Source: Selaginella moellendorffii (taxonomy: Eukaryota; Plantae; Lycopodiophyta). From it: 64,000 bases of DNA. The DNA is taken from NCBI RefSeq assembly GCF_000143415.4, contig NW_003314301.1, positions 4,930 to 68,929 on the forward strand, given 5' to 3'. Of the stretch, positions 1 to 64,000 are shown in pieces; positions within the stretch are counted from its first letter, which is position 1, and the number at the start of each line of letters is the position of its first letter. The translations under genes and the position numbers were made by a program. The notes below the pieces were generated by a model. The model searched no databases and was not told where the DNA came from. It saw only the letters and a list, made by a program, of their open reading frames with translations.

Positions 1-953
1 GTAACGTCCGAGAACCATGTAGATATGCATGAAGTTTCTCGAAACCCCAAACTGCCGCTAAACACTCCTTCTTTGTCGTGGAGTAGTTCACCTCTGCTGG
101 TTGTAACGTACGGCTTATATATGCAATGGGATGACGCTGACCAGGCACACTCGGGCTCTTTTGCATTAACACACCTCCAAGACCAATATCAAAAGCATCA
201 ACGCGCAAAATAAAAGGTCGAGTGTAGTCAGGATATGCTAAAACCGGAGGAGTCGTCAAAAGCTCTTTGAGATCCACAAACGCCCGCTCACAATCTGAAG
301 ACCAGATGAAAGATGACATTGATAACTTCAGCAACGTTCGCAACGGTGCAGTGTGATCAGAAAGATGATCCACAAAACAACCGAGATACTGCACCTTGCC
401 CAGGAAGCACTGCACATCATTCACACACTTTGGAGTAGGGAACTTTAGAATGGCTACGAGTTTGTCAGGATCAACTTGCAAACCCTCACGAGAAATACGG
501 TACCCAAGATAAGTTGTGCCCTTGGACTCAAACACGCACTTCGATCGCTTCAGCTTTAAACCAACATCCCGTAGCCGATCCAACACTTTACACACATCAC
601 GAACATGCTCTGCCCACGTCCCCTCCGAGTGAATCAAGACATCATCAATGAAGTCAGTAGTCACCTCTGGCATATCACAAAGAACTTCGTCCATCATCCG
701 CTGAAAAGTTGCTGGAGCATTGTTCAAACCAAACGGCATCACCAAGAACTCATACAAACTAAATGGTGTATGAAAAGTAGTCTTAGGAATATCTTCGTCG
801 GCCATTGGTACTTGCCAGTACCCAGAAGCAAGATCTAGCTTGGTGAACCAACAACTTCGCCCCAGACGATCCAAGAGATCAATAGTGTGAGGAAGAGGGT
901 ACACATCCGGGATCGTCACTTCATTTAACGAACAATAATCGATGCAGAAACGA

Positions 954-1587
954 NNNNNNNNNNNNNNNNNNNNNNNNNNNNNNNNNNNNNNNNNNNNNNN
1001 NNNNNNNNNNNNNNNNNNNNNNNNNNNNNNNNNNNNNNNNNNNNNNNNNNNNNNNNNNNNNNNNNNNNNNNNNNNNNNNNNNNNNNNNNNNNNNNNNNNN
1101 NNNNNNNNNNNNNNNNNNNNNNNNNNNNNNNNNNNNNNNNNNNNNNNNNNNNNNNNNNNNNNNNNNNNNNNNNNNNNNNNNNNNNNNNNNNNNNNNNNNN
1201 NNNNNNNNNNNNNNNNNNNNNNNNNNNNNNNNNNNNNNNNNNNNNNNNNNNNNNNNNNNNNNNNNNNNNNNNNNNNNNNNNNNNNNNNNNNNNNNNNNNN
1301 NNNNNNNNNNNNNNNNNNNNNNNNNNNNNNNNNNNNNNNNNNNNNNNNNNNNNNNNNNNNNNNNNNNNNNNNNNNNNNNNNNNNNNNNNNNNNNNNNNNN
1401 NNNNNNNNNNNNNNNNNNNNNNNNNNNNNNNNNNNNNNNNNNNNNNNNNNNNNNNNNNNNNNNNNNNNNNNNNNNNNNNNNNNNNNNNNNNNNNNNNNNN
1501 NNNNNNNNNNNNNNNNNNNNNNNNNNNNNNNNNNNNNNNNNNNNNNNNNNNNNNNNNNNNNNNNNNNNNNNNNNNNNNNNNNNNNNN
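954..1587. other. Assembly gap (N run)
   Basis: Run of N; ORFs crossing it are artefacts. Confidence 1.
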
Positions 1588-1806
1588 GACACAAGTGTAG
1601 ACGACAACGTGTGGCAATAGGTCGAGCAATAGAAGATAAACTCGAACCTGTATCAACCAACACGGAGAGAAAAATAGGAGAGCTCTTGTTATAAAAACGA
1701 GCTTGGAAAGTAAACACTGGATGAACCGGTGCCGAGTGAACCCCTTGATGATACTCCCGAAAGAAAGATGGAAGGGTCACTAACTTATTCGCGCAAGATC
1801 CCTCCA

Positions 1807-2697
1807 TTACTCGCGTGACTCCTCATTTCCCGGATGCACCTTGGTATCCAAACCTTCCACCGCAGCAGCACCAACGGGACGTTGCTGACGCCAAGGTCTC
1901 CACCCAGGAAATGGAGGTCGCCAATCCGAAAAGCGCCTACAATGCCGATAAGTATGACCAACTTCATCACACGCCCAGCAACGAACATTATGGCCACAAC
2001 CACATCCTCGCCCTTGTCCTTGGACTCGAGTAGCAGCAGCATCAACCTCCATTGGAACAGGACCATCACTCATAGGAAGTGGAGCGGAAGGACGTGCAGC
2101 GAAAAGTGGAAGAGGCGACATCTCATAACGTTGTGCCAAGCGAAGAGCATCGTCAAGGGTGGCAGGAGCAAGTGCATGCACAAGGCCGGCAAGATCTTGA
2201 CGAAGTGCTGGCCACAACATTCCTAGCTTGATCCGCTCCGACATATTTGGCTCCGCACGAAGCAAAAGACTTCGAAAACGAATGCCAAATTGCATCACCG
2301 ACTCAGATGGCCCTTGGCGAAGACGATGCAATTGTTGGAAGGCATCATCACAATCGTCGGCGTGTCCAAAGGCGCGTTTGAAGACGTCCGGAAGAACACT
2401 CCAATCGCCACGAGTGGCTGCGCTCAATCCATTGTACCATTGCAATGCTGTCCCTTGGAGACATGTGGGGAACTCACGCAAATGTCGAGCATCATCCCAA
2501 GAATGATATGTGGCAACCACCGTGAAGTGATCGAACCAATGGTACACATCATCCCCAGGATTCCCACGAAAGAACTCCGGCCGAACACGAGGATTGGCAC
2601 TAAGAGCAGGAGGAGTTGTACCATGTGCCGTGAACGATGCCATCAACTGAGTTTGGTTGTTCAATTGCAAGCGCATAGCATCAAGCAATTGAACCAA
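1807..2697 (-). CDS. gag: Retrotransposon Gag with CCHC zinc knuckle
   Basis: 296-aa ORF with retrotrans_gag-like LQGTALQWY and LRQGPSESV, PVPMEVD, and CWACDEVGHTYRHC. Confidence 0.9.
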   Translation of the reverse strand: MVQLLDAMRLQLNNQTQLMASFTAHGTTPPALSANPRVRPEFFRGNPGDDVYHWFDHFTVVATYHSWDDARHLREFPTCLQGTALQWYNGLSAATRGDWSVLPDVFKRAFGHADDCDDAFQQLHRLRQGPSESVMQFGIRFRSLLLRAEPNMSERIKLGMLWPALRQDLAGLVHALAPATLDDALRLAQRYEMSPLPLFAARPSAPLPMSDGPVPMEVDAAATRVQGQGRGCGCGHNVRCWACDEVGHTYRHCRRFSDWRPPFPGWRPWRQQRPVGAAAVEGLDTKVHPGNEESRE

Positions 2698-2963
2698 CTA
2701 TTGCTCTAGACTCAAAGGAAGAGATGGCGGATCGGCCATGAAGATGAACGCAAACGAAAGAGCAAAAGAAGAGAAATAACAAAAAGCTGAAAAGAAATAG
2801 TAGATCTAGACAATGCAAAAAGCTAGATCTAAACCAAAATCCTGAAAGGAAAGAACAAAAGAAAGGAACTGGAAAAAGCTAAATCTAGACAATGCAAAAG
2901 CTAGATCTAAACTGAAATCCCAAATCCAAGCACTCCCTAGGGACAATCAAAGGTGCCCCTCAA

Positions 2964-2971
2964 CTCCACCA
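2964..2971 (-). other. Primer binding site, tRNA-Ala-like
   Basis: Minus strand reads TGGTGGAG next to the LTR, complementary to the CTCCACCA 3' end of tRNA-Ala; degenerate equivalent at ~37247-37254. Confidence 0.65.
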
Positions 2972-2972
2972 A

Positions 2973-3147
2973 TGTGAGTACTTGGAATATGGAAAGGGAA
3001 TACAGAAATGTGCATATCAATTAGCCCAAAAACCCTAGCTTATATACAGGAGCGAGTGGTCCGGATTGAAACCAATCCGACAGCTACCAAAACCCCACTA
3101 CGCTAATATTAGTATACGGCATCGTAGCTGTACACTTGGCCCTCACA
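2973..3147 (-). repeat. 5' LTR of family A (175 bp)
   Basis: TG..CA ends with terminal inverted TGTGAG/CTCACA; homologous to 37256-37422, 23790-23911 and 24745-24868. Confidence 0.9.
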
Positions 3148-3254
3148 TAGAGAATTATGAAATTATTAAGTTCGCCATAACCTTAAAATTTTAAAGTTTA
3201 TAATGTTTGTACTAAATTACAATTGAAAATTGAGCTCAACTCGTGAGCTCAAAT

Positions 3255-3388
3255 ATGGTCCATGCCCCTGGGATTGAATGCCATGATCAAAAGCTCATCC
3301 TCTTGCTTGAGGATCACTGTGGCTCTTCATCCAACCCCTGTGCAAAGTGATCATTGTAGAATTTGGCATTAGAGATGAGATCCCTCAT
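3255..3388 (-). pseudogene. F-box/kelch N-terminal fragment
   Basis: Reverse complement matches 4135-4255 (RDLISNAKFYNDHFAQGLDEE). Confidence 0.65.
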
Positions 3389-3389
3389 T

Positions 3390-3925
3390 TTGAAGTTTTA
3401 AATATATGACTTTGAAATTGTTCATTGCTTAAAGAGTTATATGGTTGATGCTAATGCTTTTTTTCAAGCTCTTCTCCCTTCTTTGCTATCTTTTTATGTT
3501 TATTACGAGTTTGTTTTTATAATATTTATGGATTTTTTAGATGAGGATTTCATGTTGTTAGTGGTTGTTATATTTGATGTTCAGTGTTCATAAAGTGTAA
3601 AGCAAAATTTACCTTCTCTTGATGAGGTTCATGAGGCTCAAAAAGTTAAGCCACATATCTAAAAGCATTGCAATAGATTTGAGAATTTTACATCATTTGT
3701 TGATGACTTGCCATTTCAGCATTTACATTCTCAATATTGCTTTAAGAATAATTATTTTTATTTTGAGAGGACAAATCCTGATAATCATTTACTGCTAATC
3801 AAACCTTCAATATTTATTCCACCCTTTTTCCACACCTACCATGATTCTTCTATTCTACGTAAATATATAAGACATCATTGTATGACTGAGAAGTTGCATA
3901 AATTCTTTTATTGGCTAGAAATGTC
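3390..3925 (+). mobile_element. Decayed family-A pol fragment (RNaseH-integrase region)
   Basis: Homologous to the reverse complement of ~25940-26470, with heavy C>T/G>A change. Confidence 0.75.
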
Positions 3926-4029
3926 AACCACAAACTATAAAATTTGACAATTGAAGTAGCAATCATCAATAGAGTAAGAGACAAATTTTACAGTTGAAGT
4001 GGCGATCATCAATAGAGTAAGAGGCGGCA

Positions 4030-4837
4030 ATAGTGTTGCTTATCCCTGGCCTGGACAACAATGCCACTTACTAATGCCTCCTGCAAGTGTCACTCTCATC
4101 CCATGAGCAGATGTACCAAGTGAGCTGAGCATGGAGGAATCTCATCTCCAGTGCCAAGTTCTATGATGATCACTCCACCCAGGGATTGGACAAGGAATTG
4201 CTTGTTGCCACGGTGTTGCTTAGGGACGAGCTTTCAATCATTGCGTTCAATCCAGTAGTGAATGGATGATATTACCTCCTCCTCCTTGTAGGGCTTCATG
4301 CTCGACACCAGGAGAGGATTCAAGTGCAGGGCCATCGGCAGCAAGCTCTATCTTCTTGGGAGATGGGGCCGCAACAAATCAGTGAGCATCTTCAATGCAC
4401 ACACAAATTGATGGAGCATCACGGCGCCAATGCTGCATCGACGAAAGTGCTATGTGTCCGCGGCTATGGAGGGTCAGCTCTACATCGTGGGTGGCAACAG
4501 TATGGGGGAGGAACCAGATGCTGAGGTATACAAACCAGTGGAGGATCGATGGGATCCTCTCCCCCTTCCACCATCGCTGGAAAACAGATTTCACAACGCC
4601 CTCCTCGTCGATGACAGCAAGATGGTTGTGACCTTGTGCTGTGGTGGCCCGACGTTTGTTTTCTCAGCTCGAGATCTTTCCTGGGAAGTGGCGGACCTCC
4701 TTGGATTGCAGGAGCGGCACTGCTGCTTTGTGCACTCCAACCAGATGTACAAGTTTGACAAGGCGGGATCATTGTTGTTGAGATACGACAATGGCAAGAA
4801 GTCGTGGGAGGCAAGACCACGTCACGTTTTTATGTGA
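4030..4837 (+). pseudogene. F-box/kelch-repeat protein pseudogene
   Basis: F-box LIPGLDNNATY*CLLQVSLSSH with in-frame stops; kelch repeat SAAMEGQLYIVGG...AEVYKPVEDRW. Confidence 0.8.
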
Positions 4838-4999
4838 AAACATGCAGTCACTGATCCTTCTATTGACTTTTTTGATACGATCTTTCTCTGAAATTCGGGG
4901 AATGTGATCAATTGAGATCACATTTCTGAGGTAAATCAGAACACCTTTTTGACTTGTATATGAATCTTTCCGGCTTGGAGGGTTTTTGACTTCGAGGTC

Positions 5000-6448
5000 A
5001 TGATGGAGGAAGAGGGCTACAGGTCGCAAATGACAACGGGCAGCTTGATTCCGCTGCTGCAGAAGGCCCTTTTGCAACACCAAGTAAGAATTGAACCACT
5101 TCCAGTTGCGGCTCCTGTTTTGCAGCTGGACGATCCTGCGCTGAGTTACCTTTCCAAGATGCTTTTAGGCGGGGATAGTGATAGTGACGAGCAGGAGGTT
5201 GCAACCCCGCAGCAGAACAGATACCAGGCTTACATGGACGACCTGAATTCCATCATAAGAGGTTGCGTCCAGTCTCCGGACAGTGATCAAGAACAGGTCG
5301 ACCAGGAAGTATTTAGCTTGCTCAGAGAGTGCGCAAGAGCAGTAGCAGCCAGGAACTCGGCACAGGTTTACAATCTCATCGGATTGATCAAGAACTCAGT
5401 GACATCCGAAAACAGCCACTTAGAAAGGACCGCATTGTTCTTCGTCAACGCACTGGTAGCAAGGCTTAAAGGGTGTGGTTCACAGCTCTACTCGGCTCTG
5501 TCCAGAGAGGTTTCTCAGAAGCGCTACGTGGGGCTTTTGTGCATGAACCTCCCGTGGTTCAGCGCCACCGAGGTGATCTCGAATCACATAATTCTCGAGG
5601 CGTGCAAGGGAGCCAAGCGGATTCATATTGTGGACTACGGGATACTGTATGGCAGTCAGTGGCCGTGGCTTATCCGAGCTTTATCTCAGCAACCCGAGGG
5701 AGCTCCACTGCTGAGGATGACAGGAATCGACTCGTCTGGGATGATAGATGGTGCACAGATTGGGAAGCATTTACTCGAGTTCGCAGAATTGTGTGGGATT
5801 CCGTTTGAGTTTAACTACATCACTGCAGACTCTTGGGAGCTCGCACAGCCGCAGTGCAACAGCTTGAACGAGTTTGTGGTCATCAACACAAACAGGAGAC
5901 TGCGATTCTTGAGGGACGACTCCACCGCAGCAAACAATCCAAGGAAGGTGTTCTTCGATCGCATGCTCAAGCTCCAGCCGGCATTGTTGATCCAGTCTCT
6001 GCAAAGCGCCGACCCCAACGTCTCATCCCCGTTCTTCGTCCAGCGCTTTGAGGCGACACTTGCGTACTATGCCAACATTCTAAACGGTTTTGGAGAGGTT
6101 CTTAAGGATCATCCGCAAGAGCTTGGCTTCGCAAGAAAGTTTGTGGAGAGGAGCATCATGAATGTGGTGGCCTGTGAAGGGGTGGATCGAGTGGAACGGC
6201 CGGGGCCATACTACTACTGGGATTCGACGGCAAAGAAAGCTGGATTCGAGCAGCTGCCTCTGAGCGACCAAGTTATCGAGACAGCCAGGCTGATCTGGAG
6301 AGGCGAGAAGTTTAGCTTGTACAGGGATGGGCACTGGTTGCTACTGGCATGGAAGGACGCCCTGGCGTTTGGGATTTGTGCATGGAAACCTGGCGTGAAG
6401 CCGAGAAATTCGTACAGCGCCAAGAGTTCAAAAAGATACCACTTCTAA
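5000..6448 (+). CDS. GRAS transcription factor, SCL9/SCL14 (LISCL)-like, intronless
   Basis: 482 aa: LHR I (LLRECARAVA), VHIID (IHIVDYGILYGSQWPWLI..LRMTGID), PFYRE (FFVQRF), SAW (NVVACEGVDRVERP..WKD..ICAW); N-terminal LSYLSKMLL typical of LISCL. Confidence 0.93.
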   Translation: MMEEEGYRSQMTTGSLIPLLQKALLQHQVRIEPLPVAAPVLQLDDPALSYLSKMLLGGDSDSDEQEVATPQQNRYQAYMDDLNSIIRGCVQSPDSDQEQVDQEVFSLLRECARAVAARNSAQVYNLIGLIKNSVTSENSHLERTALFFVNALVARLKGCGSQLYSALSREVSQKRYVGLLCMNLPWFSATEVISNHIILEACKGAKRIHIVDYGILYGSQWPWLIRALSQQPEGAPLLRMTGIDSSGMIDGAQIGKHLLEFAELCGIPFEFNYITADSWELAQPQCNSLNEFVVINTNRRLRFLRDDSTAANNPRKVFFDRMLKLQPALLIQSLQSADPNVSSPFFVQRFEATLAYYANILNGFGEVLKDHPQELGFARKFVERSIMNVVACEGVDRVERPGPYYYWDSTAKKAGFEQLPLSDQVIETARLIWRGEKFSLYRDGHWLLLAWKDALAFGICAWKPGVKPRNSYSAKSSKRYHF

Positions 6449-6599
6449 AAGCTCTTGCACTCGTGCGTGTTGACTAAGAAGTGGCTGAAATTTGACTAGC
6501 AGCCAGCACTCTCTTCTCCCTATCATCTCTTACTTATCTTCTTTCCAGAGTGGTTTAGGCCTAGTAATCTTCTGTTGTTGCTGTCAATAAAGACACATT

Positions 6600-7307
6600 C
6601 TTCAGTTCCATATCCTGCCTGCATTGTGAAAGGAACAAATCATGCTTGCCTGTTGGTTCAAACTCCCTCCATTGTTGTCATAAAGGTTGGATACAGTGAT
6701 CCCTCTCCATGGCCCAGTCAAAGTCAATGAACCTAACATTGTTGTCATGCATGTTGCTATGCACGTCATATGTAGCCTGCTTGTCTCGCCAACTTTCACC
6801 CCGTGAGCAGCCTTCAGACACGCCACCCTCTGACCCCAGAGTGTTTCCGCATCCCTAAGGCCATAAAGAAGCTCCCAGCCTGTCTTACTATCCAGGTACT
6901 CCATTTCCACCTCCAGCCAGGTTGTGGGGTGTGTAGCCGGCATCAGCCCACATTTGTGCATACCCGTACTGTTGAACATACTTGACCGCAAACTTCTCAC
7001 TGCTTGCCATGTCCTTGGCAAGATAAACTAGCTTACTGGGATGGATAATTTCCTCTGTTACCCCAGGATTTACACACTCGAAGAAAGGATATAGGATGCA
7101 TTTCTCATTCAGGGCCACCAAACTGCGATTTAGACATTGGGCTGCACTATCTAATTGTTGGTGATACTGCTGCAGCCTGAGAATTGCCTGCTTCATGGCT
7201 GCACAAACAACAGCTCCCTGCACCACTATATGCTGATCATAAGCTTGAATGGGTGTGAGAAGGAGCGATGTTAGACCTTGCAGAGCCACAGCAGTATCAA
7301 TTTGCAT
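6600..7307 (-). pseudogene. Decayed Crinkler/fungal-type protein kinase fragment
   Basis: Ordered motifs across frames: FAVKYVQQYG, WADAGYTP, VEMEYL, VHSNMHDNNV (VHGD-like), RFIDFDWA. Confidence 0.6.
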
Positions 7308-7314
7308 TAATTAA

Positions 7315-8299
7315 CCCTTTCCTTTTATATTTAAACTTTTATAGATTATCTTTCAACATGTTTCTCTTTGATATCAAATGTAAGTTCTTAAATTTGGACT
7401 TCTTAGGAAGTCACCCAAATTAGTACTATTCAAACCCAAGAACAAACCCTAAATATCCCAAAATCCTTAATTGATTAAAAAAAGATATGCACTTTTATCC
7501 ATAGGCCCTTTCCTTTTATATTTAAATCTTTATAAATCATCTTTTATAATTCACAATAACCAAAATAGTATCATTTTTTTGAAAGGTTTTGGGCAAACCA
7601 ATGATAAAGTCCATCTAGATGCTATCTCACTTGTTCTTATGTACATGTAGAGGATGATAGAGGCCAACAAGCTTTTGATGATTAACTTTGATTATTTGGC
7701 AGGTACATACTTCTCAACATCTAACTTTATCCTAGGCAAAAAAAAAAGGCCTCTTCACCAATATATACATTCTTAGTATCCTCAGATACCTAGCACTTGG
7801 CACTCATGACACAACCAAAATTTATTTAATAAGTTTGTCAACACAAGGAACCACTATATATCCCTTCTTCACTAAAATTCCATTTTATATCATGAATAAT
7901 GCAAATTTGTCACCCTTCAAATTTGTAAAGACATCCCTCAAAAAAACCTTCACACGAGTATCATTGATAAAGGAGTTGAAGTCAATAAACTCCTTAATCT
8001 CACCCAAGAGATCACTAGATATCTTCATGAATGAGATAGAATTTATTATTCTAGATAATGCATCAACCACCTTATTATTGCTTCTATACGTGTACTGGAT
8101 TGTAATAAACATTTTCTCCAAAAACTCTTGCCAATGAGTAAAGTGGCCTTGAAGGTCCTTTTGATGATTGAAATACTAGAGAGACTGATGGTTTGAATCC
8201 ACATTAATTGTTATACTGATAAATGTAGAATTAATATAAATAAAAATTGTGTTGAAGATTTAGTAATTTTTAAACCTTTTCACTATTTTAGTGGAAGTC
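7315..8299 (-). mobile_element. Gypsy (chromovirus-like) remnant, RNaseH/integrase part, left of the element B insertion
   Basis: ITIQYTYRSNNKVVDALSR; homologous to 43440-44250; continues at 18386. Confidence 0.8.
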
Positions 8300-9439
8300 T
8301 ATAGCACACATGGTTTTTACCCTTTATCTTATGGTGATTTACCATATGATAACTATAAAGCAGAACCTAAACCCTCCATGTGCCACATGTTATATGCCAT
8401 GTGTCATATGCCACGTGTCCAAAGGACAATGGTGTGGAACCCGAGTTTCAAGACCCCACTGAATAAAGGAACAGTGCCAAACTCCCAAGCATGGAGTCAA
8501 GGAGTGATGGCACTCGAGCACAGAACGACTCTTGAGTATATAGCCCAAGAAGTGAAAGGACAAAAACACAAAGCAACTTGGAACAATCCTAAAGTATCTA
8601 ACATCCCAATGTTAAGACTGACACGCAAAATGGAGCCAAACAAAGTTTGGCATTATTTCAACATACCGGTGGCCTAACATAAAGATATAGATACTTCACT
8701 AGCTAGCATGGAATGAAACTTGGGTTTAGACCCAAGTTGAATGCCAAACAAGGACAGGCATGCAAGTGGAAGCTAAACTATATCTTAGGTTGATCAACCA
8801 TATTTGACCTACCCACTATCCCTACTATACATTTGGAACCCCCTATAGCCCCCTCCCCCTTCCCCTTGAAGAACACACACTTTGGGCTTTCACCCCAAGC
8901 CTCCATTAGTATCAGGAGTTAGTCTCTGGGACAAGTTTGAAACTTATTAAATATGAAATGTCCCTAAATTGCAAATTTGGACATGGGATGAACATTATTG
9001 TGTGTCAAGACAATTTCTACATTTCGTAAATATGCTAAATGAGAAAATCTAGACACTTTTCATAAATAGCATTTGGGATTGAAATGAGACTAACACAAAG
9101 GGCATGATAGTAAGGGTGTTTGGCAAACACGGTAAGCTATCATCCAGTGATATTAAGGGACTAATCTCAATACACGAGAGTTCTTGTCACTAGCCAGTGC
9201 AAGATACAACAAGACGGGAACTCCTTATTGGGCTAAGTATGCTTAGTTAATAGCATGTAGGAATTCTATCCTTATACTTGTTTGGTCTAAGTACACTCGA
9301 AATGCCCAATTAACTCCACTAGCATAAGAGGCACAAGGGTCCAGCATACCAACCTTCTACTGTCGTGGCAATAAGGAAAAAGTGTCCATAATGACTAGCC
9401 AATAAGTAACTTTCAATATCCAAAGCCATATTTGCGACA
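8300..9439 (-). repeat. 3' LTR of element B
   Basis: Direct repeat of 17260-18385; adjacent to PPT. Confidence 0.88.
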
Positions 9440-9543
9440 CTCTCCCCCCCTTAGGGAAGATTAATGTCCTTGTTGATGCATACTCGAGTCTAGACCACAA
9501 GCAAGGAAAAAACTCTAAAAAAAGATCACAGTGATCACACTAT

Positions 9544-11287
9544 TATAAGTGACTAATTTTTCCATTCTACTTTAGTCACTTAACCACACCTTCGACTGCT
9601 TGGAGGAGTCTCATTCACAACCTCCTTAAGTCCAATTCAGGACTTGGGGCTTGCTAGCCCAAGAATGGCATCCATGCCACTCATTGCTTGCACTTAGTCC
9701 AAGTGCTCCACGTGTCCGGTCCCAAGACCGACACCCCAAGGTACCACGGACATACTAGCCCGTTACGCTAAGGCCATGCCCCTTTACCTTTGCCGCACTA
9801 GTGGTCCAATACCACTTGCATCACAATCCCGTCTCCCCAAGACTGGGCCATCTGTCCACGAGTGGTCATCCTAGATCCACTCCTTAGCATCCTTAGGATG
9901 CCCACAGACCTGGGGGATTGCCTTCCCCAAAGTCCCTTTGTCAGTTCCTACCAAGTCCCTTTCTGCCCCTGGCCGTGTTTGCCAACACTGCCACTGGATC
10001 GAGGCCCACAGGCCCGACCCCTAAGTCCCACGATCCTCTGGGACTTCCTCACCACACGACTGTGTCCTTGGTCACTACCCCAGAGGACTGCTCCTCTTCC
10101 TTTCCACAGTCTGGGCCTTTGGGACAACCTTTCGGAACACCGTGGCCTTACGCGAGCCACCTGGGTACTCTCCCCACCTATCGCCTTTAGGTGCTCTAGC
10201 CATGGGCTTAGAGCGAGGTTCCGTCGAGCCATGCCTGGTATCCAAGTAGGTAGTGCCACCCACACTTGGACTGGGAGCATCGGCCAGTCAATCTCCCGGG
10301 GGAACTAGAGCCGGCTCTTGAACACTTCACCAAGCTACCCCGCTTGTCGGTCCGTATTCACTCTAGTCTTGGACTTCCCAGTGGTCAGTTCATCACCCAA
10401 CACTGGGTCTGGCCTTCCTGGGCCAAATTGGCCTTTCCTGGCCAAACTGGCTCCACTACAGTCCTCCCCCTACTATACTTTTGGAGCTCACCAAACCCCC
10501 CAGGGTCTGGGAGACGAACGCTTTGGGCTTTCACCCTCTCAGACTTGAACTCGGACTCGGACTCGGACTCGGACTCGGACTCGGGCTCGGGCTCGGTCTC
10601 AGCCTTGGCCTCGGTCCCGGTCTCGGTCCCGGTCTCGGTCTCAGTCTCGGTCCCGGTCTCGGTCTCGACCTCGGACTCCATCTCGGGTCCTTCTCGGACT
10701 CCATCTCGGACTCCATCTCAGGCTCCGTCTCGGTCCATCTCGGACTCCATCTCGGTCCATCTCGGACTCCGTCTCGGTCCACCTCGGACTCCATCTCGGA
10801 CTCCATCTTGGGTCCATCTTGGACTCCATCTCGGACTCCATCTCGGTCCATCTCGGACTCCGTCTCAATCCATCTCGGACTCCATCTCGGGTCCATCTCG
10901 GACTCTGTCTCGGTCCACCTCGGACTCCATCTCGGACTCCATCTCGGTCCATCTCGGACTCCATCTCGGACTCCACTTCGGACTCCATATCGGACTCCAC
11001 TTCAGGTCCATCTCGGACTCCAACTAGGGTCCGTCTCGGACTCCATCTCGGACACTTCCACGTGTCATGTGTTGGTCCTTTTTGGGTCCCTTTTTGGAGC
11101 CTTGCTTATTGCTCGCTTCGTGCTCGCTCCTTGAGCACTTTGTTGGGAGTTCCACTCCCGCTCTCGACCTTCTAAGTTAGAGCTTTTAGTCCAAACGTGT
11201 TACACTCGTTTGGGCTTTCGCTTCAGCCACTACCACGTGGCACCCTTTCCGGCTCCACTTTGGGGCCTAGGGATTTTGTGTCTCACA
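9544..11287 (-). mobile_element. Solo LTR of family C
   Basis: T(A)TAAG..CTCACA flanked by 5-bp TSD ACTAT; same family as the LTRs of 27503-35154. Confidence 0.92.
10545..11052. repeat. Tandem array (GGACTC/GGTCTC hexamers, GGACTCCATCTC 12-mers) inside LTR C
   Basis: Directly visible. Confidence 0.95.
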
Positions 11288-12675
11288 ACTATGTGAGAAA
11301 TGCACCAACTTAAATAAGTTAGAGTAACCTCTTTGTTTAATGCGGATGCACTACCAACTCAAACACCTTCTGGCTATCATTGACAAGGAAATGACCAACA
11401 GAGTTAGCCACCCTTGCTACTTTGGGTGTCACCCAGCTTACAAAAGTGTGATATGCCCCTGCTTGTAGGTGGCATAGAGAGAGAAGCCAAAGGCCCCAAC
11501 CCTTATGAGCAAAGAAACCAAACCCGTTGGTAATGTTTAGATAGACTACTGTAAACAGACAGTAAGAATTGTTTACATGGTCACGCCTTTTAAACGGAAT
11601 CAGGAACATCAACAAAAAGGCGGGATATATGACTAGTCGACAGTAGTTACCCCATGACTAAAGATTTCACCATACACACGAAGTGCTGAAGCCAGTCTGC
11701 CTATACTAGCCCAAACTCAAAGATCAATAGATGGACAATACCAAAGTCAAAGACAATGATATCTTAGAGACTTAAATAACAGTGAATAAATCTTAGATTA
11801 GAACATAAAAGTATTCCAAGTAAGTTATCATCCGATAAACCAGTATTATAGTAGAGGAACCATCAAGATCAACATGATTGGAAAACATAGGATTTACCAT
11901 TCAACAAAATTCAATAATCTGTGTATCATCAAGGAAACTCAATGATAAAATTTAACTATCAAAGATTGTAGATAGCATACTAAACAACTTACAAAAGATA
12001 ACTCAAAGAACACAAAGTATCATTAACTGGCAAACAAAATACTTGCGAATATATCACCCAAAATAACATCTAAATTTATCAGAACTAACTCGACCAACAA
12101 TTAATAGAACAAAGTGAATGCCGCAAAACTAATAAACACTTGTTCATGCCAACTATCACATTAGCTAAAGTCAATAGATTCTTATCAACAATACCAAGGA
12201 ACTAGAGTTGCTAAAGCAAGCGTCAATAACATCTTATCGATGTCTCAAACCCAAAAGACCAATCCAAAGCAAACCACAAAGAACATGTGGTATTGCAAAA
12301 AACCATAAGCCATTAAAGAAGACAACTAACTATCATAAAAAATCATTAGTTATCCCATCAATAAACATATGCATAATCATCATTGAAGAAGGGATCCACC
12401 ATCCTGAAGAATAACAAATCATTATATACCAAAAATAATCTAGCAAAATCTTTGACAAAAATAATCAAGTATCCTAGATGATAGTTAATCATCATCAATG
12501 ATTGCTAAATGCAAAAGCTAATTTCAACATCAAAGCTAATGAGCTAAAGTGCCTTTCTCAACAACTTCTAACAAATGGACCACAAAAATAAAAACTTAAG
12601 GAACCAAAAGCTTGAAGAAGCTTATAGCTATATCTTTCTTAACAATGATCATAAATCTTACATAAACTAACTTCA

Positions 12676-14050
12676 TGTGAGACACAAAATCCCTAGGCCC
12701 CAAAGTGGAGCCGAAAGGGTGCTATATGGTAGTGGCCGAAACAAAAGCCAAATGAGCGTAACACATTTGGACTAAAAGCTCTGATTTGAAAAGGTTGAGA
12801 GCGGGAGTGGAACTCCCAATGAAGTGCTCGAGGAACAAGCACAAAGCAACCAATGAGTGAGTCTCTAGAAAAGGGACACAAGAGGACCAAAACATGACAC
12901 GAGATGGACCCCAGATGGAGTCCAAGATGGACCCGAGATGGAGTCCGAGATGGACTCGAGATGGAGTCCGAGATAGACGCGAGATGGAGTTCGAGTCTAA
13001 GTTCAAGTCCGAGTCTGAGTTTGAATACTAATACAGGCTGTTGGGTGAAAGCCCAAAGCGATCGTCCCCCAGAGGGCAGAGGGGGGCTACAAGGGGTTCC
13101 AAAAGTATAGTAGGGAGAGTGTGGGGGTTGGAGCCCAGTGGAGCTAGTTTGGCCAAAAAAGGCCAATTTGGCCCAGGAAGGCCATACCCAGTGTTGGGTG
13201 ATGAGCTGACCACTGAGAAGTCCAAAACTAGAGTGAATACGGACCGACAAACGGGGTAGCTTGGTGAAGTGTTCAAAAGCCAGCTATAGTTCCCCTGGGA
13301 GATCGAATGGTCAATGCTCCCAGTCCAAGTGTGGGTGGCACTACCTACTTAGATACCAGGTGTGGCTCAATGGAATCTCACTCTAAGCCCATGGCTAGAG
13401 CACCCAAAGGCAGAAAGCGGGAAGAGTACCCATGAGGCCCACGTAGGGCCATAGTGTTTCGAAATGTTGTCCCAAAGTCCTAAACTGTGGAAAGGAAGAG
13501 GAGTAGCCCTTTGGTGTGGTGACTAAGGACACAGTCACACAGTGAGGAAGTCCTAAAGGACCGTGGGACTTAATGGTCGAGCCTGTGTGCCTTAATCTAG
13601 TGGTAGTGTTGGCGAACACAGCCATGGATAAAAAGGGACTTAGTGAGGACTGGAAAGGAGATATTGGGGAAGGTTGTTCCCTATGTCTACAGGCACCCTA
13701 AGGATGCTAAGAAGTGGATCTGGGATGATCACTCATGGACAGATGGCCCAGTCTTGGAGAGACGAGATTGCAATGCAGGTGGCATTGGACCATCAATGTG
13801 ACCAAGGTGAATGGGCATGGCCTAGCGTAACAGGCTGATATGTCGGTGGTACCTTGGGGTGTCGATCATGGGATCGGACACGTGGAGCACTTAGTCCAAG
13901 TGCAAAGGTTAAGTGGCATGGATGCCACTCCTGGGGTCAGCAAGCCCCAAGTCCTAAATTGGACTTATGGAGGTTGTGAGTGAGACTCTTCCTAGTGGTC
14001 GAAAAGGTGGTTAAATGACTAAAGTAGAATGGAAAAATTAGTCACTTACA
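12676..14050 (+). mobile_element. Solo LTR of family C, opposite orientation, short array
   Basis: TGTGAG..CTTACA flanked by TSD CTTCA. Confidence 0.92.
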
Positions 14051-16774
14051 CTTCAATACTAAAGAAAAAATCATAGCACAACCCACAATATCCTTTTAAA
14101 CACATCCAGAAGCTAAATTTTATAATGCAAAACTAATGAAGAGCAATTCTGCATCAATCCAAAAACTAAGTATAACAAAGCTATACTCAACAAGTGACTA
14201 CCAAACCAATCTTCCATGAATCCATTTATAGCAAGATGTAACTCACTTTGTAACAAGCACAAGAAAAATCATCAATGATTGATATATCCCAATTCAAATT
14301 CAACAAAGATTCAAACATTCTAATATTGATCATTAACTCTTCCTCTCGTAAAGTTAGCATTGTCTGTGACTAAATCATTTTTCAAGGAAAAGTTAAAGCT
14401 CAACCTCTACTAAACAATCTCATCTAGAACACAACTAACTCAACTTGCTACTCAATTCATTTAAATGTTAATATAGTTGCTAACTAGCAAATGCACAAAT
14501 GTCAATAACACAAAGTTATAACCAAATCATTAACACTATCTTCATCAAGATTAATGAAACTCAATATCAATCCTATAGAAAGACATCTCATTTCACTTGA
14601 ATCTCAATTTCAACAATATCAACAATAAGGAATTATTTCAATGTTATCAACACCATAATAAAACTAGTAGAAAGCAAGAGTGAACCTCACTCAAAGCTCT
14701 ATAACAATCAAGCTAACCAAGGTCGAAGATACTTTAGTCAATATTCGAGACCAATCTTTCAACAATACTCAGGTACAGATAACACATCATCAAAGAGTGA
14801 CTCACCACATCCAAGACTCAATGAAATCCAACACCACAAACTAAATGCAACCAAATGACATTGACAAATGTAGAATCAATATGCCAACATGGAAAACCAT
14901 ATAAATATATAACACGATCCTCTGCAACACCATTTGGTAAAGCAAACCCATCACTACTAAATCATCATTGAGCAAAGCAAATACTAAAATCCCTCAACAA
15001 AGTTTATAAGTAATCATTAGTCACAAAGCAACCAACAATCACTTTTTAACTTACCTTCACAAGACCCAACACTAAACTCATATCATTGAGTCATATGATT
15101 GTCCAACATGAACATGATACCTCATGTACAAGATAAAGGTTCATAGACAAGCATAAACTAAATGACCACTTGAATCCAACTCAACCGCAATAAGTTCACC
15201 AATACGTTTAACCAATAGCTCTGAGCATGCCTTGAAGAGGTTAGCTATGCATGATCAACATTTAGTCAAAACTAAAGTGAAGACCATGAGATGGACTCAT
15301 ATTGGTACACAACCTCCTCATAGACAAAGCTATAGTATGGGTACTAACATCTAATTAAGTTAGACATCACCATCCTCAACCAAGGCGCAAAGCTACTAAA
15401 TTTAAGTCAAGATCAGTGAAAACTCACTACTCTTATAGAGTCTAACAAAATGCAAAGTGCAACCTGCCACCAAGCACAATGTTATAGAAGAAAGGCACAA
15501 AGGTCATCTTTCTAAAAAAGTGCAATAGCCATTTTTCTATACTAACTCTAGACTCATCTAACTCAATTGTCTTAGCCCTAAAAGTCAGTATCCCTTTCAC
15601 ATCATACAAATTACTTACTAAGGTCTAAGCTAATTGAAGTCAACTCTAACCCCTTTACTAATTCGTACTAACATATGAAAATAGAATGGTTTTCAAGCAA
15701 AATGATCAATAAATCAGCTTTTGGAAAAGCTTATAAAAATTTATGGAAAAATTTTCCATCCTAAAGAAAGAATGACTCTCAGTACAGGAATACAAACTTT
15801 CAAAACTCAACCAACTTCCTTCTACCTACAATTCCACATAAGTTCAACTCAACACAAATTTTCATAATATATAGTATGCTTAAGTCTCGAACATCATGCC
15901 CATATCTCCAAATCCAACACCGACATTCACAAAAATGCAAAATAAACATTCAATACTTGATTATGAAGACCACATCTTCGGATATCCATATTGCACTAAC
16001 ACTCTTCTTCAACCACCTTCAAGATCCAATATGAAGCCAAAACACTAATAAAAAAAATGACATGAAAAACTAAGCTCTAAAGAGAATTCCTCATTACTTG
16101 AAATAATAATGCCACTTCCACTAACACAAGTGCTAGCTTTGTCAATGCCTCAACTACACACCTTCTCCACAAACCCAAGAAACCAAGATACCAACTTAAG
16201 CTTAGTATAATGAATCACTATTAAGAATCCAGTCGAAGCTACTACAATGCCATTACGTGCAAGTAGCTTCACCATCAACCACTTTAGGGTTGATCATTGT
16301 TTAACCAAGCAACTTTGTAAACACATTGCTCATTATCACATAAATATGATATAAGTATCATAATGATTTGATCATCAATTGAGTAGCACCACGAGCAACG
16401 CCCATGTTATTATTACAAAGGTTTATGTGAGTATCAAGTGTTAACTCGATTCGACAAAATACAACATATATGCCACACTCCACTGATAAAGATTTATAAC
16501 ACCTAACACCACTAATTTTTGTTCACAACACGGACAATTTCATGCCACTCTCTTTCCGACGAAATTCAAAACTAATCCAACACCAAGCTACTCAAGGAAC
16601 AATAACAAAGTTTTCCAAAAAAGAATTGAACATTGCAACCCAAATCTTCAATAGCAAACCTAGATGAAATGGTTTAGCACTTCACTGCTATCCATCCTAT
16701 GACTCCCACTTGTAAGACCATCATTTCCAATATGCATCAAGGTAGGGACTCTTGATTGTATGATGTGAACATAA

Positions 16775-17030
16775 TGTAAGTGACTAATTTTTCCATTCTA
16801 CTTTAGTCACTTAACCATATCTCCGACCACCTGGAGGAGTTTCATTCACAACCTCTATAAGTCCAATTCAGGATTGGGGGCTTGCCAACCCCGAGAATGG
16901 CATCCATGCCACTCAACCTTTGCACTTGGTCCAAGTGCTTCACGTGTCCGATCCCCTGATCGACACCCCAAGGTACCACCGACATATCAACCTGTTACAC
17001 TAAGGCCATACCCATTCACCTTGGTCACGC
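16775..17030 (-). mobile_element. Truncated LTR C fragment
   Basis: Starts TGTAAGTGACTAATTTTTCC like the other C LTRs; homology stops at ~17030. Confidence 0.85.
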
Positions 17031-17259
17031 AAACTCGTGCAAAATAGAACATTTTATATCTATTTAATGAGCCTAAGCAAAAGCTCATTTTATCTAGTAC
17101 AAAAGGTAACCAAAATCCATACCTATGGAACAAACGCAAAGTCTTAGGACCCAAATATGTACCCACTTAGATCATCATTTTCATCTCTGCGTATGTAACG
17201 AGATTGGTTGCCCAATCTCATTGGATAGTACTCGTTGAGACTCATTCTCTGATACCAAA

Positions 17260-18385
17260 TGTAGCGCATGTGGTTTTTACCCTTTATCTTATGGTGATTT
17301 ATCATACAAAGTAGAACCTAAACCCTCTATATACCACATGTCATATGCTACATGTCACATGACATGTGTCCAAAGGACAGTGGTGTGGAACCCAAGTTTC
17401 AGAGCCTTGGGCCACTAGATGAAGGAACGGTGCCAAACTCCCAAGCATGGAACCAAAGAGCAATGGCATTACAGCACGGAACGACTCTTGAGCATAGAGC
17501 CCAAAGAATGAAGGGACAAAAACATAGAACAACTTGGAACAGTCCTAGAGTATCTAGCATCCTAATGCTAGAATCAGCATGCAAAATGGAGCCAAATGTA
17601 GTTTGGCGCTATTTCAGCATATTGGTGGCCTAACGCAAAGATATGGGTACTCCACCAGCTAGTATGAAATGGAACTTGGGTTTAGACCTAAGCCAGATGC
17701 AGAACAAGGATAAGCACACAAACGGGAGCTAGACTATGCCTTAAGTTAGTCGGCCATGCCTGACCTACCAACTATCCCTATTATACATTTGGAACCCCCA
17801 TAGCCCCCCCCCCCCCCGCCCCCCCAACCCTCCTCTTCTTGAGGAACATGCACTTTGGGCTTTCACCCCAAACTTCCCTTAGTATCAGGAGTTAGTCTCT
17901 GGGACAAGCTTGAAACTTATTAAATATGGAATATTCTTAGATTGCGAATTTGGACATGGGACGAACACCATTGTGTTCAAGACAATCTCTACATTCCGTA
18001 GATATGCCAAATGAGCAAATCTAGACACTTTCCATAAATACCATTTGAGATCAGAATGAAACTAACACAAAGGGCATGATAGCAAGAATGTTTAACAGAC
18101 ACAGTAAGCTAATATCCAATATCTCAATACTAGCCAGTGCAAGATACAACAAGACGGGAACTCCTTATCAGGCTAAGTATGCTTAGGTAATAGCACGTAG
18201 AAATTCCTTCTTTATGCTCGTCCGGCTTAAATACACTTGAAATGCCCAATTAACTCCACTAGCACAAGAGGGACTAATAAAGGGTCCAACAATATCAACC
18301 TCGTGCCATCATAGCAGTAAAAAAAGAGTGTATGTAAGGACTGGCCAATAGGCAACTTTTGATACCTGAAATTACATTTGTGACA
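17260..18385 (-). repeat. 5' LTR of element B
   Basis: TGTAGC..TGACA; PBS adjacent. Confidence 0.88.
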
Positions 18386-19680
18386 AAGTTTAATTTATAC
18401 AAATAATGTTACTATTCCTTCACAACAACAATCACAATAACATACAACTCCTTGTCTCGAGTAGGCAATTCCACTATATAATATCAAACTTATGGCTCAT
18501 AACTATGAAAGAATGTTGTTTAGTCACCTTAACATTTGTTGACCCCTTCAAAATAATCTTTATTCTGATGCTTAGCCTTATGACAATGAAAATAATTGCC
18601 CTCTACCTTGTCCTTCTCTCTTTAGTCTAAATGAAATTTCTTAGCTTCATTACTATCTCCATGCTTTGAGCCATGACATAGTAATGGCCATTTCTTCCTT
18701 GAATATGAAACATTGGCAGGCTAGTCATCACGTTGACTACCCCATAGACATCCTGTTGACCAAAGTTGACTGAGTTGACTAATGGTTTGGGCAAAAAGAT
18801 TTGAGCCTTAGTGATAGCATCAATCAACATTTTGGAAAATCCTTCTTGACTTTCTAATGCACATCCATTGAGCTTAAACCTTTGATAAAATATTGCACCT
18901 TTAACAGCTCATTAAAAATATCTATGAGATTAAGGCAAAGATCATGGAACTGATGGGCATACGCATCTAAAAACAAAGTCCTCTATTTGATCTTTAGCAA
19001 CTGGTTCACAAGATCAATCTTTTCAAATTTCTTGACAAATGAAATGTAGAAAATTCATTCTAAGAAATTGTTTTAGAAGTAGTTTTGATGTAATTCTTCC
19101 ACCACGAAGAAGCATGGCCCATGAGCTTCGTCAAAAAAAAAAAATCTTTACGTTATCCTCGTAAGAATTATAAGACTAACAACTTTCTCATAATTCCAAC
19201 CAAGAATCAATCTCCTAGCTATTACAAATATTTAGTAATGATTTCCATTCTATAATACCATAATCTTTATGGAATGTTTAATGTACCAATGGTAATCATA
19301 GATATGAGATTGATTCAACCCTATATGAAAGAGGAAATCCTTAATGAGATTGATGGAATTCTTAACTTCTTTAATGACATTCTAAACCTTAATAATCTAG
19401 CAATTATGCCACATTACAACACCATTGAGAGTTTTTTCCTCATTGTTATGACTATCATCACTAACACCATACTTCTCATCAAAATCTATATTCCACTCAT
19501 TTACCATCCCTAAAAGAACAACTACTACAATACCAATGAAATGAATAAGGAATAAACCCTAGGCCAACCTCCCAATCCCACATACCATGAAATATTCTTG
19601 GAATATTATTGTGGTTCATGTCACAAGTTCTAATGGATAGTTGCCCTTAGGGATTGGATCAGCCTTTGGTGAATAGAAAC
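18386..19680 (-). mobile_element. Internally deleted gypsy remnant (gag fused to RNaseH piece)
   Basis: Degenerate gag (GHASSWWK region; paralog at 49075-49338); duplicated at 48440-49975. Confidence 0.75.
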
Positions 19681-19728
19681 TTGTATATGCTCTAAAAATA
19701 TAATACTTATATAGTGAATATTCTATTA

Positions 19729-20506
19729 TCAACCAAAGTTTTTCATACTACCATCAGATTTGAGCTTGCTGTTGCCCACAGATGTCAAAATACTCTGGTT
19801 TCTGTTTTTTCTCTTGTAGGCATAGTCATAACTGGTGGCATTTAGAGCTTTGTCATCTAGAGGGTGGTGAAAACGTGCTACACATATTTGACACGTATAT
19901 CTGAAAGGGATACATTTGCGGTAACCTCTCTTAACAGAAAAATCCAACACTTTGTGTAGGTGAGCTTAAACATGTTGGAATTTTTGCTGTGTCTTCAAGT
20001 AAACAGATTTGGACATCACGAAGCTCTTTGTGGACAAGGTACGTGGGCTGGCGGCGATTTTTGAACTTATATTTTCCTTACTTTTTGTGTTTAGTCCACA
20101 TGATTTTCTGGTCCTTTGGTCACTGGTTCGAAGCTCTTTATTGCAGAGGCCAAACAATTACTCTCATATTTGAATCAACGGTGAGAAATGTTGTCAAAGT
20201 GACCTCACTCTGGTTCTCATACATTCCCAGAGCATGGTTCTACAGAGGAGATTCACCAAACGATAGTCTCGGTAATCAATGCTGATTTAGTTTGTGTTTG
20301 TGTGCTCTAAGTTGTGTTCGTTATTTTCGACCTGTCAGATTGCTTAGGCATTGTACGATTATGGCTCCGGCAACGAAAGTGCTGTCTCTTCACTCTTGGG
20401 ATCATGCTAGGGAGGTTTGCCTGTGTATTCATTGTGGAGCCTCGAATGAACAGATGAAGTGAGTTCGTATCACATCTATTTGAAAGAAGATCTTCTCAAT
20501 CGTTAG
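19729..20506. pseudogene. TTC38-like (TPR) gene fragment with internal inversion
   Basis: HSHNWWHL, EAKQLLSYL and GASNEQM motifs; 19795-20456 is inverted relative to 50157-50900. Confidence 0.72.
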
Positions 20507-20542
20507 CCCTTCATATAAAGCTTGGATTAGGGCAAGTAGAGC

Positions 20543-21499
20543 CCTGGCTGGACGACGATGCCACTTATCAGTGCCTCCTGCGAGTGTCGCTCTCATCCCA
20601 CGACCAAATGCGCAAGGTGAGCCGAGCATGGAGGAATCTCTTCTCCAGCGACAAGTTCTACAATGCCCAGGGCTTGGATGAGGAGATTCTTGTCGCGATG
20701 GTGAATCTTAATGGAGAGAAGTTGATGATGGCGTTCAATCCAAGTAGCACCAAGAAAGCGTGGATGCCCTCCGCCAAACTTCCACGGCACAGGAGGCAAG
20801 TGTAGGGCCCTCAGCAGTCTTGGGGGATCGGACTGGAAGAAATCGGTGAGCGTCTTCGATGCATACATGAACCGATTGAGCGCTGTGGCACCAATGCTGT
20901 GTCCTCGAAGATTCTGTGCGTCTGCGACTATGGAGGTCGGCTCTACGTCGTGGATGGCAACTTTGACGAAGTAGAGGACGCCCGAGGTATATGATCCAGT
21001 GGAGGACCGATGGGATCCTCTTCCTCCACGACCAGAGACAATATCCTTTGGCAGCGTCACTGTCCTCAATGGCAACAAGATGATTTTGAGCACAACGTTA
21101 ATTCTCAAAAAGATGTTTGTTTTCTCGGTCTGAGGTCTTTCCTGGGAAATGGCAGACATCACTGCGTTGCCTGGGTGCCACTACTTTGTGCACTCCAACT
21201 GGATCTACAAAGCTGACATGGCCGGATCATGGTGGAGATATGAACGTGGCAATAACTCATGGGAGGCGCTCCAGTTGACTAACGCTTCTTCTGGCCAAGA
21301 CATGTTTTTCTTCAGCATTGTGAGCTGCCAGAACAACATTTGGAGAGTCTCAAAGAATTGCAAAGTTGCGACAATGATCCAAGTTCCTAGCAATGGCAGC
21401 CTGGAAGCCAAGGTGGTGGCAGTTTACAAGCTTAGGGTGCCTTTCAGGGACAATCACTTCATTTTCAGAACCTTGGACGTTGACGTTCTTCGAGCTTGA
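20543..21499 (+). pseudogene. F-box/kelch-repeat protein pseudogene
   Basis: CLLRVSLSSHDQMRKVSRAWRNL; kelch TMEVGSTSW/EVYDPVEDRWDPLPP; frameshifts and stops; paralog of 4030-4837. Confidence 0.8.
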
Positions 21500-21676
21500 T
21501 GTAAATGTATCAGCTACTACTATACAAGGATGTCATGTTTGTAGCAAATGCTTGTGAATGGCTTTTTGTCTGAAATTACAAAACGTGTATTTCAGAGACA
21601 CTCTTCCCCAGATCCTTCAACGTCTAAGTTCCTGGAGCTTAATATTTATGTCATTTTAATTTGAAGGAAATGCTAA

Positions 21677-22080
21677 TTACCTTCTTTGTCTTATTTCTGT
21701 TCCTACCTGCAGATCACTGCACACAGCTGCGATCTTCATTCTTCCCAGCAATTCCAAAATTTTGGAGCAGCTGCCTCTGGACGCATAGCCAGCGAGGAGA
21801 GCGTTCCACGAGATTAAAATTGGGCTAGGCATCGAATCAACGTTCGCACTCCTGGGAGGAGATGCATCACCGCCGTCCGTGCATATCCAATGGCCTCGCT
21901 GCAAGACCATTGAGTATTCTCCGAGCATCTTCCAGGTGGAATATGCTGCCCGCATGGCATTCTACGTCACGTACGTCATCACGTCGAAAACCTCCTTGGC
22001 TCGGGCCAATTGTGCCAGTACGTGCAGACCAGGAGTAGCCGTGCTTGGATCAAATGTCATCGAAGACCTAGCGTGCAATA
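21677..22080 (-). pseudogene. PPR protein fragment
   Basis: AREVFDVM and LISWNALLAGYA motifs, frameshifted. Confidence 0.65.
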
Positions 22081-22559
22081 CCCGCACTCCAGCATTTCCC
22101 ACAGGTGCACGAATGGATCTAGTTTCTAGTGGAAGCTTTACTTTTGCTTTCCTGTTTTGTAGCTTGCGCTCGTCTTCTTCATGTCAACCGCGAGATCCTG
22201 ACAATGCAATCGAGCGATGGTTCTTGGATCTTGTGAGATCAGGGCCTTAGAAACTATAGTGAAATCCCTGTGAATTTAGAGTGGTTCATAGATCATCCAT
22301 AGTTTTACAAATCCAATCAGTCACTAACCTGTTGATTTGTGAGTGGCTGGAGCACTTCTTGAGATCGTGGACGGGAACGCTTTAAGCTTTTAAAACTTCT
22401 CACTATCCCAAAATTAGTTGATCACTTGATCTGGATCTCTGTTTTGCCACCTTTCTCTAGCTCTCCAGATTGCCAAATTCACGACACTAAGTTGAGCTGC
22501 CTGTGAATAACTTGAGAACTGTTCGCAAAGGTAGATATTGAAAGCCATGCATGTTATCT

Positions 22560-23655
22560 TGATTTGTAGAGCACAGTAGACAATGATCAGCTTGTGTAAT
22601 GATTGGTTCATGTTGAGCAGCACAAAACCACCATCGTTCCACTTCTGGCATTCCTAACCCAAAGCTTTCTTGTTAAGGTCACTCCACGAATGTGGAGTTC
22701 ATTGTTTTCTATCCCAAGCCTGGATTGCATTTGAGCAGGACAGCTTTTCTGAGTGACAAGCTCCAAAGAGAATCTTCATCAACTTGTCCCTGAAACTAGC
22801 AGACGCACACTCCTTGTCACAAGCTTCCTATTCTAAAGCACCAATCCCATATCTCTGCATTGTCCTCACAAGCTTTGTCCAGCTCTTCTTCTACTGTTGC
22901 TAGTAGAATTTCTTCTTCCACGAGTTCTTCACGCTCTGCCTGAATGTCAGCTTCGTCCACTTCAAAATTTCCTTGGCCTATCCGTACATCCTCATCTTCC
23001 AGATCAAAATCTTGAGAATTTCCAGCACCTTGATCCTGCTGCCTTGGACCTTAAGAAGCTCTCCTTGTCAACTAACTCTCGAAGCAAGGGTAAGGAAATA
23101 CCTGCAATTCTCTTGCCATTCCATCTGTAGCACCGCCTGATCCTTGCTTTTACTGCTGGTGCTACCGTCCTGAATCCATTGCTTGATTTGCACCACAAGA
23201 TCCTACTGCCATCCCAAATCCGTGTAGCACTGCCAGATTGTGTTGCTGCGGCTGCTGCTAGAACCCTAAATATCCAAGCTCGTGGAATAGTTGAAGGGAC
23301 GGTCCAGATCTTGAAACTAAATGAACAGTCAATTTTCACAGCCACATACATGATTTCCTTAAATCATCTAGTGTTTGAGAGCGATAAAGCTGGAGACTTC
23401 CTCGTTGGCAGGAAGTTAGATGTATCTGGCTAGGAATGCTGGCCTTGGGACATGGATGCACAGCTCGATGGTGATCACATGTTGAAACCACACCCTGGAT
23501 ATGAGGTTATGCGGCTTGTAGATGATCCTGTCCTGCTCCAGACACGTCTCCACCAGGAGCCCCATGTGATCCTTGTCCAGCAAAACATTCTCATAGAACT
23601 CATGGTTGCCCATTACAAAAACTTGATAAAACTTCCGCCCATTCCAACTTGACAT
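22560..23655 (-). pseudogene. Unidentified decayed gene fragments
   Basis: Coding-like composition with an acidic stretch (EREELVEEEILL..EEELDK) and a 79-aa ORF; family not recognised. Confidence 0.3.
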
Positions 23656-26600
23656 TTTTTAACACTTCAAAGTAAGGGTAACCCTAAAGGTGGATTGATT
23701 ACTGAACTGCATACTGAATTTTCAATATAGTATGAATCTGATTTGTAAAGGCTTTTATATAAGTTTTATCAGAAAAGACTAAACTCCAGTGTGAGTTGGA
23801 AAGGGAATATAGAAAACATGCATAGCAATTAGAAATCAATCTGATAGTTATTAAAATTCCACTATGCTAATATTAATATATGGCATCATAGCCATACACT
23901 TGGACCTTATATCATCCCTTCCTCTCATAATAATGGAAGACTATCAAGGTTCTTTTGTAGATGGACCAAGATCACATAGAGAGTTTCCTGTATCAGGATT
24001 GTAGAGGATTATTCATTTTTCTCTAGTTTAGGAACTAACTCGTTTTTGCAATCAACTAACAAATGATATATTTTATATAATCTTGTCCTCAAGCAATCTC
24101 TACAAGAATCCCCGGAATGGAGCCACTCCCGTCCCAGTGGCAACTTGGGAGGAACATTAGGAGGAGGCATTGGCAGATCTATAGGTGGTATCCATTGTTC
24201 CTAATCCCTTTGTATGAAGTATTTCAATTGTTGCACATGCATAATTTTTGGAGGATCGGCATGTTGGATATCATGCCAAACCTTATAAACTTGTGGTCCA
24301 ACTTGCCATAACACCCAATATGGTCCTTTCCACTGAGTAAGGAGCTTTTTAACTAAACCATGTATCGTAAAATGAGGAAAACACACTAACATCAAGTCAT
24401 TCACTTTATACTCTGCAAGTGGATGATGATGGAAATTGTAGCATTGTTGTTGTCCCACTTGTATGCAACTTAAGTGTTTAGTGGATTCTATTTGGACAAA
24501 TGGAAGAATACTTGTCAAATACTAATCCTACGATCTAGCATTGGTAGTTTGTGGCAATCACGAAGGTAAACTTAGTTCCATTGATAATATTGAATCATGA
24601 CTATATAGGAGTTTATATGGTGAAGCACCAATAGAACTTTGCACTCTTGTGATATATGCATACTGAAGAGATGGCAAATAACCATCCCAATTTGAATGTT
24701 AAAAGTTCACATACTTTGCGATCATTCCTTTGAATGTCCAAACAGCTTAAAAACCCTAGTTTATATACAAGAGCGAGTGGTCCGGAATGAAACTAATCCG
24801 ACGGTTACCAAAGTCCCACTGCGGTAATATTAGTATACAGCATCATAGCCGTACACTTGGACCTTACAGCATACCCTCCTCTTGGAATAATAGAAGATCA
24901 TTAGGGTTCTCTAGTAGATAGGCTGGGATCTAGAGGAACGTTAGGAGGAGGCATCGGTGGATCTATAAGTGATATTAGTTGCTTTTAATCCCTTTGTATG
25001 AAGCATTTCAACCACTGCACATGCATAATTTCTAGAGGATCGGTCTGTTGGATGTCATGCTGAACCTCATAAACTTGCGGTCCAGCTTGCCGTAACACCT
25101 GATATAGTCCTTTCCACTGAGCAAGGAGGCTCTTAGATAAACCATATATCGTAAGATGGGGAAAACAGATTAACACCAAATCATCCACTTTGTACTCCAC
25201 AGATGGACATGATGGGAGTTGTAGCACCGTTGTTCCACCCACTTGTACGTGGCTTAAGTGTTCGGCAGACTCTAATCGGACAAGTGGAAGAATGCTCATC
25301 AAATATTGATCCCACGACCTAGCATTGGCAGTTCGTGGCAATTGCAAAGGTAAACCCAACTCCGTTGGTAATATTGGATCATGACCATATAGAAGTTTAT
25401 ATGGTAAAGCATCAGTAGAACTCTGCACCCCTGTGATATATGCATAGCAAAGAGATGGCAAATAACCATCCTAATCCGAATGCTAAAAGTTCACATACTT
25501 TGCGATCATTCCTTTGAATGTCCAAACAAGTCATTTCACCAAACCGTTTAACTGTGGATGATAAGCACATGGCGTATCCCTAACTGAGATGTCAAAACAT
25601 GAAATGCCTCAACCTTAAATGCGGGACCATTATCTGAAAGAATCTGTTCCGAACAAGAATGTTGGAACACCATTCGATTGAGGAGGAAGTATCCAATAGC
25701 AGTTGTAGAGGTGTTAGCAAGAGCATTAACTTCCACCCAATGAGTTAAATAGTCATAAGCAATAATAACATATTCATTGCTAGCAGTCAATCATGGAAAA
25801 GGTCCCATAAAATTAAATGCCACCAACTCAAATGGATGGGAAACTGCAATTGACTCCAACTGTCTTTCCACGGCACAAAAGGGAGTATTACAAGCTTGGC
25901 ACGAAACACAGTTACGCACATACCAGATAACATCACGTCGTATCTCTGGGCAATAGAAAGACCTGCATAGCTTCTCGGTCACATGACAATATTTCATATA
26001 CCCACCTAGAATAGGAGAATCATGGTAAGCATGGAGAAACCATGGAATAAAGATAGAAGGCACCACCAACCGTAAAGAATTATCAAGATCCGTCCCCACA
26101 AAATAAAGAAGGCCATTTTTAAGGCAATACTGAGAATGTAAATGCCGGAATGGGAAGTCATTAGCAAGTGATGTAGAATTCTCAAACCTATCTCGAAGCC
26201 TTCAAATCCATGGTTCAAGCTTTTGAGCCTTGTGAACCTCATCAAGAGAAGGAGATTTTGCTTTACACCTTGTGGACACATAACATCAAGTACAGCAACT
26301 GCCAATAGCACAAAATCCTTGTTGAGAAAATCCATAAATGCTAGAACAACAGGCTCGTCAAAAACATGAAAAGAGAGTGGAGAAAGAAGATGAGATTAAG
26401 AAACGGCATCAACATCAGCCATAGAACTCTTTGGGTGATGAACAACATCAAAATCATATATTTAAAGCTTCAAAGTACACTAAGCAATACAACCAACCAA
26501 ATTCTTTCGCTTCAATAATGAAATAATAGCAGTATAATCACCTTCAAGTAACATTCAAAAATCATATAGATATGCATGAAGTTTTTCAAAACCTCAGACT

Positions 26601-28502
26601 GCTGCTAAACACTCCTTCTCTATCGTGGAGTAGTTCACCTCCTTTGGTTGTAATGTATGGCTTATATACACAATAGGATGGTGCTGACCAAGCACACTTG
26701 GGCTCTCTTGCATCAATACACTCCCAAGACCAATATCAAAGGCATCTACGTACAAAATAAAAAGTCGAGTGTAGTTAGGATATGCTAAAACCGGAGGAGT
26801 CATCAAAAACTCTTTGAGATCCATGAATGCCCGCTCACAATCTAGGGACCAGTTAAAAGATGATGTTGATGACTTCAGCAATGCTCATAATTGTGCAATG
26901 CAATCAAAAAGATGATTCACAAAACAACCAAGATATTACACCTTGCCCAAAAAGCGTTGCACATCATTCACAAACTTTGGAGTAGGGAACTTTAGAATAG
27001 ACATAAGTTTATCAGGATCAATTTGCAAACCCTCATAAGAAATACAATACCTAAGTTAAGTTGTGTCCTTGAACTCAAACACGCACTTTGATAACTTCAA
27101 CTTTAAACCAACGTCCTATAGCCGATCCAACACTTTACAAACATCACGAATGTGCTTCTCCTATGTCCCCTTCGAATGGATCAAGATATCATTAATGAAG
27201 TTAACAATCACCTTCTGTATATCGCAAAGAACTTCATCCATCATCCACTAAAAAGTTGTTCGAGCATTGTTTAAACTAAATGGCATCACCAAAAACTCGT
27301 ACAAACCAAGCGGTATACGAAAAGTAGTCTTAAGAATATTTTCTTCAGCCATTAGTACTTCCTAATACCCAAAAGCAAGATCTAGCTTGGTGAACCAATG
27401 ACTTTACCCTAGACGATCAAAAAGATAACAATGTGAGGAAAAGTGTACACATCTAGGATCGTCACTTTGTTTAATGGATGATAGTCGATACAAAAATGAA
27501 TATGTAAGCGACTGATTTTTCCATTTTACTTTAGTCACTTAACTGCACCTCCGACCACTTGGAGGAGTCTCATTCACAACCTCCATAAGTCCCAGTTACG
27601 ACTTGGGGCTTGCCAGCCCTGAGAATGGCATCCATGCCACTCAACCTTTGCACTTGGTCCAAGTGCTCCATGTGTCCGATCCCATGACCGACACCCCAAG
27701 GTACCACTGACATACCAGCCCGTTACGCTAGGCCATGCCCATTCACCTTGGTCACACTGGTGGTCTAACGCCACCTGCATCATAATCCCGTCTCTCAAAG
27801 ACTGGGCCGTCCGTCCATGAGCGATCATCCCAGATCTACTCCTTAGCATCCTTAGGATGCCCGCAGACATGGGGAATAGACTTCCTCGACAACTCTTTTC
27901 CAGTCCCCACCAAGTCCCTTTTAGTCTATGGCCATGTTCGCCAACACTGCCACTGGATCAAGGCCCGCAGGCCTGACCGCTAAGTCCCACTATCCTTTGG
28001 GACTTCATCACCATGTGACCGTATCCTTGGTCACTGCATTAGAGGCCTACTCCTCTTCCCTTTCACTGTTTGGGACTTTGGGACAACATTTCGGAACACC
28101 GTGGCCTTACGCAAGCCTCATGGGTACTCTCCCCGCCTTTCACCTTTAGGTGCTCTAGCCATGGGCTTAGAGCGAGGTTCCATTGAGCCACGACAGGTAT
28201 CCAAGTAGGTAGTGCCACCCACACTTGGACTGGGAGCATCGGCCAGTCGATCTCCCGGGGGAACTAGAGCCGGCTCTTGAACACTTCACCAAGCTACCCT
28301 GCTTGTCAGTCCGTGTTCACTCTAGTCTTGGACTTCCCAGTGGGCAGCTCATCACCCAACACTGGGTCCGGCCTTCCTGGGCCAAACTGGCCTTTCCTGG
28401 CCAAACTGGCTCCACTGCAGTCCTCCCTCTACTATACTTTTGGAGCTCACCAAACCCCCCAGGGTCTGGGAGACGAACGCTTTGGGCTTTCATCCTCTCA
28501 GA

Positions 28503-29103
28503 CTTGAACTCGGACTCGGACTCGGACTCAGACTCGGACTCGGACTCGGGCTCGGTCTCGGTCTCGGCCTCGGGCTCGGTCTCGGTCTCGGCCTCGGCCT
28601 CGGTCTTGGTCTCAGTCCCGATCTCGGTCTCGGTCTCGGTCCCGATCTTGGTCCCAGTCTCGGTCTCGACTTCGGACTCCATCTCGGGTCCATCTCGGAC
28701 TCACTCTCGGACTCCATCTCGGACTCCATCTCGGGTCCATCTCGGACTCTATCTCAGACTCCATCTCGGGTCCATCTCGGGTCCATCTCGGACTCCATCT
28801 CGGGTCCATCTCGAACTCCATCTCGAACTCCATCTCGGGTCCATCTCGGACTCCATCTCGGACTCCATCTTGGGTCCATCTCGGACTCAATCTCGGACTC
28901 CATCTCGGGTCCATCTTGGGTCCATCTCGGGTCCATCTGGGGTCCATCTCGGACTCGATCTCGGGTCCATTTCGGGTCCATCTTGGACTCCGTCTTGGGT
29001 CCATCTCGGATCCATCTCGGGTCCACCTCAGAGTCCACCTCGGACTCCATCTCGGGGTCCTTCTCGGACTCCACTTCGGACTCCAACTCGGGTCCATCTC
29101 AGA
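28503..29103. repeat. Tandem array in the 3' LTR of element C
   Basis: Visible 6/11/12-bp units. Confidence 0.95.
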
Positions 29104-32100
29104 CACTTCCACGTGTCATGTGTTAGTCCTTTTTGGGTCCCTTTTTGGAGCCTCGCTTATGGCTCGCTTCGTGCTCATTCCTCAAGCACTTTGTTAGGGG
29201 TTCCACTCCCGCTCTCAACCTTTCAAGGCGGAGCTTTTAGTCCAAACGGGTTACGCTCGTTTGGCTTTCGCTTCGGCCACTACCACGTGGCGCCCCTCCA
29301 GCTCTACTTTGGGGCCTTGGGATTTTGTGTCTCACAACTCCACCACCCATAGACGAAGTTCGATGTCCTCATCAAACGGTAAACCCTTTCATAAAGTAAC
29401 ACCCGCATGTGTTACCATTTCCATCCTTGGCACCCAGCCAATATCTGTCTATGGTTTGACACCAAAGGCTCACCATGCCTTGTCCATCCTCTAAGGAGCA
29501 TAGCCTCTCCAACTTAGAGGCTCATTTGACCACTTGTGGTGGTTCTCTCTTTTTATTGGTTTAGTTCTCACTAAACCTGTTAGAGACACCTTCTCTAACT
29601 CGATCCCACTACTCGTTCTCAAGTGGTCTCATTTTCCAGCGCTATAACCCTTGCACTTTGGAACTTTTAATTCTGACTTCTCGAAGTTAATTTCCTAGGT
29701 GTCTCCGACACCTTGCATTGCACATATTGTGCAACTCCACTTCCTCATCCTAGGAATTTCTCCACTTGAGGGCACTATCATCCTCTGTTCGATTTCATGC
29801 CACCTTTGGGCATTGAGTTCCAGTTATCATATTGTGTGCTAGGGCTGTCCATGCCCTCACCGTGAGCTTTTACTTCGCCAAATTGGAGCATTTAGGAATC
29901 CATCCTTGGAAGTTCACTTACTTTCCCACAAGCCGTTAGCATCAAACACATTAGTGTTCCTTGGCTAACTTTGCCATTTAGATCCCTTCCATTAAATTCC
30001 ATGGCCCAAACTTGGCCACTAGTCCTTTGCTCCTATCCTTGATTGTTGCACCCAGCAACATAGGATCGCTACCTCCATTTTTGAGGTATCCTTTCGGTTC
30101 CATAGCAAAGACTCTTCTTTGCCAAGTCCGGAGGATGTTCACCCCTAGTACGTCTCTTTAGCATCTTCTACTATGGGCTCTATCCATGGCCCAACTTCGT
30201 GACCATCCCATGGGTCTCTTATAGAGCCTACTTTCCTTGGACTCACTATGCCATCGCACGGACATAGTTTATTTCCCTTAGGTGCTCTTCCCAGTTGATC
30301 ATCATGACCAAGCCACACCACCTTAAACAGTTCAATTTCAACATTTTGAATCAGGAACTTTATTCCTTAGCCAACCAAGGACCTTGTCCTTATTTGACCA
30401 TACGATCACCTAGTGATCTCACCTTGGCTCCTTAACAGAGTTGCCAAGAGGTACTTGGTCTTCTAGACCTTCAAATTGTTGACTATAACCCCGAGGGCAT
30501 CCCCCACACTTGGCGGTGCACCCAAGCCAGCCCTTACGGCCAAGGGTTCATAGCAACTGAGATTAGGTGTCCCCATCTCACTCACCACGTCCTTGGTGCC
30601 ACTTGCACCAAAGCGTTCAAGTTAGATATGCCGAGCTTTCACACTAAGCAATCTAACCGTGCATCACGACTCCGAGGCATCCCTTGCTTGGCGGTGCGCC
30701 CAAACCAGTCTCCTCACTGAGAGTCCATGACCACCAAAATATGAGTGTCCTCATATTCCAAACCATCACCACGCCCTAGTGATTTGGGACTCGAACCCAA
30801 GCACTAGAGGGTCGGGACTCGAACCCAACCTCCGTATATGCATCTACGGACGGCATCACCCAGGATGCCTGGCGTGACTCCCTATGCTGGTGCACCAACT
30901 TATACTCAAAGCGCGCTATAAATCACAGCTTAGGAACTTAGTTCCTCCCCACTGCCAAGTCCTCTCACTTGACAAGCCTGTGATCATGCATGGACTCCTC
31001 CATGCTTGGCCCCATAGCCCACCCTTTTTGAAGTTATCACCTTCAATTAGGGTATTTGTTCCCCTAACTTGCCAATCTCGCTTTGGCAAGTCCTCCGACC
31101 ACTGTAACATGGTTCCTGCACAAGCGTGAAAGCCCTTGATCATCGACTTTCGTTCAAAGCCCTCTCTTTGAACACTCGGGAACTACTTCCTTAACCTTGA
31201 TAGCCTTGCCTCATGGCAAGCTTCAAGACCACGCTTCTGCTGCGCCACTCTGATTTCGCGCGTTCCTTGAACCATTTACGCTTGGCCTTTCTAGGTACTA
31301 AGCTACCTAGAATCCTCTTTGGGAACCTTGAAGGAACTTTGTCCCTTAGCTTGCTAAGGCCTCCCTTTTTGCAAGCTTTCCAATTATCATATAGTCTAAC
31401 ATGGACAATTCCATATTTTAGACTCTCCATGGCATCACGGTTGCTAGCAGCAACACTCTCGAGCCCCCACTTCATTCTCCACTCCCAGTTGGCATAACCA
31501 ACCTTGGTTATGCCCTTCGATTTCTATGGTTCGGTTCTATCCCCTTACTTCTTGCTTTTGGCTTCACACCTTTCCTTTGGTCATTCTCCTCCAAACCAGG
31601 AGGATAGCTTTGCACTTTCTATCATGCCTTAGCAAGTATTCTTAGGGATGAACCTACCCGATAGCCTAGGGAGTGGTTCCTCAATCCAGGTATGCTCACC
31701 CTATAATCCCACACACCGGGGTTACGTTGTTGCTTACGGGCCTTTGCATGCCCATTGCTAGCCTTGCCAAAATTCCATTTTTGGCTTTGTCCAATTCGAG
31801 TAAACAGTCTTCTCCTGTCTCCGCCACCTTGGACATTTGGATAGCACCTACTATCCATCATTCGCTAGGCACTTAGTCCCTTGGGTTTTATCTACTGCCC
31901 TCGCGACATCAAACACCACCTCCTGGTGTTCTAGAGTGTTTGGGTGTCCCAATGACGACTTCCTTGACAATGAGTATTTCCTTTTATGACATTGACTTAC
32001 GATATCGCAATATAAGAAACTTATCTCCCATAAGGGTATATCCACTTCCCTATGCCATTAAGAAGGCTTGGGTAGCTACCTTCTACCCGTTTAACCAATT

Positions 32101-34370
32101 ATTTTGCACCTCTTGCTTAGTTGCCTCATAGTTGTCAAGTCTACAATTCATTGCTGGTGCTTCCACACCTCCATCATTATCTAGGTCACCACACTCCAAC
32201 TGCATGCTCTGCAGCTTAGGCTATGCCATTCCCATTTCTACTGGGATTCCTTTGGCAAGGGGTTCTCATGAACCCACCAACATAGCCTCAAGGTATCACA
32301 CCTTGGCACATTTTGTGTCTCCACACTATCAGCTCCACAAGCCTACCTCTAGGACACTTCTTCTTTGTGTCTAAGTCTTTGCCAAGACCAATACCACTCT
32401 TTCTCATGCCAACCATCCGTTAGTACTGCACCATAGAGGTCACACACAACTTTGTGTCAAAGTTGTTTTCTTTTTGGGAACACTTTTCCCACGACTTTAG
32501 CATGGCATATTTTGCCATTGATGAGATACCCTTTGTTCTCATCCTTGGATCCTATGATCCCCCCCCATCCTTCGTGGGGTACAACACACCTCAATCCAAA
32601 TGCTTCCATCAGTCCTTTTAGGACCATCCCTTGACTCTACTTGAGTCATCCAGCAGTTTTGGACTTGGTTAATCCACAAACTTGTAAGGTCCTACTTGTG
32701 AGGCACTAGCTCACTGGAATACACTTCTTGCATTCCTGTCCTACTCAAAAGGATTATTTTCACAAGTGTTACTCTGACACATGATTTTGTTCTCTGGGGG
32801 CAACCTTTGCCCCTTAGGACTACTTTGTCCATATGATGAGAATACCAACTCATCTCTAAGTACACCCCCCAACTCCTTGGGTTGTTCTAGCATTTATTAA
32901 AGGTAGCCCCGGCTACTATTTCAAAGACTTGAGTCCTCTTCCGTATTTGACCTCCCACGGTCATTACCTCTGGTCTCGCATTCATGAGCACCAACCTCAA
33001 CTATATGAGGATAATCTTGTGACTCCTTTATTGTTTTGGAGTCTACATTTTTCCCGTGATCCCAACTATAGTTATTTATCACAACTACGTTAGCCCGTTT
33101 GCTGCATCAAACGCTCATTTGGATCACATCCTCAGCTCTCTGAGGAGACTTTATACTGTTCCCAAGATCCCAAAGTCATTCCATTATTGGCCCTTTTCTA
33201 TCCACCACATTGTGCCCAAGTTCACGCATGAACTTGAGTGGAGAGCCATGTCCTCTCGACATGCTACTCCTCCAGGATAGGCCCACTCCTAGGACCTTCC
33301 GATGCCAACATCAATAGTGATATACTTGAGCACCAATAAAAGTCGGACTAAGGAACAGCTCCGATACCAAATTGTAAGAGACTAAATTTTCCATTTTACT
33401 TTAGTCACTTAACTGCACCTCCGACCACTTGGAGGAGTCTCATTCACAACCTCCATAAGTCCCAGTTACAACTTGGGGCTTGCCAGCCCTGAGAATGGCA
33501 TCCATGCCGCTCAACCTTTGCACTTGGTCCAAGTGCTCCATGTGTCTGATCCCATGACCGACACCCCAAGGTACCACTGACATACCAGCCCGTTACGCTA
33601 GGCCATGCCCATTCACCTTGGTCACACCAGTGGTCTAACGCCACCTGCATCATAATCCCGTCTCTCAAAGACTAGGCCATCCATCCATGAGCGATCATCC
33701 CAGATCTACTCCTTAGCATCCTTAGGATGCCCGCAGACATGGGGAATAGCCTTCCCCGACAACTCTTTTCTAGTCCCCACCAAGTCCCTTTTAGTCTATG
33801 GCCATGTTCGCCAACACTGCCACTGGATCAAGGCCCGCAGGCCTGACTGCTAAGTCCCACTATCCTTTAGGACTTCCTCACCATGTGACCATATCCTTGG
33901 TCATTGCATTAGAGGCCTACTCCTCTTCCCTTTCACTGTTTGGGACTTTGGGACAACATTTCGGAACACCATGGCCTTACGCAAGCCTCATGGGTACTCT
34001 CCCCGCCTTTTGCCTTTAGGTGCTCTAGCCATGGGCTTAGAGCGAGGTTCCATTGAGCCACGACAGGTATCCAAGTAGGTAGTGCCACCCACATTTGGAC
34101 TGGGAGCATCGGCCAGTCGATCTCCTAGGGGAACTAGAGCCGGCTCTTGAACACTTCACCAAGCTACCCTGCTTGTCGGTCCGTGTTCACTCTAGTCTTG
34201 GACTTCCCAGTGGGCAGCTCATCACCCAACACTAGGTCCAGCCTTCCTGGGCTAAACTGGCCTTTCCTGGCCAAACTGGCTCCACTGCAGTCCTCCCTCT
34301 ACTATACTTTTGGAGCTCACCAAACCCCCCAGGGTCTGGGAGACGAACGCTTTGGGCTTTCACCCTCTCA

Positions 34371-34922
34371 GACTCGAACTCGGACTCGGACTTGGACTCA
34401 GACTCAGACTCGGACACGGACTCGGGCTCGGCCTCGGCCTCGGTCTTGGTCTCAGTCCCGATCTCAGTCTCGGTCTCGGTCCCGGTCTTGGTCCCGGTCT
34501 CGGCCTCGGCCTCGGTCTCGGTCTCGGTCCCGGTCTCGGTCCCAGTCTTGGTCCCGGTCTCGGTCTCGACTTTGGACTCCATCTCGGGTCCATCTCGGAC
34601 TCCATCTCGGACTCCATCTCAGGTCCATCTCGGGTCCATCTCGGACTCCATCTCGGGTCCATCTCAAACTCCATCTCGGACTCCATCTCGGGTCCATCTC
34701 GGACTCCATCTGGGACTCTATCTCGGGTCCATCTTGGGTCCATCTTTGGTCCATCTGGGGTCCATCTCGGACTCGATCTCGGGTCCATTTTGGGTCCATC
34801 TCGGACTCCGTCTCGGGTCCATCTCGGATCCATCTCCGGTCCACCTCAGAGTCCACCTCGGACTCCATCTCGGGGTCCTTCTCGGACTCCACTTCGGACT
34901 CCAACTTGGGTCCATCTCGGAC
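34371..34922. repeat. Tandem array in the 5' LTR of element C
   Basis: Visible 6/11/12-bp units. Confidence 0.95.
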
Positions 34923-37659
34923 ACTTCCACGTGTCATGTGTTAGTCCTTTTTGGGTCCCTTTTTGGAGCCTCGCTTATGGCTCGCTTCGTGCTCATTCCT
35001 CAAGCACTTTGTTAGGGGTTCCACTCCCGCTCTCAACCTTTCAAGGCAGAGCTTTTAGTCCAAACGTGTTACGCTCATTTGGCTTTCGCTTCGGCCACTA
35101 CCACGTGGCGCCCCTCCGGCTCTACTTTGGGGCCTTGGGATTTTGTGTCTCACAGAATACTCCTATTAGGCTTCCTCACAAGATAAGGTTCACATGCCCA
35201 AAGACTCTGTAACTTCCGAATAACACCCTTCTCCAACATCTCCTTGACGTTTGCAAGTAAAATCTTGATCTCTTTGGATGACCGACAACGAACAGAAACC
35301 TTGATTGGATGAGCATCCTTGGTTGGAATCAGATGATGTGTGGTAATCTTAGTCCTAGAAGATAGGTCAAATTCAAAAAGATCAGAATACTCCTTCATAA
35401 GCCAGCCAACCACTATAGCACAAAGATGGTCGGGAGGATCGGAAAAGGGAAGAGTAGAACAAAATAAAAACATAGAAGGAAATAATGGAGGGACAAAAGT
35501 AATGGAAGTAGAGGTAAAAGTAGAGGATGAAAAGGTATGGAAGTGAAAGGCATATTCTAACTACACTCGAATTTTTATTTTGTACGTAGATGCCTTTGAT
35601 ATTGGTCTTGGAAGTGTGTTGATGCAAGAGAGCCCAAGTGTGCTTGGTCAACACCATCCTATTGTGTATATAAGCCATACATTACAACCAGAGGAGGAAG
35701 TATGAAACAAAGGGGAGAAGTTTCAAAGTCACACTTGGAATGATTGCACTACAACCAATCCATACCAAGGATGAGGTCAAAAAATTGACTCGACACCACC
35801 CGCAATGACTGCAACCCAAGCTCGAGATTGCCCACATGCACAACTAAATCCTCCTCATCCGGTGCACATACATGTGTATGGCCATTACCATAAAGAATAA
35901 AAATTGGCTCCACCGCACAACGTAAGTGTAGACAGCAACGTGTGACAACAATTCGAGCAAACTCGAACCTATATCAACCAATATAAAGAGAATAATATGA
36001 GACCTTTTTTTATAAAAATGAACTTAGAAAGTAAACACTGGATGAACTGGTGTTAAGTGAACCCCTTGATGATACTCTTGAAAGAAAGATGGAGAGGTTA
36101 TTGACTTATTTACACAAGGTCCTTCCGTTACTTACATGACTCCTCACTTCCCAGATGCATCTCGGTGTCCAGACCTTCCACTGCAATAGCACCAACAAGA
36201 CATTATTGACGCCTAAGTCTCCACCCAGGAAAGGGAGGTCTCCAATCCGGAAAACACTGACAACACCAATAAGTATGACCAACTTCATCACACACCCAGC
36301 AACGAACATCATGGCCATGACCACATCCTTGCCCTTATCCTTGGACTCGAGCAGCAATAACCTCCATTGGAACAGCACCATCACCCATAGGAAGTGGAGT
36401 AGAAGGATGTGTAGTGAGAAGTGGAAAAGGCAACATCTCATAATGTTGTGCCAAGTGAAGAGCGTCATCAAAGGTGGCTGGAGCAAGTGCATGCACAAGT
36501 CCAACAAGATCTTGAGGAAGTGCTAGCCACAACATTCCTAGCTTGATCCGCTCCAACATATTTAGTTCTGCACGAAGCAAGAGGCTTTGGAAACGAATGC
36601 CAAATTGCATCATCGACTCAGATGGCCCTTAACGAAGATGTTGCAATTGCTGGAAGGCATCATCACAATTGTCGGCATGTCCAAATGCGCATTTGAAGAT
36701 GTCCGAGAGAACACTCTAATCCCCACGAGTGGTTACACTCAAACCATTGTACCACTATAGCACTGTCCCTTGGAGACATGGAGAAACTCACACAAACGTC
36801 GAGCATCATCCCAAGTATGATATGTGGTAGTCACCGTGAAGTGATTGAACCAATGATACACATTATCCCCAAGATTCTCACGAAAGAACTTTGGCCGAAC
36901 ACGAAGATTGGCACCAAGAGTAAGAGGAGTTGGACCATATGCCGTGAATGCTGTCATTAATTGAGTTTAGTTGTTCAATTGCAATGGCATCAAGCAATTG
37001 TACTAATTGCTACTCCAAAGTTAGAGGAGGAAACTATTAACCATGAAGATGAATGAAAAGGAAAGAGCAAAAGAAGAGAAATGAGAAAAAACTAGAAGGA
37101 AAAGGAAATCTAGACGATGGAAAAAGTCTGAAAGGAAAGAAAAAAAAAAGAAATGGAAAAAGTTAATTTCGACAATGCAAAAGTTAGATCTAAACCAAAA
37201 TCCCAAATTCAAGCATTCCTTAGGGATAATGAAAATTACCTTTCACCTCCACTAATGTGAGTGTTTGGAATATGGATAGAAAATATACATATCAATTAGC
37301 TTAAAAACTTTAACTTATATACAAAAGCGAGTGGTTCGAATTAAAACCAATCCAACAGCTACCAAAATCCCACTACGCTAATATTAATATATAACATCAT
37401 AACCATATATTTAGCCTTCACAATATGAAATTAATATGTTATAAAATTAGTAAAAAAACAGTGCTAGCAAGAGTAGCAGTGCTAACAACCATGGCTGCTG
37501 GAGGTTCGTCTCTCTACACTACACACAGGCGTCCTTGACAAGTGATTGAATCTGGAGGAAATCTTGGACAGCACACAAACTCGAACAAGCAATTCTGGCG
37601 CGTCCATGAAACTAAAAGATGCTCCCTATAAGTGAAGGAGAATTTTTCTAAATAAGAGA

Positions 37660-38750
37660 ATGGGGAAATGGAGCGCCTTGGGTCGCTGCGGAAATTTCGA
37701 GTGCGTCACGGAGCCATCGCTAGTGCTGCACACCTTGAGCTTCCTGGACGTCCCAGACTTGTTCACATTGCGGGCGGTGTGCAAGTCTTGGCACGATCCT
37801 GTGCTCTCTCCTCGTTTCGTGCAGCTCTACAAGCCACCGCTGGAGCCCTGGGCCGTGTTCAGGGTGCGCACGGGCCGGCCGGTCACGAGTCAAAGGACGC
37901 ATTCGCAGGTGTCGTGGCTGTAGGCAGCGTCGTTACATGTACACTGACGATCGTTTCGACTATGGCATGACACTGGAGAATCACGCCGAGCTATGGCGTC
38001 CACACAGATCCCAGCGCAAGAGGTGCATCCTTCCACTAGGCCCTCCGGGATCGTGTTTCGTGGGCTTGTGCTCGTCCAACGGGCTCGTCTGTGGGATGCT
38101 CGTGGAACACTCGGAATCGACGACTTTGGCTGTGGGGAATCCAATCTGGAAGGCGCTTCCACCAGTTCCATTTCCCTTTAGAAGTCGTCTACATACACCC
38201 AGCCCTTCTCTGCATTGACAGCGAAAGAGATGTCACCAGTCACATTGTCATACTTTACGAACTGCAAGATCGAATTGTCCGCACGCAGCATCTTCTTGGC
38301 ACGAGGGCCCCTTCTTCAGCAGGTCAAGCTCACTGGGATCACCTCTACGGGGCTGACCTTTCTTCTACACCACTAGGCAGGAGATACTCCCAACTTACGA
38401 TCCGCATTCCAGAGCTTGGTCTCACGTGGACAACGCGCGACCAGCACTATGTAACCAGCTTCTTCAACACATTCGTCCCTTCATCTACAAGGGAAAATGC
38501 TGCTGGGTAATGAACATGTTTGATCTAGAGCAACAATTGTTGAAAGCAATGCAGCAGCAATCTGGGAGATGAACTCAACATCGGTGTTGGTGTAGGGAGC
38601 TGCGTGGACCTAATTCTTTTACGGATTGGGCAGTGAGACTTGTAGAGGACACCGTCTTCATCTCGGCCTTCTCTGTTGCATACGACTTTGCTCTCTCATG
38701 GAGGGTGAGGATATTGAGTGCAGATATGTGGTGCGCTTGTCTGCCCAGCC
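37660..38750 (+). pseudogene. F-box protein pseudogene
   Basis: LHTLSFLDVPDLFTLRAVCKSW; CSSNGLVCG..LAVGNP; frameshifts. Confidence 0.75.
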
Positions 38751-39362
38751 TTAAACAAAATATTCAGTCAAACTCATGAATCACTAGAATTTGAGTTATT
38801 CTCAGCAATTGTTATTAGTTTTAAATCTTCTCTCCTCCGATGTTTCCAATGTTTCTATGACTTTCCAGGTATCCAGTAGCTCAAAGTCATGTTCTTTTGA
38901 GTCACTAAAATGACTAATCCGTCGGTCCTGCGGATTCAAAATTTGGGATTGGGAACGAAGAAGTCAAACACGGCACTAAAAGAGACAACCACGCTGTAAC
39001 TGAGGACACGGCACTGAAAAGAGACAACCGTACGAAAGAAGAAAGCCTACTTTGTTGTGAGAATGCTCGCTTTAGTGATTTCAAGGATCCCGCGGCCATA
39101 TTCTCCCATGGGAAAATTGGTCCAAATGGTAATAGTCTTGAATTTCTCTGTCAAAAATCTATTGCTGTTTTTCAGTATCACACTATGCATCCAGGACTAG
39201 GTGAGAACGTTCACTTTGATCATTCCGTTCAAAGTCATGTGGCGATACTCTGAGACCCAGGTTTTTCCAAAGAGCCTTTGAAAGCACTTTCAAGGCTGCA
39301 AAATATATATGATATGGTAAGACTTGAACCATTCATTATTCATTTCTTGCTGTTTCTTTCAA

Positions 39363-41590
39363 ATGGATGCGTGGAAGTTACTTGCTGTTTTCTTACTTTC
39401 TATCAGGCTCGTCGATCATGCAGATGCTGGAGATTTAGAAGTTGAAGCACTCTTGAACTTTAGGAAATCTGTACATGATCCTCTACTGTCGCTGAGTAGC
39501 TGGAACAGAGGAACAGATGTTTGCCAATGGAATGGTATCAATTGTTCCTCAGCACTGCCAGGCCAGATTTCTAGCATACAGCTCAACGATCTCTCACTTT
39601 CAGGACCTCTTCCGATTTTTACAATCCAAGCCCTACCTCAGCTACGCAACTTTTCTGTTTCAGGGAACAACCTCACAGAAATCAACATATCCTCTTCGCA
39701 GGAATGCTCTCTGGAGGTTCTTGACTTGTCAAGGAACCATTTCACTGGGGATTTTCTCGACACTCTTACTCTTTCATGCAAAGGCATGAGGATTTTGAAC
39801 TTCTCATACAACAAGCTACAACACATTTCAGTGAAAAGGTCAATTGGGAATTCAATGGTTTCCGTCGATCTATCCTAATACCTTCTTCTTTCTTCACATC
39901 ATGCAAGAGCTTGCAGTTTCTAGACGTTTCGAGCAATCAGCTGGTTGGAGAGATCCCTGAAGATATGTTCAAAAACTGCAAAAGTCTACGACAGCTTAAC
40001 GTTTCATCCAACTTCTTCACAACATTTCGGATTGAGCATTGTACTAGTCTGCAGGAGTTGGACGTCTCGTTTAACAACATTTCTGAAACAGTTTTTTGGA
40101 ACGATTGTGATGCTTTGAAGGTGCTCAACCTGTCAGATAATCACTTCTCTGGACCATTTCTCTCGGTATTTGCCAATCGAAGTTTACCTCAGGTTTTCAA
40201 GTCCCTGAAGGTTCTTCGAGCCGACCACAACAGTTTCACGGGTGAACTCCCTACAGTTCCTCAAACCCTCGAGGCTCTAGACTTGAGCTGCAACATGTTC
40301 ATCAGTAGCAACACAAACATCTGCCTCCTAAACTCCAGACTCGAGTCTTTGGTGTTGGTATACAACAGATTGCATGGTCCGGTTTTGAGCTTTCACTGTG
40401 ATAACCTACAAATGCTCGATCTGAGTCTCAACTCCATGACAGGATCACTTCCAGAGGATATATGCAGCAGACTTCCAAAGCTTCAACACCTCATCCTTTG
40501 GGGCAACAATCTCGAAGGCAGGATACCACCTACAATCGGCGACTGCAGTGAGTTGGTGACCCTGCATCTCAGTCACAACAATCTCTCCGGTGTTATACCA
40601 GAGGAGATATCTCGCTTGAAGAAAATGTACACGCTAGTTCTTAGCAACAACATGCTATCTGGATCAATCCCGGCATCTGTGGTACAGATACCAAGCCTTC
40701 GAGGTCTTCTACTTGGGCACAACAAGCTTGAGGGTGGTCTTCCAGTGGAGCTGAAAAACACCAGCAATCTAATCCAGCTTTCACTGAACGACAACCAGAT
40801 GGCGGGAGAAATTCCAAGCTGGGTCGGCTGCTCAGTTAAAGAGACGCGGTATAATAATGATGTAACATTCCCCTACTTGATGGTGTTGCTGTTCAACATA
40901 GAGCCATCCATCTGCAAAGGCTACAACGAGGCCATGTTCATACTCCAGGGGATACGTTTCCATGAGTTTGAGCAACTTCCCATTGCAACCAGATGCCAAA
41001 CTTGGTTCTACCTAGCACCTCCAGGTTTCAACATTTATTTAACTCCAAATCATACTAGCCACTGGTGCATCGATATCTCATTCAACAGCTTCACAGGAAC
41101 AATCCCAACAGAATTCTGTGCGACTCAGAATTTGTATTGGCTGAACCTTGCACACAACTTGCTCACAGGGGCTATTCCTTCCACAATGGGCAACCTCAAG
41201 AACATTGAGTGGCTAGATCTCTCACAAAACCAGCTCGAATCACAGATCCCGGGCTCGCTTGCCGACCTCACCTTTTTGAAGTACTTCAACATCTCACACA
41301 ACAGGCTTCTTGGAGGGATTCCACAGGCAGGGCAGCTTCCAGTTTTCCCAGCAAGCAGCTACGAAGGAAATCCGGGGCTGTGTGGCATCCCACTTGCAGA
41401 ATGTCAACGTGCTGCTCCTGATGACCATAATTTGGATAATCATTCTGGTGGGAAGGATGAAGATGGAAGGATGCTGGCTGGCATTGTTGCTGCTGTTGTT
41501 TCATGTGTTTTATGGAGCTGTGCAGTATTCTTCAGCAAGAGTTGGGAAAGATTACTTCAACGGGTCTTGATGTCTTGGTTATATTATTGA
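39363..41590 (+). pseudogene. LRR receptor-like protein (signal peptide, LRRNT, LRRs, island domain, 4 LRRs, TM, short tail; no kinase), frameshifted near 39875
   Basis: EALLNFRK..SWN..CQWNGINC cap; LxxLxLSxNxLxGxIP repeats; YEGNPGLCG cap; TM LAGIVAAVVSCVLWSCAVFF; split over ORFs 39363-39878 and 39776-41590. Confidence 0.85.
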
Positions 41591-41989
41591 GTTAAATTCA
41601 AACTGCAGTCAATAAAAGTGAAGATAATGTAGTCTATAAAAGTGAATACAATCTTTCAAGATTTCTAGCATACATACTTGCATTAGCAATGGTCATATGA
41701 GTGGTTTAGCAATGAAGAGCTTGTTGCTGATTTGCATTAGTCCCTACTTTTTCATGTCATGTGTTCATGACTTTGTTTCTGTATTATATGTAAGGATATA
41801 GATATGCATTAGTTGCATTTTCACTGTTGACACATCCAAAATATAACACAATCTCCGAGGTTCCAGAAAATCTAACTTGTCCAGGCTCAATTTCTTTAGC
41901 AATTAACACATATGTCAAAACTTGATTTTTATACTTACCCATCTTTATCTACTGTTCTCTTCTTAGGTTGCTTTAGTGCTAATAGTTAA

Positions 41990-44900
41990 GATGAAATATA
42001 GTATATAGTGTCTTTGCATGAACTACAAAAGATTGAATGATAAGATACTGAAAAATATGTTCTCAATCCCTCATATCAATGATTTGGTGTATTGTGGTGC
42101 TTGCTACTTTTCAAGGATTGATTTAAGATTAATGATATCATCAAATTAATATTAAGCTAGAAAGACAGTATTTCAAACAAGGACAAGTCACTATAAATTA
42201 TTGGTGATGCCATTTGGTTTGACAAATATGCTTGCAACTTTTCAAAGGTTTAATGAATTAAGTTTTGCAACCTTACTTGGGGAATTTTGTGATTGATTAT
42301 TTTGATTGTAGCGCACCTTATCTTTCTCCCCTTAAACCAACTGAAAAAGGGGCAATTGCTTGATGAGAGAGCCTTTAGTGACTATTTTATCTCTATTTAT
42401 CCCCCAAAGTTCCAAGGATCCACGGTGACAGTATATCTAAATCTCATCCCATGATCACATGCACTACACTCATCCCCCCTTTAGAGATGTCAATGTCTTC
42501 ATTGACTATTGACTAACAATCTTTACTGAGCCAAGGGGAACCAACACCTCCATTTCCGCATTGAATTTACTAATCCTTCCATTGTATAGATTAACTATTC
42601 CATGTGAAGCAATTAATCATCACCCGTATTGCAGTCCCATGGTGGATATTTTTGTCCGTGGATACTCCACACAAAAGGAAGGACGTACGCATGGATGCCC
42701 AATATGTACGATTTCAAATTTAGAGGTAGGAATATACCTTGCTCAAGGGTATATTATATTTTTTAAATAACCACTAATCAATGGGAATCAAACCCGTGCC
42801 ATTTGCTTCGATACCATATGTAACGCACTTTATTTCTCTACTGGAAAAAGGGCAATTGCTTGATGAGAAAACTCTTAATAGCTATTTTATCCCCATTTAT
42901 CCCCCAAGGTTTCAAAGATCTACGGTGACAATATATCTAAATCTTATTCCATGATCATATGCGTTATATTGATGATATCTTGGTATTTAGTGTTACCTTA
43001 GAAAAGCATGAAATGCATGTGAAACAAAGTGTTGGAATTCTTGAAAGACAACAAGAAATTGAATATCTTAAGCATTTGATTTTAGTGCATGGATTGAGAG
43101 TTGATCTAGCAAAGATCAAGGTTGTGGTTAAGTAGTATATATCACCTACTCCCTTAGCTGATCTTCTCCAAAACACATTGAAGCATACTATTATATATAA
43201 TTGGGATGCAAAATGTCAAATGGCATTTATACAGTGGAAATAGTATTGTGTTTCTGCTTCAGTGTGGGCATCTTCTTGACACAACAAAATTAGCTGACTT
43301 GTGACAAGGAGTTATATGATATAGTTAATGCTATGAAGAAATGATGACATTATTTATATGGATTGGAGTTCTATATAGATTCAGACTATTAGTCTCTCCA
43401 ATATTTTATTTATCAAACAAATCTTCAAGGCCACTTTGCATGTTGGTAAGAGTTCTTGTAGGAAATGTTAGTTAAGATCCAATATCGATGAGGGGTGACA
43501 ATAAGGTGGTTGATGCATTACCTAGGATAGTGAATTATATCTCGTTTGTGAAATTATATAGTGATCTTTTGGATGAGCTTAAGGAGTTTGTTGACTTCAA
43601 ATCCTTTATCATTAATATGCACATGAAGATTTGAAGAGGGATGCTTCTATTGTTGTGAAGGGGGACAATTTTATGTCATTTGAGATACAAGATGGAATCT
43701 TGGTGAAGAAGGGTTATATAGTGGTTCCTTATGTTGATAAGCTCATCAAAAGGATTTTGGTGGAGTGTCATGATATGCCAAATGTTGGGCATCCAAAGGT
43801 ATTAAGGGTGCATATGTTGGTAAAAACACATTTGTTTTGGCTTGGGATGAAGTTAGATGTAGAAAAGTATATATACAATTGTTTGACCTACTAGGTAATT
43901 AAATCTGATCATTAGAAGCTCATTGACCTTTACCATCCTCTACGTATACTTGAGCATAAGTGGGATAGCATCTCGATGAACTTTATCACTAATTTGCCCA
44001 AAACCTTTCAAGAAAATGATATTATTTGGGTTGATATGAATTGTTTGATGAAGATTGGCTCACTTTTTCCCCATGAAGACAAGTCTTAAAGCTTTTGATC
44101 TTCCTTAGTTATTTGTAAACTAATTATTTAGTCTGTATGGTTTGCTAGGTGATATTATAAGTGATTGGGATCTCAAATTCATGTCAAAGTTTTAGCAAAT
44201 AGTATTTGAAAAATTAGAGACTAAGTTGAACATGAGTAGAGGTGAGCATCCACAATTTGATAGATAAACAAAGGGCATAAATCAATTGTTGGAAGATATG
44301 CTATGATCATTTATGGGAAACTTGATTAAGCAAGATGTATGGGAGAAGTATTTACCTTTGCTTCAATTTGCTCACAATAGACTAAATAATTGGCTATTGA
44401 CATATCTTTATTTATGGTGATATATAGCTGCAAGCCAAGGTCTCTTGTGGGTTTGAGTTTAGCTTTAGTTCAAGTGCTTTTTGCTTGTGATTTCCTAGAG
44501 GATATACAAGACAAACTTAAGTTGGCAAAGTTGAATATAAGGCAAACTCAAGATCGAGACAAGAGATTAACTGATAAGCATTATCATCATTAGGAATAAA
44601 AAGTTGGTGATAAGGTTTTCCTTAAGTTGTCTAATATGCTCAGGTCTCTCAAAGGAGGTAGTAATATTAAGTTGTCTTTGTAGTATTATAGGCTTTGTGC
44701 AATTTTGCAATGTGTGGGAGATCTTCCTTACATTTTAGACTTGCTAGCTAGCTCTAAAATTCATTCGAAGTTCCATGTGAGCAAGTTAAAAACATGTTTA
44801 TACTTTAGCAATATCTTGGATTAGCTCATCATCCAGGTTCTAGAGATTGATGCTGAGAAAAGCTAGTCTAGCATATATTCTTGTTCAAAGGTTGGTGAAA

Positions 44901-45466
44901 ATATGCTATAAAACGACTCAGGAATTGTCAATTCAATAGAATGGCTATTCTAGTGATGAAACTACATAGGAAACTAAAGATGAGATGAAAAGAATATTTC
45001 CAAGTTTTGACTATGATTTGGACAATATTCCTAAGGAAGGGGAGAAGTAATTTTTATACCATATAAGTCATTTTACTCTTGTTATTTCTCTTGTTTTTAT
45101 GACTGTATCATCATACTTGCCATTTCCCTCTATATTTACTGGAGGTATATTTGGCCGTATTTGCTTCTTATAGGATTCAAACCCTGGACCTATAGTGACA
45201 AGATTCGAACCCAAGATTTACCATGCATGTGCATACATACATGGGCATCCAAGATTGGTATGGACCCATGCCTAAATTAGTTTCCTGGATTAGCTCAAGA
45301 ATTGATCAGATTAGTTTCCAAGGACTCTATAAAAGTAGAGTTTTTAGGACTTTGTATTTAGAGTGTTCAACATAAACTTTTTTTCCTTAATCTTTTCCTT
45401 TGTATTTGTCTTTTGATTTTGTCTTTTTCCTTATCATCTCTTTCTCTCACTGACGAGTTCCTAACA
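41990..45466 (+). mobile_element. Degenerate chromovirus-type gypsy pol (RT, RNaseH, integrase, chromodomain), PPT and probable 3' LTR
   Basis: LVMPFGLTN, YFD|DILVFS, ILVECHDMPNVGHP, WDSISMNFITNLP, GYSSDETT*E..FP; PPT AAGGAAGGGGAGAAG at ~45033-45047; right boundary approximate. Confidence 0.85.
42307..42968 (-). mobile_element. TRIM (terminal-repeat retrotransposon in miniature)
   Basis: ~155-bp direct repeats at 42307-42468 and 42819-42968; iMet-type PBS at 42805-42816; PPT ~42469-42483; TSD TTGAT. Confidence 0.88.
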
Positions 45467-45859
45467 GTTTGAACACTCTGATATCCATGGCTTCCTCTTG
45501 TTCAGCTTCAATCATATCTTAATATTCTACAGAAGTCATATCAAATGTTAGAACAATCCAACACTACTCTTCAGTCATAACTCTAGCAAGTTCTTCAACA
45601 CCAACAATGGCTCCCTTCCTTAGAATTGAAGATTGGTATGCCAACAAAAATTGATGGTATATGATCTAAGTTTCATGGATTTCTCAACCAAGTGAAGCTT
45701 CGAATCGTTATGTAGCTTGCTTGCTATTTCATTGCAACTTCTTGTGTAGGATTGATCAGATCTCTTCTCACTGGAACTCCTCTTTCTTGGTTCTCCGCTC
45801 TTTTTAAGAAGAATAATCCTGTCCTCCAAGATTTTGATCTTTTTATTCAATGCTTCATT

Positions 45860-46340
45860 AGTATGTTCAGCGATACTGATTGAGAGTACATCACCATCAA
45901 CAATTTACAGCAATTATGCCAAGGCTCTAAGTCTACATCCACCTATGCTTCTGAGTTCTAGATGGTTGCCACTGACATCTTGTGGGATGATGCAACTCTC
46001 AAAGAACACTTTCGGCTTGGTTTGTGTGATGATATGAAAGATTTGATGCTTTCTCATCCAGATCCTACATCTCTCATGATGGGCATCAATCTTGCTGTTT
46101 GGTGTGATAATTGACTTCAAGAATGTCGGCTGGAACGACATCCAAATTTTGTTTCATGTGCAGCACCCCTGGTTTTTGAGAACCCCGTACATGAGCTAGG
46201 TGCAGTTCCAATGGAGATTGGAGCTACCCGACGGTGACGTCTTTCTCATGCTAAGAGACAACATTGGATTGAGAACCACTTATGTATGTATTATGGAGAT
46301 GTAGATCACATCCGGCAACAGTGTCCTCATCTTCCATCAA
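45860..46340 (+). mobile_element. Gypsy gag fragment from a different family
   Basis: STYASEF, WDDATLKEHF, GAVPMEIG and a degenerate zinc knuckle. Confidence 0.7.
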
Positions 46341-46364
46341 GATCACAAGCACAAAGACCCCAGG

Positions 46365-46980
46365 ATTTTCTCCGTTCTCTACACTAGCATCTCCCTCTAA
46401 CATTATAACTGAGTCTGTGTTTAGGAAGTTCTTCCCATCCAACTTTGAGTCCTTTCTAAACATACATTGATTTCATTGCGCAACAAAATACTATCCCACG
46501 TTTGGAAGCTCAGGGAGTTTTGATGTTCAAAAGAGGGAACTGGCTGCCTACTTTGCAAATGTGAAGCAGGAAACTGGAAGTAAATTCACATAGCATTTAT
46601 CCATTAATCTCATACTACGGAAGAGGACATTTGCAGCTCACCTGGTAAGTTGGAAATGTTATATTCAAAATTTAAAGAGTATATATATACAGGAATTACA
46701 ATTACGATGCTTCTGGAAAGGCTTTCAACATGAACCTCCTCCAAAATCTAGACCAGGTTGCTCAGAATGGCGTCCTTTAGTGGAGGTCATCAATGTGGTT
46801 TTGGATGCAAAATTCGAATTGCCACACCGCAATAACATAGAACCAAGGATTTGGAGCTACAATTCGAGCCATCAATGGAGGTCAGGATTGTGGCAAGGGC
46901 AGTGAGACACATGCACAGAACCATATCAATTATTACAAGGACTTTGCTCACAGTTGGGTGTTTCATCAGGCTGTGCTTAA
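46365..46980 (+). pseudogene. GH19 chitinase pseudogene
   Basis: Homologous to 60830-61580; most of exon 2 deleted; stops; no start. Confidence 0.88.
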
Positions 46981-47253
46981 ACAAATGTTTTTAAAAGTTA
47001 TTATTAATCAACTAATTAGTAATTAATTATAAGTTATGATGATGCTTTTCAACCTAAAGCTTCAAGTTTCCCTGCTAGAACATGAAGGACAAGAAGACTT
47101 AGCGAGAGAGGGGGATAGAGCATGTATACCAAGGTGTGGCAATAAAGAGACTTATTTGGAGATCATCTTTGAGTTTTAAGACAACAATCATATCATTTCT
47201 GCAGCTCTAGAAACGATCAGCGACATCAAGTGCTCACTCAACAGTTGATTATC

Positions 47254-47965
47254 ATGGAGTTCTTGTCAATTGCGGCAGTTCTAGTGATTGCTGAGTTATT
47301 TGCTCCAGGCTTGGGTTTCCAGTGTCCAAAAGCCATGTTCTGGTTTGGGGATTCTATTGTCGATACAGAGAATGTTCAAGCAGCAGCTCCGTTTATTAGT
47401 GCCGCAGAGTATAAGCCTTATGGCATGACTTTCTTCAGTAAGCCATCAAAGAGATACTCAGATGGTCGTGTGGTTGTCGACTTTTTTGGTAATTGTGTGT
47501 GTTGATTAAACAGCATTTGATGTTATTTGTGAATGTTTTTGCAGCGGAGGCTTTTGAGTATGATAGATTCCTGGATAACATTTTGCAAAGTATTAACTTG
47601 AATTATGCCAATGGGGTGAATTTTGCGGTCTCTGGAGCAACTGCTTTGAACACCAGCCTCGAAGTTCCACTGTACCTTCCAGTTCAGATTGACCAGTTTC
47701 TGAGGTTCAAGCAAGATGCTTACTACAGCAGACATGGTAAAGGTAATGATTCTTCTCAGACTTTGCAAAGGTAGTGTCATTCATGGATTCTTCTGTAGGG
47801 ATGTAAAAGCTAGTTCCTTATTATCATCATCTAAAGACTGCTCTGTATGTGGTTGTCATAAGTATTAATGACCTCAATTCCTACTTGTTGGAGCAAAGAA
47901 GCCCTGAGAATGTAACAGTTGAGGTTGTTCCATATGTTGTGAGAGCCATACCAACCTGATGCATA
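47254..47965 (+). pseudogene. GDSL esterase/lipase, truncated duplicate
   Basis: FWFGDSIVDT, PYGMTFF..RYSDGR, GVNFAVSGA; third exon disrupted, 3' end missing. Confidence 0.8.
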
Positions 47966-48074
47966 GTTTAGCTCCCGCTTGCATTCATGTATTTGTTCTG
48001 TGTCCAACTTAGGTCTAAGCTCAAGTTCCACACTATATTAGTTGGTGGAGTACTTATATCCTTGCGTTAAGCTA

Positions 48075-48400
48075 CCAATATGTTGAAATAGTGCCAAACT
48101 TCATTTGACTCCATTTTACGATTCTTGAGCGTATAGTCTAAGGAACGAAGGGACAAAAGCTCAGAGCGACTTAGAATAATTTTAGAGCATTTAGTATTCT
48201 AATGCCAAAACTAACACACTTCGTGCTTCAATTATTTCGCTCATTAACTCCATATTTAGGAGTTTGGCTCCATTCCTTTGTTCAATGGCCCAAAACCCTG
48301 AAACTTGGGTTCTGCTCCATTATCCTTAGACATGTGACATATGACATGTGATTCTATGGTAAATCACTATAGGATAAAAGGTGAAACCATATGTGTTACA
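48075..48400 (+). mobile_element. Fragment of an LTR B-like sequence in opposite orientation
   Basis: Reverse complement begins TGTAACACATATGGTTTCACC, similar to 17260. Confidence 0.7.
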
Positions 48401-48439
48401 ACTTTATTATTGCCTCTATACTTATATTAGATTTTAGCA

Positions 48440-49975
48440 CACATTTCCTACAAGAACTTCTGCCAATGAGTAAGGTGGCCTTGAAGGTCCTTTTAATGAT
48501 TGAAATACTGAAGAGACTGATGGTTTGAATCCACAATAATTGTTATACTGATAAATGTAGAATTAATATAAATAAAAAACTGTGTTGAATATTTAGTAGT
48601 TTTTAAACCTTTTCACTATTTTAGTGGAAGTCTAATCTATATAAATAATGTTGCCATTCCTTCACAACATACAACTCCTTATCTCAAGTAGGCCAATTCC
48701 ATTGTATAATATCAAACTTTGTGGCTCATGACTGTGAAAGAATGCCTAACTTGAAGCAACAGAACCCTAATAACAATATCACTCATATTATTGCTTATCA
48801 TTATTTATTAATCACTTTAGCATTTGTTAACCCATTTAGAATAATCCTTACTTTGATGTTGAGCCTTGTGGCAATGAAAACAATTGCCCTTTACCTTGTC
48901 CATTTCTCCGTGGTCTAAATGAAATTTCTTAGCCTTATTGCCATCTCCATATTTTGAGCCATGCAATGGGTATTTCTTCCCTGAATATGAAACATTGGTA
49001 GGCTGGTCATCACATTGACTACCCCATAGACCATCCCATTGACCTGAGTTGACTAATGGTTTTGGAGAAAAGATCTAAACCTTAATAATAGCATCAGTCA
49101 ATGTTTTTAGAAAATCCTTCTTGACATTTTGGTGCACATCCATTGAGCTCAAACTTTTGATAAAACATTGCACCTTTAACAATTCATTAAAGGTACTTAT
49201 AAAACTAAGGCAAAGATCATAGAATTGATAGGCATATGCATCCAAAGATAAAGTCCTTTGCCTGATCTCTAGTAGCTGGTTTATGAGATCAACATCTTTA
49301 AACTTCTTGACAAATGAAGCGTAAAAAATCTTTTTCAAATCACTTTAAGAAGTTCACTTAGAATTAACTTTGATGTAATTCTTCCACCACAAAGAAGCAT
49401 GGCCTGTCAGCTTTGTCATAAAAATAAATAAATTTTCACCTTATCCTCACAAGGATTGTGAGACCAACAACTTTCCCACAATGTCAACCAAGAATCAACT
49501 TTTTATCTATCACAAATATTTGGTGATAACTTCCATTCCACAATACTATAATTCTTGACATGTTTAATGTACCAATGGTAATCACGAATATGAGATTGAT
49601 TCAACCCTTCAAGGTTCATATGAAATAAGAAATCTTTAATGAAATTAATGGAATCCTTAACCTTCTTAATGACGTTCTGAACCTCAATAATCTAGTGACT
49701 ATACTATACTACAACACCATCAAGAGTTTTTTCCTCATCATCATGATTGTCATCACTAACACCATACACTTCATCAAGATCTATATCCCACTCATTTGCC
49801 ATCCCCAAAAAAACATGTTATTCCAATACCTATAAAATTAACAAGGAGTAAACCCTAGGCCAATCTCCCAACCCTTAATGCATTACAGCCTTAAAGCCAT
49901 AAAATATTCTTAGAATATTCCTGTGATTTGTTCTGGCAGATTGTAAATGTAATTGCTCTTAGGGGATTGGATCAG
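48440..49975 (-). mobile_element. Duplicate of the deleted gypsy remnant, without the element B insertion
   Basis: Colinear with 8100-8299 plus 18386-19670. Confidence 0.82.
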
Positions 49976-50087
49976 CCTCTGCAGAAACGTCCCATTGAGT
50001 AGGTACGGACAGTAAACATAAACCTGTTGGTAACCAATTTGCTATATGCTCTAAAAATATAATACTTATATAGTGAATATTCCATTA

Positions 50088-50945
50088 TCAATCTGTACAT
50101 ACCAAAGTTACCATCAGATTTGAGCTTGCTGTTGCCCACAGATGTCCAAATACTCTCATCTGTTCATTCGAGGCTCCAATCACCTGGGAGAGCAGAGCAA
50201 GGACAATGAATGCACAGGCAAACCTTGAGCCCCCTAGCACTAAATTTTGATCCCAAGAGTGAAGAAACAGCACTTTCGTTGCCAGAACCATACTCATACA
50301 ATGCTGAAGCAATCTGACAGGTCGAAAATAACGAACACAACTTAGAGCACACAAGCACAAACTAAATCAGCATTGATTACTGAGCTATCGTTTGGTGAAT
50401 CTCCTCTGTAGAACCGATCGTTTATGCTCTGATGAGAATCAGAGTGAGGTCACTTTGACAACATTTCTCACCGTTGATTCAAATATGAGAGTAATTGTTT
50501 GGCCTCTGCAATAAAGAGCTTCGAACCAGTGACCAAAGGACCAGAAAATCATGTGGACTAAACACAAAAAGTAAGGAAAATATAAGTTCAAAAATCGCCG
50601 CCAGCCCACGTACCTTGTCCACAAAGAGCTTCATGATGTGATCTCCAAATCTGTTTACTTGAAGACATAGCAAAAATTCCAACGCATTTAAGCTCACCTG
50701 CACATTATTGATTACTTAGTGTTGGATTTTTCTGTTAAGAGAGCTTACCGCAAATGTATCCCTTTCAGCTCTTTCGTGGTCTCCCCATATACGGGTGTCA
50801 AATATGCGTAGCACGTTCTCAGCTGGACCACCCTCTAGATGACAAAGCTCTAAATGCCACCAGTTATGACTATGCCTGCAAGAGAAAAAACAGAAACCAG
50901 AAGTGAGTTTGTATCACATCTATTTGAAAGAAGATCTTCTCAATC
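50088..50945 (-). pseudogene. TTC38-like gene, 3' exons in ancestral orientation
   Basis: HSHNWWHLELCHLEGG; VSLNALEFLL; DFLVLWSL; ALYEYGSGN..LLGSKF..VIGASNEQMRVF resemble plant TTC38 homologues. Confidence 0.75.
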
Positions 50946-50989
50946 GTTAGATTCCAATGGAAACATTCAGCCCTTCATCCTCCAATCTA

Positions 50990-51162
50990 AAGCAGATTCC
51001 TTGGAATGCAATCCTTCCTTTAAGGTGCGATGTTCCACGAGGCATAGCGCTACAAGTGAGTCATTCCATCTCAAGCATTGCCTTGTGGACGTTCTCACCA
51101 AGTCTGGAGGGCTGGAGGAGGCCGAGGAGCTCATGCATAGCATGCCAGGTCCAGCTCCCTAG
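50990..51162 (+). pseudogene. PPR (PLS-type) fragment
   Basis: HCLVDVLTKSGGLEEAEELMHSMP. Confidence 0.7.
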
Positions 51163-51450
51163 CATCCGAGAGAATAAGAAACCAGGCCACCTGTTGCTCG
51201 GACAAGCAATCTCCCAAACCCTTGGCTTTGACCAGTTTTGCCCTCCTTGGTCTTCTGCAAGAAGCGTATGAATCACTGACAATCCCGTAATTGTGTGGAG
51301 GTCTTCATTCTCCCAGTTAACCCTCCCAGAGTGCTTCCATGACGAGTTGCCTAGCTCCACCATTGCCTATGGCTTGAAAAGGAGATTCAATAAGCAAGCT
51401 TCGGACTGGATAGAAAGAAATCCATGCACAAGTCCAATGGTGCAGTCTCT
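51160..51450 (-). pseudogene. FAN1 3' fragment (VRR-NUC region, internally deleted)
   Basis: Homologous to 57120-57503; continues at 55570 on the other side of the Copia element. Confidence 0.85.
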
Positions 51451-51494
51451 ACGAAATAACACAAAACAAGGTTTTTTCAACACAAAGAGCCTCT

Positions 51495-54400
51495 TGTAAC
51501 GTGTGAAAGAAAAGCAGAGCAAGAACAACAGATTTCACTTCAACACCCACATTGATTCATGTATGGCTGTATATATATATACAACTTCAATCAAATCAGA
51601 AATCACTAGAGATCTAATCAAGATTTGGACTGCTTTTGATATGAATCGTCTTGCTTGTCATGTTCATCATTATTCCTACACTCCGCCTTCAAGCTGAGGG
51701 CACTTGACACTCCAAGTTGATTCCTTAGCTTGATGAATGTGAGCTTTGAAAGTGGCTTGGTTAGAAGGTCTGCCAATTGATACTGTGAAGGAACATATTC
51801 CAGGTGAAGATCTCCAGCTGCTACACATTCGCGAATGAAGTGATGCTTCATGTCTATATGTTTCGTACAAGCATGAAACATAGGATTCTTTGACATGGCA
51901 ATTGCACCTCTGCTGTCGCAATGCAGAATGGTCACATCTGATTGCTGTTGATTGAGTTCTCCAAGAGATTGATGAAGCCAGATGATCTCCCTTGCTGCTG
52001 TACTGGTAACTACGTACTCTGCTTCTGCACTGGAAAGAGCAACCATCATTTGCTTCTTGCTTCCCTGTGAAACTGGAGCACCAGCAATTGTGCAGCAAAT
52101 TCTGGAGGTTGAATGTTGTGTATCCAAGCCCAATCTGCATCACAGTAAGCTTGAAGAACAAGTTTGGACTGATTTGAGCATTTGTAAACCAATCCATGAG
52201 CAACTATTCCTTTCAAATACCTCAAAACTCTCTTTGCCATCTGCCAATGATAACAACTCGGAGACTGCATGTATCAGTTGAGGAGACCAACAGCAAAGGA
52301 GATGTCGGGGCGAGTCATGTTGGCGAGGTAGAGTAGTCCTCCAACAAGTGATCAGTAGACCGAGGGCTGATCAAATAAATCATCCATCTTGCTTATGAAC
52401 TTGATGCCAGTGATGACTGGTGTAGCCACGGATTTGCAATTTGTCATGTTGAACTGGTTGAGAAGCTTCTTCACATATTGGTGCTGTGTGAGGGTGATTG
52501 TTCTGTCTGCTTCATCCCTAACAGCTGTTGTACAGCTCCTAAGTCCTTCATCACAAACCTATCCATGAGCTTGACCTTCACATCCTTCAAAATAGTGTCA
52601 TTATTGCTGACAATCAAACCATTGTCCACATAAACTGCCATCACAACAAAGTGATCACCCTGCTAAAGAAGATATAGATTTCCATTACTGTTCAACCTTT
52701 ATATACCAAGACCCATAAGAAAAGAATCCAAACATTCATACCACTGACAGGAAACCTGCTTAAGGCCATAAAGAGCCTTGTGAAGCTTGCAAACGAGTTT
52801 GAAGCGCTGTGATCCAAAAAGCTCAAAGCCTGGGGGTTGCCACATAAATATCTCCTCCTTCAAGTTTCCATTAAGGAAGGCTGTTTTTACATCTATGTGA
52901 TGTGCGCGCAAACCAAACTCCGCTAAAGCGTTCTGATACTTGTCTGCTTCACAATTGGTGAGAACATCTCATCAAAATCCACTCCAGGAACTTGTGAATA
53001 TCCTTGAGCAACATGTCTTGCCTTGTAATGCTGAACTATCCATCAAGATTTCTGTGAAGCTTGAACACCCAGTATAGTCTGACAACTTCACATCCTTTAG
53101 GAGCTTCCACCAAGTCATAAGTCTAGTTCTCATCAAGAGAATTCAACTCATCTTGCATTGCTGAAATCCACTTATTTGCATCAGGAGTTTGAATCGCCTG
53201 CTCAAAGTTGATTGGTTCATAAGCTATTTCTGTTGCTGCAAAAGACCACTGCTTGGGATGAGGTGCTTTCCTTGATCGTCCAGATGATGGCCGCCCATAG
53301 TTCTCCATGTTGAATGGTAGATCACGTGTGATTCTGTTGACTTCTCCAATTCGTGCACGATGAGCAGCATTGCCCTGTTCTTCAGGAAGAACAGATCTAG
53401 AGACTGGTGTTGGATGGTCGTCTACTGAAGGAGATGAGGGATAGATGATTGTCAGATCATCGTCATCTTCATCAACGTCTTCAACACCATCCCAACTCCA
53501 TTCTTCTGGAGTCCAGTTTGTGTTTTGATCTGAGCTTCCTTCTTCTTGAACGTGATCTTTGTAGAGTGTTCCTTCATTAAAACGAACGTCAGTGCTTACA
53601 AAAACGATGATGATGATGATGATGATTACCAGGCTGGTATAGGTGATATCCTTTTGAATTGAAGTCATATCCAACAAGAAAGGCCAGCTTGCTTCTGCTA
53701 TGAATTGCTTGAATTTGCTGAAGACTTCATCTTTGTGATGAAGAAAGAAGACGTCTGTGTGCCTCGAGAAATCATTTGTAAATGTCACAAAATACTTCAA
53801 GCAAACAGTCACATGGGTCCACAAACATCTGAGTGAACAAGCTGCAAGGGACAAGTGCTTCTAATCACAGCAGGTTTGAAAGTACGATGGGTTTACTTGC
53901 CAAGAACGCAAGTGTGACATTTTGCTGAACTTTGAAGAACGTGGTTGTTGAAGCCATCCACAAGCTCCTGCTTCTGCATACACCTGATGAGAGGGGGATT
54001 GGCATGTGCAAGTCGAGCATGCCAAAGAGAACTATCTGCAGTCATGCATATCTCAAGAGCGTTTGATTTTTCTCCAGAAGCTATCTCCTTCTCAAATAGG
54101 TTACCACATCTGGAAAATGCATGGACGACCATTTGCAAGAACTTGACATTGATGTTTGGAGAAATTCACATCCAGACCTTCATCCGTAAGCCTGGCTACA
54201 GAAACCAGATTCTTCACTATCTTTGGAACATACCATGCATTCTTCAAGAGCAGAGACTTTCTTCCCAGTGGAACTCACACATCCCCAGTTGCGCGAACAG
54301 GTAAAATGCTTCCATCTCCCACATGAATGCACTTCCCTTTTGCAGCATGCAACTGCACAAAGTTCGACCGGCTTTGCATCAGTGAATCGATGGTCAATTT

Positions 54401-55552
54401 TTCAGAAACATTTGGAACTGCTACCTTAGATGATGCCACAAGTTCATGTGTTTCCCCTTCCTAAGCATTTGCTGCAAGCCCTATGTTCATGCACTGCAGC
54501 CAAGTTGCAACTGGGCAATCCTTGGAGTAGTGTCCTGGCATCCCACAGGTCCAGCATTCCTGTTTGTTCTTGCCCACAAAACAATCTCGAACTGCTGCTT
54601 CTTTACCAGAATTCCATGAATTCTGCTGCTGCTGCAGATTTCCCCTAAACCCACAACCTCTGCCTCATCCTCCTCTTCCGTGGCCTCCTCTGCCTTGATG
54701 ATTTCCAGCCCACAGAGCTAAATCAGTCCCCGACTGATTGCTTGATGCAGAAACATTTGATGTAAACTGTGACATCAAAACATGGAAAGGCTTCTGATCA
54801 AAGTCCACAATCAAACCTCTCACAGCCAGCTCCAAGCGTAAAGTTTGATCAGCTTGTTCAAAGTTGAGCGACATCATGCGAATGGTAGGGATGAAAGAAC
54901 TAAAAGAAGAATCTTGCATGGCCTCGCAAAGCGCTAGAACTTTCTTGCTTTTGTTGAACGCCGCCAGACTGCCTTCAAGCTCCATCCACAAATCTTGCAT
55001 CTTGGCGAGGAACTCTTCAAAGTTCTCACCTGGATGAAAACGGGTCTCACGAATGCAAGTCTCGACCATGCTGATCTTGGAGAGGGAAAGAACAGCATAC
55101 TTGTTGTGAAGATGAGCCCAGATCTCACAAGCACTCTTATGATGCAAACGCATCATAAGGGCATCTGCAAGGTTAGAAAGAATCAATCCTTTTGCTCGAG
55201 ATTCCTTCTTTTCCAGCGCAGCTTGTTCCCCAAGATCAAGCTGTTGTCGAGCTGCTGCAACAGAGGCACGAATTGCCTCTCTTCATCCACAACTTCTCCT
55301 TCCACTGAAGTTGAAGCTCCCAACGCAGCAGGGGCTCACCACGTATGAGCATCTGCAGCAATTGTCAGTGGTGAAACGATTTCTTCTTCCATCTGCAGCA
55401 CGCGCATCATTTTCTCAGACTAGGTGTTGAACCCTCTCCTCCCATTAAAGGCAGTGACTCCCTAAAGCAAGATCAATCCAACTTTGCTGCAGCTCATGAT
55501 GTGAGGCACAAAGAAAGGAGAAGAAAGAATTCAGAAACTGAGCTCTGATACC
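51495..55552 (-). mobile_element. Degenerate Ty1/copia element lacking its 5' LTR
   Basis: PBS GGTATCAGAGC at 55542-55552; gag; LWHARLAH..CHTCVLGK; RT IDVKTAFLNG and KALYGLKQ; RNaseH YCDADWA, SSAEAEY, TKHIDMKHHFIRE; PPT then TGTAGGAA at 51680; left boundary uncertain. Confidence 0.9.
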
Positions 55553-55569
55553 TACAGAGCAGAAGAAGT

Positions 55570-55950
55570 CCACAAGAAAATGAAACAAGAACCTGAAGTG
55601 TGTCTGGAAGACATCTGGAACGAGTTTCTCTTCCCACTTGGTAGGCAAGTATCTGGACAAGACAAACCACAACCTGCTTGAATCAAAACAGAGCAAACTC
55701 CAAACCAAGATGGCAACTGACAAGAAGTTCATTCCCGCGTTTGCTTCCCACAGGGCAGTCACAACAAGCTAAGCTGCTTGACATCACAGCACTCCAAGAA
55801 AACGATTACAAGCTCGATCACTCACCTGAGCTGGCAGAGCGTCCTGGAGTGACACACTGCGTTGCCGCTTCCCTACAACCCGAATCAAGCTCTCGCGGCC
55901 CTGGAGCATTGTAATGCCGCCTTAGCGGACCGGCCGCTTCCTCCTCGCCC
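55570..55950 (-). pseudogene. FAN1 5' fragment fused to a 3' piece
   Basis: 55625-55912 matches 60075-60420 and 55570-55622 matches 57527-57580. Confidence 0.82.
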
Positions 55951-56089
55951 TCCCAATAGACCTCAACCGTACTCACACAGAAAAAAACCATTTCATAGAA
56001 CTTTTCATCTGCAAACACGACATCCTTGTAGATAACTTATTCATCTTTAGCTAGTAGCTCATCTAAGCTCGAAGAATCTGAACGGCGCG

Positions 56090-56450
56090 GAAGAAAAACC
56101 TGTGATCGGTGGAAGAAGCGGTCGTCAGCTGCATTCTTGCCTCCAACACAATGATCCGGCCATGTCGTTCCATAGGTGCACAAAGTAGTGGCGCCGGGGC
56201 AATCCAGTCGCCACTTCCCAGGAAAGATCTTGGGCTGCGAAAACAAGCGTCTGTCCGGCACCACCGGGCGAGCTCAGGATCACCTGGTTGTAAAAGATTT
56301 CGTTTCCTGCGGTGGAGAACGCAGCATTGGTGCTGCGAAGCTCCATTGATTCTTGCGTGCATCGAAGACGCTCACCGATTTGCAAGGAGATAGAGCTTGG
56401 GACCCAGAGCCCTGCACTCGAATCCTCCCGTGTTGGGCTCATCCTGGCGA
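56090..56450 (-). pseudogene. Kelch gene fragment
   Basis: Homologous to 4305-4790 (FAAQDLSWEVA..RHYFVH). Confidence 0.7.
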
Positions 56451-56469
56451 GCAAGTCACATTCTGCTAT

Positions 56470-56840
56470 CACATATGCCCACTTTGGGCATCATGACGAG
56501 GCAAAGGTGGTGACCTGGACGACAATAGTGAGCACATATGCCCCGATTGACGAGGCAAAGACTTTGTCATGCCGCAACGAGCTCTTCGGGCTTGGCTCGG
56601 GCCGAGACATGCATCACGCCAGCCAAATCTTCTTTGGGATGCCTCAGTGCGATGATGGTTAGTCTCTACATGTTCTCCCAACGGACTCCATGCCCACAAT
56701 GGGGATATGGAGCAAGCAACTGCATTGTTCGATAGGATACTCATCAAGGATGACAGAGTCGCGGGGGATGTTCTTTAAGGTGCATGGAATCCCTCGTGAT
56801 TCATCTCTTTGGAACTCGCATTTCCTGATCCTCCACCGAG
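56470..56840 (+). pseudogene. PPR fragments
   Basis: VVTWTTIVSTYA..IDEAK; ASQIFFGMPQCD. Confidence 0.55.
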
Positions 56841-57066
56841 AGGATCTTTAAGATGACGGTGGAGGCCGAGTGGTGATTCTATCACCTCGCGGTCCCGATC
56901 GAAGAGCTCTTGAGACGGTGACACTGAGGACTTGGCACTGGCTGTGTGTAGCGCGCAATGGATTCTTGGCAGTCCACAGCGGGTGCTTACCGGTTCTTAT
57001 GACTTCAAGCAAGGCGGAGCAAGTTGCAGAGGCCTGCGCAGCCGTCTCGGGCCCGGCACTACTCAT

Positions 57067-60000
57067 CTAGGATCGATCATTCATCGTCTTGGAGACCTTG
57101 CAAAGTTCCACTGGAACATTAGCGTCCGAGAGAATCAGAAACCAGGCCACCTGTTGCTCGGACAAGCGATCCCCTGGACCCTTGACTTCGGCCAGCCTCG
57201 CCTCTTTCTCCTTCCACAGCAGAAGATCAGGCATTCCAGCCGTCCAGTTACTGTGGTCTTCTGCAAGAAGCTTGCAAATCACCGACAATCCTGGACCTCC
57301 GATACAGACCGTTATTGTTTGAAGGTCTTCAAGCGAGTACTTCTCCCAGTTTACCCCGCTACATGATGTCCCGTAGTGCTCTGCCCAAGTCTCAGCCACG
57401 AGTTGCCTAGCTCCGCCATCGCGTATGGCTTGAAGACGAGATTCAATAAGCGAGCTTCGGACTGGATAGAATGAATCCGTGCACAAGTCCAATGGTGCAG
57501 TCTGCAAACAAGAACTGTAGAGCAACCACGAGAAAATGAAACAAGAACCTGAAAAGGTGTCTGGAAGACATCTGGAACGTCTGAAAAGATAACATCCCAC
57601 ATGAGCAGCCCGAACAATGTCAGCCATATGCCACTTTCTGAATGGACTCCTTTCCAGCCGCCTCCATCTTCTCCGGCATAGTATTGAAGTGCCAGGTCCT
57701 CCACACTGCATTGTTGCCCATCGTAGCCATAAAATCTGCTCTTCATTCCATTGGCATTGTTTAGCGGCCTTCCCATAATCGTCACCTTCAGAAACAGAGT
57801 TGTAGCTGAAGGCCAAATATCTGGAAGACACAGTACGTACCACCTTTTGTTTTTTCTTTAAAAGCGCTGCATATGGAGGTACTTTCCACCTTCTAGGAGG
57901 TTTTCCTAGTCGGAGAACCCTCCGTTGCAAAGCAATACGATCCCCTCCTCGGACGCTGAAATCATTTAATCCGTTTTCTGCAACGAGCAGGCTCTCTTCT
58001 AAACGCTGTAAGTGCTCCAAGTCAATAGATAGCCGGAGAGTCCAGTATCCTCTCCGTCCAGGACAATACTGCATGCTAAGGAGCTGCTTGAAGAGGTTTA
58101 TAGCTTCAGCATATCTGGTCAAGAGCCAGTTTTAGTTCAAAAGTATTGTTCGCCATTGGTGAAAGAGCGTACCTGCGTTCTTTCTCCAGAAACGATGCAG
58201 CCACAGTACAGATTGTTGCATACACCCATGCAGCCGAAAATCGTGCTAAAAATGGATGCTTGATCTCGGTGTGTGCATTGATCAATTCGAGAGTAGTCCT
58301 TGCTTTTCGAAAAGAGGAGTTTACAGCCTCAGAATTACCAGCTTCCAGAGACATGTCAACCACCTGAGCCAATTGCAATGCCTGAAAACTCGACGGTCAG
58401 ACAAATTTTATAACAAAGTAGGAACGGACCTGCTCATACGCCAGAAAGTCCTCTCGAGAAGCAAAGACTGGCATTGTTCTAGCGCACCTATAGCTTGGAT
58501 ACTTGATCCTTCCAATATCCACAAGAAGAAAAACATGGAACTCCTGCTCACCGTTTAGAAAGAACAGCCTCTGAATAAATAAATAAATAAATAAATAAAT
58601 TGCTCAGCACCAGCAGTGTAACACTTTGGAGAGGATGTCAACTGACCTGTAAACGCCAAAGTAGAACTTCAAGTGTTTCGGCTATTCGAATGCATGGGCC
58701 GGTTGCTTCACGAATTAAAGCCGTTAGATTACTGCCGCCAAGTATTTCACGCTTGTATAAAAAACCAATGATCACTTGCTACTTACAAATGCAGCGAAAT
58801 TAATGCATCTCGAATTGCTGTAATAAGCTGAATCTTTTTCAAACTTAGCGTAGCACTTTTGATCTGTAAGCAGGAACAGAAATGAAAACAAGGAAGAAAG
58901 TCTTAGAAGTAACTACCATGATTTTGCTGTTCACTGCCAAATCTTTGAGCTCTTGTACAGTCAGATGTTCAAGCAACTCCGACGAATTGACGTCCGCGTT
59001 GAAAACTAAGTAGCGTCTCTCTGTTACAAGGGAGCAAACATATTATGAAGTACACGATGAAAGAAATTGAGTACCGACTAACTCATGGACTGCAGAATTT
59101 GTGTCACCAATATCTTCATAGAAAATGTTCTGAAGACGGAACCATGGCCCTGCAAAACCACAGTCTCCCTTGAGTCACAGTTTGTGCGACGGTGTTTAGC
59201 TTACCCTTTCGTTGAGCCAATCTTACAAAAAGGCGCTGTCCATCAGACGAGATTGAACGAAATGCCTCGAGAAGTTCGATCTCGTCTGGAGTAAAGAGAT
59301 GGAGATCCCGTTCCAATACCACTTGGAGCATGTAGAGAAAATTCTGTTGGTATCGACAGCCGTGGTCTTGTCCCTTGTCAGCTGCATCCATCAGACGGCT
59401 CCATTTGACAGCCAGCACTTTTTCTTCTGAGAGACTTCCAATAGTCCGACTCTGGATCTCACGCAAATCAAGCTTGAGGCGTGCAGCTTCCGATGTACTC
59501 TCGGAGACATATCCCTGAAAGCTTTGTGAACAATTGAAAAACGCCCCAGAGATTAGTTACCTGAACGTCTACCACGCCTTTGTCCATGAGAGGAGACAAA
59601 TAACGCGAAAGCTCTTTTGGAATATGTCCCAGCGAAAGCCCATCCGCCGTAAGCACCTGGCGCAATGTTGTTGTCAGCCATGAAACACGTCCATTCAGTC
59701 AAGCTTACCTTCACAGCGTATGTATCCATGGGATTTTCTGGTTCCCTTACCAGGTGAACTCGCATCCCAGCTTGGCACTCGACGTCTCTGTGGTACTTGC
59801 GGCCAGCAATCCTTGCCTCCAGGCAGCCATTGTAAAGATCTCTAGTTTCACTGTTGAGCTCTGCCGGAAGGACGCTGTTGGCCACGTCGGGCTCCTCAAA
59901 GCATTCAAGAGTAGAAGAAACTTCCGGTTCCGGAGACCCTGCCGCCGTGTTACAGTCGACCCCAGTCTCGAGCGGAGGAGACTGCTGGATTTCTAGTACG

Positions 60001-60419
60001 CAGTTTCCGCTTTCCTCATACTCTACCTTTTTCGACAAGTTGAAGTGAAAGAGTGTATGCTGGACACTGTTCTTCTTTTTCTTCCCACGTTGCAGGCAAG
60101 TATCTGGACAAGAGACACCATCGATCAGCGTGCTTGAATCAAAACAGAGCAAAATCCAAACCAAGATGGCAGTTGACGAGAAGTTCATTCCCGCGTATTT
60201 GCTTCCCACACACAGGGCATTCCACCCAGTCACAACAAGCTAAGCTCAGGCCTCCTTTTATTTCCAGCGAAACATCACCGCACTCCAACTCTTCCTGCAG
60301 GAAAACGATCACAGATCCACCCAAGAAATAGAAGCTCGATCACTCACCCGAGCCGGGAGTGACACATTGCGCTGCCGCTTCCCAACAAGCCGAATCAAGC
60401 TCTCACGGCCCCGGAGCAT
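57067..60419 (-). CDS. FAN1: Fanconi-associated nuclease 1 homologue (multi-exon)
   Basis: Start MLRGRESLIRLVGKR; UBZ CPVCG..NCHLD; HIRAN IAGRKY..LVREPENPMDTYAVKV; RRGYWTLRL; VRR-NUC GMPDLLLW..EVKGPGDRLSEQQ; short GT-AG introns. Confidence 0.93.
58575..58600. repeat. (AAAT)n microsatellite at a FAN1 intron acceptor
   Basis: Directly visible. Confidence 0.9.
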
Positions 60420-60787
60420 TGCTGAGATTACCGCATGGCACACCGCCGAGCTGTGTGTAGGACGCTTCCTCTTCGCAGACCTAAACCCTAGCCAAATAAA
60501 ATATTTCCCTCCATTCCTTTGAATTCACTTAAGCCTCAGTAATAAATCTTTGATCATATTAGCTTATTTTAGTGCACATCAATGAATTTTAATAGATGCC
60601 TTCAAAGTTTGGTCACTTGTATTACAAGCAAGATCTTAGCGTGCTTCGACCAAGGAGAGAAGTTAATATCTAGACGGCATTTCAAGGCTATGAAGCCCAT
60701 ATAAATCGCAATCCCACTCAAGGCTATAAAAACAGCCCCAAAATTCCATTGCACAACCACGGTTCTCATACTATCCTTTTAAGTACC
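60420..60787. promoter_or_regulatory. Short divergent intergenic promoter region between FAN1 and chitinase
   Basis: ~370 bp between ATGs; telo-box AAACCCTA at 60483-60490, site-II-like AGCCCA at ~60694, TATAAAA at ~60725. Confidence 0.5.
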
Positions 60788-61613
60788 ATGGCATTAGTCA
60801 TGATAATGTTTATGCTATGCCTCCTAGGATTTTCTCCGTTCTCAACACTGGCATCTCCCTCTAGTATTATAACTGTGTCTGTGTTTAGGAAGTTCTTCCC
60901 ATCCAACATCGCGAATCCTTTCTACACATACAACGATTTCATTGCGGCAACAAAATACTATCCCACGTTTGGAAGCACAGGGAGTCTTGATGTTCAAAAG
61001 AGGGAACTGGCGGCCTACTTTGCAAATGTGAAGCAGGAGACTGGAAGTAAACTCGGATAGCATTTATCCATTAATCTCACTAATGTCTTGAAGTTTGTAT
61101 ATGGTTGCTTGGCTGTAGCACTGCAATACATTCGAGAGATCAACCGAAACAACGTCTATTGTGACACTAGTCGTGGGATCCCATGTCCTGCAGGTACAAA
61201 GGCTTACTATGGAAGAGGACCTTTGCAGCTCACCTGGTAAGCTGAAAATGTTATATTCAAAATTTAAAGTGTATATATACAGGAATTACAATTACAATGC
61301 TGCTGGAAAGGCTTTCAACATGAACCTCCTCCAAAATCCAGACCAGGTTGCTCAGAATGGCGTCCTTTCGTGGAGGTCATCATTGTGGTTTTGGATGCAA
61401 AATTCGAATTGCCACGCCGCAATAACACAGAACCAAGGATTTGGAGCTACAATTCGAGCCATCAATGGAGGGGAGTGTGGCAAGGGCCGTGAGACACAAC
61501 CCGCACAGAACCGTATCAATTATTACAAGAAATTTTGCTCACAGTTGGGTGTTTCACCAGGTGGGAACCTTGGCTGTGCTAAACAAATGATTTTTAAAGT
61601 AACTAGCTACTAA
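60788..61613 (+). CDS. Secreted GH19 chitinase, loopless, no chitin-binding domain; 3 exons
   Basis: Signal peptide; FYTYNDFIAA; KRELAAYFANVKQETG; YIREI; YYGRGPLQLTWNYNY; GFGATIRAINGGEC; introns ~61048-61118 and ~61237-61282. Confidence 0.93.
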
Positions 61614-62419
61614 GTAATGTATTATTAAAAACAAATAATTAATCTGGAAATTAGAGATCTTGGATTAGTTTCTAGAAATCTTTACAGTAGCAAGAAGTAC
61701 TAGAGGAGAATGGTGGAAAGTCATGTATAAGAAAGCCGAGAACAATATCTTGCCTATCAGTCTACTTATAAAATGGGTAAAGTTGTAAGATGATGGATAT
61801 CTAAAACAATTTAGTATCTAAAAAGCATTGCTGATATTACTGCATGAGACATGACGCCTCGGCCACTTCCTCCTCGCAGACAACCCTAGCCAAGTCTACT
61901 CACATTCTTCTCGTTCGTTTTAAACAGAAATTCTAAGGACTTGCTTTGTTGCTACCATCGGTTCCATCCCACTCTCGAAGCCAATCGAGGTATCCAGTGT
62001 GATAAATTAACCTGGGGGAGGGGATTGTCGTTAAACAACGACTTGAAATAGCTAAGCAAAATACTGCCTCAGTTTAGCTTACTTTAGTGCAGATAATACG
62101 GCCCAAAAGCAAAATACTGTCTCAGTCATTCCGTAGAGATGTGCTTATAATATTAGCTTGTTTTAGTGCACATAATACGGCCCATTGAATTTTAAAATAG
62201 ACGCCTTCAAAGTTTGGTCACTTGTATTACAAGCAAACACAAAGAGATCTTCATAGCGTGCTTCGACCAAGCTAATATCTACACGGCATTTGAAGACTAT
62301 AAAGTCAATATAAATCGCAATGCACTCAAGACTATAAAAACTACAAGACTATGGCCGTTTTATATTCCATTCCAAAATTCCATTCCACAAACGAGTTCTC
62401 ATACTATCGTTTAAGTACC

Positions 62420-63032
62420 ATGGCATTAGTCATGATAATGTTTACGCTATGCCTCCTCCCTCTAACATTGTAACTGAGTCTGTGTTTAGGACCTTGCGAA
62501 TCCTTTCTAAACATTCAATGATTTCATTGCGGCAACAAAATACTATCCCACGTTTGGAAGCTCGGGGAGTCTTGATGTTCAAAAGAGGGAACTGGCTGCC
62601 TACTTTGCAAATGTGAAGCAGGAAACTGGAAGTAAAATTGCATAGCATTTATCCATTAATCTCATACTACGGAAGAGGGCCTTTGCAGCTCACCTGGTAA
62701 GTTGGAAATGTTATATTTAAAATTTAAAGAGTATATATATACATGAATTACAATTACGATGCTTCTGGAAAGGCTTTCAACATGAACCTCCTCCAAAATC
62801 TAGACCAGGTTGCTCAGAATGGCGTCCTTTTGTGGAGGTCATCAGTGTGGTTTTGGATGCAAAATTCAAATTGCCACACCGCAATAAACAGAACCAAGGA
62901 TTTGGAGCTGCAATTCGAACCACCAATGGAGGTCAGGAGTGTGGCAAGGGCAGTGAGACACACGCACAGAACCGTATCAATTATTACAAGGATTTTTGCT
63001 CACAGTTGGGTCTTTCACCAGGTTGTGCTTAA
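62420..63032 (+). pseudogene. GH19 chitinase tandem pseudogene
   Basis: Deletions in exon 1, loss of most of exon 2, mutated acceptor site. Confidence 0.88.
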
Positions 63033-63468
63033 ACAAATGTCTAATTAGTAATTAATTATAAGTTATAATTCAAGTTTCCCTGCCAGAACATGAAGGACAA
63101 GAAGACTTGGCGAGAGAGGGGGATAGAGCATGTATACCAAAGTGTGGCAATAAAGAGACTTATTTGGAGATGGCTTCGGACGACACTTGGCGGTACGACA
63201 GCGCATTGGATCAATTCGGGAAGGCGCCCCTCCCAGAACTAGTATTGTGTGTCCCATGTGCGGTCAACCGTGGCTGCGATTGTTAGAGGTTCTAGAAGTA
63301 GAGAGCAGTGTCGAGTCCACGCTCGTTGTCTTTCCGTCCTGGTTCTCCATGACAGTTTAATGCTAGGTTCATCTTCGAGTTTTAAGACAACGATCACATC
63401 GTTTCTGCAGCTCCAGAAAAGATCAGCGACATCAAGTCGACATTCTGCTCGCTCAACAATTGATTATC

Positions 63469-64000
63469 ATGGAGCTTTTGTCAATTGCGGCAGTTCTAGT
63501 GATTGCTGAGTTATTTGCTCCAGGCTTGGGTTTCCAGTGTCCAAAAGCCATGTTCTGGTTCGGGGATTCAGGGAATGTTCAAGCAAGAGCTCCGTTTATT
63601 AGTGCTGCAGAGTATAAGCCTTATGGCATGACTTTCTTCAGTAAGCCATCGAAGAGATACTCGGATGGTCGCTTGGTTGTCGACTTCTTTGGTAATTGTG
63701 TGCGTTGATTAAACAGCGTTTGATGTTATTCGTGTATGTTTTGCAGCGGAGGCTTTTGAGTATGATAGATTCCTGGATCCCATTTTGCAAAGTATTAACT
63801 CGAATTATGCCAACGGGGTGAATTTTGCGGTTTCTGGAGCGACTGCCTTGAACACCAGCTTCGAAGTCCCACTGTACCTTCCGGTTCAGATTGACCAGTT
63901 TCTGAGGTTCAAGCAGGATGCTTACGACAGCGGACATGGTAAAGGTAATGATTCTTCTCAGACTTTGCAAAGGTAGTGTCATTCATAGTTTCCTCTGTAG
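63469..64000 (+). CDS. GDSL esterase/lipase (5' exons; continues beyond the window)
   Basis: FWFGDS, PYGMTFFSKPSKRYSDGRLVVDF, GVNFAVSGATA; 12-bp deletion after the catalytic Ser relative to the 47254 copy. Confidence 0.8.

What the first reader, a model, noticed from the sequence alone, without database searches (positions are those of the whole stretch)
40820..41410. Kinase-less LRR-RLP with a BRI1/BRL-like island domain
Seen: a non-LRR island (..NIEPSICKGYNEAMFILQGIRFHEFEQLPIATRC..YLTPNHTSHWCIDISFN) is followed by four LRRs, GQLPVFPASSYEGNPGLCGIPL, a TM helix and a tail of only ~15 aa. Knowledge, recalled from memory: BRL1/BRL3 islands read CxG...FxGIRxExLxxLPxxxxC...NGSMI.DISYN and form the brassinosteroid pocket; canonical BRI1-type receptors are best known from seed plants. 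Inference: this probable lycophyte gene may belong to an RLP family carrying a BRL-type island, relevant to the origin of steroid receptors or to co-receptor-dependent small-molecule sensing.
Basis: partly seen in the sequence, partly recalled or inferred. Interest (0 to 1): 0.8.

Follow-up and report, generated by a model that had tools for sequence, protein, structure and literature searches.

The report
Kinase-less BRI1-like receptor, broken allele
This Selaginella gene encodes a cell-surface protein whose outer part descends from the plant steroid-receptor (BRI1/BRL) family, but it has no kinase and lacks the steroid-contact residues, and the copy in this window is a frameshifted allele.

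Summary
Window 40820-41410 (+) reads exactly as quoted: an 80-residue non-LRR island, four LRRs, the GNPGLCG cap, then an acidic stretch, one TM helix and an 18-residue tail.

The organism is Selaginella moellendorffii. The gene is intronless. The other haplotype (L001) carries an intact 748-aa ORF. This window's allele has a 19-nt deletion after 39876, which gives a stop at 39876-39878.

The BRI1/BRL-like reading holds:
- Among solved structures, only BRI1-family chains align into the island.
- An island-only profile comparison gives 94% probability against BRL islands and 0.1% against canonical RLP islands.
- Seven Selaginella kinase-less proteins form a clade with BRI1/BRL (100/99 support; 100/96 without the island columns).

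Three results limit the claim:
- Pfam's island model is not matched.
- The predicted island fold has low confidence.
- The steroid-contact residues are replaced (W564Q, Y597M, Y599L, Y642L, G644P).

No kinase lies in the 64-kb window or beside five related loci. The family shows purifying selection (dN/dS about 0.3), and transcript-like contigs cover the gene. The C-terminal module is RLP-like.

RLP counterparts of BRI1/BRL are already published for other plants. This scan reached the same reading on other DNA of this genome. I rate it a new variant of a known kind, of moderate interest.

The parts
39363..39431 (+). Start codon and predicted signal peptide (MDAWKLLAVFLLSIRLVDHADAG)
   Evidence: ORF reading. 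The same N-terminus MD(A/P)W(K/R)LLA.. is kept in paralogs P0006 and P0008 and in L004. The signal-peptide call rests on composition and conservation; no predictor was run.
39316..39406 (+). Alternative 90-nt GT..AG joint that removes the signal-peptide codons. Unspliced contigs are also present.
   Evidence: read laying, table 5 (X1 joint 39315->39406, depth 41) and table 8 (colinear contigs in X1 and X6). NCBI model P0002 starts MIW|LVDHADAG.
39438..39548 (+). LRRNT_2 cap
   Evidence: Pfam PF08263, E 4.3e-12
39549..40828 (+). About 18 LRRs before the island, spread over two reading frames in this allele
   Evidence: Pfam LRR_1, LRR_8 and LRR_4; LRR motif count on the intact allele
39876..39878 (+). 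Break: 19 nt (ACAACGAAATGAGTGGTTC) are missing after 39876. This creates a TAA stop and a frame change, leaving a 171-aa truncated product.
   Evidence: P0001 and L001 have VSVDLSYNEMSGSMPSSFF at this point. Contigs of runs X1 and X6 carry the 19 nt; a contig of X8 lacks them (tables 4 and 8).
40829..41068 (+). Island domain, 80 aa, with two conserved Cys and the QGIR motif
   Evidence: Alignment A1; hhalign against BRL islands 94.2%, E 1.2e-7; PDB alignments enter it only for BRI1, BRL1, BRL2 and BRL3
41069..41410 (+). Four C-terminal LRRs (the C3 region) and the cap GNPGLCGIPLAECQ
   Evidence: aligns to the C3 region of BRI1/BRL, PSKR1 and RXEG1
41411..41470 (+). Acidic extracellular juxtamembrane stretch (net charge -4)
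   Evidence: BRL kinases score 0 to +3 here; canonical RLPs score -3 to -6.
41471..41533 (+). Transmembrane helix with a GxxxA (small-xxx-small) motif
   Evidence: Hydropathy window and motif scan
41534..41590 (+). 18-aa cytoplasmic tail SKSWERLLQRVLMSWLYY and stop codon
   Evidence: The FF(S/N)K(S/R)WE..L(Q/K)R motif is kept in paralogs at L002 and L004. A transcript-like contig of X6 runs colinear through the stop (41452-41629).

Best explanation
The locus is one haplotype's copy of an intronless Selaginella moellendorffii gene for a kinase-less LRR receptor-like protein. In its intact allele the protein has 748 aa: signal peptide, LRRNT, about 22 LRRs with an 80-aa island before the last four, an acidic juxtamembrane stretch, one TM helix and an 18-aa tail.

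Shown:
- The ectodomain, island included, is homologous to the BRI1/BRL ectodomain. With six other Selaginella kinase-less proteins it forms a clade next to the angiosperm BRI1/BRL sequences sampled here.
- No kinase is encoded at this locus or beside the related loci.
- The C-terminal module resembles that of canonical LRR-RLPs.
- The family evolves under purifying selection, and transcript-like contigs cover the gene.
- The copy in this window carries a 19-nt frameshift deletion in an N-terminal LRR, so it is most likely a null allele.

Inferred:
- The intact protein sits in the plasma membrane.
- It binds an unknown extracellular ligand in the groove between the island and the inner LRR face.
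- It signals, or damps signalling, through partner kinases. A SERK co-receptor would dock on the last four LRRs. A SOBIR1-like adaptor might be held by the acidic juxtamembrane and TM segment.
- Because the steroid-contact residues of BRI1 are replaced, it is probably not a classical brassinosteroid sensor.
For: Organism and family:
- The best hits are NCBI S. moellendorffii proteins named 'BRI1-like 3', 'BRL1' and 'BRI1'. None has a kinase Pfam domain.

Homology to BRI1/BRL:
- One HMMER alignment of 201 bits runs from LRRs through the island to the cap in BRL2. BRL1, BRL3 and BRI1 behave likewise. PSKR1 and RXEG1 align only after the island.
- The best full-coverage hits outside Selaginella are BRL1, BRL3 and BRI1 kinases, at 36-42% identity and 99-100% coverage.
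- Island-only hhalign gives 94.2%, E 1.2e-7 against BRL islands and 0.1% against Cf-9/EIX2-type islands.
- In the tree, the Selaginella RLPs plus BRI1/BRL are supported at 100/99, and at 100/96 with the island columns removed. Canonical RLPs form a separate clade.
- The model superposes on BRL3 at TM 0.83 and 2.1 A. PSKR1 gives 0.57-0.59 and RXEG1 0.67-0.69.

No kinase:
-. Clade C and D genes are single exons ending in a stop, with unrelated neighbours.

Intact allele and deletion:
-. The reads show both alleles.

Constraint:
- dN/dS is 0.29-0.34 overall, 0.15-0.34 in the island and 0.29-0.43 in the TM plus tail.

Transcription:
- Transcript-like contigs cover about 39040-41629 but not the flanks that the DNA run covers. 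One carries a GT..AG joint.

RLP-like C-terminus:
- The juxtamembrane charge is -4 (paralogs 0 to -9) against 0 to +3 in BRL kinases. The TM has a GxxxA motif; clade C has GxxxG. PMC10834447 ties these features to SOBIR1 binding.

Pocket residues replaced:
-, read against PMC13481262 and PMC9570414.
Against: - Pfam PF20141 (island) gives no hit even at E 10. An island-only HMM finds nothing in the PDB and only weak hits to BRL islands. Island homology therefore rests on profile-profile comparison, position, length, the Cys pair and the flanking LRRs.
- The AF2 island has pLDDT 42-61, and its alignment contained BRLs, so the fold match is not independent.
- No PSKR, PSY1R, EMS1, NILR1, fern or bryophyte BRL was in the tree.
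- The runs called RNA are only guessed to be RNA, and they are contigs, not reads.
- The window allele lacks the T/S of the QxxT/S SERK loop (it reads QLPV), and its TM has no strict GxxxG.
- No partner or ligand has been tested.
Confidence: 0.75

Rival explanations
1. It is a working steroid or small-molecule sensor. The BRL-type island pocket binds a brassinosteroid or a related sterol, and the signal passes through SERK/SOBIR1-type kinases. This would explain how Selaginella responds to brassinosteroids without a BRI1 kinase.
For: - The ectodomain is of BRI1/BRL type with an island of the right size and place.
- Selaginella is reported to make and respond to BRs yet to lack BRI1 (PMC3862569, PMC9223546).
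- The BR pocket is structurally plastic, and BRL2, which has Met at position 597, still binds BRs (PMC13481262).
- Clade B keeps Phe at the position-599 equivalent.
Against: - The W564 equivalent is Q, H, M, L, V or T in all seven Selaginella proteins, while it is W in all 13 BRI1/BRLs. W564H alone gives a strong loss of function in BRI1 (PMC13481262).
- Y599, Y642 and G644 equivalents are L, L and P in this gene.
- Every replacement of Y597 or Y599 other than Phe impaired signalling to differing degrees (PMC9570414).
Confidence: 0.1
2. It is a decoy or dampener. A membrane-anchored ectodomain without signalling output would sequester a ligand or a SERK co-receptor.
For: - There is no kinase, and the tail is only 18 aa.
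- The C3 region that binds SERKs in BRI1, PSKR1 and RXEG1 is the best conserved part (dN/dS 0.22-0.28).
- PMC10834447 notes that the functions of such RLP counterparts are unknown.
Against: - The acidic juxtamembrane stretch and small-xxx-small TM motifs are those that canonical RLPs use to recruit an adaptor kinase (PMC10834447).
- The tail motif is conserved among paralogs, which suggests it does something.
Confidence: 0.15
3. The genes are decaying remnants of a lost BRL receptor kinase family and have no present function.
For: - The window allele is frameshifted.
- Paralog L004 has a stop and a frameshift near its 5' end.
- L003 holds a fragmented extra copy.
- Ligand-contact residues are not kept.
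Against: - Intact single-exon ORFs exist at L001, L002, L005 and L006.
- dN/dS is about 0.3 across the island, C3 region and tail.
- The two alleles differ by 12 synonymous and 6 non-synonymous codons.
- Transcript-like contigs cover the gene.
- No kinase remnant lies downstream.
Confidence: 0.07
4. It is an ordinary immune-type LRR-RLP, and the island's likeness to BRI1/BRL is convergent or comes from shared deep ancestry of all ID+4LRR receptors.
For: - The architecture is that of an RLP, with an acidic juxtamembrane stretch.
- All ID+4LRR receptors are thought to share an origin (PMC10834447).
- Pfam's island model is not matched.
Against: - Canonical RLPs form a separate, well supported clade (99/96), and the grouping with BRI1/BRL survives removal of the island columns.
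- The island profile has no similarity to Cf-9/EIX2-type islands.
- The Yx8KG and Kx5Y motifs of RLP islands are absent by direct reading of the island.
Confidence: 0.05

Closest known systems
BRI1/BRL receptor kinases (LRR-RLK subgroup Xb: AtBRI1, BRL1, BRL3, BRL2)
   Same: - LRR ectodomain with an island of about 75-80 aa before the last four LRRs.
- The Cys pair, the GIR motif, S662 and the Q of the last-LRR loop are conserved.
- 33-40% identity across the last ~360 ectodomain residues.
- About 22 LRRs, as in BRL2 (21).
- The gene is intronless.
- Best sequence and fold matches.
   Different: - No juxtamembrane-kinase-tail module.
- The extracellular juxtamembrane stretch is acidic rather than basic.
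- Steroid contacts are replaced: W564, Y597, Y599, Y642, G644, M657 and F658 equivalents are Q, M, L, L, P, W and C.
- Pfam PF20141 is not matched.
Kinase-less 'LRR-RLP counterparts of BRI1/BRL' reported by Ngou et al. 2024 (PMC10834447). Possible examples from these searches, not named in that paper: Macadamia P0012, Ilex P0044 and Durio P0184.
   Same: RLP architecture with an ectodomain that falls in the BRI1/BRL clade. Function unknown.
   Different: - Those in the paper are highly similar to BRL1/BRL3, keep the BR-binding residues, and occur in species that also have BRI1/BRL kinases. The examples found here match PF20141.
- The Selaginella family branches outside the sampled angiosperm BRI1/BRL.
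- It has lost or never had the pocket residues.
- It occurs in a species reported to have no BRI1/BRL kinase (PMC3862569, PMC9223546).
Canonical ID+4LRR LRR-RLPs (Cf-9, RLP23, EIX2, RXEG1)
   Same: - No kinase, and a short tail.
- An island followed by four LRRs.
- Acidic juxtamembrane stretch and small-xxx-small or GxxxG TM motifs.
- Probable dependence on SERK and SOBIR1-type partners.
   Different: - The island is unrelated in sequence (hhalign 0.1%) and lacks the Yx8KG and Kx5Y motifs.
- These RLPs form a separate clade in the tree.
- RXEG1 superposes worse (TM 0.67-0.69).
PSKR1 (and AtRLP3/PSY1R as an RLK-RLP pair)
   Same: Subgroup Xb, with the ID+4LRR layout. The existence of RLP twins of a receptor kinase (PMC10834447).
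   Different: The PSKR1 island does not align; alignments start after it. The fold match is poorer (TM 0.57-0.59).

Membership tests
BRI1/BRL family (ectodomain) | LRR ectodomain groups with BRI1/BRL rather than with other LRR receptors | tested here: met
   Clade of the Selaginella RLPs plus BRI1/BRL is supported at 100/99, and at 100/96 without the island columns. PSKR, EMS1, PSY1R, NILR1 and non-seed BRLs were not in the tree.
BRI1/BRL family (ectodomain) | About 70-aa island between the fifth- and fourth-last LRR, with the Cys pair and the F.GIR core | tested here: met
   Alignment A1 has invariant C, G, I and C columns and a similar island length. hhalign of islands alone gives 94.2%, E 1.2e-7. 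Only BRI1-family PDB chains align into the island.
BRI1/BRL family (ectodomain) | Match to Pfam PF20141 (brassinosteroid receptor island domain) | tested here: not met
   No hit at E<=10 for the window island, P0006, P0029 or P0118. Control P0012 scores 96 bits.
BRI1/BRL family (ectodomain) | BRI1-type island fold | tested here: inconclusive
   The model superposes on BRL3 at TM 0.83 and 2.1 A over 339 columns. However, island pLDDT is 42-61 and BRLs were in the input alignment.
BRI1/BRL receptor kinases (whole protein) | Cytoplasmic Ser/Thr kinase domain | tested here: not met
   The ORF stops 18 aa after the TM helix. There is no Pkinase Pfam hit, no kinase motif or tblastn hit in 64 kb, and none beside L001-L006.
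Brassinosteroid receptors (function) | Pocket residues W564, Y/F597, Y/F599, Y642 and G644 | tested here: not met
   The equivalents are Q, M, L, L and P in this gene. W564 is not kept in any of the seven Selaginella proteins but is invariant in 13 BRI1/BRLs. Residue roles are taken from PMC13481262 and PMC9570414.
Brassinosteroid receptors (function) | Binds brassinosteroids | not testable with these tools
   Needs purified ectodomain and binding assays.
LRR-RLPs of the ID+4LRR class | Signal peptide, LRRs, island plus four LRRs, TM helix, short tail, no kinase | tested here: met
LRR-RLPs of the ID+4LRR class | Negatively charged extracellular juxtamembrane stretch and GxxxG in the TM helix (SOBIR1 interface) | tested here: inconclusive
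   Charge is -4 (paralogs 0 to -9): met. The TM helix has GxxxA and no strict GxxxG. Clade C (P0118) has GxxxG.
LRR-RLPs of the ID+4LRR class | RLP-type island (Yx8KG or Kx5Y motifs; similarity to Cf-9, EIX2 or RXEG1 islands) | tested here: not met
   hhalign gives 0.1%. The motifs are absent on reading the island. Canonical RLPs form a separate clade.
LRR-RLPs / Xb receptors (SERK docking) | QxxT/S loop in the last LRR | tested here: inconclusive
   Q is conserved in all. This gene reads QLPV, with no T/S. Paralogs P0003, P0118 and P0029 have QxxT; clade B has QLAL.

The most novel reading that the evidence does not exclude
Selaginella moellendorffii responds to brassinosteroids but is reported to have no BRI1/BRL kinase. 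It may perceive a steroid or another small lipophilic ligand through this family of kinase-less BRL-type ectodomains working with SERK and SOBIR1-type kinases. That would be a split version of the steroid receptor, with a remodelled pocket. It could be either an early stage of BRI1/BRL evolution or a replacement that arose after kinase loss.
Probability: 0.08. Interest if true: 0.85.

Novelty: new variant of a known kind. Interest (0 to 1): 0.5.

Why it matters
Several papers state that S. moellendorffii has no BRI1/BRL homologue and no island domain (PMC3862569, PMC9223546), and that island domains are confined to seed plants (PMC4926431, citing Wang and Mao 2014). In fact this genome carries a small, constrained family with BRL-type ectodomains and islands, though without kinases. 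[quoted passage not shown] It also provides a natural case of a hormone-receptor ectodomain mounted on an RLP-type membrane module, the kind of modular swap proposed by PMC10834447. The family offers concrete candidates for asking how Selaginella senses brassinosteroids, although the replaced pocket residues make a direct role unlikely. For annotation, both NCBI models of this gene are chimeras with neighbouring genes, and the name 'receptor-like protein kinase BRI1-like 3' is misleading.

Tried and rejected
1. A 50-nt GT..AG intron (39858-39907) that would rejoin the two frames was my first idea. I rejected it because the other haplotype and the read contigs show a 19-nt indel in a normal LRR. 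NCBI's 83-nt intron in P0002 appears to be a frame-preserving workaround for the same frameshift.

2. I asked whether a kinase exon lies beyond the downstream retroelement. None is found in 64 kb. Paralogs at other loci end in the same short tail with different neighbours.

3. I asked whether the NCBI models P0001 and P0002, which run on into GDSL-lipase exons at 45.9-47.8 kb, are real. I treat them as chimeras: the GDSL part has its own Met and signal peptide, and a transcript-like contig runs colinear through the RLP stop. One contig does end at 41506, near a modelled donor, so a minor read-through splice cannot be excluded.

4. The exhaustive profile search, using LRR21 + island + LRR22, was swamped by giant multi-LRR proteins whose many repeats add up. 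It gave nothing on taxonomic spread, and it was the session's one job of that kind.

5. The third word search, with the clade-D island, found only one more Selaginella copy.

6. The island-only HMM found nothing in the PDB. The Pfam island model gave no hit.

7. The joint 39839-39916 in run X8 (78 nt, low depth) leads to a stop in either allele, so I do not interpret it.
Full report
**What is there**

The stretch lies in an ORF of 604 codons (39776..41590). That ORF holds LRRs, then an 80-residue segment that is not LRR (40829-41068), then four LRRs and the plant cap motif GNPGLCG. After the cap come a 20-residue acidic stretch, a hydrophobic helix, 18 more residues and a stop.

A second ORF upstream (39324..39878) is in another frame. 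It carries a Met at 39363, a hydrophobic N-terminus, an LRRNT_2 cap and further LRRs. Pfam sees only LRR families. A motif scan of all six frames and tblastn with three BRL or RLK kinase domains find no kinase anywhere in the 64 kb.

**Organism, allele and gene model**

The closest proteins are NCBI models from Selaginella moellendorffii at 99% and 96% identity.
- P0002 is the model of this very window. tblastn places its exons at 39402-39860 and 39899-41527, and then at 45962-47771, where it runs into a GDSL-lipase fragment.
- P0001 is the model of the other haplotype.

P0001 reads VSVDLSYNEMSGSMPSSFF across the point where the window changes frame. The other haplotype's DNA (L001, scaffold GL377650.1) matches the window gene at 98.35% with a single 19-nt gap. 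It carries an uninterrupted single-exon ORF of 748 codons.

The missing letters are ACAACGAAATGAGTGGTTC, after window position 39876. Contigs of two public runs (X1, X6) carry the same 19 letters at that place, and a contig of a third run (X8) lacks them. The deletion is therefore a real allele and not an assembly slip. It creates a TAA at 39876-39878 and a 171-residue product. Outside the deletion the two alleles differ in 18 codons, 12 of them synonymous.

My first idea of a 50-nt intron, and NCBI's 83-nt intron, are both unnecessary. Both NCBI models are chimeras with neighbouring genes. P0001 starts in the upstream F-box gene region, and both models end in GDSL exons that have their own Met and signal peptide.

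**Transcription**

Only contigs were available, and the label RNA on runs X1, X6 and X8 is a guess. Those runs cover about 39040-41629 and not the flanks, whereas the DNA run X2 covers the flanks as well. One run shows a 90-nt GT..AG joint (39316-39405). An X6 contig runs colinear through the stop codon to 41629.

This fits a transcript that ends soon after the short tail. The 90-nt joint would remove the signal-peptide codons. Unspliced contigs are present too, and the signal peptide is conserved in paralogs, so the unspliced form is the one that makes a secreted ectodomain. An X1 contig ends at 41506, close to a donor used in model P0001. A minor read-through splice cannot be excluded.

**Is the island of BRI1/BRL type?**

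For:
- phmmer against all solved structures gives one continuous alignment of 201 bits, from LRRs through the island to the cap, with BRL2. BRL1, BRL3 and BRI1 behave likewise. PSKR1 and the RLP RXEG1 align only after the island.
- With only the island plus four LRRs as query, the BRI1-family chains are again the only ones whose best stretch starts inside the island.
- In a word search scored on this region, the best full-coverage hits outside Selaginella are BRL1, BRL3 and BRI1 kinases at 36-42% identity. EIX2- and RLP7-type proteins either match only the four-LRR half or reach full coverage only at lower identity (30-35%).
- The alignment of 20 sequences needs almost no gaps in the island. 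It has invariant columns at both Cys, at G and I of the GIR motif, and at the D, S and N of the next LRR.
- A profile-profile comparison of islands alone, with no LRR flanks, gives 94.2% probability and E 1.2e-7 over 41 columns spanning both Cys. The same Selaginella profile against Cf-9/EIX2-type islands gives 0.1%.

Against:
- Pfam's island model PF20141 gives nothing even at E 10, while an angiosperm control scores 96 bits.
- An island-only HMM finds nothing in the PDB and only weak, though correctly placed, hits to BRL islands.
- The AlphaFold model is confident for the LRRs (pLDDT above 85) but not for the island (42-61).
- The model superposes best on BRL3 (TM 0.83, 2.1 A), BRI1 (0.81) and BRL1 (0.78). 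PSKR1 gives 0.57-0.59 and RXEG1 0.67-0.69. The input alignment contained BRLs, so this is weak support.

**Phylogeny**

I took the last ~340 ectodomain residues of 39 proteins. The seven Selaginella kinase-less proteins are monophyletic (100/97). They join 13 angiosperm BRI1, BRL1/3 and BRL2 sequences in a clade with 100/99 support. Cf-9, EIX2, RLP12 and related RLPs form their own clade (99/96). With the island columns removed, the joint clade still has 100/96.

Limits: rows without a recognisable cap motif were dropped (HSL1, SKM1, MIK2 and one Diphasiastrum protein). No PSKR, PSY1R, EMS1, NILR1, fern or bryophyte BRL was available to me.

**The family**

S. moellendorffii has at least four clades of such genes:
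- A: this gene and its allele.
- A2: P0003 at L004.
- B: P0005 to P0008 at L002 and L003, which share downstream neighbours and look like haplotypes of one locus.
- C: P0118, a tandem pair at L005.
- D: P0029 and P0378 at L006.

The intact ones are single exons that end in a stop after a TM helix and 6-16 residues. Their neighbours are unrelated or on the other strand. No BRL-type kinase lies near any of them. The only kinase hit is an unrelated 311-residue gene 9 kb away on the other strand of L003.

Some copies are damaged. L004 has a stop and a frameshift near its 5' end, and L003 has a fragmented extra copy.

Between paralogs, dN/dS is 0.29-0.34 overall, 0.15-0.34 in the island, 0.22-0.28 in the four LRRs and 0.29-0.43 in the TM helix plus tail. 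Only the acidic linker is free to vary. The tail motif FF(S/N)K(S/R)WE..L(Q/K)R is shared by three paralogs. The kinase-less form is therefore old and maintained. It was not produced by the retroelement that lies about 0.7 kb downstream in this window.

**Pocket**

I anchored BRI1 numbering on motifs whose residue numbers are given in PMC9570414 and PMC13481262: Y597/Y599, G611, Y642, G643/G644, M657 and S662. The BRI1 numbering between those anchors comes from my memory of the sequence. It agrees with all these anchor numbers, but it remains recalled knowledge.

The scaffold positions are kept: C609, C635, G620, I621, R622, S662 and the Q of the last-LRR loop. The contact positions are not:

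| BRI1 residue | This gene | Note |
|---|---|---|
| W564 | Q | H, M, L, V or T in the paralogs; W in all 13 BRI1/BRLs |
| Y597 | M | |
| Y599 | L | F in clade B |
| Y642 | L | |
| G644 | P | |
| M657 | W | |
| F658 | C | |
| F681 | Y | |

W564H alone gives a strong loss of function in BRI1, and Y599 and Y642 position the ligand (PMC13481262). Every replacement of residue 597 or 599 other than Phe reduced or abolished signalling to differing degrees (PMC9570414). BRL2, which has Met at 597, still binds some BRs, and the pocket is plastic (PMC13481262). Binding of some other lipophilic ligand is therefore not excluded, but classical BR perception is unlikely.

**C-terminal module and mechanism**

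The 20 residues before the TM helix carry net charge -4 (paralogs -8, -9, -2 and 0). The BRL kinases examined carry 0 to +3, and canonical RLPs -3 to -6. The TM helix has GxxxA, and clade C has GxxxG. PMC10834447 links a negative juxtamembrane stretch and GxxxG to SOBIR1 binding, and links the last four LRRs with a QxxT/S loop to SERK binding. It also reports SERKs and SOBIR1 in embryophytes generally.

This gene reads QLPV in that loop, while three paralog clades have QxxT. The most likely working model is a ligand-binding ectodomain that borrows kinase activity from SERK- and SOBIR1-type partners. The alternative is that it titrates them. Both are inference.

**Known or new**

[quoted passage not shown] That paper does not mention Selaginella. 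Papers on BR receptor evolution state that S. moellendorffii has no BRI1/BRL homologue or island (PMC3862569, PMC9223546, PMC4926431). NCBI's automatic names ('BRI1-like 3', 'BRL1', 'BRI1') do flag the likeness.

This scan had already noted the same kind of gene on other pieces of this genome. One follow-up (s1-408288) reached the same reading: an ectodomain of BRI1/BRL descent, no kinase, and the steroid residues missing. My tests here were made independently of that note and agree with it.

**Verdict**

This is a new variant of a known kind, and the window's copy is a null allele.

Noticed in passing
window 37660-38510 (+): An F-box gene lies directly upstream (F-box-like, E 1e-6). NCBI model P0001 wrongly borrows out-of-frame pieces of this region as its N-terminus. 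The paralog locus L004 also has an F-box gene upstream, which suggests a duplicated block.
   Followed up: partly
window 42250-43200 (+): A high-copy repeat starts about 0.7 kb after the stop codon. Depth in the DNA run jumps from about 25 to between 17,000 and 82,000 at 42248-42600. A reverse-transcriptase motif (YIDDILVFS) lies at 42959-43135, so this is probably a retroelement.
   Followed up: partly
window 47206-47771 and 62623-63973 (+): There are two copies of a GDSL esterase/lipase 5' fragment (own Met, signal peptide, FGDSxxDTxN block), 77-91% identical to each other at protein level. NCBI fuses the first copy to the RLP gene.
   Followed up: partly
window 5000-6448 (+): An intact 482-aa GRAS-domain ORF (Pfam E 4.6e-70).
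   Followed up: no
window 57067-58122 (-) and 59553-60233 (-): Exons of a FAN1-like nuclease (VRR_NUC, FAN1 TPR) and a HIRAN-domain piece. The other haplotype (L001) also has a VRR_NUC gene nearby.
   Followed up: no
window 1807-2697 (-): A retrotransposon gag ORF (Retrotrans_gag, E 1.8e-11). The window also contains 634 N.
   Followed up: no
L005 2705-5700 and 8001-10250: The clade C kinase-less BRL-like gene (P0118) is a tandem pair. The island plus four-LRR region is 95.5% identical between the two copies.
   Followed up: partly
window 39839-39916 (+): Run X8 shows a low-depth 78-nt GT..AG joint across the deletion site. It would lead to a stop in either allele. It may be an aberrant splice or an assembly artefact.
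   Followed up: partly
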